Source: Heliobacteriaceae bacterium
GTDB taxonomy: Bacteria > Cyanobacteriota > Vampirovibrionia > Gastranaerophilales > Gastranaerophilaceae
Assembly (NCBI GenBank): GCA_031265495.1
Contig: JAISCP010000083.1
Coordinates: 1 to 51,733 of the forward strand
Length of the DNA stretch: 51,733 nucleotides
Reading direction: 5' to 3'
Shown: in pieces, positions 1 through 51,733 of the stretch
Numbering within the stretch: the stretch's first letter is position 1
Layout: every line of letters begins with the position of its first letter
The notes under the pieces: generated by a model
Databases searched by the model: none
What the model was told of the DNA's origin: nothing
Seen by the model: only the letters and a program-made list of their open reading frames with translations
Made by a program: the position numbers and the translations under genes

Positions 1-141
1 ATGTAATGAGGACGAAGCAATCCAGTCAAAACCGTTGAATTTACTGGATTGCCGCGTCGGGCTTACGCGCTGCAATGACGAAACAATGCAAAGTTAACAA
101 TGCCCTCAAGGGGAGGGTAATTTTTCCACCCTGCTAATTGC
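1..141. repeat. Family-A palindromic intergenic element (GAAGCAATCCAGT...ACTGGATTGC...CGCAATGACGAAACAATGCAAAGTTAAC), copy 1
   Basis: Near-identical to 7907-8053 apart from one 5-bp indel. Inverted copy at 51617-51704 and partial copy at 39977-40052. Confidence 0.9.
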
Positions 142-289
142 TTAATCATGTAACTAATTACTTGACATGTACAGCAATGACGGGACGGTTATGGTATGGC
201 TTTTTACTAATCCTATTTACTAATAAATTCATGTAACTAATTACTTAACATGTACAATGGCTTACTCTCTCCCGTATGGAGAGGAATTT

Positions 290-712
290 TCAATTTTGGA
301 TTGACGCCGCTAATTTTTGCAAGTACCTTCTGCACTGCTGAAGTTTGTCGTAGCCGAGCATAGCGCCCAGCATAAAGTCTTGTTCGGGCGATAATTTATT
401 CAACTTTTCATCAAAAGTTTTCACGACTTTTATGCAGTCTTCATCTCCAAAAAATACGTTTATGGTTCGGCCGCCGGCTGAGCGTATCAGGTAAGGTATT
501 TCTTCTTTTTGCAGTCTGTTTTCAATAATATCTCTGTATTGATTTTTTTCTGTTGTCAGAACAAGGTCACGCAGCCCTTTTTTATACTCGTAAATATGGT
601 GCCTGAATACCCGTAAATCACTATTTTCCTGACTAACAGCACCGGAATCGGAAGCAAAATGCACGCGGGGAACTACTTGGAAAGGTCTGTAAGCAATACC
701 GTGTACATTCAT
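290..712 (-). CDS. Small conserved protein, DUF2023-like (hypothetical)
   Basis: 140-aa ORF whose start overlaps the rmuC stop by 4 nt. The motif HHIYEYKKGLRDLVL recalls the DUF2023 family from memory only. Confidence 0.45.
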   Translation of the reverse strand: MNVHGIAYRPFQVVPRVHFASDSGAVSQENSDLRVFRHHIYEYKKGLRDLVLTTEKNQYRDIIENRLQKEEIPYLIRSAGGRTINVFFGDEDCIKVVKTFDEKLNKLSPEQDFMLGAMLGYDKLQQCRRYLQKLAASIQN

Positions 713-1770
713 AATACAGTCTCCGCCGCTTCAGACGGCAGTTCCGGCAAGTCTTTGTTCATTTTTACCCCTAATTCGGAAATCCTGTCTATTTTGGATA
801 AAATTCCGCCTTTGCCGCTGATTTTTGTAAATGTAGCAGTTAAAGAGTCTTTAATTTTTATCAAATCTTTTAAAATATCGGAAAATTTATCCAGCATTCC
901 CGTGCAAACTTCCGAAATTTCTTTTGCATTTTTATTTTGGCGGTCAACTGCGTGAAAAGAATTAATTATTTTCAAAGCCGCAAGCAGGGTAGACGGCGAC
1001 ACGGGCATTACCCGGCTCCTCCACGCGTAATCCCACAACGCCCCATCGTCACAGAACATTAACGAATAACAGCTTTCAACCGGAATAAACATCAAAACAT
1101 AATCCGGCGAGCCGTCCTGCGCAGAATAATCCCGTTTGGAAAGCCCTGTAATATGCGCTTTGGTAGAATCGGCAAACTGCTTTAGGTGAATTTGTTTTTC
1201 GTTTTCATCTTCGGCGTTAATATAGGCGTCCCAGCTTGCAAAAGAAGTTTTGCTGTCAATAAATATTGTTCTGTTTTCCGGCAAATAAACCGCTGCGTCA
1301 GGTCTGCCTTCGGCAGCGCCTTTCTGAACTGTGTATTCTTCATCCTTGCGCAGGCCCGAAGCTTCCAGAACACGCTCCAAAACAATCTCGCCCCAGCGGC
1401 CGGAAGTACGGTTATCGGATTTCATTGCTCTTACAAGAGAGTTGGTGTCTTGCGAAATCCTGTTACCCGTCTCAAGAAAAGACTTAATGTTCATATCAAA
1501 CCGTGTAAAATTCTCTGTTTCCGCTTTGAAATTTTCCTCAGTGCGTTTTTCAAAATCCTCAATGCGTTCTTTAAAACGTTTGAAAAATTCATCCAGCCGT
1601 TCTTTGTTCTGCTGTGTAAGCTCAACCGCGCTGTCTTTAAGGATTTTATTCGCAATATTTTCAAAATATAAATTTGTCTTTGAATTAACATTTTTGGTTA
1701 ACACAAAATAAAGCGCGGATACAACCACCGTACCGGTTAAAAAACCAATCAAAAACATTAATATTCCCAT
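709..1770 (-). CDS. rmuC: DNA recombination protein RmuC
   Basis: N-terminal TM helix and coiled-coil, then SGRWGEIVLERVLEASGL and a C-terminal nuclease-like region typical of RmuC. Confidence 0.85.
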   Translation of the reverse strand: MGILMFLIGFLTGTVVVSALYFVLTKNVNSKTNLYFENIANKILKDSAVELTQQNKERLDEFFKRFKERIEDFEKRTEENFKAETENFTRFDMNIKSFLETGNRISQDTNSLVRAMKSDNRTSGRWGEIVLERVLEASGLRKDEEYTVQKGAAEGRPDAAVYLPENRTIFIDSKTSFASWDAYINAEDENEKQIHLKQFADSTKAHITGLSKRDYSAQDGSPDYVLMFIPVESCYSLMFCDDGALWDYAWRSRVMPVSPSTLLAALKIINSFHAVDRQNKNAKEISEVCTGMLDKFSDILKDLIKIKDSLTATFTKISGKGGILSKIDRISELGVKMNKDLPELPSEAAETVL

Positions 1771-1996
1771 ACACGTATCCTTTTTTTTTAAATTGTATCA
1801 TAAAAAATCAATCATGCCGCAAAGCATGGTTCAGAGCATGGTTGAGGCAAAATATCAATCCAAAGATGTAAGACAATTCACCAAACCCTTGAATGCGTAA
1901 TATCAATCAGGTCATGGATGAAACACCCCTCTAAAAATAGTAGTATGTACAGTGTAGACCGAATTAAATACAAAAAAGTTTCAACAGGGGGAGAAA

Positions 1997-2695
1997 ATGA
2001 GAGAATTTAAAAGAAGAACCAGAGTATTAATAATTGATGATAATACGGACCATTTGAGAGGGGTAAAAGAACTCATCACGCTTGAAAGCAGCTTTGACGT
2101 CGCAGGCACGGCAACAAGCGCTAACTTAGGGATTAACCTTATCAAAAAATATCGTCCGGAATTGGTTATTATGGACATAAATATGCCTGAAAAAGACGGA
2201 CTGCAGGCTATTGCAGAAATCGAAAAACTGGAGTTGGGCGCTAAAGTTATTGCCCTCAGCGCTTACGATGACGCGGACTTAATTTTCCGCGCAATGAAAA
2301 TCGGAGCAAAAGGCTATGTCCTGAAAACTATGGCGTCAGCCCAGTTAATTTATGCGCTGGACGAAGTTGCCGCCGGAAAAATTTATCTTCCGACAGCGCT
2401 CACTTCCCGTTTCTTTGAACACTTCCAGCTGTCTTTCAGAGAAGAAGAAAATGCAAATTCTGCGGAAAACCTGCTGGCTTACCTGACTTCACGCGAAGAA
2501 GAAGTGCTTGATTTATTAACACAGGGGAATAACTACAAAGGCATTGCGGGAAAATTGTTTATATCGGAAACTACTGTTAAGACGCATGTAAATAATATTT
2601 TCCAAAAATTACAGGTAAACGACAGAACGCAAGCTGTACTTTACGCATTGAACAACAACTTTACGAACAAAAGACGGGCTAAAATGGCAGTTTAA
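1997..2695 (+). CDS. Response regulator, NarL/LuxR family (REC + HTH)
   Basis: REC motifs IIDDNTD and IMDINMP. C-terminal LuxR HTH LTSREEEVLDLL...ISETTVKTHVNNIFQKL. Confidence 0.9.
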   Translation: MREFKRRTRVLIIDDNTDHLRGVKELITLESSFDVAGTATSANLGINLIKKYRPELVIMDINMPEKDGLQAIAEIEKLELGAKVIALSAYDDADLIFRAMKIGAKGYVLKTMASAQLIYALDEVAAGKIYLPTALTSRFFEHFQLSFREEENANSAENLLAYLTSREEEVLDLLTQGNNYKGIAGKLFISETTVKTHVNNIFQKLQVNDRTQAVLYALNNNFTNKRRAKMAV

Positions 2696-2734
2696 GAGTT
2701 CCCTTAGGGGAAGACTCTCCGGTTTTGAGGCAGA

Positions 2735-3397
2735 ATGACACAGACAAGCAGCGAACTAATTTTTCAACAATCAAGGTGTATTTCGCACGAATTGCGAAAT
2801 CACCTTTCTATTTGCGAACTTTACTGCGAGATAATCAAAAAAAATCTTGACAAATCCGGTATAGAAAACGACTCTGTTAACAACGCGCTTAAATGTATTA
2901 AAAGGTCGCTGAAAATTATGGGGAATTCAATTCTCGATTTAAAATCGCTGGATAATCTTAAACCCGGTAAATATGATTTAAAACAGCTTATGGATGAGGC
3001 TGTTGAAACGTCTAAAGTTTACGGCGGCAGGTTCACGTGCAGCGCGCAAAAAAATGTACAGGTTTATGTGGATGAAAATAAATTTCTCGGCTGTATTGTA
3101 AATATCCTTAAAAACGCAGTGGAAGCAGGAGCTGACAAAATCAGAATTACGGCTTCGGCAGACAGGGAATATGCCCGTATAAATATATCCAATAACGGAA
3201 CACCGATTTTACCCGAAAAACAGCGGGAAATTTTTAATGAAGGGTTTACCACAAAGCAAAGCGGCGGCGTTCCGTCCGGGCGCGGACTGGGGCTTTTTAT
3301 CTGTAAAAACAATCTTGCCGCACTAAATGCTGAATTAAAACTTATCAAGTCCGACAAAAAATCAACCGAATTCGAAATTACGTTACCGGTGAGTTAA
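2735..3397 (+). CDS. Histidine kinase, minimal DHp + catalytic core with no TM or sensor domain
   Basis: H-box CISHELRNHLS begins about 15 aa from the N-terminus. N-box NILKNAVEAGA and G-box GRGLGL are present. Only 220 aa. Confidence 0.8.
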   Translation: MTQTSSELIFQQSRCISHELRNHLSICELYCEIIKKNLDKSGIENDSVNNALKCIKRSLKIMGNSILDLKSLDNLKPGKYDLKQLMDEAVETSKVYGGRFTCSAQKNVQVYVDENKFLGCIVNILKNAVEAGADKIRITASADREYARINISNNGTPILPEKQREIFNEGFTTKQSGGVPSGRGLGLFICKNNLAALNAELKLIKSDKKSTEFEITLPVS

Positions 3398-3458
3398 GAA
3401 GAGCGTTAATAGTGATTAAGAGGTATGGAAACATTTTTTGAAGTTCCAATTTGGAACC

Positions 3459-4139
3459 TCAAAAACCGGTTTCAGCCCAAGGATTATGTAACCCTTTAAA
3501 TTCATCAGGAAATTGAGAATTTTTTATTTTTTCCCAACTTATAAATAATGGCTTTGACTTAGTAAGTTTTTGTACTGCTTGAATATAGTATGGCTTTTTA
3601 CGGTTACTGTTATTCGGCTGCGGAGGAGGAACAAGAACAATGCGCCCCGTTGGGTATACTTCTTTTGCTCTGGCTATTGCAGTATCAAAATCACTGTCAG
3701 AACTTAATATATAACAGGTATCATACCCCTTCTCTAATGCTTTTTCTACAATAGTAATCGCAATATTAACATCCGTATTCTTTTCTTCATGCTTAGTTAA
3801 ATGTGTTCTGTCCTGTTTTGAATTACAGCCGCTGCAACGCTCACTTCGTTTACATCTGTTAATAGTCTTTTTTTTAAATTTCCCGAGAACGACTTTTATA
3901 TCTTGTGTTTCTAAAGCTTTTACATAGATTTTATGCCTTTCAACGGAATTTTTTCCCCTGTGTTCCGCATAAGCGGAAAAATAAATAAACTCAAAAGAAT
4001 TATTTTTAACATCATCAAAATATGCCTGTAACAACTTTTTATAATTAAGCCATTTTACACATACCTTATTTTTGTACTGATAATCATCTAATCTGTGGTA
4101 GAAGTTAAATCCATCAATTAAAACTAAAATCTTTGACAT
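3459..4139 (-). CDS. NYN (LabA-like) domain protein with a Cys-rich insert
   Basis: ILVLIDGFNFYH...NTDVNIA...ILSSDSDF acidic motifs of the NYN/PIN-like fold. Insert reads CKRSERCSGCNS. Region is AT-rich. Confidence 0.7.
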   Translation of the reverse strand: MSKILVLIDGFNFYHRLDDYQYKNKVCVKWLNYKKLLQAYFDDVKNNSFEFIYFSAYAEHRGKNSVERHKIYVKALETQDIKVVLGKFKKKTINRCKRSERCSGCNSKQDRTHLTKHEEKNTDVNIAITIVEKALEKGYDTCYILSSDSDFDTAIARAKEVYPTGRIVLVPPPQPNNSNRKKPYYIQAVQKLTKSKPLFISWEKIKNSQFPDEFKGLHNPWAETGF

Positions 4140-4159
4140 CTTATTCCTTTAAAAACGAC

Positions 4160-4183
4160 GAACAGTAACATTGGTTACTGTTC
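4160..4183. promoter_or_regulatory. Perfect 10-bp stem / 4-nt loop hairpin just upstream of the NYN start codon
   Basis: GAACAGTAAC-attg-GTTACTGTTC. On the minus strand it is followed by gtcgTTTTT and lies about 20 nt before the ATG at 4139. Confidence 0.5.
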
Positions 4184-4524
4184 GATGGCTTTCGCCGAGT
4201 ATGTGATAATCTTATAAATAATAAAATTTAATGTCAATTAGTTAATATCAGTCTATATCTTTATAAACGTTTCAAAATCACCTGAATTCTGTATTTAAAG
4301 TATATATTTACATTATTTCATACTTTAAACAATACTTAACATTATACTATATTATTCCCTAAATAGTCAAGAATTAAACTCTTAAAACCGAACATATAAT
4401 TTTGTAAATATTACACCCGGAGGTGCAGTTCGTAATCATTAAATTTTGTTAAGCATTTCCTTTAGATAATGGCAAATTCCGCCTATTTGTTGTTTTTATT
4501 TATATAAGTAAAGGGAAAAGTACT

Positions 4525-7500
4525 GTGGGATTTTTCAATTCATTATCCGAAATAGCAAAAAACCGCTCAAACTTCCGAAAGTGGGAGGAAGAACAGCGTG
4601 ATAACCGGGCGCAGCGTGAAGCTTTATACCAAAAACGCCCGCATTCCGATGCTGAGATTAAACATGCGCAGCAATTAGGCACAACAATTATTGATGTTGT
4701 GGATATAATGGACAACCATTCGGAAAGCATTGCCGAAAACGTGGAAACAGCAACCGCTCCGCTTTCGTCATTTGCCACGTACGCAACATTTATCGGCAGC
4801 TCGCTGCTTACAGGCAAATTTCTGATTAATCCGGCATACAAAGCAAGGCATAAAATAGCTGAAGAACAAATATACCGGAACCAAGCCGCAGAAAAACTTG
4901 CCCGGCAAATAAACGAAGCGGCGGGCGGAGGTAGAAGTTTTTATGCCTCTGATTTCAAAAAGAAAAAAGTTATTGACAGAATTCAAGACCCTGAGTTAAA
5001 ATCTCAGGCAAAAGCTATTTACGATAAGTATACGAAATCAATATCCAAGTACAAAAACCGCCCTAAATACGGTTTCATCGGCATTGCACTTGCAACTCTT
5101 GCAGCTTATATCGGTACAACGATTTTTGCGACTAAACTTCAGGTGGACAGTTCAAAGATTGCTCGTTTTCAGGCAAGAAAAATTTTGGAAGACCCTAAGG
5201 CTTTCGTAAAATACACTCCCGAACAAATTGAAGCCGCTAAAAAAGAGCTTGAAAATAATCCCGAATTAAAAAAGAAAAAACGCAAAGAAAAATTAAATAC
5301 CGGCTTTTTTAAGGGTATTATAAATGTTTTAAAAGACAGAAAAGCTTACAAAGAAGCTAAGCGGAACGATACCGATGAATCAAAAAAGGTTACGCGGGCG
5401 CTGACTCCTGAAGAAAGAGTTCTGGCGCAGAAAGACAAAGAAATAATCCAGCGCACTATCAGAATAGTAAACAACGAAGCGGAAAAATATTCCCAAAAAA
5501 TGGAAATGACCGCCGGATTGATTATGGGCGGAACACCGATATTAGGCGCTCTTGCAGGTTTGATTATAAACAAAATCGACAGCGCGGGCGGCTTTGTGGA
5601 AAAATATGTAAACAAAGCGGTTGATAAGCATGGAAGCGAGGAAGCTAAAAAAGCTTTCGCCGAGTTTAAAACCAAAAAACCCGGAAGTCCGGGATATTTC
5701 ACAAAATGGGTTAAGTTCCAGAAGGAACTCCTGCACGAAGGCAAGGAAGGCGCTAAAGAAAGCCGCAATTTTTTCAAAATAATCAAAAAATATTCAGTTG
5801 CAGGACTGGCGCACAGCCGGGGCAAGAAATGGATTTTTGCAGGCGCTTCCGCTATAATCAGCGGATTTGCCAGTTTAGTAATCGGGCTTAAACTCCAAAA
5901 GGCTTCTGCCAGAGCAGGACGCTATACCGCAAAACGCGAACTCGAAAAAGACCCCCGAAACTTCATCGGATATTCCGACGAGGATTTTCAGGAAGTAAAA
6001 GATGTTAAGGGGCAAAAGAAAAAATCCGGTTCAAAATTTAAAGAATGGACTTTATTCATTCCTACCGTAATGAAACAGTATTATGAATATCAGAAATTCA
6101 AAAAAAATGAATACAAAGAAAACAAAATTCTGCAAGAAGAATTAATGAAACAGGAAGTCACAGCCGAACAGCTTACGGATGCAAAAAACCTTCAAAGGAA
6201 ATTATTTAACACTTTTGAAAAGGTAGACGACAATTCTCAGCAATACTCCGAATCAACGGAAGCAGCCATAGAAATTGTCAAACCGTTCGTTTATATTGGC
6301 GGAGGTGCGCTGGCGCTTTCCCCTATCATATATACTGCCGTTCAGTTGAAAAAAGGCAAAACTACAATAATAAATAAAATAACCGGCAGACTGAGCAAAG
6401 CAAGCAAATTCCTAAAAAGCAAAATATTTAAAAATTACCTGAAGGATGTTGAAAAAAATATTCCGTACAAAGTTCAAGGTATGGATGCAAAAAGCAAACC
6501 GCTGGGTACGCTTTTAAAAAATGTTAATTTTAAAGAAGATACCATACCGGAAGCATCACAAAAAGTTTACCAAAATCTGCTTGGCGCTTCGGCGGATTTC
6601 AGGAAACTGGACAATGAAGCCCAAAAACAAGCTCTGGATAATTTGGCAGAGTCAATTAACAGTATCACGAAAAACTTTAAGTTAAAAGGACATGACGCCG
6701 GTAGTGTTGTCCGGCGTCTCGGACATTGCGACAATCCTCAAACCAGAGCTGACGTGCTGGATATTCTGCTCAATAATACAAAAGTTTTAACTGAAATGAC
6801 TTTGGACAGACGTGATGCGGCAATAGAATTTATCGAGCGGTATGACGGCGGAAAACTGATTAATTTTTCAGAAAATTTTCCAGAAATTTTACAGGAATTA
6901 AGTAAGTTGGATAAAAAAGATTTTCCTCATAAAATCGCAGATATTTTTAGTAATCCTGAGGCAATTACTGAACAACAATTAAAACAGTTTGGATTAGAAG
7001 CAAACCCGCTTCGGAAAATCTCAGTTGATGGCGCTAAAGAAGCGCTAAAGTCATTTAAGGAAAAAGTTGGAAAGATGTCTGATGCAGAAGTTGAAGTTGA
7101 AATGATGAAATACGGGCGCTTATTATCAGGAATGGATAAAAAGACAGTACTCGACATTATCCCTAAAGTTGAAAAAATAATTGATAATATTCCGGAAGCA
7201 GAACTCAAGGCGATATTCAACAAATTCATACAGGAATTCAGCGAACACCCTGACGAAGCGTTGCAATTGCTGATGTCGGGCAAAATTCAGCAAATATTTA
7301 TGACTCCTAAACTCAAAGCAGCTATTGCGGCGGCAGGCGTAAGCTGGACTGTATTCATCTTTGGATTAACCGGTATAATCGGCGTATGGCTTTCCGAATT
7401 GCAGTTAAAAGCCGGCAGGCTGGGTGTTATGAAGGCAATCGAATCGCTTGGCGACCCTGCATATTATGCAAATATTGAAATTCAGGAAGAGCGGCAGCAA

Positions 7501-7569
7501 GCGCCGCAAACTTCGCAAACGCCGCCGCAAAAAAGCTCAAGCCTGCTGGATAAGTTCAGACGCCGGTAA
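4525..7569 (+). CDS. Large lysine-rich multi-pass membrane protein, unknown function
   Basis: 1014-aa ORF with a GTG start and about 6 hydrophobic helices separated by long charged, coiled-coil-like segments. Internal repeats are described in findings. Confidence 0.75.
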   Translation: MGFFNSLSEIAKNRSNFRKWEEEQRDNRAQREALYQKRPHSDAEIKHAQQLGTTIIDVVDIMDNHSESIAENVETATAPLSSFATYATFIGSSLLTGKFLINPAYKARHKIAEEQIYRNQAAEKLARQINEAAGGGRSFYASDFKKKKVIDRIQDPELKSQAKAIYDKYTKSISKYKNRPKYGFIGIALATLAAYIGTTIFATKLQVDSSKIARFQARKILEDPKAFVKYTPEQIEAAKKELENNPELKKKKRKEKLNTGFFKGIINVLKDRKAYKEAKRNDTDESKKVTRALTPEERVLAQKDKEIIQRTIRIVNNEAEKYSQKMEMTAGLIMGGTPILGALAGLIINKIDSAGGFVEKYVNKAVDKHGSEEAKKAFAEFKTKKPGSPGYFTKWVKFQKELLHEGKEGAKESRNFFKIIKKYSVAGLAHSRGKKWIFAGASAIISGFASLVIGLKLQKASARAGRYTAKRELEKDPRNFIGYSDEDFQEVKDVKGQKKKSGSKFKEWTLFIPTVMKQYYEYQKFKKNEYKENKILQEELMKQEVTAEQLTDAKNLQRKLFNTFEKVDDNSQQYSESTEAAIEIVKPFVYIGGGALALSPIIYTAVQLKKGKTTIINKITGRLSKASKFLKSKIFKNYLKDVEKNIPYKVQGMDAKSKPLGTLLKNVNFKEDTIPEASQKVYQNLLGASADFRKLDNEAQKQALDNLAESINSITKNFKLKGHDAGSVVRRLGHCDNPQTRADVLDILLNNTKVLTEMTLDRRDAAIEFIERYDGGKLINFSENFPEILQELSKLDKKDFPHKIADIFSNPEAITEQQLKQFGLEANPLRKISVDGAKEALKSFKEKVGKMSDAEVEVEMMKYGRLLSGMDKKTVLDIIPKVEKIIDNIPEAELKAIFNKFIQEFSEHPDEALQLLMSGKIQQIFMTPKLKAAIAAAGVSWTVFIFGLTGIIGVWLSELQLKAGRLGVMKAIESLGDPAYYANIEIQEERQQAPQTSQTPPQKSSSLLDKFRRR

Positions 7570-7625
7570 TTAATTAGTGAATAGCTATTAGTAAATAGTG
7601 AATAGAATTGTTAAAAACCTGCCAT
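7567..7625. repeat. Stop-rich gene-end module (TAATTAATTAGTGAATAG..TAGTAAATAGTGAATAG) plus GAATTGTTAAAAACC module
   Basis: Starts at the stop codon of the 1014-aa gene. Related modules occur at 24597, 29603, 31259 and 36988, and inverted at 16890 and 40205. Confidence 0.8.
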
Positions 7626-7631
7626 AACCTT

Positions 7632-7791
7632 CCTGTCATCCTGAACTTGTTTCAGGATCTGGCACATAGCAAGTCGCACTATCTGCTCAATTTCATTGCA
7701 GCATCTGTCAATCTGTACGGGTAAGAAAACTTTACAGAAATTGTATATTTGTATCGATGGTCAGATCCTGAAACAAGTTCAGGATGACAGG
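7632..7791. mobile_element. MITE-like element with ~30-bp terminal inverted repeats (CCTGTCATCCTGAACTTGTTTCAGGATCTGGC), copy 1
   Basis: The ends are reverse complements of each other. A second full-length copy of about 160 bp lies at 12925-13082. No coding capacity. Confidence 0.8.
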
Positions 7792-7806
7792 AAGAGCCTC
7801 TTTCTT

Positions 7807-7872
7807 CCGGCCCTCTCTACCCCACCCCGAAATTTGCTTTGGCAAATTTCGACCCTCCCTCAAGGGAGAGTG
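7807..7872. repeat. Family-C palindromic repeat (ACCCTCCCCTTGAGGGAGGGTCGAAATT..TTTCGGGGTGGGGTATAGAGGGC), inverted copy
   Basis: Related copies at 24671-24736 and 45396-45460, an interrupted copy at 37048-37153, and a partial copy near 16786-16832. Confidence 0.8.
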
Positions 7873-7906
7873 TTAACTTTTTATTGCTTTGTCATTGAGA
7901 TGACGA

Positions 7907-8053
7907 ATGTAATGAGGACGAAGCAATCCAGTCAAAACCGTTGAATTTACTGGATTGCCGCGTCGGGCTTACGCCCTTCTCGCAATGACGAAACAATGCA
8001 AAGTTAACACTGCCCCCTCAAGGGGAGGGTAATTTTTCTACTCTGCTAATTGC
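7907..8053. repeat. Family-A palindromic element, copy 2
   Basis: Aligns with 1-141. Its last few bases overlap the final codons and stop of mgtC. Confidence 0.9.
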
Positions 8054-8501
8054 TTTCTTCCTTTTTAGTACCGATAGTTTTTTTTTCAAACATTCTGGCG
8101 GAAACGAGCACCACAATCGCCAAAACGGTGGAAAACACCGCAAAGCCGTACATGCCTGCGCCGCAAGCCATTCCGACAGCCGCCGCCATCCACAGAGTAG
8201 CCGCCGTAGTGAGTCCGTGAACGGTTTCCCCGTGCCGGAGAACCGTTCCCCCGCCAATAAAGCCGATACCGGTAACTATTTGAGCCGCAACCCTTGCCGT
8301 ATCACGCACAGCCCCGCCTGCAGGCAAACCGTCCCCCATAATTAGCGGAAAACCGTAAATAGAAATTACCGTGAACACACACGCACCGAGACAAACAAGA
8401 ATATTTGTCCTTAACCCTGCATATTTATTGGAGAATTCACGCTCAAGCCCAATCGCAAACCCAAGCAGCAGAGCGGCTACTACTCTAATATATATATCCA
8501 T
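8046..8501 (-). CDS. mgtC: MgtC/SapB family membrane protein
   Basis: GLEREFSNKYAGLRTNILVCLGA...TGIGFIGGG is the typical MgtC N-terminal domain. Confidence 0.85.
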   Translation of the reverse strand: MDIYIRVVAALLLGFAIGLEREFSNKYAGLRTNILVCLGACVFTVISIYGFPLIMGDGLPAGGAVRDTARVAAQIVTGIGFIGGGTVLRHGETVHGLTTAATLWMAAAVGMACGAGMYGFAVFSTVLAIVVLVSARMFEKKTIGTKKEESN

Positions 8502-8514
8502 AATGACCTTTCTT

Positions 8515-8770
8515 AGAGACTAAGGGTTAGAGACTAGCTATTTCTTGTCTTTAACTCTTATCTCTCATTTTTTAATTAGTTCTACCTGTATACTTTGCTT
8601 GTTTTATTGAACATGCTTAACGGTTTTTAAACCTTTCAACTAATCTTTGACTGGATTGCTTCGTCGCAAGCTCCTCGCAATGACAGTATCAATAAAAGTT
8701 TCCGTTGTAAACCTTTCAACCATTCAACTTTTCAACTGTTCTGGTTTCCAGTCTCTAACCCCTAGTCTCT
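8515..8770. repeat. Composite repeat block bounded by 23-bp inverted repeats (AGAGACTAAGGGTTAGAGACTAG / CCAGTCTCTAACCCCTAGTCTCT)
   Basis: IR-L is 8515-8537 and IR-R is 8748-8770, matching at 21/23 as reverse complements. The interior holds family-A and octamer-array modules. Confidence 0.75.
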
Positions 8771-9787
8771 GTTTTTTGGGTCTAACACATCTCTAATAGT
8801 ATCACCAATTAAGTTAAAAGACAAAACAGCAATAAAAATTAAAAATCCCGGAGTAAGCAGCCAAGGCCGGTAGATAATATTAGTATACTCCTGAGCTTCT
8901 TTGAGCATATTGCCCCAGCTTGCGTCCGGCTGCTGAATTCCCAGCCCCAGAAAACTTAACCCCGATTCGGACAAAATATAAGAGGGTACCGAAAGCGTCA
9001 TTGCCACAATTACAAAACTGGTCGTCTGCGGCAGAATATGTTTTGTAATAATTCTCAGACGGCTTGCGCCGATTGATTTTGCCGCCTGAACAAACTCCTG
9101 ATTTTTAACGGAAAGAACCATTCCCCGCACAACCCGCGCAAACCCTGCCCAGCCAATCAACGCAAGGATTATGACAATAAGCATAAACCTCTGGACGCTT
9201 GTCATGCCTGCCGGTAAAATCGATGCCAGAATTATCAGCAGATAGAAGCTCGGAACAGACATAACCGCTTCGGCAAATCTCATCATTACAATATCGGTTT
9301 TCCCGCCCAAGTAGCCCGAAATACCGCCGTACAAAAGCCCTATCGGAAACAGTACAAGCAAGGCAAGAAATCCTATTGTCATAGAAATTCTGCCGCCAAA
9401 AAGCAGTCTGGAAAACACATCGCGCCCGTTTATATCAGAACCCAGCAGGAACAATCTGCCGCCGTTTTCTACCGAAACCAAATGACCGTGTGAAAAGAAT
9501 TTTAAATAAAACTTTTTACTTCTGTCGGGCCTGCAGGTTATGCGCAGATTTTCAGCGTCAAACTCTCTTATATAATTATAAGTGTAAGGCATTGATAAAC
9601 GGCCGTTTTCATCAATCGTATATATTTTGGACGGCGGTACATAAGACATGGTTCTGTCGGAAAAGTCCTTTGAATACGGAGCCAAAAAATCCGCAAACAA
9701 CAGCGCCGCATATATTACACCGAGAACTATCAGCGCAATTTTTGCAAATTTATCTTTTATTAATTGAATATAAATTTCTTTAAACAT
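8762..9787 (-). CDS. Peptide/nickel ABC transporter permease (OppC/DppC-like)
   Basis: Multi-TM protein with the EAA-type loop AAKSIGASRLRIITKHILPQ typical of OppC. Confidence 0.85.
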   Translation of the reverse strand: MFKEIYIQLIKDKFAKIALIVLGVIYAALLFADFLAPYSKDFSDRTMSYVPPSKIYTIDENGRLSMPYTYNYIREFDAENLRITCRPDRSKKFYLKFFSHGHLVSVENGGRLFLLGSDINGRDVFSRLLFGGRISMTIGFLALLVLFPIGLLYGGISGYLGGKTDIVMMRFAEAVMSVPSFYLLIILASILPAGMTSVQRFMLIVIILALIGWAGFARVVRGMVLSVKNQEFVQAAKSIGASRLRIITKHILPQTTSFVIVAMTLSVPSYILSESGLSFLGLGIQQPDASWGNMLKEAQEYTNIIYRPWLLTPGFLIFIAVLSFNLIGDTIRDVLDPKNRD

Positions 9788-9820
9788 AATAAACAGACTA
9801 AATTATTAATTACTGTTAAC

Positions 9821-9919
9821 TCGTCATTGCGAGGAGGGTGTCAGCCCGATGCAGCAATCCGATAGAATGACATTTTCGACCGGATTTTCCGGATTGCTTC
9901 GCTGCGCTCGCAATGACGA
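9821..9919. repeat. Family-A related element inside the oppB-oppC spacer
   Basis: TCGTCATTGCGAGGAGGG...GCAGCAATCCG...CGGATTGCTTCGC...CGCAATGACGAA. Confidence 0.8.
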
Positions 9920-9945
9920 ATCGTTTATTAACAGTATTTAGTCCT

Positions 9946-10920
9946 TTATACCTCCTTCCTTCTAATTCTGGGGTCAGTTATAATCAGCAGAATATCCGCA
10001 ATCAGGTTGCCCAGTATAAGCATTACCGCCCCAATCATCAGTGAAGCCATAACGAGGTTTATATCCGAACGCAAAACCGCTTCAAGGATTAAGCGCCCCA
10101 AACCCGGATATTGGAATACATACTCCGTCAACGCCGCCCCGCTCAAAAGACTTGCAAACTCAAACCCTAAAAGCGTTATCATCGGATTAACCGCGTTGCG
10201 CAGCGCATGTTTGTATATAACTTTAAATTCGCTTAAACCCTTTGCCCGTGCGAATTTCACATAATCGCTGTCGAGCACGTCCAGTAAATTCCCCCGCATC
10301 TGCCGCTGAAGTCCGGCAAGCGAAATTGTGAAAAGAACCGCTACCGGCAAGATTAAGTGGTGAGTAACATCCCATATTTTCTGCGCAAAGCTCATTTCCA
10401 AAAAGTCAGAGCTTGTTAAGCCTCCGACCGGAAACCAGCCTGTTTTTACGGCAAAAATCAACAGCAGCACCGCAAAAAAGAACGACGGAATCGCCATTCC
10501 GATACTGGTTAAAACCGTTAAAATCCTGTCCCGTTTGGATTTCCAGTGAACCGCAGCAAAAATCCCCAGCGGAACACCCGTAACCCATGTCAAAAAGATT
10601 ACCACAACAGTCAAAAGCAGTGTGTTTGGAATTCGCTCCTTTAATTTCGCGCTGACCTGCTCACCGTTTGAGGTTACGCCCAAATCGCCCCTGACAAAAG
10701 ACTTTGCCCATTTCGCATACTGCACAATAATCGGTTTATCCAAACCCAGCCGTTCGGTTTCCCTTTGCAGAGTTTCTTTTGACACAGACGGATTTAACTT
10801 CAATTCCGCAAGCGGGTCAACAGGCGACAGACGAATTATGAAAAAACTTATTAACGACACTATAATAAGCAGAGGGATTGTTTGGAGTATACGCTTGAAA
10901 ATATATAGTAAAATTTGCAT
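9946..10920 (-). CDS. Peptide/nickel ABC transporter permease (OppB/DppB-like)
   Basis: Multi-TM protein with YVKFARAKGLSEFKVIYKHALRNA (EAA loop). Its start overlaps the stop of the upstream binding-protein gene (TAATG). Confidence 0.85.
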   Translation of the reverse strand: MQILLYIFKRILQTIPLLIIVSLISFFIIRLSPVDPLAELKLNPSVSKETLQRETERLGLDKPIIVQYAKWAKSFVRGDLGVTSNGEQVSAKLKERIPNTLLLTVVVIFLTWVTGVPLGIFAAVHWKSKRDRILTVLTSIGMAIPSFFFAVLLLIFAVKTGWFPVGGLTSSDFLEMSFAQKIWDVTHHLILPVAVLFTISLAGLQRQMRGNLLDVLDSDYVKFARAKGLSEFKVIYKHALRNAVNPMITLLGFEFASLLSGAALTEYVFQYPGLGRLILEAVLRSDINLVMASLMIGAVMLILGNLIADILLIITDPRIRRKEV

Positions 10921-12752
10921 TATTTACCATCCTCCGCATAAATTTCCTCAACATTATGCGTAAGCCCTCCCAGCGAAGACGGAAAAACATTCTTAAATTT
11001 CTTGCGCATAGCGGCAATTCTTATTGGAGAATATATATAAATAAAAGGTTTTTCATCATAAACTATTTTTTGATATTCATCATAATACTTTTTTCTGTCC
11101 TCAAATTTAACCGCAAGCGCACCCTGTTTAAACAATTCATCAATGCGTGCCTCATAAGGCAGACGCTTGCTTCGGCGGTCTTTTTCAAGGCGTTGGTTGA
11201 ACACATGCAAAGTTCCGTCTGAAAGCCAGACGTTCTTACCGCCGTTGGGTTCCAGCGGCGAGCCGGTCAAGCCCATAATAACCATATCCCAGTCGAGCGT
11301 ACTCACGAGTTTATTAACAAGCGAGTTGAATTCAATCGGCTTGAAATTAACTTTCATGCCCAAGTCTTCCAAATCCTGCTTCACCATAACCCCGATTGCC
11401 TCGCGCTCGGTGTTTCCCGCATTTGTGTAAAGGTCGAATTCCACACGGTTACCGTATTTATCAGTCAAACGTCCCTTCCCGTCCTGATAAAACCCGGATT
11501 TTTTGAGTAACTCACGTGATTTATCAAGATTTCTGCCGTAAGGTTTTAAAGTCTTATTCAAAAAAACGGAATTCAGGCTTTCCGGTGTAAAAAGCGGCGC
11601 AGCAAGCCCGTTTGCAATATTAAGAACCATGTTTTTCCGGTCCAGCGCAAAATCCACTGCCTGACGGAAATTCTTATCTCTGAACCACTTTTGTTTTTTG
11701 GAGTTAACATAGAATTCACCTTTTTCATTGCGCCGGTTGTTCTGGTTTATACCCATATACATTGTTCCCGTGTCAGGCCCGAGATTATACATGGCAAAAT
11801 CCGAATATCTTTCCCGCGCCTTAAAACGCGCCGCATTCGCACCGTGAAGGTTAATCAGGTCAATCTCCCCGCCCTCAAATTTCAAAACCTCATTGTTTAA
11901 GTCGCCGACAATCAGATAAATTACTTTGTCAAGGTAGGGAAGTTTTCGGTTTTCCGTATTAATAATATAGTAATCAGGATTGCGCTCATACACAACGCGC
12001 TGGGCAGGAACGTATTCAACCATTCTGAAAGGCCCTGAAGTTACAAAATTTTTGGGATTGGCGTTTGTTGAAAAGAATGTTTCGAAATAAGCCTTACCTT
12101 TTTTGACGGCAGGCTCAAAAACGTGTTTCGGCGCAATCGGGCCTGCCAGAAGCCTTAAAAACGGCGCAAACGGCTGCGGGGTCGTAAAGATTACCGTATA
12201 ATCGTCTGCTTTTCTGACCGTCGGGAGCTTTCCGTCAATAACAACCGAATCGCGCGCCGAAGTGTTGCCAAAACCGTCAAAAATAATGTTCCGCCACGTA
12301 AACACCACGTCATCTGCGGTTATTGGTTTGCCGTCCGACCATTTTATCCCGCGCCGCAAGTGCATAATATAATCGTTTCCTTTGATTTCGTAAGATTTTG
12401 CAAGCTTTGGAACAGTTTCGCCCGTCTGCGGGTCGGTCGTTACGAGTCCGTCATACATAAGCTCGGACAGCGCTGCGGAAGTGGCGTCCTTTGTGTTAAA
12501 CGGGTTGAATGTCTTGGGGCCTTCGCCGATTGTGGACATGACCAGCGCACCGCCGAATTTCCCGGCCGGCGCCTGAGACTGAAGATAATCAACGCCTTTA
12601 AGCGTAACCGTTTTTGCACGCGGCGGAAAAACAACCTGCTGAGGCGCCGCAAACGCAGTTTGCGGCGCCTCAGATTCAGCCACCGGCAAATCACGGTTAA
12701 CACACAACAGCAGCAGCAACAATACAACTAAGATATAACCTATCCGCTTCAT
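10920..12752 (-). CDS. ABC transporter substrate-binding protein, family 5 (OppA-like)
   Basis: Leu-rich N-terminal signal peptide and a 610-aa SBP_bac_5-like sequence (FNPF..., YERNPDYY). Confidence 0.85.
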   Translation of the reverse strand: MKRIGYILVVLLLLLLCVNRDLPVAESEAPQTAFAAPQQVVFPPRAKTVTLKGVDYLQSQAPAGKFGGALVMSTIGEGPKTFNPFNTKDATSAALSELMYDGLVTTDPQTGETVPKLAKSYEIKGNDYIMHLRRGIKWSDGKPITADDVVFTWRNIIFDGFGNTSARDSVVIDGKLPTVRKADDYTVIFTTPQPFAPFLRLLAGPIAPKHVFEPAVKKGKAYFETFFSTNANPKNFVTSGPFRMVEYVPAQRVVYERNPDYYIINTENRKLPYLDKVIYLIVGDLNNEVLKFEGGEIDLINLHGANAARFKARERYSDFAMYNLGPDTGTMYMGINQNNRRNEKGEFYVNSKKQKWFRDKNFRQAVDFALDRKNMVLNIANGLAAPLFTPESLNSVFLNKTLKPYGRNLDKSRELLKKSGFYQDGKGRLTDKYGNRVEFDLYTNAGNTEREAIGVMVKQDLEDLGMKVNFKPIEFNSLVNKLVSTLDWDMVIMGLTGSPLEPNGGKNVWLSDGTLHVFNQRLEKDRRSKRLPYEARIDELFKQGALAVKFEDRKKYYDEYQKIVYDEKPFIYIYSPIRIAAMRKKFKNVFPSSLGGLTHNVEEIYAEDGK

Positions 12753-12924
12753 ATTCCAAGTTTAACATGAAAAGAGATTTTGTTTATAGCAGGTCGGGTA
12801 CATCATGTAAATAACTGTTAAGCGGGGACTAAGAGGTATGGAGAGCTGGAGGTATAGCTAAATTAGTAAATAGTAAACAGGAAAGAGGGAACAGCAAAGA
12901 ATTGCCACAGCCCACCTTAACCTC

Positions 12925-13082
12925 CCTGTCATCCTGAACTTGTTTCAGGATCTGGCACTTGGCAAATCGCACTATCTGCTTAATTTTATTGCAGCATCTG
13001 TCAGTATGTACGAGGAAGAAAACTTTACAGAGATTGTATATTTTTATCGATGGCCAGATCCTGAAACAAGTTCAGGATGACG
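12925..13082. mobile_element. MITE-like element with ~30-bp terminal inverted repeats, copy 2
   Basis: Collinear with 7632-7791 across both termini and the interior (GCACTATCTGCT..ATTGCAGCATCTGTCA..AACTTTACAGA.ATTGTATATTT.TATCGATGG). Confidence 0.8.
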
Positions 13083-13180
13083 TGACGCTCAGCGTGATGT
13101 TTTTATATTGAACTCGGGTAGAACACAGTGCTTTGGGTACAGGCTCAGCCTGCCCCTCTCTCGTATGGAGAGGGCAATCT

Positions 13181-13216
13181 AACCATTCAACCTTTCAACT
13201 ATTCAACCCTTCAACT
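13181..13216. repeat. Octamer array (NNTTCAAC)x4, the inverted orientation of the GTTGAANN arrays
   Basis: 8-bp periodicity read directly: aaccattcaac ctttcaac tattcaac ccttcaac. Confidence 0.85.
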
Positions 13217-13340
13217 AATTTTATCACTTAATCACCTATTCGCTGCTTACTCAACAAAACATTAATTTTTCATTAAGGAACTTCAACATCCGCTCGGTTT
13301 GTTTTATAATTCTTTTAGAAATGAAAAAAGGAGGGATACC

Positions 13341-13625
13341 ATGATAAGACCATTAAGTGACAGAATCGTCATTAAAGTTATTGAAGACAACGAACAGACT
13401 CAAGGCGGAATTTTTATTCCCGACAGCGCAAAAGAAAAACCGCAAAAAGGTGAAGTTATCGCTGTGGGTTTGGGCAAATTCAACGAAAAAGGCGAAAGAG
13501 AACCTCTTGACGTAAAAGTCGGAGACATTGTACTTTACGCAAAATACGCAGGTACAGACGTCAAACTCGACAATGATTTGCTTAAAATATTGTCTGTGAA
13601 AGATGCACTGGGAATACTTGAGTGA
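13341..13625 (+). CDS. groES: Co-chaperonin GroES
   Basis: MIRPLSDRIVIKV...GGIFIPDSAKEKPQKGEVIAVG. AGGAGGG lies 7 nt upstream of the ATG at 13341; the track ORF starts earlier at 13299. Confidence 0.95.
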   Translation: MIRPLSDRIVIKVIEDNEQTQGGIFIPDSAKEKPQKGEVIAVGLGKFNEKGEREPLDVKVGDIVLYAKYAGTDVKLDNDLLKILSVKDALGILE

Positions 13626-13662
13626 TTTCAATCACCCAGCATAAAAAGCAGGCAGGTAAAAC

Positions 13663-13699
13663 AGTTGAAAGGTTGAAAAGTTGAATGGTTGAAAGGTTT
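13663..13699. repeat. Octamer array (GTTGAANN)x4 downstream of groES
   Basis: gttgaaag gttgaaaa gttgaatg gttgaaag. Inverted relative to 13181-13216. Confidence 0.85.
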
Positions 13700-13724
13700 A
13701 AAAACCGGCAAGTACGTTCAGCAA

Positions 13725-15615
<1,891 letters not shown>

Positions 15616-15633
15616 GGAACAATCAGGTAACGT

Positions 15634-15662
15634 AAAAAGCTCCCGTTAACGGGAGCTTTTTA
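15634..15662 (+). terminator. Rho-independent terminator after groEL
   Basis: GCTCCCG-ttaa-CGGGAGC followed by TTTTT. Confidence 0.85.
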
Positions 15663-15778
15663 TTACATGATTAAGCGTAAATAGGATTGTTAAAAACCAA
15701 CTATAACCATTCTTTTTTTTCTATACCTCTTAAGTTTAGTCACTCAGCCACATAAATGTTTATTGTATAATTCATACT

Positions 15779-16426
15779 ATGAAAGAATTTTTACTGTCCT
15801 TGCTGGATTGGATTTACAAGAAAAAATGCTACTTCTGCGGATGTTCGCATGAAAGCGTTAAGATGTGTTCCGGCTGTGCCGATACTCTGGAACATCTGCC
15901 TGTCAAAGTTAACCGTATAATTTCAGGCAGAAACGTCTACTGCTGCGGAGTCTATTCCAAAAATATCCAAAAGCTTATACGCGGATTAAAATATCACCGC
16001 CAGCCCGAACTCGCATACTATCTGGCAAAGTTCATGTACGAATACCACCGGAAAATTACCGAAAGCAGCAGTTTTGAAATAGTTCCGGTACCGCTTCACG
16101 CGAATCGGCTGAAAAAACGTAAATACAACCACATGAATCTCGTTGCGGAAGAATTATGCCGGCTTTCGGGCTGCATACTCAATACTGATTTGGTAAAACG
16201 GGTTAAAGATACCGCAGCGCAGTACAAACTTTCAAAGAAAGAACGCAAAAAAAATCTTGCCAACGCATTTGAGGTTGACAAATCAAAGTTCAACGGCGGA
16301 AAAATCCTGTTAATCGACGACATTTGCACAACAGGCGCTACTTTTGAAGAAATAATCGGGGAGTTTAAAAAACACAATATTAATGATATAGTTTGTCTGG
16401 CGGCAACAACACCGTTCGGAGAATAA
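15779..16426 (+). CDS. comF: ComF family protein (phosphoribosyltransferase-like)
   Basis: N-terminal Cys cluster CYFCGC...CSGC and a C-terminal PRTase motif ILLIDDICTTGATF. Confidence 0.8.
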   Translation: MKEFLLSLLDWIYKKKCYFCGCSHESVKMCSGCADTLEHLPVKVNRIISGRNVYCCGVYSKNIQKLIRGLKYHRQPELAYYLAKFMYEYHRKITESSSFEIVPVPLHANRLKKRKYNHMNLVAEELCRLSGCILNTDLVKRVKDTAAQYKLSKKERKKNLANAFEVDKSKFNGGKILLIDDICTTGATFEEIIGEFKKHNINDIVCLAATTPFGE

Positions 16427-16740
16427 TGATATTAAGCGCTTTTTCAAAATACCTGCAAAAACACGACAGTGAAATTATTGAAAACAAAACCAGCGCCGTA
16501 AAATTGCTTTGCGATTGGGTTCGGCTCGTTGTTCACAAAAACCCGAAACAGCATGTTGATAAGATTGTTCATGCAGAAATCATGCTTGCAGAAAATACCG
16601 GCGGTGATTTTCTGATTACGGGCAAGTCCGAAAGCGGCAGAGTTTTAGTTAAAGCTTTATACAACTTTGCAATGAGTTATGAAAATTATCTTATGAGCCG
16701 CTGGCTTGCTGATAAGAAAGCAGACGATTTCAACAGTTAG
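16426..16740 (+). CDS. Hypothetical protein (104 aa)
   Basis: Its ATG overlaps the comF stop (TAATG), suggesting translational coupling. No recognisable motif. Confidence 0.5.
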   Translation: MILSAFSKYLQKHDSEIIENKTSAVKLLCDWVRLVVHKNPKQHVDKIVHAEIMLAENTGGDFLITGKSESGRVLVKALYNFAMSYENYLMSRWLADKKADDFNS

Positions 16741-16916
16741 AAGAAATTGTTCGTTTCACTTTGTGTTTTACCCAAGATTTATTCAAGCCTCCGGCCCTCT
16801 CTACCCCGAAATTTGCTTTAGTAAAATTCGACCTGCCTGAAACAAGTTCAGCATGACAGGGTGATTATTACAGGTTTTTAACAATCCTATTTACTAATAA
16901 TCAATCGTGTAACTAA

Positions 16917-17372
16917 TCACTCAACAGGCGCACTGTCCAGAAGCCCGCGAATTCTTAAATACCTGTCCAGCTCAACTCTGAGCTTTCCTAAATCCATATA
17001 AAGCGCGTTGCTCAGCAAAACCCTGTTATCATACTTCGGGTCAATAATATACACAGTCGGAAAACCGTTTAAGGCATAGTCTTCCACAATTTTTTCATTC
17101 GCCTCGCTGTCCACATTGAGCATTACAAAGCTAAACTTATCTTTATATAATGAATGCAGCATTTTGTATTTTGGCATAAACTTGAGGCAATATCTGCACC
17201 AATCCGCATAAAACAAAGCTAAAACAGGTTTACCTGTTTTTTCCGCTTCTTCGTAGGTAATTCCGATACTATATTCGGATGGCTTTTGGGGCTCAAACAG
17301 CGTATTGGCATAAACGCAAACGCCGGCAAGAATGAGCAGTATTCCAACAACTATTACAATTTTTTTGTTCAT
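16917..17372 (-). CDS. Thioredoxin-fold protein with an N-terminal signal anchor
   Basis: WCRYC (CxxC) active-site motif after a hydrophobic N-terminus. Confidence 0.75.
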   Translation of the reverse strand: MNKKIVIVVGILLILAGVCVYANTLFEPQKPSEYSIGITYEEAEKTGKPVLALFYADWCRYCLKFMPKYKMLHSLYKDKFSFVMLNVDSEANEKIVEDYALNGFPTVYIIDPKYDNRVLLSNALYMDLGKLRVELDRYLRIRGLLDSAPVE

Positions 17373-17471
17373 AATTTATATTATACAGCAAAAATAATAT
17401 CCTGCTTTTTGGTAAATCTAATCGTAACAATTCGCAGACGGCAGGATGTTGAAATAATTTCAATAAAATTA

Positions 17472-18389
17472 CTAGCCTACCTTTAACTGAAAATTTTTCC
17501 TTCTGCATCGGTAGTTAAAAGTGTTTAATAAAACGAATTTATTTTCAGTTTTTAATTTTTCTATTATATCAATAGCCTTTTTCAAATAATTACAATTTGT
17601 CTTTGCATCTAAAAGTTTTTGTAATTCCTTTTCTGCACTGCTGACAGGGTTTTTATCATAAATCCATAATGCCCAGGCACATTTAGAATTCCAACCTTCC
17701 GGGCAAGGTATAATTTTGCCGTTAATTTGTTCACTGTAAGATGTAATCGCACTATGCGGCGATATTTTAGCTTTACGTTTTTCAGGATCGGGTACGTCTA
17801 AAGGATATGGCTGCATATAATAAGTGCTGCCTGCGTGTTCTCTAAAATTGCCGATAAAATCATTCATTATTACATAATTATTTATATATTTTTGCAATTT
17901 AGATTTGTATTTTTTCCGTTCTTGTGAGGTTAGAACATAGCCAAAGCCCGGGGCATTGAAAGTAATTGCATTGCACAACTCACCATCCCTAATCGCTCGG
18001 GCAGCAACTATTTGTGCATAAGCTCCCCCTAATGAATGACCCGTAACGTATATTTGGTGATTTGGAAATTTTTCTTTGACTTTAATATAAAATTCTTTAG
18101 CTTTTTTCGTAGAAGGCGGTATCTTCTTTGCTATAAAATGAGAATCAGTAATAATGTCTATTATATCATCTGTCCCTCTGTAAGCAATAATTATCTCATC
18201 GCCTTTCTTGAACGCTGCACAAGCAAAGTTAGCCGATTTAAAAACATTAATTTTTGACCTTTTTGAACTTTTAACACTACCATGAAATTCCATCGGCGAA
18301 ATAATTTGCCAATCATCAATAACATTCGGCATATTATCGTTGTAGACTTCTCTGCTTAAATCTTTGCAAATTTCAAAATTTCTTTCCAT
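17472..18389 (-). CDS. Class 3 lipase / alpha-beta hydrolase
   Basis: Nucleophile elbow VTGHSLGGAYAQ preceded by IIAYRGTDD. Start chosen at the ATG at 18389 (MERNFEI); the track ORF extends to 18530. AT-rich. Confidence 0.7.
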   Translation of the reverse strand: MERNFEICKDLSREVYNDNMPNVIDDWQIISPMEFHGSVKSSKRSKINVFKSANFACAAFKKGDEIIIAYRGTDDIIDIITDSHFIAKKIPPSTKKAKEFYIKVKEKFPNHQIYVTGHSLGGAYAQIVAARAIRDGELCNAITFNAPGFGYVLTSQERKKYKSKLQKYINNYVIMNDFIGNFREHAGSTYYMQPYPLDVPDPEKRKAKISPHSAITSYSEQINGKIIPCPEGWNSKCAWALWIYDKNPVSSAEKELQKLLDAKTNCNYLKKAIDIIEKLKTENKFVLLNTFNYRCRRKNFQLKVG

Positions 18390-18629
18390 TATTCTTACCC
18401 CCACCACCATCATCGCGGATATTCGCATGATAACGCACCGGAGCACCTTCTTAAAGTGTATTGTACACAATTCTTTACATGATTCTAATAAAATTTGCAA
18501 TGTCTCCCGGCGCATAATATGTGCCGGCACTTAATAAGATACAAACAAAACATTGCATGACCTAAAACAGATATTAGGTAAAAATGAAAGACTAGCAAAA
18601 ATTATTTTTACGGGTTTTAATAAATCATT

Positions 18630-19130
18630 ATGAGAATTAACAGTTTAACAATATTTCAAGGAACACTATCTACGACTAACAAAGATAGCCAATCAACTGT
18701 CTCAGGAAAAGTAGTGACTACACCTGAGCAAGATAAAAAGATTATAGAAGAATTCGAAAAACTTTATAAAGGTACAAAAACCAAATTAACTCGCGAAGAG
18801 GCTCTTCCTTTGTCTAGAGTTCTAGTTGCTGCATTAGATAATACACGCTATATTCCACAAAATTATCTTCCCACAGGTTCAAGTGAAAAACTTTCAGATG
18901 ATGACATTAAACCAAAAATTGAAAATTGTAGTTTTAGCCCCGGTTTTATCTCTCCGGAAGAAACTGCCTGCATCACCTTAAATAAAGATATTGATCACAT
19001 TTTCGAATATAAAGACTATTCAAAGTACTTTCATGTAGCAGGATATAACTTTGGTTTGGATAAGCATATTGAGTATGACGCACCAAGAATAGAATTTAGC
19101 CTGAACATTAAAAGTGATAGATTGCGGTAG
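18630..19130 (+). CDS. Hypothetical protein (166 aa)
   Basis: ORF only. N-terminus is MRINSLTIFQG (see the N-terminal motif finding). Confidence 0.45.
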   Translation: MRINSLTIFQGTLSTTNKDSQSTVSGKVVTTPEQDKKIIEEFEKLYKGTKTKLTREEALPLSRVLVAALDNTRYIPQNYLPTGSSEKLSDDDIKPKIENCSFSPGFISPEETACITLNKDIDHIFEYKDYSKYFHVAGYNFGLDKHIEYDAPRIEFSLNIKSDRLR

Positions 19131-19227
19131 GGCCTTGAGCCAACATTACTATTGAATCTTTGAAATACAATATATAAAGCAAAAAGACAGTATAATACGG
19201 CCTTTGTCTCAAAAACCGGAGTTTACG

Positions 19228-19506
19228 TTACAACATCCGAACTCTGAAAAGGACGGTGTTATAAGGTTTGACATCAAGAATAGACTTATACTTTACACTT
19301 TTAAAAGAGCAGCATAGCTTTTTGTCATACTCCAAAACAATTATAGCATAGAATTTTTTATTTCTTTCCTTTAACCATTCTTCAAATTCTTTTTAATTTT
19401 TTGGATCGTTGTAAAATTTTTCAATTAACGGCAAAAACCTTCTTGCTATTTCTATTTGTTCTTCTTTGGTAATTAAGCTTAAATCAATTATGCCTGTTTT
19501 CTTCAT
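19228..19506 (-). pseudogene. Small ORF coupled to fic (ATGA overlap) and interrupted by an in-frame TAA
   Basis: My translation is MKKTGIIDLSLITKEEQIEIARRFLPLIEKFYNDPKN, stop (19393-19395), then KEFEEWLKERNKKFYAIIVLEYDKK...FRVRML, stop at 19228-19230. Both parts are in the same frame. Confidence 0.4.
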
Positions 19507-20597
19507 ACTACTTGAATTAAATAATGTGTTGCTCTGGCTTCACCCTTTTTTGTTAAGATTCCTTTTGCCATTAAATCAGCAATGTCTCTTGCCGCCGTAT
19601 CCTGTGAACAATTACATATCTTAGACCATTTTACTGTTGTTAAGTTTCCCTCAAATCCGTCAAGAACCTTGTTCAAAATCTTAATTTGGCGTTCATTCAA
19701 CGAAGTTGATTGGTGTTTTTGCCAAAATTCCGCTTTTTGCATAATTGAAGTCAACAATTCTTGTGAATTTTCTATTGCCATAATCAAATTTTCTAAAAAC
19801 CAAACAAGCCAAAAGGTAATCTCTAATGACGATTTCTCAGTCATTTTCAAGATTTCATAGTAAGATTTTCTGACTTTTTTTATTTGCGATGACATTGAAT
19901 AGAATCTGTTTGAAGAACTTTCGCTTCGCGCAAGTAGCATATCTGTCAAAGCCCTTGCAATTCTACCATTGCCATCTTCAAATGGGTGAATAATTACAAA
20001 CCATAGGTGCGCAATGCCGGCTTTGATAATCAAATCGTCATTGCCTTTGTTGATGTAATCAATCAATTCAGACATCTGTGATTGCAAAAATTCAGCTTTT
20101 GGTGCTTCGTAATGAACTTTTTCTTTTCCGGCAGAGCCTGAAACAACTTGCATTCTGCCATTGGAATCATTTCTGTAACTTCCTGTTTTTATTTTATATA
20201 AACCGCTATAACCTCCCGGAAACATAGCCGCTTGCCAGCTGTACAAACGTTCATGGCTAATTGGTTGTGAGTAATTTTGAGATGCATCCAGCATCATATC
20301 GACGATTCCTTCAACATTTCTTTCAATGTTGATGCCTGCGCCAATATCTATTCCAAGGCGCTTGGCGATTGACGAACGGACTTGTTCAGAATTCAATATT
20401 TGCCCTTCAATTTCGTTTGATTTGATGACATCTTCGACTAAGACATTCAGTAAGGCTTTTTCCTTTACCTCAAAGCCCAACATATCCATCTTGCCTAACA
20501 AATAGCCTTGTTTTGCCTTAACTTGTGTCAAAAGATTTAAAATTTGTTCTTTATCCCAGGTAAATTTGGGAAAGTTTTTATTTTCGTAAATATACAT
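19503..20597 (-). CDS. Fic family protein (AMPylase-type), probably auto-inhibited class II
   Basis: Fic motif HPFEDGNGRIARAL. N-terminal SNEIEG fits the [ST]xxxE[GN] inhibitory motif. C-terminal winged-helix-like tail. Confidence 0.9.
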   Translation of the reverse strand: MYIYENKNFPKFTWDKEQILNLLTQVKAKQGYLLGKMDMLGFEVKEKALLNVLVEDVIKSNEIEGQILNSEQVRSSIAKRLGIDIGAGINIERNVEGIVDMMLDASQNYSQPISHERLYSWQAAMFPGGYSGLYKIKTGSYRNDSNGRMQVVSGSAGKEKVHYEAPKAEFLQSQMSELIDYINKGNDDLIIKAGIAHLWFVIIHPFEDGNGRIARALTDMLLARSESSSNRFYSMSSQIKKVRKSYYEILKMTEKSSLEITFWLVWFLENLIMAIENSQELLTSIMQKAEFWQKHQSTSLNERQIKILNKVLDGFEGNLTTVKWSKICNCSQDTAARDIADLMAKGILTKKGEARATHYLIQVV

Positions 20598-21035
20598 AAA
20601 TATCTCCGCAGTTTATGCGGTTATTATACCACATTATCTCCGCAAATTCCATACAAAAATAAATTCTAACGTTAAATGAGGCAGCAAAGTTTTGGGATGT
20701 TACAGTTAGTATGAAAAGAAATCGTAAAAATACCTGCTTGAGCTCATTTTTCATTAAATTAAGTACGCCAAACAAATGGCTTACAGGTAATAAGGTAAAA
20801 TTTAAAGCTGCTAACAATCATGACGAATTTTGTGATTTTTGGGCAAGACCAACACCGGCATCCGTCAGAAGGAAACTACCGGGTGTTGAGCCATTAAGTG
20901 ATTGTTTATTAGTTGACGGAGCAATTATTATCCCCGCAAAAAGTTTGTATAGCCTCTCACTGACTTATAAAATGGTGGTGGATCTAGTCCTGGCAGCACA
21001 ATTCTCTTTTGATTCCCCTGACACCGATTTGGTTT

Positions 21036-21626
21036 TCAATAACGATTAATCAATCCTGCAACATCGACACCTTTTTTGAGCAAATCTTCATCAACTCCTA
21101 ACCGGATCATGTTTTTTGGAAAAAAGCTACTCTCCATTTTTTTTAAAACTCCGGCTTTTTTTAGCAATTCGTTTTTGTATTTTGTCTGTATAGTAAATAT
21201 CCTTCCTGAATAAGAAGCAACCCTGCTATATAAGAAATACTTTAAAGGAGCCGTTATTGCATAGAAAATAGCTGCTTTTTTAGTAATCTTGTTGAGATTT
21301 TCGGATTTAATTAATTCAATATTATCCCAAAAAATCAGTTGTTTAAGTTCATTGTCATAAAAACCTTTATCAGAAAGAATTAATTTATATGGTTTTATAA
21401 ACTTAAAAATCAATTTGATTATTCCACCTGCTACTGGAATAGAAGCAATGGAAAAAAGAGTGATTATAAAATAATATGCAAAAACGCTTGTCTGAGGGGC
21501 ATAAAAATCATCCTTAGAAGACAATAATGAGAATAATAGAGCATTTATTATCAGTCCAATAGCCAATAAAGCAAATATTCCTGTAAAAATATTTAGACGA
21601 TCTTCTTCAATAATAACTTCTTTCAC
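21036..21626 (-). CDS. Hypothetical membrane protein (2 N-terminal TM helices plus a soluble C-terminal domain)
   Basis: 196-aa ORF with hydrophobic segments FTGIFALLAIGLIINALLFSLL and VFAYYFIITLFSIASIPVAGGII. Confidence 0.55.
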   Translation of the reverse strand: MKEVIIEEDRLNIFTGIFALLAIGLIINALLFSLLSSKDDFYAPQTSVFAYYFIITLFSIASIPVAGGIIKLIFKFIKPYKLILSDKGFYDNELKQLIFWDNIELIKSENLNKITKKAAIFYAITAPLKYFLYSRVASYSGRIFTIQTKYKNELLKKAGVLKKMESSFFPKNMIRLGVDEDLLKKGVDVAGLINRY

Positions 21627-21740
21627 AACATTAACTCCGTAAATTTTATCTATATTTACTCACAAAATTATATCACAGATAAGCCCGGTAATTTGGATGC
21701 CAAATTCGCAAACTGAGAATTTGGCGTCTTTTTCTCTTTA

Positions 21741-21778
21741 AAAAACACTAAAAACCAAACTGAGAAATTCTCAGTTTG
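21741..21778 (-). terminator. Probable rho-independent terminator of ssrA
   Basis: AAACTGAGA-aat-TCTCAGTTT palindrome, followed on the minus strand by a T-rich run (ggTTTTTagtgTTTTTT). Confidence 0.6.
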
Positions 21779-21860
21779 AAATCAAAGCCGGAAAGCCCGT
21801 CCACAGCGGCACTTCTCTATGTAAAAAATTGGGATACCCCAAAATCTACTGAATAAATAA

Positions 21861-22261
21861 TGGAGACGGCGGGAGTCGAACCCGCGTCCAAAATGGATTA
21901 AAACATGCTTCTACGAGTGTAGATATTATTATCTCGATTAAACCCGGAAAATATCACTACCGTTGGTTTAACCAAAGTATTTTTTTCGGAAATACAAAAC
22001 CTTTAAGGGTTAACTTGATACGCATACCCTCATCAGCGCACTGCAGCTTGCATAATTGCCATGTACACCGGCAAGCAGGGCGTACACAGCGGCCGGCTGC
22101 CTAAACAGCCATTGGCACTGGGGCAGTACCCCAGAGCGCAACTTTAGGCTCTACGATGTTGTTTTCAGCATCTAATTTGTTTGCTCGTTGATAACCGTGA
22201 ACAGCTCACGGACTCGCAGCCTGTTTTCACCGAACATTCTGTCAAAAGCCAAAACGTCCCC
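21861..22261 (-). ncRNA. ssrA: tmRNA (SsrA)
   Basis: 5' GGGGACG pairs with 3' CGTCTCC plus discriminator A, including a G3:U wobble. T-arm GGGTTCGACTCCC. Internal tag ORF has its stop in a hairpin loop (GGCTG-tttagg-CAGCC). CCA is not encoded. Confidence 0.85.
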
Positions 22262-22391
22262 ATATATTCTTGTCAAAGTCCTATATTCTTATTATAACGC
22301 AAAATTAAGTTATTTCAAGACCTTATTTAAGCTTTATTTACCCTTGACTATCAGGCGCAATAATGATAACATAATTAAGAGGGTTTGGAAA

Positions 22392-22571
22392 ATGTCAAAA
22401 GTATTGGTTAATATTCTCGATGATTTTTTAACTGAGATTGATGAAATTGCAAATTCACAGCAGCGTACGCGCAGCGAGCTTATAAGGGAAGCTTTACGTT
22501 TTTATATTCGCCGGGTGCAAAAAACGCAAAAGGCTCTTGATAATGCAGATACTTTGAAAGGAATGTTATAA
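22392..22571 (+). CDS. Ribbon-helix-helix (CopG-like) protein
   Basis: 59 aa with SQQRTRSELIREALRFYI. The track ORF 22188-22571 overlaps ssrA, so the internal ATG at 22392 was chosen. Confidence 0.6.
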   Translation: MSKVLVNILDDFLTEIDEIANSQQRTRSELIREALRFYIRRVQKTQKALDNADTLKGML

Positions 22572-22759
22572 TGATTGTGAGAATTTTACTGATACTGCTT
22601 GCTGTACTGGTTGCTGTTCATCTGGTTATTTTGTCATTAAGCCAGATTCTGGGAACAGATATATACAAGGAACATGGCAAAACTTTATTAAAATATTTTG
22701 CAATTTTTGTTTTATTTGTTATGGCTTTGTTCTTTACGTTTATGATTTATAATAAATAG
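22571..22759 (+). CDS. Small membrane protein (62 aa, 2 TM)
   Basis: Its ATG overlaps the RHH gene stop (TAATG). Sequence is strongly hydrophobic. Confidence 0.55.
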   Translation: MIVRILLILLAVLVAVHLVILSLSQILGTDIYKEHGKTLLKYFAIFVLFVMALFFTFMIYNK

Positions 22760-22767
22760 GAGGTTAT

Positions 22768-23583
22768 ATGAAAAATTTTGAAGATTTAGGTTACACAGGC
22801 AGTAATAAACTTGTTCCGTTTACTGTGATTTTGGTTGTTCTGATAGTATTTGTTACTCTGTGCAATCCGATTGCTATCGTGGGAGCCGGAGAAAGAGGGG
22901 TTAAAGTAACTCTTGGTAAGGTTTCGTCGGAAAGTTACGCAGAAGGGGTGCATTTTGTAACCCCGTTTATTCAAAAAATGAAAAATTTTGACGTAAGAAC
23001 TCAAAAGGTTAACAGAAACACACAGGTTTATACAAAAGATATTCAGCAGGCAGGAATTGACTACGTTTTGAACTATAATATTCAGCCGGCAAATACATAC
23101 AGAGTTTACAGAGAGATTGGTACGGATTATGAACAAAAGGTTATTTCTCCGATAACAGAAGGCACTATAAAAGACGTAATCGGTAAATGGAATGCTCAGG
23201 ATTTGGTTGCGAATAGAGAAAAGGCAACAGCGGAAATTCAGGAAAAATTGGGAATACAGTTAAAATCGCACTTTTTTGATGTAACGGATTTTAACATTGT
23301 CGGCATAAATTACTCTTCTACGTTTGAACATGCGATTGAGGCAAAGGTAACTGCCGAACAGGAAGCGCTTAAAGCAAAAAATAAAACAGTGCAGATTGAA
23401 GAAGAAGCAAAACAGAAGTTAATTACGGCTCAGGCTGAGGCTCGTTCAATGTCTATAAGAGCGAACGCTTTAACTCAAAATAGAGCTCTGGTTCAATATG
23501 AGGCTGTTCAAAAATGGGACGGGAAACTGCCTCAGTATATGATGGGAAATTCAGTTCCGTTTATTAATCTTAGTAATAAATAG
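22768..23583 (+). CDS. SPFH/band-7 (prohibitin-like) protein
   Basis: N-terminal TM helix, then the GERGV...VHF..PFIQ SPFH core and an Ala/Glu-rich coiled-coil. AGGAGG lies upstream. Confidence 0.85.
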   Translation: MKNFEDLGYTGSNKLVPFTVILVVLIVFVTLCNPIAIVGAGERGVKVTLGKVSSESYAEGVHFVTPFIQKMKNFDVRTQKVNRNTQVYTKDIQQAGIDYVLNYNIQPANTYRVYREIGTDYEQKVISPITEGTIKDVIGKWNAQDLVANREKATAEIQEKLGIQLKSHFFDVTDFNIVGINYSSTFEHAIEAKVTAEQEALKAKNKTVQIEEEAKQKLITAQAEARSMSIRANALTQNRALVQYEAVQKWDGKLPQYMMGNSVPFINLSNK

Positions 23584-23596
23584 CAATCTCTATTCA

Positions 23597-24283
23597 CTAA
23601 AATATATCCACACTATCAGGGATTTGCCAGCCGCTTTGTACATATAATAATCCGCAATAAATGCCTGTGCTTGCCTTTTTGCAACTTGAAACAAGGTCTG
23701 CTGCTGTTGGCATCCCTTGTCCGTAAAAGTGTAATCCCGAATGGTTAGTATTATGACCCGTTCCTTCTTCTTGAAACGGAATTCTTGTAAATGTGAAAAG
23801 AAAACTGTCTACCCCATACTTATTCGGCCGCTTGGCTCCGTTAATATCAATGAAAAAATGCAGGTGATTATTGTCTTGTTTCAGAAACCCTACATAAGTT
23901 CCGTTATTTAGCACTCCCGTATAGTAAGTCGCAAGTGATGTGTCTTCACCAACATTACCGTTTGGAGCATATATTTTATTATCCGGCAGCCAGCAGGTAT
24001 TATCTGTTATGCCGCAGTTCCTGATTAATTGCAAGTACGGAACCAGATAGGTGTTTACAAAATCAGCTAAACTCAAACTCCAATCCCACTCGTCAAAATC
24101 GCCGTTATCTGCCTGAGAAAGCTTAACCATTTGTGTCAGGACCGCATATTCACGTTTTAACCCCGTAATTGCGTGCTGTTTTTTGTAGTCAGAAATAAGC
24201 GCCGGCATGGTCAATGATGCCACAATGCCGATAATCCCAAGAGTTATCAAAACTTCGGCAAGTGTAAAACCTTTTTGTTTCAT
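23597..24283 (-). CDS. Prepilin-type N-terminal cleavage/methylation domain protein (pilin/pseudopilin-like)
   Basis: MKQKGFTLAEVLITLGIIGIVASL. GGAGG lies 8 nt upstream of the ATG at 24283. Shares the DINGAKRPNKYGVDSF motif with the protein at 30305-31261. Confidence 0.85.
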   Translation of the reverse strand: MKQKGFTLAEVLITLGIIGIVASLTMPALISDYKKQHAITGLKREYAVLTQMVKLSQADNGDFDEWDWSLSLADFVNTYLVPYLQLIRNCGITDNTCWLPDNKIYAPNGNVGEDTSLATYYTGVLNNGTYVGFLKQDNNHLHFFIDINGAKRPNKYGVDSFLFTFTRIPFQEEGTGHNTNHSGLHFYGQGMPTAADLVSSCKKASTGIYCGLLYVQSGWQIPDSVDIF

Positions 24284-24383
24284 AATCAATACCTCCAATA
24301 TAAATCATATTTATGAGTTATAAATCATTAGAAGTAAACATAGCACATAGATATTATAATGTCAAGTACTTACAATAAATATT

Positions 24384-24599
24384 ATGGAAGATGTACTATT
24401 AAAACTTGGAAGCAAAATCCGTTACGAAAGACTTAAAAGAAAAATGTCTCAGGAGAAACTGGCAGAGCTGGCTAATCTGAATATGCGCACAATCAGTATA
24501 GTTGAAAACGGTCAAAACAGTGTTAAATTTATTACTATTTATAAAATTGCGGAAGCATTCGGACTGGAAATAAATGATTTGGTTAATTTTAAATTGTGA
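24384..24599 (+). CDS. XRE-family helix-turn-helix transcriptional regulator
   Basis: MSQEKLAELANLNMRTISIVENGQ is the typical HTH_3 motif. Confidence 0.8.
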   Translation: MEDVLLKLGSKIRYERLKRKMSQEKLAELANLNMRTISIVENGQNSVKFITIYKIAEAFGLEINDLVNFKL

Positions 24600-24760
24600 T
24601 TGGTGAATAAGTGATTAGGTGAATAGGAAATAGAGTTGAAGGGTTGAACAGTTGAAAGGTTGAATGGTTTACCCTCCCCTTGAGGGAGGGTCGAAATTCC
24701 TGCAAGGAATTTCGGGGTGGGGTATAGAGGGCTGGATGGATAGAGGTATGGCTAAATTAG
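24600..24760. repeat. Composite repeat block: stop-rich module, GTTGAANN octamer array, family-C palindrome, GATAGAGGTATGG module
   Basis: Read directly. A similar set of modules, in slightly different order, recurs at 36988-37180 and partly at 45310-45460. Confidence 0.85.
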
Positions 24761-24919
24761 TTAGGGATCTATATACATCACTAGCTGTACAGCTGGTTAA
24801 ATATATAAGTCCCCAAAACATATAGTTGATTGGCCGGAATTTGTAAAGATAAATACACATTGCTTCACAATCCGGCAAATTTGCAAATCCGCTTGTTTTA
24901 TAATGAATGTGTGGTATTT

Positions 24920-25774
24920 ATGTTAAACAGTGTGCGTGAAAATGAATATAGAAATTACTATCGGACGGATTCTGCCGGTCGAACCGCAGCGAACAGAATG
25001 TTTTCTAATACTCCTTCTTATCCTGCGGCTCCTGATACCGATAAAACTGTTTTGTCCGGCTTGCTGCTTGCACTGGTTTCTCTTACATTAAACAAAGTAT
25101 CCGGCTGGTGCGGAAATAAGCTTATGGCGGGAAAAGAATTTACAAGCGCTGAAAATTCCAAAAAGATTGCCGGCGAAATGGCAAAGAATAATAAATTAAA
25201 CGTAATTACAGACTATATTGACCACGCCAACAAAGGGAAATACGGAGCTGAACTGGCTCAGACTCTTGAGCCGGTCGCCAACGGACAAAACGCATTTTTT
25301 ATGGATAAAGCCCTCAGAAATGCAAGCGGAGAAATTAAGGGCCTTGCCGTTGCCCCTAAAAGCAAACCTTCTCTTATGCTGCACGAACTCGGGCATGCCA
25401 TAAACGCATCTAAAGGCGGACTGTTGAAATTCATGCAAAAAACGCGCGGTTTTGTAAGTTACATTCCGACTGCGCTGCTGCTTTTGAACGGAGTAAAAAA
25501 CGACCCTGATAAATCCAATTTTATCGAAAGAAACGCCGGTAAACTCGGATTTTTAGCGTTTCTGCCTACGATTTTAGAGGAAGGGCTTGCGTCAATACGC
25601 GGTGTGAACGCGGCAAAAGCAGCCGAAAAAGCCGGACAGTTAGCCGGCGGTGTAAAATTAGATGTGTTAAAGAGAAACTATTTCTTTGCATGGATGACGT
25701 ATTTGCTGAGCGGCATAGGTCTTGGAATTGCTGCAAGGCAAGCATTTTTGGAGAAGAAGCACAAAAACTCTTGA
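24920..25774 (+). CDS. Putative membrane-associated zinc metallopeptidase (HExxH)
   Basis: LMLHELGHAI motif flanked by hydrophobic helices, an architecture reminiscent of YugP-type peptidases. Start at the ATG at 24920 is tentative. Confidence 0.4.
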   Translation: MLNSVRENEYRNYYRTDSAGRTAANRMFSNTPSYPAAPDTDKTVLSGLLLALVSLTLNKVSGWCGNKLMAGKEFTSAENSKKIAGEMAKNNKLNVITDYIDHANKGKYGAELAQTLEPVANGQNAFFMDKALRNASGEIKGLAVAPKSKPSLMLHELGHAINASKGGLLKFMQKTRGFVSYIPTALLLLNGVKNDPDKSNFIERNAGKLGFLAFLPTILEEGLASIRGVNAAKAAEKAGQLAGGVKLDVLKRNYFFAWMTYLLSGIGLGIAARQAFLEKKHKNS

Positions 25775-25823
25775 CGGTTTGTTTTGTTTGTCATAGACTA
25801 ATAGCATTGAAAATTTATAATAT

Positions 25824-26135
25824 CGGGATGCAGCACTCTGCCGAGTGAAACAATCCGGCGAATTGTTTCACGAGAGGTGGCAGCGCACTTTTTCAAATGG
25901 AACATTTGAAAATTTAATAGAAAATATCGGGATGTAGCACTCTGCCGAGTGAAACAATCCGGTGAATTGTTTCACGAGAGGTGGTAGCGCACCTTTTCAA
26001 ATGGAACATTTGAAAATTTAATAGAAAATATCGGGATGTAGCACTCTGCCGAGTGAAACAATCCGGCGAATTGTTTCACGAGAGGTGGTAGCGCACTTTT
26101 TCAAATGAAACATTTGAAAATTTAATAGAAAATAT
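25824..26135. repeat. Three 104-bp tandem units, each a tRNA-Pro 5' fragment with a hairpin-element insert plus a promoter-like spacer
   Basis: Units start at 25824, 25928 and 26032, and the authentic tRNA starts one period later at 26136. A unit reads CGGGATGTAGC-[ACTCTGCCGAGTGAAACAATCCGGCGAATTGTTTCACGAGAGGTG]-GTAGCGCAC-TTTTT.... Confidence 0.9.
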
Positions 26136-26209
26136 CGGGATGTAGCGCAGCTTGGTAGCGCACCTCGCTTGGGACGAGGGGGTCGCACGTTCAAATCGTG
26201 TCATCCCGA
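26136..26209 (+). tRNA. tRNA-Pro (anticodon UGG)
   Basis: Cloverleaf by hand: acceptor CGGGATG/CATCCCG, D-arm GCGC/GCGC, anticodon loop CTTGGGA, T-arm GCACG-TTCAAAT-CGTGT, discriminator A. CCA is not encoded. Confidence 0.95.
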
Positions 26210-26273
26210 TTTATTTAATCATGGTGCGACCCGGGGTCGTAATATGAAATTCGCAAGGCAAGCCTTGCTCGGG

Positions 26274-26295
26274 TCAAATCGTGTCATCCCGACCA
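26274..26295 (+). repeat. Duplicate of the tRNA-Pro 3' end (19 nt) followed by CCA
   Basis: TCAAATCGTGTCATCCCGA is identical to 26191-26209, but here CCA follows it. Confidence 0.85.
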
Positions 26296-26393
26296 CTTGA
26301 TAAATAAAGGGTTTGGGCGGTCTGCTTGACCCTTTTGTTTTGCCTTATTTTTCAACCTCTATGTAATCACCTATGCAATTGTAAGTATGTTAC

Positions 26394-27272
26394 TTAATTG
26401 TCCTGATTTTTCGTTATTTTCTTTGGCTGTTTAGCCGCTGGCAGATGGTTATCATCTGTTACAACTTTTTTGCCGGTTTTGTTTTCAAGCTGTTTTCTTG
26501 CTTGCTTTGCGATACCGCCACCTTGTTTTGCGGCTGTTGTGTTTTCCTGCATACCGACAGCCTGCTCTGTTTCCGCAATTTGCCGTGTTGAAAGTTCAGC
26601 CAATGCCGTAAAAATAAGTTCCGCTTCGCTCATATGGTCACGTAAATTTTGGGATTTCAAGCCCTTCAAATCTTTGTGTTCTTTGACGGATAAGCCCGTC
26701 CATTCCTGATGAATAATATTTGTCAAAATGGCAAACTCCTGACCTTTTTTAATATCGTGGTCTTTCCAGTAATCAGTCAACTTATTGCGGGTTTCCTGTC
26801 CTGTCAAACGCTGTTCAATCCATTTATCTGAATATCCGAGTTGTTTGTAAGTTTCTCTTGCCCTGTCAATCGCCGCTGTCGGGTCAACCATTTCCTGCAT
26901 ACGCTCATAGCCGGTTTTTGCAAGCCAAGTCTTAAACGGCTCTGCTTTTGGCGAAGGAACGGACTGCACAAGCCGCAAAATTCCTTCTGTATCAAGGACA
27001 TCAGTTAGGCGCATTTTGCCGTCAGATGCTTTCATTTTCAACTGATTAGTATTACTAACCGGTTGGCTTTTATCCAAACCGTGACAATTTGTCACGGTTT
27101 GATTTCCTTCTTCTTTAAGCCGTTGTTTTAACTTTCGCCAATACGCCGCAGGGTCAGGACTGTCCGTTAAAATCCCGACCACATCCACTACCGAAAACCA
27201 CCATTTTTCGAGTTCTCCATCCCACACGGAGCGAACCTGTCTTCCTTCAAATAATTTAACTTCATTGCCCAT
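26394..27272 (-). CDS. BRO-N domain protein (phage antirepressor-like N-terminus)
   Basis: VRSVWDGELEKWWFSVVDVVGILTDS...KMRLTDVLDTEGILRLVQSVPSPKAEPFKTWLAKTGYERM resembles BRO-N family proteins from memory. Confidence 0.55.
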   Translation of the reverse strand: MGNEVKLFEGRQVRSVWDGELEKWWFSVVDVVGILTDSPDPAAYWRKLKQRLKEEGNQTVTNCHGLDKSQPVSNTNQLKMKASDGKMRLTDVLDTEGILRLVQSVPSPKAEPFKTWLAKTGYERMQEMVDPTAAIDRARETYKQLGYSDKWIEQRLTGQETRNKLTDYWKDHDIKKGQEFAILTNIIHQEWTGLSVKEHKDLKGLKSQNLRDHMSEAELIFTALAELSTRQIAETEQAVGMQENTTAAKQGGGIAKQARKQLENKTGKKVVTDDNHLPAAKQPKKITKNQDN

Positions 27273-27500
27273 ACTTACAACCTCTTTCCATTTTATTATA
27301 TCACAAGTTCAAAATACAATTAAACAGTATTCGAATAATCATTTAGAATTTTAATCACTTCTAAAACTCTTTGAGGAACAGCGGACGGCATATGCTGTGT
27401 TACAATTTGTATTTTTGTGGTAAGATGAGTTTGCACAAAAAATATTACGAGGCGGCTTATGCGGCCGTTAAGCACAAATAGGACAGATAGGAAATAAAAA

Positions 27501-28583
27501 TTGGACTTTACAACATTAACAATTGACGCATTGAAAGCGCTGGCAGCTGTTGCAGGCAATTACGGCATTGCGATAATTCTGCTTACGGTTGCGGTACGGC
27601 TTGCAATGTGGCCGCTGAATGTTTCGCAGCAGCGTTCCATGCGGCAGATGCAGGCGCTTCAGCCTAAATTAAAAGCTATTCAGACCAGATACAAAAGCGA
27701 TCCGCAAAAAATGCAGACCAAAATGATGGAGTTCTATAAAGAACACAATTTTAACCCTATGGGCGGCTGCATGCCTTTGTTAATCCAAATGCCGATTTTT
27801 ATACTTTTGTATTCGGCGCTGATGAGTCCGCAGTTTATACAAATAGCCGGCGATACCTCGTTTCTCGGAATAAAGCGTCTGGATACGACCCTCCGCGCAT
27901 CTGCTGGAATTTCAAATGATGGTGTTATGGGAGTTTCAAAAAATGATATTTTTAATGCTGGAAAGACCGCCAGAGTTTATATTTCCGGAGAAGTTGTAGA
28001 AAATGTTAAAATAAACAAACCCGCAAAGGCTCTTGAAATTCAGGGAGAAATCAAGCCCGGAGAACCGATTGATTTTAAAATCAGCCTTGACCATTTGGAT
28101 TTGAAGTTTTCTCAGCTTGATAAAATTGAAAAGGCGGATATTTCCGTAACCGATGTCAACACAAGAGAGACGGAAAAAGCGTCTTTTGAAAGACAAGACG
28201 GTTTGTTAACGGCTTCTGTTCCGACTGTTGAGGTAAAGCAGGCTTTTCATTGGGATATTCTTGTATTAATTGCAATTTTCGGGCTGACAATGTGGCTGTC
28301 GCAGAAGTTTATGATGTCTGTCAACAAAAATAATTCAAAAGACCCTGCGCAGGAGGCAATTCAAAAATCAATGGGAACATTTATGCCTCTTATGATTATT
28401 GCCACGTTTGTTATAATCCCTATTCCCGCAGGTGTTTTGCTTTATCTGGTAACGAGCAATATTCTTCAAATCGCGCAGACTGTCATAGTTAATAAGCAAA
28501 TGGATCTTGAAGACGCCAAAAAACAGGCGAAGATTGATGATGAAGATTTGAACAACGCAAAAAAAATAGAACCGAAAGAATGA
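27501..28583 (+). CDS. yidC: Membrane protein insertase YidC (Oxa1 family), with a large internal insertion
   Basis: IILLTVAVRLAMWPL..QRSMRQMQALQPKLKAIQ..YKEHNFNPMGGCMPLLIQMPIFILLY. TTG start has AGGAAA upstream. Confidence 0.85.
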   Translation: MDFTTLTIDALKALAAVAGNYGIAIILLTVAVRLAMWPLNVSQQRSMRQMQALQPKLKAIQTRYKSDPQKMQTKMMEFYKEHNFNPMGGCMPLLIQMPIFILLYSALMSPQFIQIAGDTSFLGIKRLDTTLRASAGISNDGVMGVSKNDIFNAGKTARVYISGEVVENVKINKPAKALEIQGEIKPGEPIDFKISLDHLDLKFSQLDKIEKADISVTDVNTRETEKASFERQDGLLTASVPTVEVKQAFHWDILVLIAIFGLTMWLSQKFMMSVNKNNSKDPAQEAIQKSMGTFMPLMIIATFVIIPIPAGVLLYLVTSNILQIAQTVIVNKQMDLEDAKKQAKIDDEDLNNAKKIEPKE

Positions 28584-29605
28584 AACTGTCCGAATTTGAT
28601 TATGAACTGCCGGAAGAATTAATCGCCCAAATGCCTTGCGATAAGCGTGAAAATTCTAAGATGCTCATTCTGGATAAAACCAATAAAACAATTGAACACA
28701 AGCATTTTTATGACATTACGGATTTGCAGGATACGCTGCTTGTTTTGAATAACACAAAAGTAATACCGGCGCGGCTTTATGCTGAAAAAGAAACAGGAGC
28801 AAAGATTGAAATATTTTTGCTGAAGGAGCTTGAGCCGCAGAAATGGGAAGTTCTGATAAAGCCTTCCAAACGGGTTAAAGCCGGTCAGACTTTGCATGTA
28901 AGCGATGAATTAGCAGTGGAGGTTTTGGAGAAACTTGACGGCAAATGGCTTGCCGGACTGCTTTATACGGGGAACATTTTTGATGTTTTGGAGCGTAACG
29001 GTCATATTCCTTTGCCGCCTTACATTGAACGGAAAACAGAGAACTTTAAGGATTTGGATTTTGAGCGCTATCAGACGGTGTATGCCGCAAAAGAGGGTTC
29101 GGTTGCGGCGCCGACAGCGGGGCTGCATTTTACGCGGGATATTCTGCAGAAACTGGAGAGCAGAGGAATTGAAACAGCTTATGTTACGCTGAATGTCGGA
29201 CTGGGAACCTTCAGACCGGTAAAGAGCGAAAATATATCGGAGCATAAAATGGAATCGGAAAGTTTTGAGATTTCGCCCGAAACGGCTGACGCTGTTAACA
29301 GGGCAAAGCAGTCCGGCAGAAAGATTACCTGTGTTGGCACAACTACGGTGCGCACGCTGGAAACGGCATTCCGAAAATACGGGAAGATTACAGCCTGCCG
29401 TGATACTTCGGAACTTTTCATTTACCCGCCGTATAATTTCAGGATAACAGACAGCTTAATAACAAACTTTCACCTGCCCAAATCCACTTTACTGATGCTG
29501 GTAAGCGCTTTAGCGGGAAAAGATTTGATTTTCAGGGCTTACGAGGAAGCTATTGCGAACAGGTACCGGTTCTACAGTTACGGCGACTGCATGTTTATTT
29601 CATAG
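28580..29605 (+). CDS. queA: S-adenosylmethionine:tRNA ribosyltransferase-isomerase
   Basis: MKLSEFDYELPEELIAQ...AAPTAGLHFT...VGTTTVRTLE. Overlaps the yidC stop by 4 nt. Confidence 0.95.
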   Translation: MKLSEFDYELPEELIAQMPCDKRENSKMLILDKTNKTIEHKHFYDITDLQDTLLVLNNTKVIPARLYAEKETGAKIEIFLLKELEPQKWEVLIKPSKRVKAGQTLHVSDELAVEVLEKLDGKWLAGLLYTGNIFDVLERNGHIPLPPYIERKTENFKDLDFERYQTVYAAKEGSVAAPTAGLHFTRDILQKLESRGIETAYVTLNVGLGTFRPVKSENISEHKMESESFEISPETADAVNRAKQSGRKITCVGTTTVRTLETAFRKYGKITACRDTSELFIYPPYNFRITDSLITNFHLPKSTLLMLVSALAGKDLIFRAYEEAIANRYRFYSYGDCMFIS

Positions 29606-29697
29606 AATGTAAATAGTAAACAGGGAAGAGGGAACAGCTAAATTCCTCTCCTGTATGGAGAGGGAAAATCAAGTTCAGGACGACAAAATATAACAAT

Positions 29698-29727
29698 TTG
29701 ACAAGGTTTGCCTAAGTGTTGTATAAT
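29698..29727 (+). promoter_or_regulatory. Consensus sigma-70-type promoter TTGACA-N18-TATAAT
   Basis: TTGACA at 29698-29703 and TATAAT at 29722-29727, followed by AAGGAGG at 29747-29753. Confidence 0.6.
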
Positions 29728-29760
29728 TCTGCTGTGATAATTGAAGAAGGAGGTATGGTT

Positions 29761-29832
29761 ATGGATAAAACAATTAAAAATGGCCACAATGCAGTAATAG
29801 AGGCACTTTCGGGGGGGGGGGGGGCTTTCTAG
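29761..29832 (+). CDS. Mini-ORF (23 aa) crossing the G14 tract
   Basis: The ATG lies 7 nt after AAGGAGG. My translation is MDKTIKNGHNAVIEALSGGGGAF followed by TAG. An alternative in-frame ATG is at 29755. Confidence 0.3.
   Translation: MDKTIKNGHNAVIEALSGGGGAF
29811..29824. repeat. Homopolymeric G14 tract
   Basis: Counted directly: 14 consecutive G. Confidence 0.95.
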
Positions 29833-30304
29833 CTGCTTCCTGCAAGGCTTTCCGCCTTTCGGCAAAAAACCTGTCATTCTGAACCTGTTCCGAAATTTCT
29901 ATGATTTCCTCTCCATACGGGAGAGGAAGAATTTCTTAATGAACACAGCGTGTGAATTTAGAAATTCAGGTGAGGGGGCGCAAAACCGAATAAATCTTGG
30001 GTGGAGCAAATGTCATGGGTTCTGCCTGACCGCCCCCTCATCCCAAACACTAAGCTCAACCTGCGATTTCGCCAAGTGTTTGCGCCCTCTCCCGCGGGGA
30101 GAGGGCGCAAGAATATTTGTTCCCCCCTTGAGGGGGAACCGGAATTTACTCTGTAAATTCCGAAGGGGGGCAGCCTTCACACTGGCGGAGCAGGCTGAGC
30201 CTGCCGCGTTAGTTCGTCATTGCGAGAAGGGCGTAAGCCCGACGAAGCAATCCAGAAAATCAACAGTCTTGACTGGATTGCTTCGCTCCCGCCGGTCGCT
30301 CGCA

Positions 30305-31261
30305 ATGACACGACAAGCCTTCACGTTGGCAGAGGTATTGATAACTCTATCCGTAATCGGAGTTGTGGCAGCGTTAACCATGCCAGCATTAATGGCAAAC
30401 TGGCAGGAGAAATCATATTCGACCGCCAAAGAAGTATTTGACAGACGGCTTGAAGAAGTTACCCGCCAAATGAACGTAAATGAAGCCTTAACAGGTTATA
30501 CAACGACAGAAACATTTGTAGATGAACTAAAGAAATATCTAAAAATATCACAAGTATGTTCGAGTGACCCGTCAAGCTGTTTTGCTGCGGCGATAACGAA
30601 CGGCGACGGCAGTGAAACAGTAGAGACAAAAGACTTAAAGAATTCAAATAATTTAAACAAAGGAAACTGGGGCACAAAAGCCTTAGGCGTAGGTCTGATA
30701 AACGGTTATACGGCAATCCTAAGCTATAATCCTGATTGTCCTGCACTGGATATAGGAGCAGCGGGCGCACAAACAACCTCATGTTTGAGTCTTGTATATG
30801 ATATAAACGGAAAATCAAAACCAAACAGGTTAGGCAGAGATGTTTACACATTAAACGCAAACCCATTCGACACATGCGGCGGAGTAAAGATAGGGAGTTT
30901 ATGCGTAGCAGTATCAGATGAGACATACAGCTCGATAGATACTTGTGACGGAACTTCAGAGTATGACAAAAATCTTACAATTGCAAACGGTTATGTTTAC
31001 TATCATTGTTCAACTAACAATTGGGCAGGCGCAAAGAAGGCTTGCGACTATATAGGCATGCGTCTCCCCACAAAGGACGAACTAAACATGTTGTACCAAC
31101 ATAAAGACGAGCTGGCAATGTCATCTGTCGGATACTGGTCTTCTACGGAGGCCACCGATAAACTCTTCGCATGGAGTCAAAGCTTTCCTGACGGCAACCA
31201 GAGCGCCAACCACAAGGACAACGGCGACGCCTACTACCACATCGTTCGGTGTGTGAGGTGA
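30305..31261 (+). CDS. Prepilin-type N-terminal domain protein with a C-terminal DUF1566 (Lcl C-terminal, lectin-like) domain
   Basis: MTRQAFTLAEVLITLSVIGVVAALTMPAL. C-terminus WAGAKKACDYIGMRLPTKDEL...GYWSSTE...FAWSQSFPDG...VRCVR fits the DUF1566 pattern. The track ORF starts at 29939 but its first 122 aa translate repeat modules. Confidence 0.75.
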   Translation: MTRQAFTLAEVLITLSVIGVVAALTMPALMANWQEKSYSTAKEVFDRRLEEVTRQMNVNEALTGYTTTETFVDELKKYLKISQVCSSDPSSCFAAAITNGDGSETVETKDLKNSNNLNKGNWGTKALGVGLINGYTAILSYNPDCPALDIGAAGAQTTSCLSLVYDINGKSKPNRLGRDVYTLNANPFDTCGGVKIGSLCVAVSDETYSSIDTCDGTSEYDKNLTIANGYVYYHCSTNNWAGAKKACDYIGMRLPTKDELNMLYQHKDELAMSSVGYWSSTEATDKLFAWSQSFPDGNQSANHKDNGDAYYHIVRCVR

Positions 31262-31618
31262 TTTATTAGTGAATAGGGGTTAGTAAATAGCTAATAGGGT
31301 TGGATTGGGTGCCACGCTATGCCTGACCCGTCAAACTACGGCTCGCATAGCTCGCCTTGTTTGTCGTGCAGGCTCAGCCTGCTCCTCTCCATACGGGAGA
31401 GGAAGAATTTCTTAACAAACGTGTGAGTTTAGAAATTCAGGTGAGGGGGCAATTAAGCTTTACTTCCCCGTACAGAAGGCAGATGCTGAAATAAATTCAG
31501 CATGACAGGAAGATTATGGCAGTTTTTTAACAATCCTATTGCCCTAATCACTTATTCACCTATTCACTTAAAACTATTCCCTATTTACTAAAAACTATTT
31601 CCTAATTACAATTGAATA

Positions 31619-32953
31619 ATGGAATTTGTTGTAAAAATTGAAAAATTATCGAATTTGGGATTTGGGATAGCCAGAATTGATTCGCAGGTTGTCTTTGTTG
31701 AAGGCGCCTGTCCGGGCGATGAAGTCAAAATAGAGATTACCCAAAAACACAGGAATTTTTCCCATGCCCGGATTACGGAAATTATAACCCCTTCCGTACA
31801 CCGTGTTAAGCCTGTTTGCGCAATGCAAAAAGTTTGCGGCGCATGCCGGCTGCAATTCATTGACTATAATTATCAGCTTGAACTAAAACGCCAAATCGTG
31901 CAGGACGCCATGCGTACAATCGGAAATCTTGATATTGAAATTCCAGCCCCTGTGCCAAGTCCGCAGATTTTTGGCTATCGCCGTAAAATTCAATATCCCG
32001 TGTCAGAAACGAAAGTTTCAAAAAGGCTGCTTGCGGGGTATTACAAACCGCAGTCGCATGAGATTGTGAACATCAAACACTGCCCTATTCAGCCCGCAAT
32101 TTGTGATGATATTATTGATTTTATAAGAAATAAAGCGCCGGATTTCGGGATTTCCGGCTATAACGAAAGAAAGCACAGCGGGGATTTGCGCCATATTGTA
32201 ATCCGGTCTTCCGCCTCAGAGGGCGCTAACCTTGTTACACTTGCGGTTAATGCAACGAAACCGTTTCAGCGTTTAAAAGATTTTGCGCGGGCTGTTTTTG
32301 ATGAATTCCGGGAAGTCAGCGGAGTCTGCGTAAATTTTAATTCAAAAAAAACAAACGTGATTATGGGCGCCAAAACGGAATGTCTTGCAGGCAAAAACTT
32401 TGTTGAGGAAAAGATTTTAGGTAAAACTTTTAAAATCGGCGCAAACACGTTCTTTCAGGTTAACCCTGAGAGCGCGGAAAATATTTTTGCTTATGTAAGA
32501 GATTATATACGGCAAAACTTCAACGCTCCGGTAGTTTTGGACGCTTATGCCGGTATAAGTTCTTTTGGGATTTGCGTTTCCGATGTATGCAAAAAAGTTG
32601 TAAGCGTGGAAGAAAACGCAGACTCCTGTGATTTCGCACGGGCAGCTGCGCCTGATAATCCGGAAATTCACAACATGGACGTATCAGAGTTTTTTGCAAA
32701 AGAAAAACGCAAATTTGACGTAATAATAGTTGACCCGCCCCGTAAAGGCTGTACGCAGCAGTCTCTGGACGAAGCATGCCGGCTTTTAAAACCGAAGGGC
32801 AGAATAATTTACGTAAGCTGCAATCCTGCAACGCTTGCGCGCGATTTGAAATATTTAACCGGAAAGGGCGCGAAGGTAGAAAGTATTCAGCCGTTTGATA
32901 TGTTTTGCCACACTTACCACATTGAAAACGCCGCTGTTATTTCTGTGCATTAA
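31619..32953 (+). CDS. 23S rRNA (uracil-5-)-methyltransferase, RlmD/RumA-like (TRAM + SAM methyltransferase)
   Basis: N-terminal TRAM-like beta domain, Cys cluster C..CGAC, FFQVN and the C-terminal DPPRKG...YVSCNP motif. Confidence 0.85.
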   Translation: MEFVVKIEKLSNLGFGIARIDSQVVFVEGACPGDEVKIEITQKHRNFSHARITEIITPSVHRVKPVCAMQKVCGACRLQFIDYNYQLELKRQIVQDAMRTIGNLDIEIPAPVPSPQIFGYRRKIQYPVSETKVSKRLLAGYYKPQSHEIVNIKHCPIQPAICDDIIDFIRNKAPDFGISGYNERKHSGDLRHIVIRSSASEGANLVTLAVNATKPFQRLKDFARAVFDEFREVSGVCVNFNSKKTNVIMGAKTECLAGKNFVEEKILGKTFKIGANTFFQVNPESAENIFAYVRDYIRQNFNAPVVLDAYAGISSFGICVSDVCKKVVSVEENADSCDFARAAAPDNPEIHNMDVSEFFAKEKRKFDVIIVDPPRKGCTQQSLDEACRLLKPKGRIIYVSCNPATLARDLKYLTGKGAKVESIQPFDMFCHTYHIENAAVISVH

Positions 32954-34013
32954 AGTATTTAATAGTTTCCTGCATATTGGTTTGTATATCTTTTATTATA
33001 TCTTTGTCGTGTTTTTTCATAGATTTAACTGTGTTTGAGTCTGCCGATAGATTTTTATAATATTTGTTCAAGTGAGAGTTAAGTTCAAAAAATGAATTAT
33101 CAATCAGTGTAATGTCATTTTTTGTAAAAAATATTTTATCTTGGTCAGGAATGCAATAATAATCTCTATTTTTAGCATTGGCATAAAGTTTTTCAGAAAT
33201 ACCGGATGAGAATTTTTTGTTAATCATTTCAATATATCTTTTTATTTTTTTAAGATTTATATCTGTATTATTATTTGTGGGTATGTTTAATGTGGAGAAA
33301 TTCCTTAAATGCCTATATACTTTTGAAGATTCAAGATGTTTTGCTTCTGCATAGTTAGGGCCAAAAAGCATTATCAATTCATATTTGGTATTTTCGTCAT
33401 TTGTTTTTACAAAACGCATTTGTATATCTTCATAGCCGGATTTCTGCGGTCCGCTTATATAGCCTTTTATATCACCGCCTTGTATGGCCTTCATATCGTC
33501 AAACTGCAGCCTTATATCTAAATCAGGGGCAATCCGGGCGGGCACTTTAGTGTCAGCTGCCAATTTGAACCCCCGCTTTTGCATTGCAGGCCACAGCTTT
33601 TCGTATAAGAGTTCCAAATTGTACAAGTCTTTTAAATATAATGTTGCTCTTATATTGTCATTGCCTTCAATTGCACCGCTCCTGTGGATTTTATTTACAA
33701 ATGAAGTTGATGATTTGACGGGACATTTGCTATTGTATTGTCTGTCAAAACTAAATCCGTATTTTTCAAGTTGGTTGGCGATGACTTCCAGTGTATCTTG
33801 AAATCCTTCGGAAAGAATTTTGTAAAGAGGTATTTTTTTGTCATGTGCGTGTTCAACGAAATGTATCATACGGGTTCCTGCGTGTCCAAAACTTACGCTG
33901 TCTTGCTTCAGAGGCGCAGACTTTGCAATTCCGGAGCGGGAAACTATATTAGGAGCGCCGCTATCCCGATTTATTGATTTATTACAGTTAAATCCAATTG
34001 ATGGTATGTTCAA
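32937..34013 (-). CDS. Hypothetical protein with a possible divergent RelA/SpoT-like nucleotidyltransferase core
   Basis: 358-aa AT-rich ORF. Ordered motifs are PVKSSTSFVNK, NDNIRATLYL, SGYEDIQMRF and YELIMLF..YAEAKH...KVYR (see findings). Confidence 0.35.
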   Translation of the reverse strand: MNIPSIGFNCNKSINRDSGAPNIVSRSGIAKSAPLKQDSVSFGHAGTRMIHFVEHAHDKKIPLYKILSEGFQDTLEVIANQLEKYGFSFDRQYNSKCPVKSSTSFVNKIHRSGAIEGNDNIRATLYLKDLYNLELLYEKLWPAMQKRGFKLAADTKVPARIAPDLDIRLQFDDMKAIQGGDIKGYISGPQKSGYEDIQMRFVKTNDENTKYELIMLFGPNYAEAKHLESSKVYRHLRNFSTLNIPTNNNTDINLKKIKRYIEMINKKFSSGISEKLYANAKNRDYYCIPDQDKIFFTKNDITLIDNSFFELNSHLNKYYKNLSADSNTVKSMKKHDKDIIKDIQTNMQETIKYFNAQK

Positions 34014-34159
34014 GTCAATATCTCATTTTAATACTACACTTATAAGATAAAATAGCTGAATAAAAAAAATTGCCCGTAAATAGAAAATAAATAAAGTTTT
34101 GTAAAATTCTTATGTTTGTATTATGATGAAAAAGTAGATTATAAAAGAAGGTGAACAAC

Positions 34160-35263
34160 ATGGTAAACAAACTTATCAAAGAAGACACAAAGATGTTTTT
34201 AACCGGAAATGAAGTTCTTGCCTACGCCGCAAATGCAGCGGAAGCGGAGTTTATGTACGGTTATCCTATTACGCCGCAGAACGAGATTATGCACACTTGG
34301 TGTAAACTGCTTCCGAAAACAGAAGCGGGGTTTTTACAGACCGAAGACGAGATTTCCGCAGGATTTTCCACACTCGGCGGAATTTTAGCGGGGAAACGCG
34401 CTTTTACGGCAACCGCAGGTCCGGGTAACGTCATTATGCAGGACGCAATGTCTATGGCTGAAATGATGAGAATACCTTTTGTCTGCGCGGTTATGCAAAG
34501 AGGCGGCCCCTCAACCGCAACGGTTATTTACGCCCAGCAGGAAACAAGACTGACCTGCTACGGCGGCAACGGCGAAGGCTTTAGAATAGTTTATTCAACT
34601 GCCGGACATCAGGATTTGTTCGATTATATGATTAAGGCGTTCAACACGGCATGGAAATACCGCTTCCCGACATTTGTTCTGGCTGACGGTTATCAGGGCA
34701 AAATGAGAGAGCCTGTAACGCTTTATGACCCTGCATCGCGCGGGATTAAAATGGTTCCTGTTGAAGCATCGCTGCTTGCGCCGGGTAAAATCGGCACGGA
34801 CAGACCTTCCAACCACTTGAGAAATACTTTTAACATGGAAGAAGAATTGATGGAAGTTCTTGATGAATACGCAGTTGATTTTGCCAAACTTGAAGACGAA
34901 ATATCCGAATATGAAGAATATAAAGCTGATGACGCGGAAATCCTTATAATTACTCACGGCATAGTAGCGCGTTCGGCAAGAACCGCTATTGACGAACTAA
35001 GAGAAAAAGGCGTTAAAGCGGGTATGTTCAGACCGATTACACTGAGACCGCTTGCAGTAAAACCTTTAAGAGCGGCCGTCTCCCGCGCCAAACAAATTCT
35101 GTTTACGGAATCTGCGAACGGACAGCTTGCACAAATGATTCTTGAGGCGGTTTACGGTTTAACAACGCCTTATTCAACGCTTTATAAAATGGGCGTTGGC
35201 GTAACCGGAGACGATATTGTAGAAAAAGTTGAAGCAATGCTTAAACAGCCGGTAACAGTGTAA
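34160..35263 (+). CDS. 2-oxoacid:ferredoxin oxidoreductase, alpha subunit
   Basis: FLTGNEVLAYAA...YPITPQNEI...TATAGPG. AAGAAGGTGA lies upstream of the ATG at 34160. Confidence 0.85.
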   Translation: MVNKLIKEDTKMFLTGNEVLAYAANAAEAEFMYGYPITPQNEIMHTWCKLLPKTEAGFLQTEDEISAGFSTLGGILAGKRAFTATAGPGNVIMQDAMSMAEMMRIPFVCAVMQRGGPSTATVIYAQQETRLTCYGGNGEGFRIVYSTAGHQDLFDYMIKAFNTAWKYRFPTFVLADGYQGKMREPVTLYDPASRGIKMVPVEASLLAPGKIGTDRPSNHLRNTFNMEEELMEVLDEYAVDFAKLEDEISEYEEYKADDAEILIITHGIVARSARTAIDELREKGVKAGMFRPITLRPLAVKPLRAAVSRAKQILFTESANGQLAQMILEAVYGLTTPYSTLYKMGVGVTGDDIVEKVEAMLKQPVTV

Positions 35264-35265
35264 AT

Positions 35266-35347
35266 TGGTTGAAAGGTTGAAGGGTTGAAAAGTTGAAGGA
35301 TTAGACAATTAAAAGATTTAAAATAAAACCATTCAACCGTTCAACTA
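35266..35347. repeat. Octamer arrays (GTTGAANN x4, then an inverted NNTTCAAC pair) in the alpha-beta spacer
   Basis: gttgaaag gttgaagg gttgaaaa gttgaagg ... aaccattcaaccgttcaac. Starts 3 nt after the alpha-subunit stop. Confidence 0.85.
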
Positions 35348-35364
35348 AAAAGAAAGGAAATAAA

Positions 35365-36120
35365 ATGACAACGAAAATATTAGAATTACCTCCCAATCTG
35401 CCGAAATCGCAGAACGAGGAGGCCGGCGCAAGTAAATTTTGTCCGGGCTGCGGGCATGGTATGGTGCTGAAAACTTTAGCGTTTGCTATTGATGAACTTG
35501 AATTAAAAGAAAAATCGGTTTTCGGCTGCGATATCGGCTGTTCGCTGTTATCATGGAATTACATGGATATAGATACTGTCCAGACCCATCACGGGCGCAC
35601 CACAGCGGTTATCTACGGCGTAACCCGCGCTAACCCGGAAGCAATCGGTATTGCATACATGGGTGACGGCGGCGGACTGGCTATCGGCGCACAGCACTTG
35701 GTTAATGCGGCAGTGCGCGGCGAAAAAATGCTTATCGTACTCGTTAATAACACCAACTACGGCATGACAGGCGGACAAATGTCTCCGACAACGCTTCCGG
35801 GACAACGTACGGAAACAACGCCTTACGGACGCGACTGCTCCGTTACCGGTAAACCTGCCAAAGGCGCTGAAATGATTGCGGCTATTGCGGATTCTGATAA
35901 ATCTTATGTTGCGCGGGCTTCTGTTTCTAACCTGAGAAAGCTGCGTTCAACCTTCAAAAAAGCGCTTAAAAACGTTAATGAAGGCGGTTTCTCGTTTGTG
36001 GAAGTCCTTTCTATTTGTCCTCTTAACTGGAGAACAAACAACGTTGATACATGGGCAAGGCTACAAACTATGGAAGAATTCTTTGAGGTTAAAGAATTTG
36101 TTTCAAGAGAAGGGTTATAG
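35365..36120 (+). CDS. 2-oxoacid:ferredoxin oxidoreductase, beta subunit (TPP-binding)
   Basis: CPGCGHG...GDGG...NNTNYGMTGGQ. Confidence 0.9.
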   Translation: MTTKILELPPNLPKSQNEEAGASKFCPGCGHGMVLKTLAFAIDELELKEKSVFGCDIGCSLLSWNYMDIDTVQTHHGRTTAVIYGVTRANPEAIGIAYMGDGGGLAIGAQHLVNAAVRGEKMLIVLVNNTNYGMTGGQMSPTTLPGQRTETTPYGRDCSVTGKPAKGAEMIAAIADSDKSYVARASVSNLRKLRSTFKKALKNVNEGGFSFVEVLSICPLNWRTNNVDTWARLQTMEEFFEVKEFVSREGL

Positions 36121-36154
36121 TAAAAAGGTAAAATTTGAAAGGGACATAAAAATC

Positions 36155-36715
36155 ATGAGAACGAAAATAGCATTAGCAGGCGAAGGCGGACAGGGAGTCC
36201 AGTCGATTGCGAAAATCCTTGTTGAAGCAGGCTATGAAGCTGATAAACAGGTATTATATATCCCGAATTTCGGGGTGGAGCAAAGGGGCGGCGTTTCAAT
36301 CGCGTTTTGCCAGATTTCTGACAAAACAATCGGCGAACCCCGTTATTCAAAGGCGGATATTGTCATAATGCTTTCCGACCGCGCAATCCAAAGATGTGAA
36401 ACTTACGTTGACGAAAATACAACAATAGTTTATGATTCGTCGATTTGTACAGAGGCGCCGAAATGTAAAGCGAAAAAAATCATTGCGGTTGAAGCCAACA
36501 AAATTGCCAATGAACAGTTGAGCGCAAGAGTATTCAACATAATTATTCTCGGTGTTCTGCTTGCGGCAACAAATGTTCTTGAATTAAAAGACATCAAGAA
36601 CGCTATGGAAATGGCTCTGGGTAAAAAATTCGACGCAAAACCCGAATTGAGAGAACTAAATTACAAAGCTCTTGAAATGGGGATGAACTTAATCACGGAA
36701 AAGGCAGGTGTATAA
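36155..36715 (+). CDS. 2-oxoacid:ferredoxin oxidoreductase, gamma subunit
   Basis: MRTKIALAGEGGQGVQS...FGVEQRGG. The track ORF from 35978 overlaps the beta subunit, so the internal ATG was chosen. Confidence 0.85.
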   Translation: MRTKIALAGEGGQGVQSIAKILVEAGYEADKQVLYIPNFGVEQRGGVSIAFCQISDKTIGEPRYSKADIVIMLSDRAIQRCETYVDENTTIVYDSSICTEAPKCKAKKIIAVEANKIANEQLSARVFNIIILGVLLAATNVLELKDIKNAMEMALGKKFDAKPELRELNYKALEMGMNLITEKAGV

Positions 36716-36990
36716 TGACAACATTGGAATATAAAGGCTATGTAACGGAAGGTGTGGCAAAAGGCAAATTCGACTACTACGTGTACACGGAACTATGTAA
36801 GGGCTGCGGGCTTTGCATAGCGAAGTGTCCGATTAACGCAAAGGGTGAAAATTGTTTACACTGGTCAAAAGAGGTAGGGCTTTACCAGACTCCTGCGGTT
36901 GAACCCGACCCATCGCTTTGTATAGGCTGCGGAACCTGTGCATTGGTCTGCCCTGACAGCGCAATAAGAATTGAGAAAAAGGCCTTGTAG
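36715..36990 (+). CDS. 4Fe-4S ferredoxin-type delta subunit
   Basis: Two clusters, CKGCGLCIAKCP and CIGCGTCALVCP. The ATG overlaps the gamma-subunit stop. Confidence 0.85.
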   Translation: MTTLEYKGYVTEGVAKGKFDYYVYTELCKGCGLCIAKCPINAKGENCLHWSKEVGLYQTPAVEPDPSLCIGCGTCALVCPDSAIRIEKKAL

Positions 36991-37047
36991 AATTAGTGAA
37001 TAGGAAATTAAGAGGTATGGCTTTTTAGTTAGTTGAAAGGTTAAATT

Positions 37048-37153
37048 ACCCTCCCCTTGAGACTCTGCCGAGCGAAACGATTAATTATCGTTTCGTGAGA
37101 GGTTAGGTCGAAATTCCTTACAGGAATTTCGGGGTGGGGTATAGAGGGCTGGA
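37048..37153. repeat. Family-C palindrome interrupted by the hairpin element
   Basis: ACCCTCCCCTTGAG-[44-nt insert]-GGTCGAAATTCC...GGGGTGGGGTATAGAGGGCTGGA. Compare the uninterrupted copy at 24671-24736. Confidence 0.85.
37062..37105. mobile_element. ~44-nt palindromic hairpin element (ACTCTGCCGAGCGAAACGAT-taat-TATCGTTTCGTGAGAGG)
   Basis: The same element occurs inside the three tRNA-Pro fragments (25835-25879 and +104, +208). An inverted copy is inserted in a family-A element at 51705-51733. Confidence 0.75.
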
Positions 37154-37540
37154 GGGATAGAGGTATGGGAAAAAAAACATCACCGCCGCGTCACTCTCTG
37201 AACAACCTCCCTGTTATGCTGAAATAGCGGATTGTTGGCTCTCGCCCTGCGGGAGAGAGTACAAACACTTAGCAAAACCGCAGGTTGAGCTTAGTGTTTG
37301 GAGTGAGAGGGCAGGCTGCATGGCAAACAAAGCAAGCTATTCCCTAGTTTGACGGTGCCCATGGCATGTGTTCCGGATTTATTCGGTTTTGCGCCCCCTC
37401 ACCTGAATTTCTAAACTCACACGTTCGTTAAGAAATTCTTCCTCTCCCGTATGGAGAGGAACAGGCTGAGCCTGCACCCATTACATCAGGTTCTACCCCA
37501 AATTTATTCAACCTTTCAACTATTTAACCCTTCAACTAAT

Positions 37541-38527
37541 TTAACAGCATGCATCTTCTTGCGCCGCTTCAGTTTTTGGCGCTTCAGCCGCTGCTTCAGC
37601 TTCAGCCGCCACTGCCATAACAGCTGCTAATTTTGCTTCACGTAATTCCGCCTGCTGCTGTTTTGACAATTCCATAGTGCGCGCTCCGGTCAGGATAAGC
37701 TGTTTTTCTTTTAATTCATTATAATTTTTAGCATATTCTCTGTTTCTTACAGCTGCATGGTTAACCGAGTGAACTACTCCGCCGATAACTAATCCTAACG
37801 GCGCAAAATTCACAACGCCTTTTGCTGTTTCCTTTATAGACGGAGTAATTTTATCAATACTTTCCGAAATGCGGTTAAAGAATTTGCTGTTGTTGACTTT
37901 ATTGCCCAATTTGAGAACTTTACCTTCAAAGTTATTAATTCTTGCGGCATTTTTATTCAACAATGTACTTTTATTGGCAAGATTACCCAGAGTATTTCCG
38001 AGTTTGTCAATACCTTTACCGCCCAGTCTGAGTACGCCGTATCCGGCGCCTATTAAAGCAGCCAGTGATAATAACTGATGATTTTGTTCAAAATTGCGTA
38101 CTTCCGGAGATTTGCGGCTTAATTTTCTGCCTCCGGCAATAAGCGCGTCAACAGCCGCGAATGCAAGAACAGCCAGCCCTCCGGCTTTTAACCCTCTTGC
38201 TGCCTTAGCTGCTCTGCCGTTAAGAGATTTGGTGTTACCCAGCAGGTTGAATTTTTTATTTTCAGTAAGAGATACTACCAAAGGTTTTCCTTCTTTTAAA
38301 ATTTCAGCGTCATAACGCGGGTTTAATGCTGCTCTGACGCCGAAAGCTGCAGGAATTGAATAGTATATCAAACTGCTGAGCTTTTTATGGCGTTTGTCAT
38401 GTGTATCATGTGCCGCTTTTAAATAAGAAACCTGTCTTAACGCAACGTCAGGAGTATTAATGAACGCGTCCACATTGTCACGGCGTCCGCTAAAATTGGG
38501 GCTGCTGCCTACTGAATGAATTTGCAT
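37541..38527 (-). CDS. Hypothetical Gly/Ala-rich membrane-associated protein with an Ala/Glu-rich tail ending in Cys-Cys
   Basis: ORF with several hydrophobic segments. Start placed at the ATG at 38527 (MQIHSVGSSPNFSG); the track ORF starts at 38566. Confidence 0.5.
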   Translation of the reverse strand: MQIHSVGSSPNFSGRRDNVDAFINTPDVALRQVSYLKAAHDTHDKRHKKLSSLIYYSIPAAFGVRAALNPRYDAEILKEGKPLVVSLTENKKFNLLGNTKSLNGRAAKAARGLKAGGLAVLAFAAVDALIAGGRKLSRKSPEVRNFEQNHQLLSLAALIGAGYGVLRLGGKGIDKLGNTLGNLANKSTLLNKNAARINNFEGKVLKLGNKVNNSKFFNRISESIDKITPSIKETAKGVVNFAPLGLVIGGVVHSVNHAAVRNREYAKNYNELKEKQLILTGARTMELSKQQQAELREAKLAAVMAVAAEAEAAAEAPKTEAAQEDACC

Positions 38528-38654
38528 GTTGTTACCTACACTTTCACAAAATTTATTATATAACATGAAAGTGCAAAAGTAAATTATTTTGCTAGTTGAT
38601 TGAATTTTCTTTAAAAATGTTTACAATTGGCCGTATTTTTAATATGATACGTGA

Positions 38655-39929
38655 ATGAAAAAATTTTGTATTCACACTATGGGTTGTAAATCCAATCAGT
38701 TTGAGGGGGCTGTCATTGCCGAGAATTTAATAAATAACGGAATGGAACAAACGCAAAGACTTGAGGAAGCGGATGTTTTTGTGCTGAACTCCTGCACTGT
38801 GACCCGTAAAAGCGATAATGAGGCGTTTTATCTTCTGCGGAACGCTAAAAACAAAAATCCCGGCGTGGTGAATGTTTTAACCGGATGTATCGCACAGATT
38901 GAGAAAGAAAAGCTGCTGGATAATGATTTTGTGGATTATGTCGCCGGTAACGATGAGAAACTGCGGCTTTATGATTTTCTGAACAGCGGCTTGAAGTGCA
39001 GCGCGGGAAATATTGCAGAGCGGAATAATTTTAATGAAACGGTTTTGTGCGGCACGGCTAAAACCCGTGCAAGCATTAAAATTCAGGACGGATGCGACAA
39101 CAGGTGCTCTTACTGTATAATACCGTTTGCGCGCGGCAAAAGCCGCAGTGCAAACGCCGGATTTATTTTAAAACAGGTGAATAATTTTGCGGCTTCCGGT
39201 TTTAAGGAAGTTGTCTTCACCGGAATTCACATCGGGCAGTGGGGAAAAGATATTGGTTCGGAGTTTTTGGACTTGCTGAAACTTGTTGAAACAACGGCTG
39301 TTGAGCGTTACAGACTCGGCTCGCTGAACCCTCTTGAAATCAGCGGTGAAATGCTTGAATTTCTTGCCGGAAGCGCGAAATTCTGCCCGCATTTTCACCT
39401 GTCGCTTCAATCTGCCTGTAACAGGACTTTGCAGAGCATGAACCGGCATTACAGGGTTGAAGATTACCTTGAACAAATAGAGAAGATAAACGAAATGTTC
39501 AATCTGCCGTTTATCGGGAGCGATATTATAACCGGCTTTGCGGGCGAGAGCGAGGAAGACTTTGAGATTACGCGGCAAAACCTGGAGCGTTCAGGCTTAA
39601 CGCAAATCCATACTTTTCCGTATTCCGTGCGGGAGGGAACCGTCGGAGCGCAAATGCCCGGCCGGCTTTCCGATAAAGTTAAAGAGCAGCGCGCGAAGGT
39701 TGTCCGTGCAATTTCCGCCCGAAAGCATGAGGAATTTATAAAGAAAAATATAGGCGCCGTGCATGAAGTCTTAATTGAAAAACGTCCTGACAAATCAGGC
39801 AGCCTCAGAGGTATGACCCGGAATTACCTGGCGGTTGTATTGAATTCGGGCGGCGAGGCGAACACATTACAGCGGGTTAAAATAGCGGGATACGAAAACG
39901 GGAAGATTTACGGGGGTAGGGTTGAATAG
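38655..39929 (+). CDS. mtaB: tRNA methylthiotransferase, MtaB-like (radical SAM)
   Basis: N-terminal TMGCKSNQFEG, radical SAM motif CDNRCSYC and a C-terminal TRAM-like domain. Confidence 0.75.
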   Translation: MKKFCIHTMGCKSNQFEGAVIAENLINNGMEQTQRLEEADVFVLNSCTVTRKSDNEAFYLLRNAKNKNPGVVNVLTGCIAQIEKEKLLDNDFVDYVAGNDEKLRLYDFLNSGLKCSAGNIAERNNFNETVLCGTAKTRASIKIQDGCDNRCSYCIIPFARGKSRSANAGFILKQVNNFAASGFKEVVFTGIHIGQWGKDIGSEFLDLLKLVETTAVERYRLGSLNPLEISGEMLEFLAGSAKFCPHFHLSLQSACNRTLQSMNRHYRVEDYLEQIEKINEMFNLPFIGSDIITGFAGESEEDFEITRQNLERSGLTQIHTFPYSVREGTVGAQMPGRLSDKVKEQRAKVVRAISARKHEEFIKKNIGAVHEVLIEKRPDKSGSLRGMTRNYLAVVLNSGGEANTLQRVKIAGYENGKIYGGRVE

Positions 39930-39976
39930 TTGAAAGGTTGAAGGGTTTAAAGGCTGAGCTACCTTCCCCCTGAGGG

Positions 39977-40052
39977 CATTGTTAACTTTGCATTGTTTCG
40001 TCATTGCGAGAAGGGCGTTAGCCCGACGAAGCAATCCAGTCAAAATATTCAA
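39977..40052. repeat. Family-A element, partial inverted copy
   Basis: CATTGTTAACTTTGCATTGTTTCGTCATTGCGAGAAGGGCGTTAGCCCGACGAAGCAATCCAGTCAAAA. Confidence 0.85.
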
Positions 40053-40292
40053 CTTCCATAAGCTTTACTTCCCCGTACAGACGGCCGGATCCTGAAATAA
40101 ATTCAGGATGACAGGAGGGTTATGATGTGATTTTACCATTGGCCGGATCCTGAAACAAGTTCAGGATGACGCGGCGGTTGTTCAAGATGGCACGGAGGGG
40201 CTGTTTCCTCATTCCTATTCATATTCACTTAGTCACCTATTCACTCCTATTAACTATTTACTAAGCACTATTTACTAATTTTAGCCGCGGCA

Positions 40293-41087
40293 TTAACACG
40301 TCTCAATCGGTGAAGTTCCCCAGTGAAGCTTGCTGCGCAGGATTGAATAGAATTCCGTATCCTCAAGTAAAGCCAGCTTTGCGCTGTATTCAGACTTTTC
40401 TATGGTGATTTCGGATTTGAACTCAAAACACTCTTGTCCGTCCGCAAAAACCACATACTCCTCATTTCCGGTACATATGGTAATTTTTCCGCTGTCAGGC
40501 ACCACGAGCGGACGCGCTGTGAGCGTATGCGGGCAGATTGGAACAATAACAAAAGCGTTCAGGCCGGGCGTAAGCACAGGGCCCCCCGCAGACAGCCCGT
40601 AAGCAGTCGAGCCGGTCGGAGTTGCAACAATAATCCCGTCGGCAAGATAGTCGCATACAGCTTTACCGTTAATTTTCAACGAAAATCTTGATGTGCGTCC
40701 GGTAGAGTTGTCTTTGACGACAAAATCGTTCAAGGCGGTGTTTTCGCCGCTTTTCAGCATAATCCTGCTTTCTGTTTTGTACCTGCCTTCAAGAATTTTT
40801 TCAACGCATGTTTCGATTTCATCCCCCGAAGCCTGTGCCAAAAACCCGAGTCTTCCTAAATTTACCCCGAAAACAGGGGTTTGAAACTTTGTATAAAAAC
40901 GGCATGCTTTTAGAATGGTTCCGTCGCCGCCTATGACAAAAATAAAATCGTAACCCGGTTTTAAATTGTCAATATCAAAAACATCAACCCGTCTTTTTCG
41001 ATTTTTCAGGGATTTTTCCAAAATGTCTTTGATTTCGCTCGAAAGCTCCATTTTATGGTTGTAACATATTGCAAAATCTTTTAACAT
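40293..41087 (-). CDS. nadK: NAD kinase
   Basis: FVIGGDGTILKA...NLGRLGFL...ATPTGSTAYGLSAGGP. Start is tentative: ATG at 41087, while the track uses TTG at 41123. Confidence 0.85.
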   Translation of the reverse strand: MLKDFAICYNHKMELSSEIKDILEKSLKNRKRRVDVFDIDNLKPGYDFIFVIGGDGTILKACRFYTKFQTPVFGVNLGRLGFLAQASGDEIETCVEKILEGRYKTESRIMLKSGENTALNDFVVKDNSTGRTSRFSLKINGKAVCDYLADGIIVATPTGSTAYGLSAGGPVLTPGLNAFVIVPICPHTLTARPLVVPDSGKITICTGNEEYVVFADGQECFEFKSEITIEKSEYSAKLALLEDTEFYSILRSKLHWGTSPIETC

Positions 41088-41250
41088 AAAAGTGATAATA
41101 TCACGGGATATTTTAATAATCAATATCGCCAGCTTAATTTTTGTTCATAATTTTAACATATTTTCTTGTACTTTTGTTCTATTTAAAATAGTATGTTATT
41201 ATGTAAGATAGAATAGTATCCGGAAATATATAACAAAAGAGGTAAAAACA

Positions 41251-42405
41251 GTGGAAAATTTTGTATCAGATATCTTTGCGAAACGGGAAGAAACGCCGGA
41301 GCGGCTGAAAGAAACTCCTGCTAATCCCACCAAAATAAAGGTGGTAGGCGTGGGCGGCGGCGGCGGTAATGCTGTTAACCGCATGATTAAGTCAGGTTTG
41401 TCAGGCGTTGATTTCTGGCTGATGAATACAGATTTGCAGGTGCTGGAATACGGCGGTACTAAAAACAGAGTTCAGTTAGGGGCAAAAGTTACGTCAGGAC
41501 TCGGCGCCGGCGGTGACCCTTCCGTTGGTGAAAAAGCTGCGGAAGAAGCACAGCAAGATATTACGGAAGCTTTAGACGGCTCTGATATGGTGTTTATTAC
41601 TGCCGGCATGGGCGGCGGAACAGGCACCGGCGCTGCTCCGATTGTTGCTAAAATAGCTAAAGAATTGGGGATTTTAACCATAGCGGTCGTTACAAAACCT
41701 TTTGCTTTTGAAGGCAAAAAAAGACAAATTCAGGCGGCGGCCGGTTTGGATAAACTTAAAGAAGCGGTTGATGCTGTAATAGTTATCCCCAACGACAAAT
41801 TACTTCAGGTTGTCGACAGACAGGTTTCTTTGACAGAGTCATTTACAATTGTTGACGAAGTTCTTTTACGCGGAGTTCAGGGGATTTCCGATATAATTAC
41901 GGTTCCGGGTCTTATTAATGTTGACTTTGCTGATGTTAAAAATGTTATGCAGGCGTCCGGTTCGGCTCTTATGGGTATAGGACGCGGCACGGGCGAAGGC
42001 AGAGCCGTTAAAGCCGCAGAAGTTGCAATTAATTCCCAGCTTCTTGAAACTTCAATCAACGGCGCGTCCGGCGTTATTGTGAACATTACCGGCGGCCCTG
42101 ATATGACGCTTCATGAAATTACTGACGCCGCTAATATTATCCACAGAACAGTTCTTGATGATGCAACGGTTATTATCGGTACTGCAGTTGATGATAATAT
42201 TCAAAACGAAATTCAGGTTACTGTTATTGCAACAGGTTTTGAGCTGAAAAATCAGTCCGAAGAACTCGAAACATTGAATTCTTCCGGCGCTGATGTGAAA
42301 CAGCTGAGCGCATCAGACTTTTTCTCCGGCGTTTACCACCAGCCTATGAAAAAATCTTCGTCTGATTTCACTAATATTGAAATCCCTGATTTTTTGAAAA
42401 AATAA
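41251..42405 (+). CDS. ftsZ: Cell division protein FtsZ
   Basis: GVGGGGGNAVNRM...GMGGGTGTGAAP. GTG start. Confidence 0.97.
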   Translation: MENFVSDIFAKREETPERLKETPANPTKIKVVGVGGGGGNAVNRMIKSGLSGVDFWLMNTDLQVLEYGGTKNRVQLGAKVTSGLGAGGDPSVGEKAAEEAQQDITEALDGSDMVFITAGMGGGTGTGAAPIVAKIAKELGILTIAVVTKPFAFEGKKRQIQAAAGLDKLKEAVDAVIVIPNDKLLQVVDRQVSLTESFTIVDEVLLRGVQGISDIITVPGLINVDFADVKNVMQASGSALMGIGRGTGEGRAVKAAEVAINSQLLETSINGASGVIVNITGGPDMTLHEITDAANIIHRTVLDDATVIIGTAVDDNIQNEIQVTVIATGFELKNQSEELETLNSSGADVKQLSASDFFSGVYHQPMKKSSSDFTNIEIPDFLKK

Positions 42406-42432
42406 ATAAGAGTTTTAAAACTCGGGAGTATG

Positions 42433-42460
42433 AAAAAGGAGCGGATATCCGCTCCTTTTA
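42433..42460. terminator. Bidirectional terminator hairpin between ftsZ and the convergent gene
   Basis: AAAAA-GGAGCGGAT/ATCCGCTCC-TTTTA. Confidence 0.8.
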
Positions 42461-43636
42461 TTAAACCATAATATCGACGCCTTCAATATTTACAGCATTA
42501 TCTTTTATACTTTTCGGAACATTTGTTAAAGTATATTTCCCGTTTAGCAGAAGACTTCCTGTTTTACCGTCATATTGAAAACGATTTCGTACAGCATTTT
42601 GAATTTTGGCGGCAATATCATTACCAAATTCTCCAAGAAACTTTTTGTTTTTTATATCGTTTAAAAACCTGTAAAGCGCTTGCGGTTCGCCTACATCTTC
42701 CCAAGTATCAACAACCTTCATAGCGGATTTTTCTTCCCCGAATTCTTTCTGCACCCACTTAACAGCATTTGCAAAGTCGTAAGGTTCATCAACCGCTTTT
42801 GCAATTAGCTTGGGGTTTTTGTCAACAGCCGACATTAACGCTTCCATAGCATCCTTTTTGATTACGAACATCCCTGTATTTGCAACACAGTTTCCGTCAG
42901 GGGTGAGCATGCCGCTTGCCATAATCTCTTCCATAGAAGGTTTTTCGGCAAATCCTGCAAGATGGAAACGGTCGTTTTTTATTGTGTTTCCTACCTTTAG
43001 TACTCCGAAGCGTTTAGCGGCTTCATGAGGGGTTTTCTTAGCTCCTATGAGTCCCAGACGTAAATTAGGGTTTTCAATAACGTCTTTAATAAACCCCAGC
43101 AGTTCTCCGCGTTTAGCGCCAAAAACATTGTCCCCGCAGCAGACAATAACATCTTTTATTTTATCCCTTCTTGCCGCATAGTATTTATAAATATCGCCGA
43201 AGGAGCCTGATTTGTCCGCTGCGATAATGGATTGTATTCCGTTTTCCGTTTTTGCAAAAGGAATGCCTGTTACCATGCCCCAGTCAAGCATGTGGATTGA
43301 AGTATTCTCAGTGAGCGGCACAGGCAGGCTGATTTTGTTTGCCGGAATGCCTGTCAAATCCGTGTAAGTTTGGGCAAGTTTTCTGAACCTCGAACCCTCT
43401 CCCGCTGCAAGTGTGAAAAAGTCCGCATTTTTGGCAATGTTTTCAAATTGCGCTAAATGTTCGGAACCTTTTAATGACTGATAAATCCCTTTGTTAAAAA
43501 CACCTACAATATTTTCTGAAATATGTTTGCCGAGATTTTTTTGTGATAACGTAACAAAGCTTGCCTGAAAACAGGGCTGTTTGTATGCAGTATTTTTCCG
43601 GTGGCAATCCGTAGTTTGAATGCTTGAGACTAACAT
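42461..43636 (-). CDS. Sugar-phosphate nucleotidyltransferase-like protein with an N-terminal extension
   Basis: FFTLAAGEGSRFRKL fits the (L)AxGxGxR NTP-transferase signature, and CCGDNVF lies downstream. ATG at 43636 was chosen; the track uses TTG at 43669. Confidence 0.5.
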   Translation of the reverse strand: MLVSSIQTTDCHRKNTAYKQPCFQASFVTLSQKNLGKHISENIVGVFNKGIYQSLKGSEHLAQFENIAKNADFFTLAAGEGSRFRKLAQTYTDLTGIPANKISLPVPLTENTSIHMLDWGMVTGIPFAKTENGIQSIIAADKSGSFGDIYKYYAARRDKIKDVIVCCGDNVFGAKRGELLGFIKDVIENPNLRLGLIGAKKTPHEAAKRFGVLKVGNTIKNDRFHLAGFAEKPSMEEIMASGMLTPDGNCVANTGMFVIKKDAMEALMSAVDKNPKLIAKAVDEPYDFANAVKWVQKEFGEEKSAMKVVDTWEDVGEPQALYRFLNDIKNKKFLGEFGNDIAAKIQNAVRNRFQYDGKTGSLLLNGKYTLTNVPKSIKDNAVNIEGVDIMV

Positions 43637-43707
43637 TTTTACTTCTTTCTCTAAAAAACTGTAAACCAATATTTTAAAACCGGTAAAGATTTTTTTTGTT
43701 AGTAATT

Positions 43708-43745
43708 TTACAATTTCTTACAAAGTGTTTTGTAACGAATTGTAA
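43708..43745. promoter_or_regulatory. 38-bp imperfect palindrome (candidate operator) in a divergent intergenic region
   Basis: TTACAATTTCTTACAA-agtgtt-TTGTAACGAATTGTAA. The arms match at 14/16 as inverted repeats. Confidence 0.5.
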
Positions 43746-43786
43746 CAATAATTTTAAAACAGTTGCAAAATAACGGATAATGCCTT

Positions 43787-43816
43787 ATAGGATAGGATAG
43801 GATAGGATAGGATAGG
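43787..43816. repeat. Pentanucleotide microsatellite (ATAGG)x6
   Basis: Counted directly. Lies 76 nt upstream of the ATG at 43892. Confidence 0.95.
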
Positions 43817-43891
43817 AGCAGCCTTTGTAAATTTTTCGGCCTGAAATTATTTTATATATATGGAAAGATTAATAGGAAAGGTCGGTTAATT

Positions 43892-44251
43892 ATGAGTTAT
43901 AGTTTAAAGGTTGACAAGAAGAAGATAGAGGCTTTCATGAAATCTATAGAATCCATAAGACTTTCGCCCGAAGTTAAAGCTGCACTTGAAGCCAGAAGAA
44001 TTCCTGCAGGTTTATCTACAAAAGAAAGAATGGCCTACATACAAGCTCATGGCGGACCGGGCTTGCGTGTAGATCCGGAACAGATGCGGAAGATTCGTGA
44101 ATTACGTCCAAAAGAAGATAAAATTAAAAAAACTATGCAACAGTTGTATTTGTCAAACCCATACACAAATCCTTTAGGGTGGGCTCAACATTTATTTAAC
44201 CCCAATAAGCCGGTTAATAGATTTGATGGTCTGTTACAATATCTATGTTAA
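43892..44251 (+). CDS. Hypothetical protein (119 aa)
   Basis: ORF with AGGAAAGG upstream. No recognisable motif. Confidence 0.5.
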   Translation: MSYSLKVDKKKIEAFMKSIESIRLSPEVKAALEARRIPAGLSTKERMAYIQAHGGPGLRVDPEQMRKIRELRPKEDKIKKTMQQLYLSNPYTNPLGWAQHLFNPNKPVNRFDGLLQYLC

Positions 44252-44277
44252 AAGCGGGGTTAAACCCCGCTTTTTTT
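44250..44277. terminator. Bidirectional terminator hairpin
   Basis: AAAA-GCGGGGT-taa-ACCCCGC-TTTTTTT, between convergent genes. Confidence 0.85.
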
Positions 44278-44288
44278 CAACATTTTTT

Positions 44289-45239
44289 CTACGCGTGTCC
44301 TGCGGTGCCCAGAACCTGCATTTTGTGCTTAACAAGTTCTTTAACAGCAGTTCTGCCCGGTCCCATGTATTCACGCGGATCAAACTTTTCAGGATTTTCA
44401 ATAAAGAATTCTCTGATAGTCGCAGTCATAGCCAAACGCAGGTCTGTATCTATGTTAATTTTAGCAACCCCGTTTTGTGACGCGTATGTGAGCATTTCTT
44501 CGGGAACGCCTTTTGCATTCGGTAATTTCCCGCCGAATTTGTTGCATTTTTCCACTAAATACTCAGGCACGGAAGAAGCCCCGTGAAGTACGATAGGAAA
44601 ATCAAATCCGACAGCTTCATTAACAGCTTTTTTAATTTCCGCAAGCCTGTTGAAGTCTAACTTTGCCTCACCCGAGAACTTGTAAGCGCCATGACTTGTT
44701 CCGATAGCGATAGCAAGCGAGTCGCATCCGGTTTCTTTAACAAACCTTACGGCTTCCTGCGGATTGGTGAACTTAGCGTCAGCAGCTGAAACATTAACGT
44801 CATCCTCAATTCCCGCAAGCTTCCCTAATTCAGCTTCAACGGAAACTCCGCGCGGGTGTGCGTAATCCACAACCTGTTTTGTCAAAGCGATATTTTCTTC
44901 CAGCGCAAACCTGCTTCCGTCAATCATAACAGACGAGAAGCCGCCGTCAATACAAGCTTTGCATATTTCAAAGTCAGCGCCGTGGTCAAGGTGCAGCGCG
45001 ATAGGTACGGTTGTTGTTGCTAACGCCGCTTCAACCAGCTTGATGAGGTAAGTTTGGTTTGCGTATTTTCTTGCGCCTGCGGAAACCTGTAAAATAATAG
45101 GTGAACGTGTTTCTTCGGCAGCTTCCGCAATAGCCTGAAGTATTTCCATATTGTTAACATTGTATGCTCCGATGGCATATTTACCGGTGAGTGCGTCTTT
45201 GAACATTTTTTCAGTTCCGACGAGTTTTCTTTCAGACAT
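44289..45239 (-). CDS. fba: Class II fructose-bisphosphate aldolase
   Basis: YAIGAYNVNNME...LHLDHG...HGASSVP motifs. Confidence 0.9.
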   Translation of the reverse strand: MSERKLVGTEKMFKDALTGKYAIGAYNVNNMEILQAIAEAAEETRSPIILQVSAGARKYANQTYLIKLVEAALATTTVPIALHLDHGADFEICKACIDGGFSSVMIDGSRFALEENIALTKQVVDYAHPRGVSVEAELGKLAGIEDDVNVSAADAKFTNPQEAVRFVKETGCDSLAIAIGTSHGAYKFSGEAKLDFNRLAEIKKAVNEAVGFDFPIVLHGASSVPEYLVEKCNKFGGKLPNAKGVPEEMLTYASQNGVAKINIDTDLRLAMTATIREFFIENPEKFDPREYMGPGRTAVKELVKHKMQVLGTAGHA

Positions 45240-45656
45240 TTTTCAATCTCCTTCTTACATTTAATCTACACGACCAGATTACAACAAACACAAAAGTAAG
45301 ACAAGAGGGAATTAAGAGGTATGGAGGGCCGGAGGGATAGAGGTATGGCTTTTTAGTTGAAGGGTTAAATAGTTGAAAGGTTGAAAGGCTGAGCTACCCT
45401 CCCCTTGAGGGAGGGTCGAAATTTGCTTTGGCAAATTTCGGGGTGGGGTATAAAAGGCTGAAGGTATGGCTGAGCCTGCCCTTCTCCCAGAGGGAGAAGG
45501 TGCCCGCGGATGAGGGTTTTATTAATTAAGTGAATAGGAAAGAGGGAACATGAAAGAGTCCCGCCCTGTCATGCTGAACAACCACCCAGTCACCCTGAAC
45601 TTGATTCAGGGTCTATCAGTTTAATTGAAATTGATAGATTCCGGGTCAAGCCCGGA

Positions 45657-45688
45657 ATGACGTTTTTATATTTAGTGTCAACACGACC
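45657..45688 (+). repeat. 32-bp direct repeat, left copy (ATGACGTTTTTATATTTAGTGTCAACACGACC)
   Basis: Matches 49533-49564 at 30/32 in the same orientation. Confidence 0.85.
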
Positions 45689-45876
45689 TAATTACTTAAC
45701 ATGTACAGCAATGACGAAACAATAAGAAGTTAACATTGCGAAGTTGACATTCTCGCCGGTGATGAGTTATAATAAAATAAGTGTAACGAATAGTTACAGG
45801 TTAAGTGAAGAATAGCAAAGTTTTACATTCAGTCGTTTTATAAATTGCAAGTGTTAGTAAAATAGGAGGTATTCTT

Positions 45877-46680
45877 ATGTTAGTTGCACCTGTAATGTCG
45901 AGAATATCGGTAACTCCCGTAATATCCGGTGTGAATAATAATGTAAAACCAGCGGTAAATAAGGATAGTGTAAGCTTTGCGGGAAATGATGATAAGCATG
46001 CGCAAAAGTATATAACAACTTTAGCGGCGGCTCTGGCTGTACTGGGAGGAGCAATGCCGCAAGAGGTACAGGGACAGGAATTTATACCAAAAACTGCGAA
46101 AGTGCGATCTGCGACGGTCTATAATAATGGTATTGGTGAATCACGTTTAGTTGCGGCTATTCCTGAGGGGAAACAGGATACCACTTATGTTTTGGTTGAT
46201 TATCGAAACGGGTTGTCTTATGTCGGTGAGTCTGTTCAAAAGACAGGTAAAGGCGAGTATAATATAGTGAAGAATGAAGTTGCGGCAGCAAAACCCGCTG
46301 TGACAAAACCAAGCGTTGAAGGTGACCCGCCTGAACTCAAAATCGGAGAATGGGTTGAGTTTGAGGATGACGATGGAATTCGCAAAGCGGTCAAGCTGAC
46401 GAGTACAACAGGCAGTACTTCACATTTTGATAGAATTCAGGTGCTCCTACTTGATACTGATGAACTGTCAGAAGAACAACTAATTAGTGGTGAGGTGGTT
46501 AAATACGTATTTGGTAGAGAACAGGATGACGATGCTGTACATTTTAACGATGGTCAATTTAGAACTTATTACATAAGGAGAGGTAACTCTCCGTCTTGTG
46601 CGAAATTTGTAGATTATGTTAATACTGCGTTGGCTAGTTCGAAAAGTAGGGCTAGTGTGAAAATTTCCGCTCCAGATTAA
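45877..46680 (+). CDS. Hypothetical protein (267 aa) with one TM helix
   Basis: AGGAGG upstream. N-terminus MLVAPVMSRISV...NKDSVSFAGND, then the hydrophobic segment YITTLAAALAVLGGAM. Confidence 0.6.
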   Translation: MLVAPVMSRISVTPVISGVNNNVKPAVNKDSVSFAGNDDKHAQKYITTLAAALAVLGGAMPQEVQGQEFIPKTAKVRSATVYNNGIGESRLVAAIPEGKQDTTYVLVDYRNGLSYVGESVQKTGKGEYNIVKNEVAAAKPAVTKPSVEGDPPELKIGEWVEFEDDDGIRKAVKLTSTTGSTSHFDRIQVLLLDTDELSEEQLISGEVVKYVFGREQDDDAVHFNDGQFRTYYIRRGNSPSCAKFVDYVNTALASSKSRASVKISAPD

Positions 46681-46772
46681 AGGTTGTAAACAAATGTAAA
46701 AACTTTCAAATATAATGAAATCCTTAAATCCGAGATGTTTTTATATATTTGTAATACAAAGAGAGAGTAATT

Positions 46773-49451
46773 ATGCCTTCTAAGTCTTTAACTCAAGTAC
46801 AAACAGTCAATGAGAAGCTGCCCGTTGAAATTAATTCAAAAAGTGACGGCAGTCTTTCCATTGTTGTTGATAATATTGATTTAAAGAGTAAAGAAATTTT
46901 AACGGGTAAGGCTCGGATTGTGTATGAATACTTAAAGACCTTACCTGAGTATTCTAACTTAACTCCTGAAGATTATAATAAAAATGTTAATGATATACAA
47001 ACTTCTGGTCAGATTAAGTATTATAACTATACTAGGCAATATAGCAAAAGCGTTATACCTGAACAAAATAATAGTCATCAAGTGTTTAGTGAAATGAATG
47101 AGGAAGACAAAGAGGCTTATTATTTAACGAAACTGGCTAGAAATCTATTCTTGTACGAAACAGTAGAAGGTGAAGATGGTACTAAAACAACAAATGCTAA
47201 GAGCCTTATCCCTAATCACAGTAAATTAACTACAGAAGAAATTAATAAATTAGGTGATGAGTATTGGAATGGGCTATCTGGCGAAGAACGTGAAGAATAT
47301 ATAAAGAAAGCCCAAGAACTTGATAATAGAAGTAAACAAGGTAAGTATGACCGGAGTTATGACCAAAAAATGCTTAATTTACAGGCACTTAACATTCTGG
47401 GGATAACCACACAGACAGCCATAGGCTCTTTTACCGACAAATATGGGAAGACAGATTGGCTGAAGTTTAAGGATTTTATTGACGAATATAGTTACGAATA
47501 CTTATCAAGATCGAAGGATCAAGGTAAAATGTTATCGCCTTACGAAGAACATGCTTTAGAAGTTTATCAATCTTCCATTGATATTGCCAAATATTATGGT
47601 GCTAAGAATCCGTGTTATGGAGATGCTATAAAGCATTTAGATGCTTATGCAAAGGAAAATAAAGAAGTTCCGATACTTTTAGTATATGATTATTTGACAT
47701 CAAAACAAGGATCTCTTACACCTTTTGAAGAAGCTAAATTGAAAAACCTCCAAACTTTTGGAGATCTTGGAAATAAGAACATACGCAATCTTATTAAAGA
47801 GAATTTCTTGAAAACAAAAGACAATACATCCCCTCTTAAATTACTTAAAGTATTTGATGATAACTCGGAAGCGTTAGCAGAATATGCGAGAGCAGAGGGA
47901 AAACAAGCCTGTCAAATATTGCAAAGTGGATACGCAAAAAAATATGGAAAAAACACCCCCGAATATTTTAAGGCTTTAAGTATAGATTTAAAGGATGCAG
48001 GAGAGCATGGAGATTGTAAGACTATTGAGCGAATAATGTCTGTTTTGTTTGAAAGCGGCGAACAAGGTCTAGACATTCTATCTTCTCAAAAAGATGTGTT
48101 AATGCTCTTGGCTAATACTAGTAAAATATATCGTTATAAATCATCAAGACACGTTGCCAAGATTACTAACAGTATTGTTGAGCTACGAAACTCTACTGAC
48201 CCTAACGATCAAAACATTGCTCTGATATTAGCTGATAATGCGCTAAAAAGAGAAAACCATACCGATGAAGATGGTAATATAAACAATACATCAGCGGCAA
48301 CGACTGCAAGAGCATTTAATGTTAATTCAGGATTTAACGTGCAACAGGAATTCGACAGTTCAGCTCTTACCACAGCATTAACTGATGCAAGATTACAAGA
48401 ATCAAATATTGACTTTTTCTCTAAAGAATTTACAGAAGAAGGGAATACTCGCGTTATTGAAACAGCATGGCAATTGCTTGCGGAGAACCAAGTGCATGCG
48501 ATTGAACAGCGGACAAATACCGGAAATGAAAAATATATCAATGCTGCTTCTGAAGTTATTCATAAATTGGCTCAGGAAAACCAAATTAAAGCAGGCAGAA
48601 TTGTAATGGAAGCCGCTATTAAAACAGGTAATCCTGAAATTATTGAAAAAGCTGTCACTCAGATTAACCAAAACCCCGCAGTTTATGAAGTTGTTGTTAA
48701 AGATAGCCACATCCAAGCCCAAATGGAAAGTGTTCAACAAAAATATTCCGAATCTATCGCAACTATGGTAGCAAGAGACCTCGCTGCCAAAAGCGAAATT
48801 GCCAACCAAAAAGCCGCTACCGCAACAGGTGCATCCGTAGGCGGGTTTAATCTCAAAGTTGACGTCAAAGGTAATATCGCTGATACTTCATTGAATTCAA
48901 CTATCAACGCAAAAGAAACTCTTGGTAAGATTCCCACTCTTGAAACTGATAAAGAAGACCCTAAAAAATTAGAAAAAGCATTTAAGTCAGACTATGAAAG
49001 GTTTATAGACCCTAAAACCACCCCTGAAGACCGTGCAGAAATGATTAAGAAAATGCGCGGGCCCGAAAGAGCTAAAGCCATTAGTTTTATATGCAAAACT
49101 AACCCTTCCCTGTTTGCCGTTCTGCTTAAAAGCATTGGGCCTTTAAATGTTTTGAGAGAAGTTGAAGGCACAATCAGAAAAGAAATAATGCTTTATTTAA
49201 AGAATGATAACAAAGAAGAAAATCAACTGGCATTTGCCGAGTATGTACTCGATGAAGATACAAACGGTGATTATTCCGAGTGGGCAGAAATAGCTAAGAA
49301 AATCCGAAAGGCATACGGCAAGGATAAATCTTCGCAGCAAACTACAACCGGTGCGAATAATAGCAACAGAAATTACAATACAGACCCGATATTCCGAAAT
49401 TTACTTAAAAAGGAATATGATGAAACAAGACTGCTTATAACAAAAGCATAA
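46773..49451 (+). CDS. Large hypothetical soluble protein (892 aa)
   Basis: Long ORF, Lys/Glu/Asn-rich, with no TM helix or recognisable catalytic motif. Confidence 0.65.
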   Translation: MPSKSLTQVQTVNEKLPVEINSKSDGSLSIVVDNIDLKSKEILTGKARIVYEYLKTLPEYSNLTPEDYNKNVNDIQTSGQIKYYNYTRQYSKSVIPEQNNSHQVFSEMNEEDKEAYYLTKLARNLFLYETVEGEDGTKTTNAKSLIPNHSKLTTEEINKLGDEYWNGLSGEEREEYIKKAQELDNRSKQGKYDRSYDQKMLNLQALNILGITTQTAIGSFTDKYGKTDWLKFKDFIDEYSYEYLSRSKDQGKMLSPYEEHALEVYQSSIDIAKYYGAKNPCYGDAIKHLDAYAKENKEVPILLVYDYLTSKQGSLTPFEEAKLKNLQTFGDLGNKNIRNLIKENFLKTKDNTSPLKLLKVFDDNSEALAEYARAEGKQACQILQSGYAKKYGKNTPEYFKALSIDLKDAGEHGDCKTIERIMSVLFESGEQGLDILSSQKDVLMLLANTSKIYRYKSSRHVAKITNSIVELRNSTDPNDQNIALILADNALKRENHTDEDGNINNTSAATTARAFNVNSGFNVQQEFDSSALTTALTDARLQESNIDFFSKEFTEEGNTRVIETAWQLLAENQVHAIEQRTNTGNEKYINAASEVIHKLAQENQIKAGRIVMEAAIKTGNPEIIEKAVTQINQNPAVYEVVVKDSHIQAQMESVQQKYSESIATMVARDLAAKSEIANQKAATATGASVGGFNLKVDVKGNIADTSLNSTINAKETLGKIPTLETDKEDPKKLEKAFKSDYERFIDPKTTPEDRAEMIKKMRGPERAKAISFICKTNPSLFAVLLKSIGPLNVLREVEGTIRKEIMLYLKNDNKEENQLAFAEYVLDEDTNGDYSEWAEIAKKIRKAYGKDKSSQQTTTGANNSNRNYNTDPIFRNLLKKEYDETRLLITKA

Positions 49452-49532
49452 ATTCAGGATGACGGGGCGGTTATGGCGTGGCTTGCCATGTGCCAGACCC
49501 TGAAACACCGGAGGTCAATCCGGCTGTTTAGC

Positions 49533-49564
49533 ATGACGTTTTTATAATTAGTGTCAACACGCCC
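49533..49564 (+). repeat. 32-bp direct repeat, right copy (ATGACGTTTTTATAATTAGTGTCAACACGCCC)
   Basis: Matches 45657-45688 at 30/32. Confidence 0.85.
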
Positions 49565-49640
49565 TGGTTTCTAACCCCTAACCCCCGGTCTCTGATAGTC
49601 ACTTATTCCCTCTTTACTAATTTTATGCTAATATTTATTT

Positions 49641-50855
49641 ATGGAAAGAAAAATAACTAAATTAGGTAATAATATTGAAGTAATTTACAAGCAGAACCCA
49701 AATACACCCCGTGCGGCGTTGAGCTTCAACTATTCGCTGAACGTACCGGAAAGTACGGCAGGTCTCTACCTGATTATGGCAAGGCTTTTTACGCAGGGAA
49801 CTAAAACCCGTTCTGCGGCACAGATTGCGCAAGAGCTTGACCGGTATGCAATTGAGTTTACGAGCGAACTGAAACAGGATTTTTTGCGCTTTAAATTCGT
49901 TTGCCTTAACGAGGACTTTCCGAAAGCAGTCGAAATTACCGAAGACATAATTAAAAATACTACTTTTGAAGATTTTGAACGCGAAGCCGCGAAAACGGAA
50001 GGTGAAATTATCGCAGAACTTGACGCACCGCGCATGAAGGCATTAGATAATTACTTCAAAAATATTTTTGAAGGACACCACTACGGCAACACTCATACCA
50101 AAATCCTTGAAAATATCAAAAAACTTAAGCGCGAAGACGTAATAAACGCTTACAAAACCTTTACGCAAAACAGCCGGAAGGTTATTGTATTTGCGGGCGG
50201 CCTTCCGTATGATGATGTTTACGGCAAATTAAACGCAGCTTTCGGGAATATTCATGACTCAAACGAAGAAAAATTTCATTTGGAAGTTCCGGCGCTTGCG
50301 CGCAAAAAAGAATGTGAAATCATAAAATCCGGCCTTAATCAGGCGCATATTATACAAGGCTGGCTTGTGCCGACGTTTGAACATGAAGACAGCCCCGCAC
50401 TGCTGCTTTTGAATATAATTCTCGGAGCAAGCGGGCTTTCGTCCCGTCTGTTTTTGGAACTCAGGGATAAAAAAGGACTTGCCTATGTGGTAAGAAGTTC
50501 CTATGAAACCAGCGCTATGGGAGCGAATTTCTCAATATACATTGCCACGGAACCTAAAAATATTCAGGTTTCACTGGATGGATTTAAGGATGAAATTCAA
50601 AAGCTTAAAGATATTCCCGTAAGCGAAAAAGAACTTAATGACGCAAAAAACAATCTTATCGGCAAATGGGCGTTTTCCCGGGAAACCAACCTTCAACAGG
50701 CGGCTTTGACTGCAAGAAACGCTGTAATTGGTATTGGCGCGGATTACCACGATAAACTTGAAGAAAAAATAAAATTGGTTACGCCCGATGATATTCTGCG
50801 CTGTGCAAATAAGTATTTCAATAACGAATATGTTTTGTCTATTGTTAAACCCTGA
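49641..50855 (+). CDS. M16 (pitrilysin/insulinase) family protein, probably a non-catalytic subunit
   Basis: Family-typical layout, but the position of the HxxEH zinc motif reads GLYLIMARLFTQGT. Confidence 0.7.
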   Translation: MERKITKLGNNIEVIYKQNPNTPRAALSFNYSLNVPESTAGLYLIMARLFTQGTKTRSAAQIAQELDRYAIEFTSELKQDFLRFKFVCLNEDFPKAVEITEDIIKNTTFEDFEREAAKTEGEIIAELDAPRMKALDNYFKNIFEGHHYGNTHTKILENIKKLKREDVINAYKTFTQNSRKVIVFAGGLPYDDVYGKLNAAFGNIHDSNEEKFHLEVPALARKKECEIIKSGLNQAHIIQGWLVPTFEHEDSPALLLLNIILGASGLSSRLFLELRDKKGLAYVVRSSYETSAMGANFSIYIATEPKNIQVSLDGFKDEIQKLKDIPVSEKELNDAKNNLIGKWAFSRETNLQQAALTARNAVIGIGADYHDKLEEKIKLVTPDDILRCANKYFNNEYVLSIVKP

Positions 50856-50878
50856 CGGGTAATGTAATTTTTAAGGCA

Positions 50879-51397
50879 GTGTCTGATAATATCAGAATGC
50901 GCAGAATTCTGTTAATAATAATTTTGCTGTTTCCATGCTGCGCGTCTGCGGAAACCGAATACCCCGACGCAGACAGGCTGGAAAAAATTTTCAAACCCGT
51001 TCTGCCGGTGCAGACAGTTTATCATGAAGTGCCCAGAGGGCTTATTATAAGTATAAATGAGGATTACTTTTTTAAGGGCAGTTCAGCAAAAATCAAGTGC
51101 AGCTCGCTCAAAACTCTCGATACAATAGCAAAATTTCTGAACAAAATTCCGAACGACTGCGTTATTGAAGACCACACGCAGAACAATAACTCTGCCAATT
51201 CAGACTGGGAGCTTTCTGTAATGCGTTCATCGAACATTCTGGATTATCTTGTGCAATGCGGCGGGGTTCCGTCAATGAAATTATTTCATCTGGGTTACGG
51301 GGACGTTATGCCGCTCAGGGACAATGTCCGCACGGGCGGCAAAGTATCCGGCAAACGGATAGATTTTGTAATTATTGATTATGAAGCGAAAAGGTAA
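50879..51397 (+). CDS. OmpA/MotB-like peptidoglycan-binding protein with a signal or lipoprotein peptide
   Basis: LLIIILLFPCCASA N-terminus. C-terminus NSDWELSVMRSSNILDYL...GYGDVMPL...RIDFVI is OmpA_C-like. Start is either GTG at 50879 or ATG at 50897. Confidence 0.6.
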   Translation: MSDNIRMRRILLIIILLFPCCASAETEYPDADRLEKIFKPVLPVQTVYHEVPRGLIISINEDYFFKGSSAKIKCSSLKTLDTIAKFLNKIPNDCVIEDHTQNNNSANSDWELSVMRSSNILDYLVQCGGVPSMKLFHLGYGDVMPLRDNVRTGGKVSGKRIDFVIIDYEAKR

Positions 51398-51616
51398 GTG
51401 AAAATTCCTCTCCATACGGGAGAGGATGAATTTCTTAATGAACACAGCGTGTGAATTTAGAAATTCCGGTGAGGGGGCAATAAATCCTGAGTAGAATACA
51501 TGTAATGGGTACAGCCTGCCCCCTCACTCCAAGCACTAAGTTCAACCTGTGGTTTCGCTAAGTGCTTGTTCTCTCTCCCGCAGGGAGAGAGCTGGCAGTT
51601 TCCACTCGCCCGGAGG

Positions 51617-51704
51617 CATTGTTAACTTTGCATTGTTTCGTCATTGCGAGGAGGGCGTAAGCCCGACGCGGCAATCCAGTAAATTCAACGGTTTTGACTG
51701 GATT
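51617..51704. repeat. Family-A element, inverted copy, interrupted at its end by the hairpin element (51705-51733, truncated by the window edge)
   Basis: Reverse complement aligns with 20-100 and 7926-8010. The following TTCCTCTCACAAAACGATAATTAATCGTT is the inverted hairpin element. Confidence 0.85.
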
Positions 51705-51733
51705 TTCCTCTCACAAAACGATAATTAATCGTT

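What the first reader, a model, noticed from the sequence alone, without database searches (positions are those of the whole stretch)
25824..26135. Three 104-bp tandem units upstream of tRNA-Pro, each a promoter-like spacer plus a tRNA-Pro 5' fragment whose D-loop is replaced by a hairpin element
Units begin at 25824, 25928 and 26032, and the real tRNA-Pro begins exactly one period later at 26136. Each unit starts with the tRNA 5' acceptor strand and D-stem start (CGGGATGTAGC). A 45-nt palindromic insert follows, then GTAGCGCAC (the D-stem 3' side) and TTTTT. Next comes the spacer TTCAAATGGAACATTTGAAAATTTAATAGAAAATAT, which also precedes the authentic tRNA. This spacer contains a plausible TTCAAA-N17-TAATAG promoter. 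The locus may therefore be a tandem array of promoter plus ~70-nt tRNA-derived hairpin RNAs ending in a U-run, capped by the functional tRNA. The array could encode tRNA-fragment-like sRNAs. It could equally be a scar of repeated recombination at a tRNA integration site, or simply amplify tRNA-Pro promoter dosage.
Basis: seen in the sequence. Interest (0 to 1): 0.62.

Follow-up and report, generated by a model that had tools for sequence, protein, structure and literature searches.

The report
tRNA-Pro leader repeats carrying mini-element
Three head-to-tail copies of [quoted passage not shown] sit in front of the real proline tRNA gene of an uncultured gut relative of cyanobacteria. The hairpin element belongs to a previously uncatalogued family that nests inside copies of tRNA gene ends, on both sides of many tRNA genes, across this whole bacterial order.

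Summary
Window 25824-26135 holds three 104-bp units that differ at only 3-4 positions, followed in register by tRNA-Pro(UGG) at 26136-26209.

Each unit has five parts:
- tRNA-Pro nt 1-11;
- a 43-nt module M (ACTCTGCCGA, a 10-bp hairpin, GAGAGG);
- tRNA-Pro nt 17a-27;
- a foldback hairpin;
- the native tRNA leader.

The units are not tRNAs. They are not self-contained promoter/terminator cassettes either. The only consensus promoter lies upstream of unit 1, so the array is most likely a roughly 330-nt 5' leader of pre-tRNA-Pro.

The same design recurs in front of tRNA-Pro in 36 of 106 Gastranaerophilales loci, with 1-4 copies. Both hairpins show strong covariation.

M is not specific to tRNA-Pro. 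In an M-centred sample of 139 copies, 44% lie next to tRNA genes of about 15 isotypes. Each is embedded in a copy of that tRNA's outermost 11-20 nt. Upstream copies are sense and sit in the D-loop. Downstream copies are antisense and sit in the T-loop. Nearly all point toward the gene.

M also nests in whalefall-1-type repeats, and the window holds an empty site for comparison.

My best reading is a tandemly amplified composite repeat carrying a REP/SDR-like nested mini-element. Its function is unproven. No such element family was found in Rfam or the searched literature.

The parts
25771..25799 (+). Sigma-70-type promoter TTGACG-17 nt-TAGACT, upstream of the whole array
   Evidence: Equivalent TTGAC-N17-TAnAAT promoters precede the first unit, or the tRNA itself, in all related loci.
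25800..25823 (+). Native leader L0 (AATAGCATTGAAAATTTATAATAT), homologous to the 3' part of each spacer
   Evidence: The leader motif TTGAMAAYTDAATAT lies 0-10 nt before many tRNA genes in this order.
25824..25927 (+). Unit 1. a = 25824-25834 (tRNA nt 1-11, with T8>C); M = 25835-25877; c = 25878-25888 (TGGCAGCGCAC); foldback hairpin plus leader = 25889-25927.
25928..26031 (+). Unit 2. a = 25928-25938; M = 25939-25981; c = 25982-25992; hairpin plus leader = 25993-26031.
26032..26135 (+). Unit 3. a = 26032-26042; M = 26043-26085; c = 26086-26096; hairpin plus leader = 26097-26135.
26136..26209 (+). Functional tRNA-Pro(UGG), with no encoded CCA
   Evidence: ARAGORN; Rfam RF00005, 63.6 bits
26210..26295 (+). 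3' pseudo-unit: two small hairpins (one is an inverted copy of the tRNA segment GGGTCGC), then a second copy of the last 20 nt of tRNA-Pro, this time followed by CCA and the terminator
   Evidence: Relatives L004 and L006 have CCA plus terminator directly after the tRNA.
37062..37104 (+). Another copy of module M (ACTCTGCCGA-GCGAAACGAT/TAATT/ATCGTTTCGT-GAGAGG), nested in a whalefall-1-type ('family C') repeat
   Evidence: The uninterrupted copy at about 24670-24750 shows the empty site.
51700..51733 (-). Reverse-oriented copy of M (…AACGATTAATTATCGTTTTGTGAGAGG), cut off by the window end

Best explanation
The array is a tandem amplification of a composite repeat. It is not a set of genes. One unit consists of:
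- the native tRNA-Pro leader, whose start is folded back into a 10-bp hairpin by an inverted copy of itself;
- a partial copy of the tRNA-Pro gene end (nt 1-27);
- a 43-nt structured mini-element M that replaces D-loop nt 12-17 of that partial copy.

M (ACUCUGCCGA, variable 9-12-bp hairpin, GAGAGG) is a dispersed, structure-conserved element family seen here only in Gastranaerophilales/Melainabacteria-type assemblies. It behaves like REP or cyanobacterial SDR mini-elements. It nests in loops of pre-existing hairpins, with one empty and one filled site in this window. It lands preferentially in partial copies of tRNA gene ends.

Shown:
- the anatomy;
- conservation with covariation;
- dispersal of M;
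- the tRNA-end preference and its mirror symmetry;
- a single upstream promoter;
- copy-number variation and decay among relatives.

Inferred:
- The array plus tRNA is transcribed from the promoter at 25771-25799 as one precursor with a roughly 330-nt leader.
- RNase P releases the tRNA at 26135/26136.
- Unit number changes by unequal recombination between units.
- The stable hairpins (M and the foldback) keep the pseudo-acceptor and D-arm pieces from mispairing with the real tRNA, so these copies are the ones tolerated.
- The array has no dedicated function beyond possible effects on leader stability or processing.
For: Structure
- The repeat and the tRNA are confirmed.
- The only consensus promoter is upstream of unit 1, and no + strand terminator is found.

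Relatives
- A 35-nt piece of the insert is exact in 7 other species. In every case it lies directly upstream of a tRNA-Pro (UGG or CGG), in 1-4 units.
- Broader scans give about 50 type-A units, plus types B and C, before tRNA-Pro UGG, CGG and GGG.
- 36 of 106 tRNA-Pro(UGG) loci carry at least one unit. Syntenic loci carry 3, 1 or 0 units, or decayed remnants.

Covariation
- On 20 diverse units, 94% of cells pair. Ten of 16 pairs show double changes in 51 cells. 0 of 500 shuffles reach this, and slid controls are far lower.
- 58 distinct P2 sequences were found, and nearly all form clean 9-12-bp stems.

M is dispersed and nested
- The filled site at 37047-37110 can be compared with the empty site at 24670. 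A reverse copy lies at the window end.
- The M-centred scan found 139 copies in 114 loci. 40 lie sense-upstream of tRNAs of 9 amino-acid isotypes. In 21 of 24 antisense M-tRNA pairings M lies downstream and points at the tRNA. About 15 isotypes are represented in all.
- In 29 of 45 sense M-tRNA pairings the left flank matches the neighbouring tRNA's 5' end exactly over at least 10 nt. In most antisense cases it matches 11-12 nt of the reverse complement of the tRNA's 3' end.
- 44% of copies fall in zones that cover 3.9% of strand positions.
- The same design is seen before tRNA-Leu, tRNA-Gly and tRNA-Lys.

Leader: the motif is native and transcribed in unit-less loci.

Neighbours: no associated recombinase gene was found.

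RNA libraries: unit-bearing contigs are present, at depth equal to or above the tRNA contig.
Against: - No direct transcript ends are available. The RNA evidence is contigs only, from relatives, without strand information, and DNA carry-over cannot be excluded.
- M's invariant loop sequences, and the exact identity of the 27-nt hairpin across species, indicate purifying selection. That fits a functional RNA or protein-binding site at least as well as a selfish element.
- No transposase was identified.
- The recurrence of the same breakpoints in many isotypes (M after nt 11 or 18; the partial copy ending near nt 27; the mirror image at the 3' end) is not explained by random duplication followed by random insertion.
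- In some sister lineages the spacer does carry a good extended -10 (TGnTAnAAT) 2-13 nt before the next unit, so internal promoters may exist there.
Confidence: 0.55

Rival explanations
1. The units are functional RNA modules. Each leader unit, or an RNA processed from it, uses its tRNA-identical 5' strand and G18G19/D-arm piece together with the conserved M hairpin. It would either pair with the 3' half of the cognate pre-tRNA, forming a chimeric 'top half' that RNase P cuts at unit boundaries to release ~104-nt RNAs, or act as a tRNA-half mimic or protein-binding platform that tunes tRNA maturation. M would then be a protein-binding or tertiary-contact motif reused in leaders, trailers and 3' UTRs.
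For: - M's internal-loop sequences are invariant, while both helices covary.
- GNRA tetraloops cap the second hairpin in most lineages.
- In types B and C, an inverted copy c' pairs with the tRNA-derived c, and it covaries with the host tRNA: GGTAGC/GCTACC for Pro and GTAGACG/CGTCTA for Leu.
- The P1 helix differs between type A and type B by a compensatory change, CUCU/AGAG versus CUCC/GGAG.
- The A-rich 5' strand and U-rich 3' strand polarity of P2 is kept: 313 A-U pairs against 85 U-A pairs.
- Units are present in RNA-seq contigs.
Against: - The tRNA-derived 5' strand is less conserved than M. Several tRNA-proximal units have 1-3 mismatches or a deletion in nt 1-7 (L096, L176, L171, L204, L068).
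- Units are absent from about two thirds of tRNA-Pro(UGG) loci and decay in syntenic relatives.
- Downstream copies carry M antisense to the tRNA, so one RNA-level role cannot hold for both sides.
- G-U pairs in P2 are very rare, 8 of 568.
- M also sits in non-tRNA repeats.
Confidence: 0.25
2. The array multiplies the tRNA-Pro promoter. Each spacer would carry its own promoter, so three extra units raise tRNA-Pro transcription.
For: - Some sister lineages have extended -10 boxes (TGGTACAAT, TGCTATAAT, TGATAAAAT) in the spacer, 2-13 nt before the next unit or tRNA.
- Highly expressed stable-RNA operons are known to use tandem promoters (general knowledge).
Against: - In this window no spacer passes a lenient sigma-70 scan.
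- The spacer motif lies downstream of the real promoter in unit-less loci, so it is leader and not promoter.
- This reading does not explain the conservation of M, or M's presence downstream of tRNAs and elsewhere.
Confidence: 0.1
3. The units are scars of repeated integration and excision of integrase-borne elements at tRNA-Pro, leaving displaced 5' fragments.
For: - tRNA genes are classical integration sites.
- The 3' end of this same tRNA is duplicated 64 nt downstream, with the original CCA and terminator displaced, and a BRO-N gene lies next door.
Against: - The units are homogeneous, include the native leader and have no element remnants.
- No integrase is enriched near unit-bearing loci.
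- The same design occurs at about 15 isotypes and inside non-tRNA repeats.
Confidence: 0.05
4. The three copies are an assembly artefact, an expanded or collapsed repeat.
For: Short-read assemblies often mis-size tandem repeats. Logan contigs of the source-like run break at the array.
Against: - The depth ratio of about 2.3-2.7 fits roughly three copies.
- The three units differ at specific positions.
- Arrays of 2-4 units occur in independent assemblies.
Confidence: 0.05

Closest known systems
E. coli tyrT 178-bp repeats / RtT RNA (RF00391), 'tRNA-linked repeats' (from my own knowledge; the terms occur in PMC8144298 and PMC3318445)
   Same: - Tandem repeat units lie next to a tRNA gene, and each contains a fragment of that tRNA's end.
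- They are co-transcribed with the tRNA.
- Copy number is variable.
   Different: - The E. coli repeats lie downstream and carry the 3' 19 nt. Here the units lie upstream and carry the 5' 11 plus 10 nt.
- Here the fragment is interrupted by a dispersed hairpin element.
- There is no Rfam match.
Small dispersed repeats (SDR) of heterocystous cyanobacteria (Elhai et al. 2008, Genome Res 18:1484; cited in PMC3116915; the paper itself was not held)
   Same: - They are very small elements that nest inside other repeats and hairpins, extending them.
- Empty and filled sites are seen.
- No adjacent transposase is present.
- The host lineages are related (Cyanobacteriota).
   Different: - M is longer (43 nt) and has invariant flanking motifs.
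- M shows a marked, mirror-symmetric preference for copies of tRNA gene ends.
- No sequence relationship was tested.
REP / BIME / REPIN elements and their RAYT transposases (PMC3116915, PMC3733652)
   Same: - They are dispersed extragenic palindromes with a conserved tag next to a variable, covarying stem.
- They show orientation bias.
- They build mosaic composite repeats.
   Different: - No GTAG or CGTC tag lies at a fixed position.
- No RAYT gene was identified (not testable here).
- REPs are not known to sit inside tRNA-end copies.
Displaced tRNA gene fragments at integration sites of islands and prophages (background in PMC9897764)
   Same: Partial tRNA gene copies lie next to an intact tRNA gene.
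   Different: - No integrase or island is present.
- The fragments are short, homogeneous and tandem, and they carry a conserved nested hairpin.
Whalefall-1 RNA motif (RF01762; Weinberg et al. 2010, PMC2864571)
   Same: It is the host repeat ('family C') into which M is nested at 37047-37160. One copy at 45394-45450 reaches the Rfam gathering score.
   Different: It is a different element. It is relevant only as a second landing site, which shows that M is an insertion.

Membership tests
tRNA (RF00005) | A cloverleaf that scores with tRNA models | tested here: not met
   ARAGORN and Rfam find only 26136-26209. No unit matches, even at E<=10.
Independent promoter-sRNA-terminator cassette | A sigma-70 promoter in each spacer | tested here: not met
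   The scan finds promoters only at 25771-25821, upstream of unit 1. The spacer motif is transcribed leader in unit-less relatives.
Independent promoter-sRNA-terminator cassette | An intrinsic terminator (GC-rich stem followed by a U-run) at the unit end | tested here: not met
   No + strand terminator-like site lies in 25600-26450. The TTTTT run is the 5' strand of the foldback hairpin.
Structured RNA or ssDNA element (generic) | Helices kept by compensatory changes across species | tested here: met
   Ten of 16 pairs show double changes, in 51 cells. 0 of 500 shuffles reach this, and slid controls are much lower. 58 distinct P2 sequences were found.
REP/REPIN-type dispersed palindromic element | Many dispersed copies with a conserved tag and a variable palindrome | tested here: met
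   Five copies lie in this 51.7-kb window. 139 copies were found in 114 loci of related assemblies, 78 of them away from tRNAs.
REP/REPIN-type dispersed palindromic element | A cognate RAYT (Y1 transposase) gene in the genome | not testable with these tools
No candidate was enriched within 4 kb of units.
SDR-like nested mini-insertion | Filled and empty versions of the same host repeat | tested here: met
   The copy at 37047 reads ...CCCCTTGAG-[M]-GGTCGAAATTCC. The copy at 24670 reads ...CCCCTTGAG-GGAG-GGTCGAAATTCC.
Integrase att scar at a tRNA gene | An integrase or element remnant between the direct repeats of the tRNA part | tested here: not met
   The units contain only leader, tRNA pieces and M. 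No integrase cluster is enriched.
RtT / tRNA-linked repeats (RF00391) | A sequence/structure match to the family, with a 3'-end fragment located downstream | tested here: not met
   No Rfam match. The fragment is the 5' end and the location is upstream.

The most novel reading that the evidence does not exclude
M-units may be a new kind of tRNA-gene-end-specific mini-element or RNA module. The design would be '[outermost 11-20 nt of a tRNA gene end]-M-[rest of the first arm]-foldback-spacer'. It is generated at either end of tRNA genes of about 15 isotypes, nearly always pointing inward, and always leaves an intact tRNA.

Two forms are possible:
- a self-healing insertion/duplication mechanism acting on the D-loop (between G18 and G19) and the T-loop of tRNA DNA;
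- a family of cognate-matched tRNA-half mimics made by RNase P from chimeric pairing with the tRNA 3' half.
Probability: 0.2. Interest if true: 0.8.

Novelty: new variant of a known kind. Interest (0 to 1): 0.6.

Why it matters
tRNA genes are known as landing sites for large integrative elements. A tiny, structure-conserved element that lives inside copies of tRNA gene ends, on both sides of many tRNA genes, across a whole bacterial order, has not turned up in Rfam or in the literature I could search.

If it is mobile, it points to a mechanism that recognises tRNA-shaped DNA or RNA loops and leaves the essential gene intact.

If it is an RNA module, it adds hundreds of nucleotides of conserved structure to pre-tRNA leaders and could be a new layer of control over tRNA maturation.

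There is also a practical consequence. These units will be mis-called as tRNA pseudogenes or assembly errors in Melainabacteria MAGs, and their variable copy number could serve as a strain marker.

Tried and rejected
- **Rfam.** The whole window at gathering score, and 25700-26400 and 36950-37350 at E<=10, gave no family for the units or for M.
- **Hammerhead-like core.** CUGCCGA...GAG resembles CUGANGA...GAA, but it differs at the invariant A6 and A14 and no ribozyme model matched. Rejected.
- **K-turn reading of the GCCGA/GA loop.** The topology fits only with a 4-nt bulge, and the feature is absent from type B. Left open.
- **Small ORF.** GAGAGG could serve as a Shine-Dalgarno sequence before ATGGAACATTTGAAAATTTAA (6 codons). 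The ATG is followed by a stop codon in relatives. Rejected.
- **Acceptor-like pairing of CGGGAUGU with ACAAUCCG** in the hairpin loop (the MFE fold). It is possible only in the CCNGNGA-loop subfamily and is not conserved in the UAAGU-loop subfamilies. Rejected as a general feature.
- **Minus-strand function.** Fold energies of P2 do not separate the strands: mean -8.9 versus -9.0 kcal/mol. Uninformative.
- **Associated gene.** ORF clustering over 195 loci found nothing enriched.
- **Phage origin.** Only 4 viral-contig hits were found, one of them a tRNA-Lys unit.
- **Literature.** Six full-text searches found no description.

Full report
**1. Observation**

Tandem Repeats Finder reports one array at 25819-26146: period 104, 3.2 copies, 96% matches, score 621. 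Read directly, the units start at 25824, 25928 and 26032, and the real tRNA-Pro(UGG) starts one period later at 26136. ARAGORN and Rfam recognise only 26136-26209 as a tRNA (63.6 bits). Nothing in 25700-26400 matches any other Rfam family, even at E<=10.

Each unit has this layout:
- nt 1-11, CGGGATGTAGC, equal to tRNA nt 1-11;
- nt 12-54, a 43-nt insert: ACTCTGCCGA, then GTGAAACAAT/CCGGYGA/ATTGTTTCAC, then GAGAGG;
- nt 55-65, TGGTAGCGCAC, equal to tRNA nt 17a-27;
- a second perfect 10-bp hairpin, TTTTCAAATG-GAA-CATTTGAAAA;
- an AT-rich tail.

The units differ from one another at 3-4 positions. One unit folds at -33.1 kcal/mol (z = -4.8).

In a termite-gut metagenome run that holds the window, the collapsed unit contig has depth 21.3 against 8.0 and 9.3 for the flanks. 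That fits roughly three copies and argues against an assembly artefact.

**2. Promoter, leader and terminator**

A lenient sigma-70 scan finds TTGACG-17-TAGACT at 25771-25799, plus an overlapping hit, upstream of unit 1. It finds nothing in the internal spacers and no terminator-like site on the + strand.

In 106 related tRNA-Pro(UGG) loci a strong TTGAC-N17-TAnAAT promoter lies 30-150 nt upstream. The motif TTGAMAAYTDAATAT sits 0-10 nt before the mature 5' end, also in loci without any unit. It also precedes tRNA-Leu, tRNA-Gly and tRNA-Tyr genes.

So the 3' part of the spacer is the native transcribed leader. The stretch before unit 1 (GCATTGAAAATTTATAATAT) is homologous to it. The 5' strand of the second hairpin is an inverted copy of the start of that leader.

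I infer one precursor with a leader of about 330 nt, which RNase P removes.

**3. Relatives**

A 35-nt piece of the insert is exact in seven other species genomes, all Gastranaerophilales-type MAGs. In every case it lies directly upstream of a tRNA-Pro (UGG or CGG), in 1-4 units. A structure-agnostic pattern (GGTAGCG, 30-60 nt, tRNA-Pro 5' end) and a tRNA-centred scan added about 50 more units.

Three architectures share the module:
- Type A is the one in this window.
- Type B has AAGGACUCC-hairpin-GGAGG, and then GGUAGC paired with a downstream inverted copy GCUACC.
- Type C has tRNA nt 1-18, then M inserted cleanly between G18 and G19, then c paired with its inverted copy.

36 of 106 tRNA-Pro(UGG) loci carry at least one unit. 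The window is the only one in that set with three. Arrays of 3-4 occur before tRNA-Pro(CGG) in L002, L007 and L089.

Loci syntenic with the window share the upstream HELGH membrane-protein gene. They hold 3, 1 or 0 units, or decayed remnants (L217, L210). Distal units of arrays are often degenerate (L001, L002, L007).

**4. Structure**

On 20 diverse type-A units the basal six pairs of the insert hairpin (P2) and the second hairpin covary. 94% of cells pair, 10 of 16 pairs show double changes (51 cells), 0 of 500 shuffles reach this, and slid controls are far lower. I found 58 distinct P2 sequences; nearly all form clean 9-12-bp stems.

The flanking ACUCUGCCGA and GAGAGG are essentially invariant. 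P1 (CUCU/AGAG) becomes CUCC/GGAG in type B. The second hairpin is capped by GNRA loops in most lineages.

G-U pairs are rare (8 of 568), and fold energies do not separate the strands. The A-rich 5' strand and U-rich 3' strand polarity is kept.

**5. The insert is a dispersed element**

The same module (M) occurs in the window at 37062-37104, inside a 'family C' repeat. That repeat family includes the copy at 45394-45450, which reaches the gathering score of Rfam whalefall-1. The uninterrupted family-C copy at about 24670 shows the empty site...CCCCTTGAG-GGAG-GGTCGAAATTCC versus ...CCCCTTGAG-[M]-GGTCGAAATTCC. This tests and confirms the lead from e1-4267258. A reverse copy of M is cut by the window end.

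All are Melainabacteria-type assemblies, some with evidently mis-binned labels. Of 139 copies in the 114 new loci:
- 40 lie sense-upstream of a tRNA (Val, Lys, Met, four Leu anticodons, Thr, Ile, Pro, Ala, Arg);
- in 21 of 24 antisense M-tRNA pairings M lies just downstream of the tRNA and points toward it (Leu-caa, Arg, Glu, Phe, Met, Gln, Lys);
- 78 have no tRNA within 700 nt, and many of these sit in whalefall-1-like or other conserved hairpin contexts.

tRNA-adjacent zones make up 3.9% of strand positions but hold 44% of copies. Tandem copies are not independent, so the binomial P value overstates the case.

In 29 of 45 sense M-tRNA pairings the left flank of M equals at least 10 nt of the neighbouring tRNA's 5' end (typically its first 11-12 or 17-20 nt). 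In most antisense cases the left flank matches 11-12 nt of the reverse complement of the tRNA's 3' end, and the right flank is the reverse complement of the T-loop (GAACC). The design is therefore mirror-symmetric about the tRNA gene.

The same unit design was read directly before:
- tRNA-Leu in a complete chromosome (L044);
- tRNA-Leu as type B (L205);
- tRNA-Gly (L138);
- tRNA-Lys on a viral contig (L236).

Analogous pseudo-tRNA leader arrays with other hairpins exist in Bacteroidota, before both tRNA-Pro and tRNA-Lys in one genome and with up to about 15 units. A single 81-nt unit occurs in Microbacteriaceae.

**6. Other evidence**

ORF clustering over 195 loci found no gene enriched beside unit-bearing loci.

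RNA-seq-labelled runs from chicken gut and wastewater contain contigs of a unit. One 132-nt unitig has the same leader at both ends, giving a period of about 102. Its depth is 9.4 against 6.6 for the tRNA contig, with no coverage of the flanks of the closest locus. This is weak support for transcription. It comes from contigs only, from relatives, and carries no strand information.

Six literature searches found no description.

I could therefore do no genome-wide census and no search for a transposase.

**7. Interpretation**

Best supported (0.55): the array is a tandemly amplified composite repeat. It combines the native leader, a partial copy of the tRNA gene end and a nested REP/SDR-like mini-element. 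It is transcribed as part of a long pre-tRNA leader, and its copy number changes by unequal recombination.

The conservation of M may reflect the requirements of its own propagation, a role as an RNA hairpin (stabiliser, processing site or insulator against mispairing), or both.

The main rival (0.25) is that the units are functional, cognate-matched tRNA-half mimics. Evidence against this rival:
- The tRNA-derived flanks drift more than M does.
- Units are often absent.
- Downstream copies are antisense.

Promoter multiplication (0.10), integrase scars (0.05) and an assembly artefact (0.05) are poorly supported for this window.

What remains unexplained is the regularity of the design: the same insertion points, the same extent of the partial copy, the foldback junctions and the mirror symmetry, across about 15 isotypes. 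This keeps open a more novel reading, a mechanism specific to tRNA gene ends (0.2).

**8. Verdict**

The element family appears uncatalogued. I rate it a new variant of known kinds (tRNA-linked repeats combined with nested mini-elements), with interest 0.6.

Noticed in passing
window 26210-26295: The last 20 nt of tRNA-Pro recur 64 nt downstream, this time followed by CCA and the terminator. Between the copies lies a hairpin made by an inverted copy of the tRNA segment GGGTCGC. Relatives have CCA plus terminator directly after the tRNA. This looks like the 3'-side counterpart of the 5' units, but without M.
   Followed up: partly
window 25831 and 25881 (unit 1, positions 8 and 58): Unit 1 carries the same T>C change in both GTAGC direct repeats that flank M (ATGCAGC ... 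GGCAGC). Similar single changes occur in L003, L002 and L022. I do not know whether this is coincidence, conversion between the flanks, or a shared constraint.
   Followed up: no
window 106(-), 8018(-), 24670(+), 37047(+), 45395(+): Five copies of a CCCTCCCC...GGGGTGGGG hairpin repeat ('family C') lie in the window. The copy at 45394-45450 reaches the gathering score of Rfam whalefall-1 (RF01762), a motif described only from a whale-fall metagenome. Here it behaves as a dispersed gene-end repeat of a Gastranaerophilales genome.
   Followed up: partly
L011 (Bacteroidales MAG), L059 (Dyadobacter), L090, L035, L097: Bacteroidota have analogous arrays of 2 to about 15 pseudo-tRNA units upstream of tRNA-Pro. 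In L011 they also lie upstream of tRNA-Lys. In these units the anticodon arm is replaced by a shared hairpin, TCCCGNN-tetraloop-NNCGGGA.
   Followed up: partly
L037, L045, L049, L084, L093, L109, L111, L027 (Microbacteriaceae and other Actinomycetota): One conserved 80-83-nt unit, made of tRNA-Pro nt 1-45 plus a divergent tail, precedes tRNA-Pro(GGG-type) across several genera.
   Followed up: no
tRNA-Pro 26142-26149 and 26154-26161: tRNA-Pro contains a natural 8-nt direct repeat, GTAGCGCA (nt 7-14 and 19-26). M sits exactly between the two copies in type-A units.
   Followed up: no
L002 (oriented) units 2 and 4: Two type-B units differ only by inversion of the hairpin loop (CGAT-ACTAA-ATCG versus CGAT-TTAGT-ATCG). 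This is the footprint of a DNA-level flip of a palindrome loop.
   Followed up: no
window 21858-22261 (-): The tmRNA has an unusual predicted tag, AENNIVEPKVALWGTAPVPMAV, lacking the usual (L/V)AA end.
   Followed up: no

Follow-up and report, generated by a model that had tools for sequence, protein, structure and literature searches.

A G14 tract in the putative 5' end of a pilin-like adhesin gene of Gastranaerophilales: a candidate slipped-strand phase-variation switch

We analyzed a 51,733-nt (51.7-kb) stretch of DNA, hereafter called the window, from a Gastranaerophilales bacterium (Melainabacteria). On its + strand, a sigma-70 consensus promoter with a 12/12 match (TTGACA 29698-29703, an 18-nt spacer and TATAAT 29722-29727) is followed by the Shine-Dalgarno (SD) sequence AAGGAGG (29747-29753), located 7 nt 5' of an ATG at 29761. 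The leader ORF starting at this ATG (29761-29832, + strand), MDKTIKNGHNAVIEALSGGGGAF, passes through 14 consecutive G (G14, 29811-29824) and stops at TAG 29830-29832, which would represent the off state of the gene. The coordinates of these elements had been listed in the initial annotation of the DNA, and every one proved exact on recheck. Perfect TTGACA-N16-18-TATAAT sites occur twice in the 51.7 kb (0.01 expected); that at 29698-29727 is the sole + strand site with at least 9 of 12 matches from queA to the pilin ATG, and a scan of the + strand from 29728 to 30305 found no further promoter-like site. We infer that this promoter is the source of transcription of the pilin gene. AAGGAGG-N7-ATG occurs once in the window (0.06 expected), and the SD is among the strongest in it; ATG 29755, also in frame, is too near the SD. 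G14 is the only homopolymer longer than 9 nt in the window, and G/C runs of about 8 nt or more are regarded as hypermutable.

The downstream gene is annotated as a pilin-like CDS of 318 aa (30305-31261, + strand). Class III prepilins have a leader ending with G/A, F at +1, E at +5 and then about 20 hydrophobic residues. This motif is present as MTRQA followed by FTLAEVLITLSVIGVVAALTMPAL, in which FTLAE leads into a hydrophobic helix; cleavage is predicted between A (30317-30319) and F (30320-30322), leaving a mature protein of 313 aa. The protein scored 19.8 bits with Pfam N_methyl (PF07963; cut-off 21.2) and 31.1 bits with Lcl_C (PF07603; cut-off 34.9). It has more than 5000 homologues, many with a precomputed PF07963 match, and PF07603 is likewise recorded on homologues. 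In the AF2 model, residues 8-58 formed an N-terminal helix of low pLDDT, and the C-terminal domain had a pLDDT of 85-93. As indicated by Pfam and Foldseek, the C-terminal portion (about 31031-31258, + strand) is a lectin-like Lcl_C/DUF1566 domain; the modelled domain matched the C-terminal domain of Legionella Lcl (8q4e) in Foldseek (E = 6.7e-5, probability 1.0), so that a match in sequence is joined by a predicted match in fold. Neither prepilin peptidase nor pilus assembly genes were found among the window ORFs scanned.

Upstream of the pilin-like CDS, positions 29858-30304 (+ strand) hold a stack of hairpin modules from dispersed repeats; it is stop-free when read in the pilin frame, and its modules have further copies elsewhere in the window. 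Terminator-like hairpins lie in this stack at 29905-29929 and 30079-30111, and AAFTLAEQ (30170-30190) constitutes a pseudo N-terminus within it. The leader RNA is predicted to be highly structured (fold z = -7.2); searched against Rfam, it gave no match at gathering score, with whalefall-1 appearing sub-threshold on the repeat modules. A hairpin repeat of family D2/I10 (30216-30309, + strand), closed by the 11-bp stem GTCATTGCGAG / CTCGCAATGAC, has a predicted energy of -54.4 kcal/mol (z = -3.9), compared to -41 kcal/mol for its counterpart in a paralogous locus, L083. The annotated start codon, ATG 30305-30307, is paired inside this stem, in the 3' arm CTCGCAATGAC (30299-30309). No SD was found 5' of this ATG, and its position in a dispersed hairpin-repeat arm bears out the initial annotation, which had described an SD-less start inside a repeat; about half of the genes in the window are without a clear SD. 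ATG 29939 was ruled out as the true start because it lies inside a dispersed repeat. The JGI and NCBI annotations both start the pilin at internal codons.

By recomputing ORFs with altered tract lengths, we confirmed the earlier proposal that G13 or G16 fuses the mini-ORF to the pilin frame: tracts of 3k+1 nt produced an ORF of 501/502 codons from ATG 29755, ending in the pilin, whereas G14 and G15 produced 25 and 42 codons from the same ATG. From ATG 29761, G14 and G17 encode a 23-aa peptide and G15 a 40-aa peptide. The frame of 29801, previously reported as open, indeed runs uninterrupted until the stop of the pilin at 31261. From the tract as far as the mature N-terminus, there are 0 stops in the pilin frame, compared to 11 and 7 in the other two frames (10 and 7 on the + strand from 29825 onward to the pilin). 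Such an open frame had a probability of 0.006 when a Markov-1 null was assumed and of 0.0055 when the null gave the repeat modules random orientation and phase. With about 480 nt of hairpin repeats read in frame, the predicted leader amounts to about 186 aa, and the fused frame is predicted to yield the peptides LSSCFLQGFPPFGK and NFLMNTACEFR. We know of no precedent for a prepilin leader of 186 aa. The doubt expressed in the initial annotation, whether a prepilin would tolerate a long repeat-encoded leader, was eased, because called leaders of 30-120 aa with translated repeat modules are common in the pilin family and because the odds of a stop-free repeat stretch in the window are so low.

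A poly-G sequencing or assembly artefact was ruled out by L083, which lies on an independent JGI metagenome contig and carries the same cassette with G17 and conserved flanks on both sides. The 3' flank CTTTCTAGCTGCTTCCTGCAAGGCTTTCCGCC (29825-29857, + strand) is kept in L083 and partly in a further locus, L031 ('cctagcaaggctttcgg'); CTTTCTA is also found 3' of a G11 tract in L084. The Logan assembly of SRR14710922 ends at 29696, the edge of the cassette, and the tract lies beyond the break. L083 shares about 95% promoter identity with the window, and its mini-ORF departs from that of the window by 7 non-synonymous and 2 synonymous changes, so that a conserved small protein is a weak explanation for the mini-ORF. 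In the repeat region, the window carries 342 nt (3 x 114) more than L083.

In total, 7 further copies of the window leader type were found: L083 and six that are probably in the window's own genome. The mini-ORFs P0121-P0128 are homologous to the window leader ORF and belong to the same or a related genome; P0129 (811 aa), clustered with a mini-ORF, was rejected as an unrelated helicase-like protein. The EEGGMVM encoded at the SD is retained across the 8 cassette copies, with the variants KEGGMVM in P0121 and EEEGMVM in P0125 and P0128. Their tracts measure 14-21 nt and fall in all three frames, the G14 of the window and the G17 of L083 being read from DNA and the other lengths inferred from peptides. 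P0121 alone is inferred to have its tract in the fusion frame already, and it meets a stop 23 codons past the tract. In L084, the tract is G11 by DNA and lies immediately 5' of the pilin ATG without a leader ORF; in some copies, therefore, the tract cannot work via the reading frame.

We compared six loci at the DNA level: the window, its metagenome paralogue L083, and L012, L031, L026 and L045 from other Gastranaerophilales species (QueA 63-67% identical). In 6/6, the ORF of an SD-led ATG meets a G/C tract (9-17 nt) after 29-56 nt and encodes, as assembled, 13-26 aa. The tract lies inside the coding sequence in the window and the five other loci alike, and a 1-nt change toggles the full-length ORF: the short ORF then continues without a stop into a pilin-like one, and the leaders so formed measure 28-189 aa. 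At all six loci, no stop interrupts the pilin frame from tract to mature N-terminus, compared to 1-11 in the other frames; the joint chance of six open pilin frames, calculated as the product of the per-locus probabilities, is about 5e-7. The window and L083 contain an in-frame ATG from which the leader would be an ordinary one of 5 aa (MTRQA before F), resembling the short leaders of most paralogues; in L012, L031, L026 and L045, no in-frame ATG was found near the cleavage site. The P0004 N-terminal 'extension' was rejected as a real leader, being a chance open frame that runs through a promoter, and is a caution on arguments from a single open frame.

All six loci are off as assembled, and five of them need the loss of one G. 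In-frame ("on") alleles are recorded in databases as proteins; in one of them, P0142, the leader MLKSEAMTGFKTLGGGRNALLARLSDVLGLFPRP... corresponds to the L031 cassette translated in frame. GGG or PPP occurs in the called leader of 12/109 homologues. Tract length, which the initial annotation had suggested comparing in related genomes, ranges from 9 to 21 nt among paralogues and orthologues. Same-locus single-G differences were sought in 90%-identity protein clusters, where only swapped leader types appeared, and two metagenome scans returned no matches.

The anatomy of the locus, its conservation, the open frames, the tight association of tracts with pilin-like genes and the in-frame alleles point to the G tract as a slipped-strand on/off switch within the true 5' end of a pilin-like adhesin gene, and we consider this reading probable. 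It agrees with the central idea of the initial annotation, that a 1-nt slip joins the mini-ORF to the pilin as a phase-variation switch, which gained support from the layout of 6/6 loci and from the in-frame alleles. According to this model, the promoter, SD and mini-ORF would be the genuine start of the downstream gene, with G14 placed in the region encoding a cleavable prepilin leader peptide. With G14, translation from ATG 29761 would end at TAG 29830 after 23 codons, and the gene would be off. Slipped-strand mispairing in replication may generate G13 or G16 and so bring the start codon into the pilin frame. Ribosomes would then traverse about 480 nt of hairpin-repeat-derived sequence, melting the hairpin over the internal ATG, and the resulting preprotein, its leader about 186 aa long, would be cut by prepilin peptidase between A and FTLAEV. 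Because the leader would be discarded, a variable Gly run and repeat-encoded filler could be tolerated in it. Through the seven further leader-cassette copies, several adhesin paralogues could switch independently. We further infer that this population switches at the DNA level and that a leader of such length is cleaved.

The fallback of the initial annotation, in which the tract gates a long 5' leader, is a live rival, which we rate as rather unlikely. The mini-ORF would be a separate regulatory peptide, and tract length would determine the distance that ribosomes cover in the structured leader RNA; extended read-through would block the terminator-like hairpins and open the hairpin at ATG 30305, where the pilin would start with MTRQA, the fusion protein being a by-product. 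A precedent exists in Streptococcus gallolyticus pil1, regulated by phase variation of a leader peptide and a terminator (Danne et al. 2014, PMC3894217). Promoter, RBS, short repeat-tract leader ORF, hairpins and pilus gene come in the same order there, and the frame of the leader sets the reach of the ribosome. The window also offers the two terminator-like hairpins (29905-29929 and 30079-30111), a strongly folded leader RNA (z = -7.2) and an in-frame ATG 30305 with a typical leader in a stem that a passing ribosome could open. However, in pil1 the leader peptide is never fused to PilA, pilA has its own RBS, and one intrinsic terminator exerts control. At our locus, no SD precedes ATG 30305 and the sole long frame of the leader is the pilin frame, which suggests that the ribosome reads through rather than re-initiates; the four loci from other species lack an in-frame ATG near the cleavage site; and the tract is a homopolymer instead of GCAGA. 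Reading the sequences of L083, L026 and L045, we saw no terminator-like hairpin between tract and pilin, so a terminator of the pil1 type is not conserved between leader ORF and structural gene.

The observation that 6/6 loci are off and that 5/6 need the same change is compatible with programmed recoding as well. The tract would then be a fixed slippery site causing a +1 shift of the ribosome or omission of one G by RNA polymerase, a constant fraction of product would be full-length, and the assembled 'off' length would be the working state. The +1 shift is equivalent to loss of one G; about 7-8 of 12 copies are in the frame that needs it, and in the window, L083, L031 and L026 the zero-frame stop comes 0-2 codons past the tract. 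In the frameshift context of prfB, a G-rich SD-like element is followed by a stop, which resembles the tract-stop layout here. Against recoding, all three frames are occupied (P0121 needs no shift, and in P0124, P0127 and L045 the shift would have to go the other way), in-frame alleles are on record, and recoding would require far shorter tracts than the 9-21 nt found, which are inherently unstable as DNA. The bias in frame is itself marginal, with a rough estimate of P = 0.02-0.07. We regard recoding as unlikely.

Very unlikely is a decaying relic, a 5' end severed by repeat insertions and left with an idle G tract. Any expression of the pilin would then start at ATG 30305 and depend on read-through or on a promoter that has escaped recognition. 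Mobile-looking repeats amounting to about 480 nt do lie between the cassette and the pilin, the start is annotated internally by JGI and NCBI, and SD-less starts are common in the window (about half), but the frame is stop-free across the repeats (P about 0.006), the 8 known cassette copies have an intact promoter, SD and ATG, every leader-cassette copy has a tract of at least 14 nt even though long runs decay fast without selection, and the DNA added relative to L083 is a multiple of 3.

Read as a slipped-strand switch, the locus would join classical phase variation as a new case. In Neisseria, pilC varies in phase through poly-G in its signal-peptide region (Jonsson et al. 1991, as summarised in PMC5354566). 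As far as that summary describes pilC, the proposed switch resembles pilC and opa (with CTCTT repeats) in that a hypermutable tract lies in the cleaved leader or signal-peptide part and frameshifts switch the protein; as in opa, several paralogues would be independently switchable. Judged by the same summary, it differs from pilC in that a pilin-like protein carries a class III (prepilin) leader in place of a Sec signal peptide, and in that the host, an uncultured gut Melainabacterium, has longer tracts (up to G17-21) and a predicted leader of about 186 aa derived from in-frame hairpin repeats. Campylobacter and Helicobacter carry G/C homopolymers of about 8-14 nt in the 5' part of surface-structure genes, many of them off in each genome (reviewed in PMC8355987), whereas here the phylum is another, the genes encode type IV pilin-like modular adhesins, and the tract is confined to the presumably discarded leader. 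The protein itself resembles modular type IV pilins with adhesin heads in having an N-terminal pilin helix and a C-terminal lectin-like module, the latter comparable to the C-terminal domain of Legionella Lcl (8q4e), but both of its Pfam scores are just under the cut-offs and the window shows no assembly machinery.

The Gastranaerophilales, uncultured relatives of cyanobacteria, are widespread in the gut, and hardly anything is known of their surface biology. In a literature search of incomplete coverage, we found no paper linking Melainabacteria or Gastranaerophilales to phase variation or homopolymeric tracts. The locus and its relatives suggest a contingency-gene system, of the Neisseria/Campylobacter kind, on a large family of pilin-like, lectin-headed adhesins. 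The proposed switch is directly testable with existing read sets. If the long leader is translated and removed, mobile hairpin repeats can persist in a coding region inside the part that is cleaved off. To our knowledge, a class III leader reaching about 186 aa would far exceed all known ones. More speculatively, the prepilin leader may be a disposable, expandable coding region, into which MITE-like hairpin repeats insert without loss of frame, their translation products then being trimmed away by prepilin peptidase; together, the poly-G switch and the RNA hairpin over the internal ATG might form a two-layer stochastic switch and, across at least 8 adhesin paralogues, a combinatorial surface repertoire. 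Gene callers appear to mis-start these pilin-like genes systematically. In 585 kb of Gastranaerophilales DNA with 13 pilin-like N-termini, all G/C runs of at least 8 nt (7/7) lay within 500 nt 5' of such N-termini; as a rule for genome mining, every long G/C run in this DNA flags a pilin-like gene.

The pilin-like gene (30305-31261) lies in the gene order yidC, queA (28580-29605), the studied locus and a TRAM/U5-methyltransferase gene (31619-32953). The window spans the entire contig (GC 40.6%); for its QueA, identity to those of GTDB genomes does not exceed 71%, and the top matches are all from Gastranaerophilales or Melainabacteria. The gene product begins MTRQA/FTLAEVLITLSVIGVVAAL..., a prepilin-type N-terminus with predicted cleavage at the slash. 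Pfam matches to N_methyl and Lcl_C were both slightly below cut-off. In an AF2 model, the C-terminal domain showed pLDDT values of 85-93; a Foldseek search with the model hit the C-terminal domain of Legionella Lcl (8q4e, E = 6.7e-5), with C-type-lectin-like folds ranking lower. The pilin-like family is very large (>5000 matches). Elsewhere in the window there are another pilin-like gene (23597-24283, - strand; MKQKG/FTLAEV, N_methyl and DUF6613) with its own GGAGG SD and without a tract, and a tmRNA (21858-22261, - strand) with the tag peptide AENNIVEPKVALWGTAPVPMAV.

All positions in the initial annotation of the promoter, SD, start codon, G tract and stop proved exact. On the + strand, a putative promoter (TTGACA, 29698-29703; 18-nt spacer; TATAAT, 29722-29727) and an SD (AAGGAGG, 29747-29753), both identified by sequence match, precede an ATG at 29761, a G14 tract (29811-29824) and the TAG (29830-29832) that ends the mini-ORF; a further in-frame ATG at 29755 sits too near the SD. 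Apart from G14, no homopolymer in the 51,733-nt window exceeds 9 nt. Perfect TTGACA-N16-18-TATAAT occurs twice (0.01 expected) and AAGGAGG-N7-ATG once, and the 170 nt with promoter, SD, mini-ORF and tract (the cassette) is unique within the window. The frame is open from 29801 to the pilin stop at 31261, as had been claimed, and G13 or G16 would indeed fuse the mini-ORF to the pilin: counted from ATG 29755, the fused ORF has 501/502 codons, and G14 and G15 give 25 and 42 codons. Likewise, ATG 30305 lacks an SD and comes from a repeat, of whose 3' arm it is part; it is paired in an 11-bp stem (hairpin, -54 kcal/mol), as is its counterpart in L083, a paralogous locus from a JGI metagenome. No second promoter-like site was found on the + strand at 29728-30305.

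Dispersed hairpin repeat modules crowd the intergenic DNA throughout the window. They also make up most of the 480 nt from the tract to ATG 30305, and several of those found there recur at other places in the window. Compared to L083, repeat modules add 342 nt (3 x 114) to the window leader (the part N-terminal to the cleavage site). The 480-nt stretch has no stop in the pilin frame and 10 and 7 in the other + frames; the probability of its being open was 0.006 under a Markov-1 null and 0.0055 when the orientation and phase of the modules were randomised. Folding of the leader RNA is strong (z = -7.2) and includes terminator-like hairpins. One module copy (45394-45450) matched Rfam whalefall-1 at the gathering score, and leader copies (29905-29977 and 30117-30171) were sub-threshold. 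A 127-nt unit is repeated three times in tandem (25812-26146, period 104), extending into tRNA-Pro (26135-26210) and adjoined by a BRO-N domain gene (26394-27272).

Called leaders of 30-120 aa are frequent in the family, many with translated hairpin repeat (HCE...EAIQ) or a pseudo N-terminus (AFTLAEGG...). Because homologues from other species (P0014, P0018, P0022, P0044, P0056, P0060 and P0069) carry the translated repeat in their called leaders, repeat insertion into leader-coding DNA is widespread in the family. Pseudo N-termini (AFTLAE) occur within leaders of the window (30170-30190), L031 (another Gastranaerophilales species; 8127-8150), P0042, P0065, P0091 and others. The true A/FTLAEV is preceded, in many homologues from the gut, by a unit of 20 aa (AFTLAEGGRRPLLNLGQxKS), which is doubled in tandem in P0091.

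In L083, the same cassette lies 5' of a pilin 73% identical to the window's. The promoter is ~95% identical, SD and ATG are unchanged, and the mini-ORF (MKKELKNGCNAVTAPLSGGGGGAF, then a stop) has G17 with flanks conserved on both sides. The tract is therefore no poly-G artefact of sequencing or assembly, the latter a doubt raised in the initial annotation, and its length differs among relatives (G17 in L083; G9-G11 or C10 in four other species). A profile built from the mini-ORF and its read-through sequence retrieved seven called mini-ORFs, and cluster look-up an eighth (P0128). The source pattern suggests that six copies share the window's MAG (NCBI 'Heliobacteriaceae bacterium', locus-tag prefix LBK53). 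A 45-kb contig carries three cassettes and three pilin paralogues, and a 29-kb contig one cassette and the closest paralogue. Tract lengths of the six, inferred from peptides rather than DNA reads, were 14, 14, 14, 15-16, 16 and 21 nt; post-tract sequences of cassette copies occupy all three reading frames. In SRR14710922, one Logan contig (L001) ends at the cassette edge, window 29696, and another (L002) starts at ~31544. Breaks at cassette/repeat edges are to be expected of multi-copy sequence, so short-read graphs hide such loci.

Our comparison covered 585 kb of DNA from Gastranaerophilales, chiefly the surroundings of queA in GTDB genomes. All seven G/C runs of at least 8 nt lie on the coding strand 5' of pilin-like N-termini, of which 13 are present. 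Four runs, read directly, are from other species (L012, L031, L026 and L045); at each locus, an SD (AGGAG, AGGAGG or GAAGGA) precedes an ATG, from which a short ORF reaches the tract after 29-38 nt and, as assembled, stops after 13-19 codons. The slip proposed in the initial annotation gained support, since a 1-nt change fuses the mini-ORF to the pilin-like ORF stop-free at 6/6 loci: G14 to G13 in the window (leader of 188 aa from ATG 29755, 186 from 29761), G17 to G16 in L083 (75 aa), G11 to G10 in L012 (53 aa), G10 to G9 in L031 (64 aa), G9 to G8 in L026 (33 aa) and C10 to C11 (coding strand) in L045 (29 aa). Between the tract and the codon for the mature F, stops are absent from the pilin frame at all six loci but number 1-11 in the other two frames; the chances of an open pilin frame were 0.006, 0.31, 0.048, 0.082, 0.147 and 0.442 (product 5e-7). 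No in-frame ATG was found around the cleavage site in L012, L031, L026 or L045, so the upstream ATG is the natural start there. The tract-controlled proteins share 25-44% identity with that of the window or align with it at the N-terminus only; given such diversity, the design belongs to the lineage rather than to a single subfamily. In L026, the mature N-terminus directly follows an ATG in another frame and an A6 run (ATGATAAAAAAGCT; ~8722-8740, - strand); one added A would create a MIKKA/F start. This may be a second switch or else an error in the assembly.

Using L031 in its in-frame form as query, we found P0142, in which the L031 cassette, translated in frame with a pilin, forms the leader (MLKSEAMTGFKTLGGGRNALLARLSDVLGLFPRPLRERGKNA/F). 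GGG or PPP occurs in the called leaders of 12/109 homologues (such as MGGGTSLSS..., MLAGGGGSSLTS... and ...SRPPPRLALYKG/F). In-frame alleles are thus present in the databases. Among mature pilins at least 90% identical from different assemblies, P0237/P0269 and P0268/P0270/P0271 differ in carrying a tract-type (MGGGTSLSSHRAGFGVFRSKG/F) or a plain (MKKIG/F) leader, suggesting that alleles or paralogues swap their 5' ends.

The locus is probably an example of phase variation at the level of translation by the classical slipped-strand route, in which the tract sits within the sequence encoding a leader predicted to be removed by cleavage. G14 would be the off state, yielding a 23-aa peptide; G13 or G16 would be the on state, yielding a preprotein with a ~186-aa leader that prepilin peptidase would trim at A/F. 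Alternatively, read-through may merely open the RNA for a pilin start at 30305, by attenuation or unmasking as in pil1 of S. gallolyticus (PMC3894217), whose architecture is similar; however, terminators are not conserved among the loci, with no terminator-like hairpin seen between tract and pilin on reading the sequences of L083, L026 and L045, and the internal ATG is absent in four species. Fixed +1 recoding at the tract would fit the same shift required in 5/6 loci and the stop 0-2 codons past the tract in four, but cassette copies in all three frames, the in-frame alleles and tracts of 9-21 nt, longer than recoding needs, argue against it. That the cassette is a relic fits poorly with the open frame and with signals intact in 8/8 copies.

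The nearest known systems to such phase variation are Neisseria pilC, with poly-G in the signal-peptide region (PMC5354566), opa repeats and the Campylobacter poly-G genes (PMC8355987). New are the lineage, the choice of a modular pilin-like adhesin with a class III leader as target, the finding of long G/C runs exclusively at pilin genes in the 585 kb and the leader expanded by repeats; our literature search found no link between Melainabacteria and phase variation, with incomplete coverage that leaves novelty unproven.

Tract control does not extend to every family member: the paralogue in L085 has ordinary signals without a tract. In L084 (55-123), TTGACA-17-TATAAA is followed by G11 and CTTTCT immediately 5' of the pilin ATG; no leader ORF or other SD was found there, and the tract occupies the usual place of the SD. 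Two Clostridia loci have G10 or C9 in the promoter spacer (TTGACA-tttttc-G10-TACAAT; L052, 10998-11007; L077, 3730-3738), an arrangement that resembles a poly-G switch acting on transcription, here in gut bacteria of an unrelated group.
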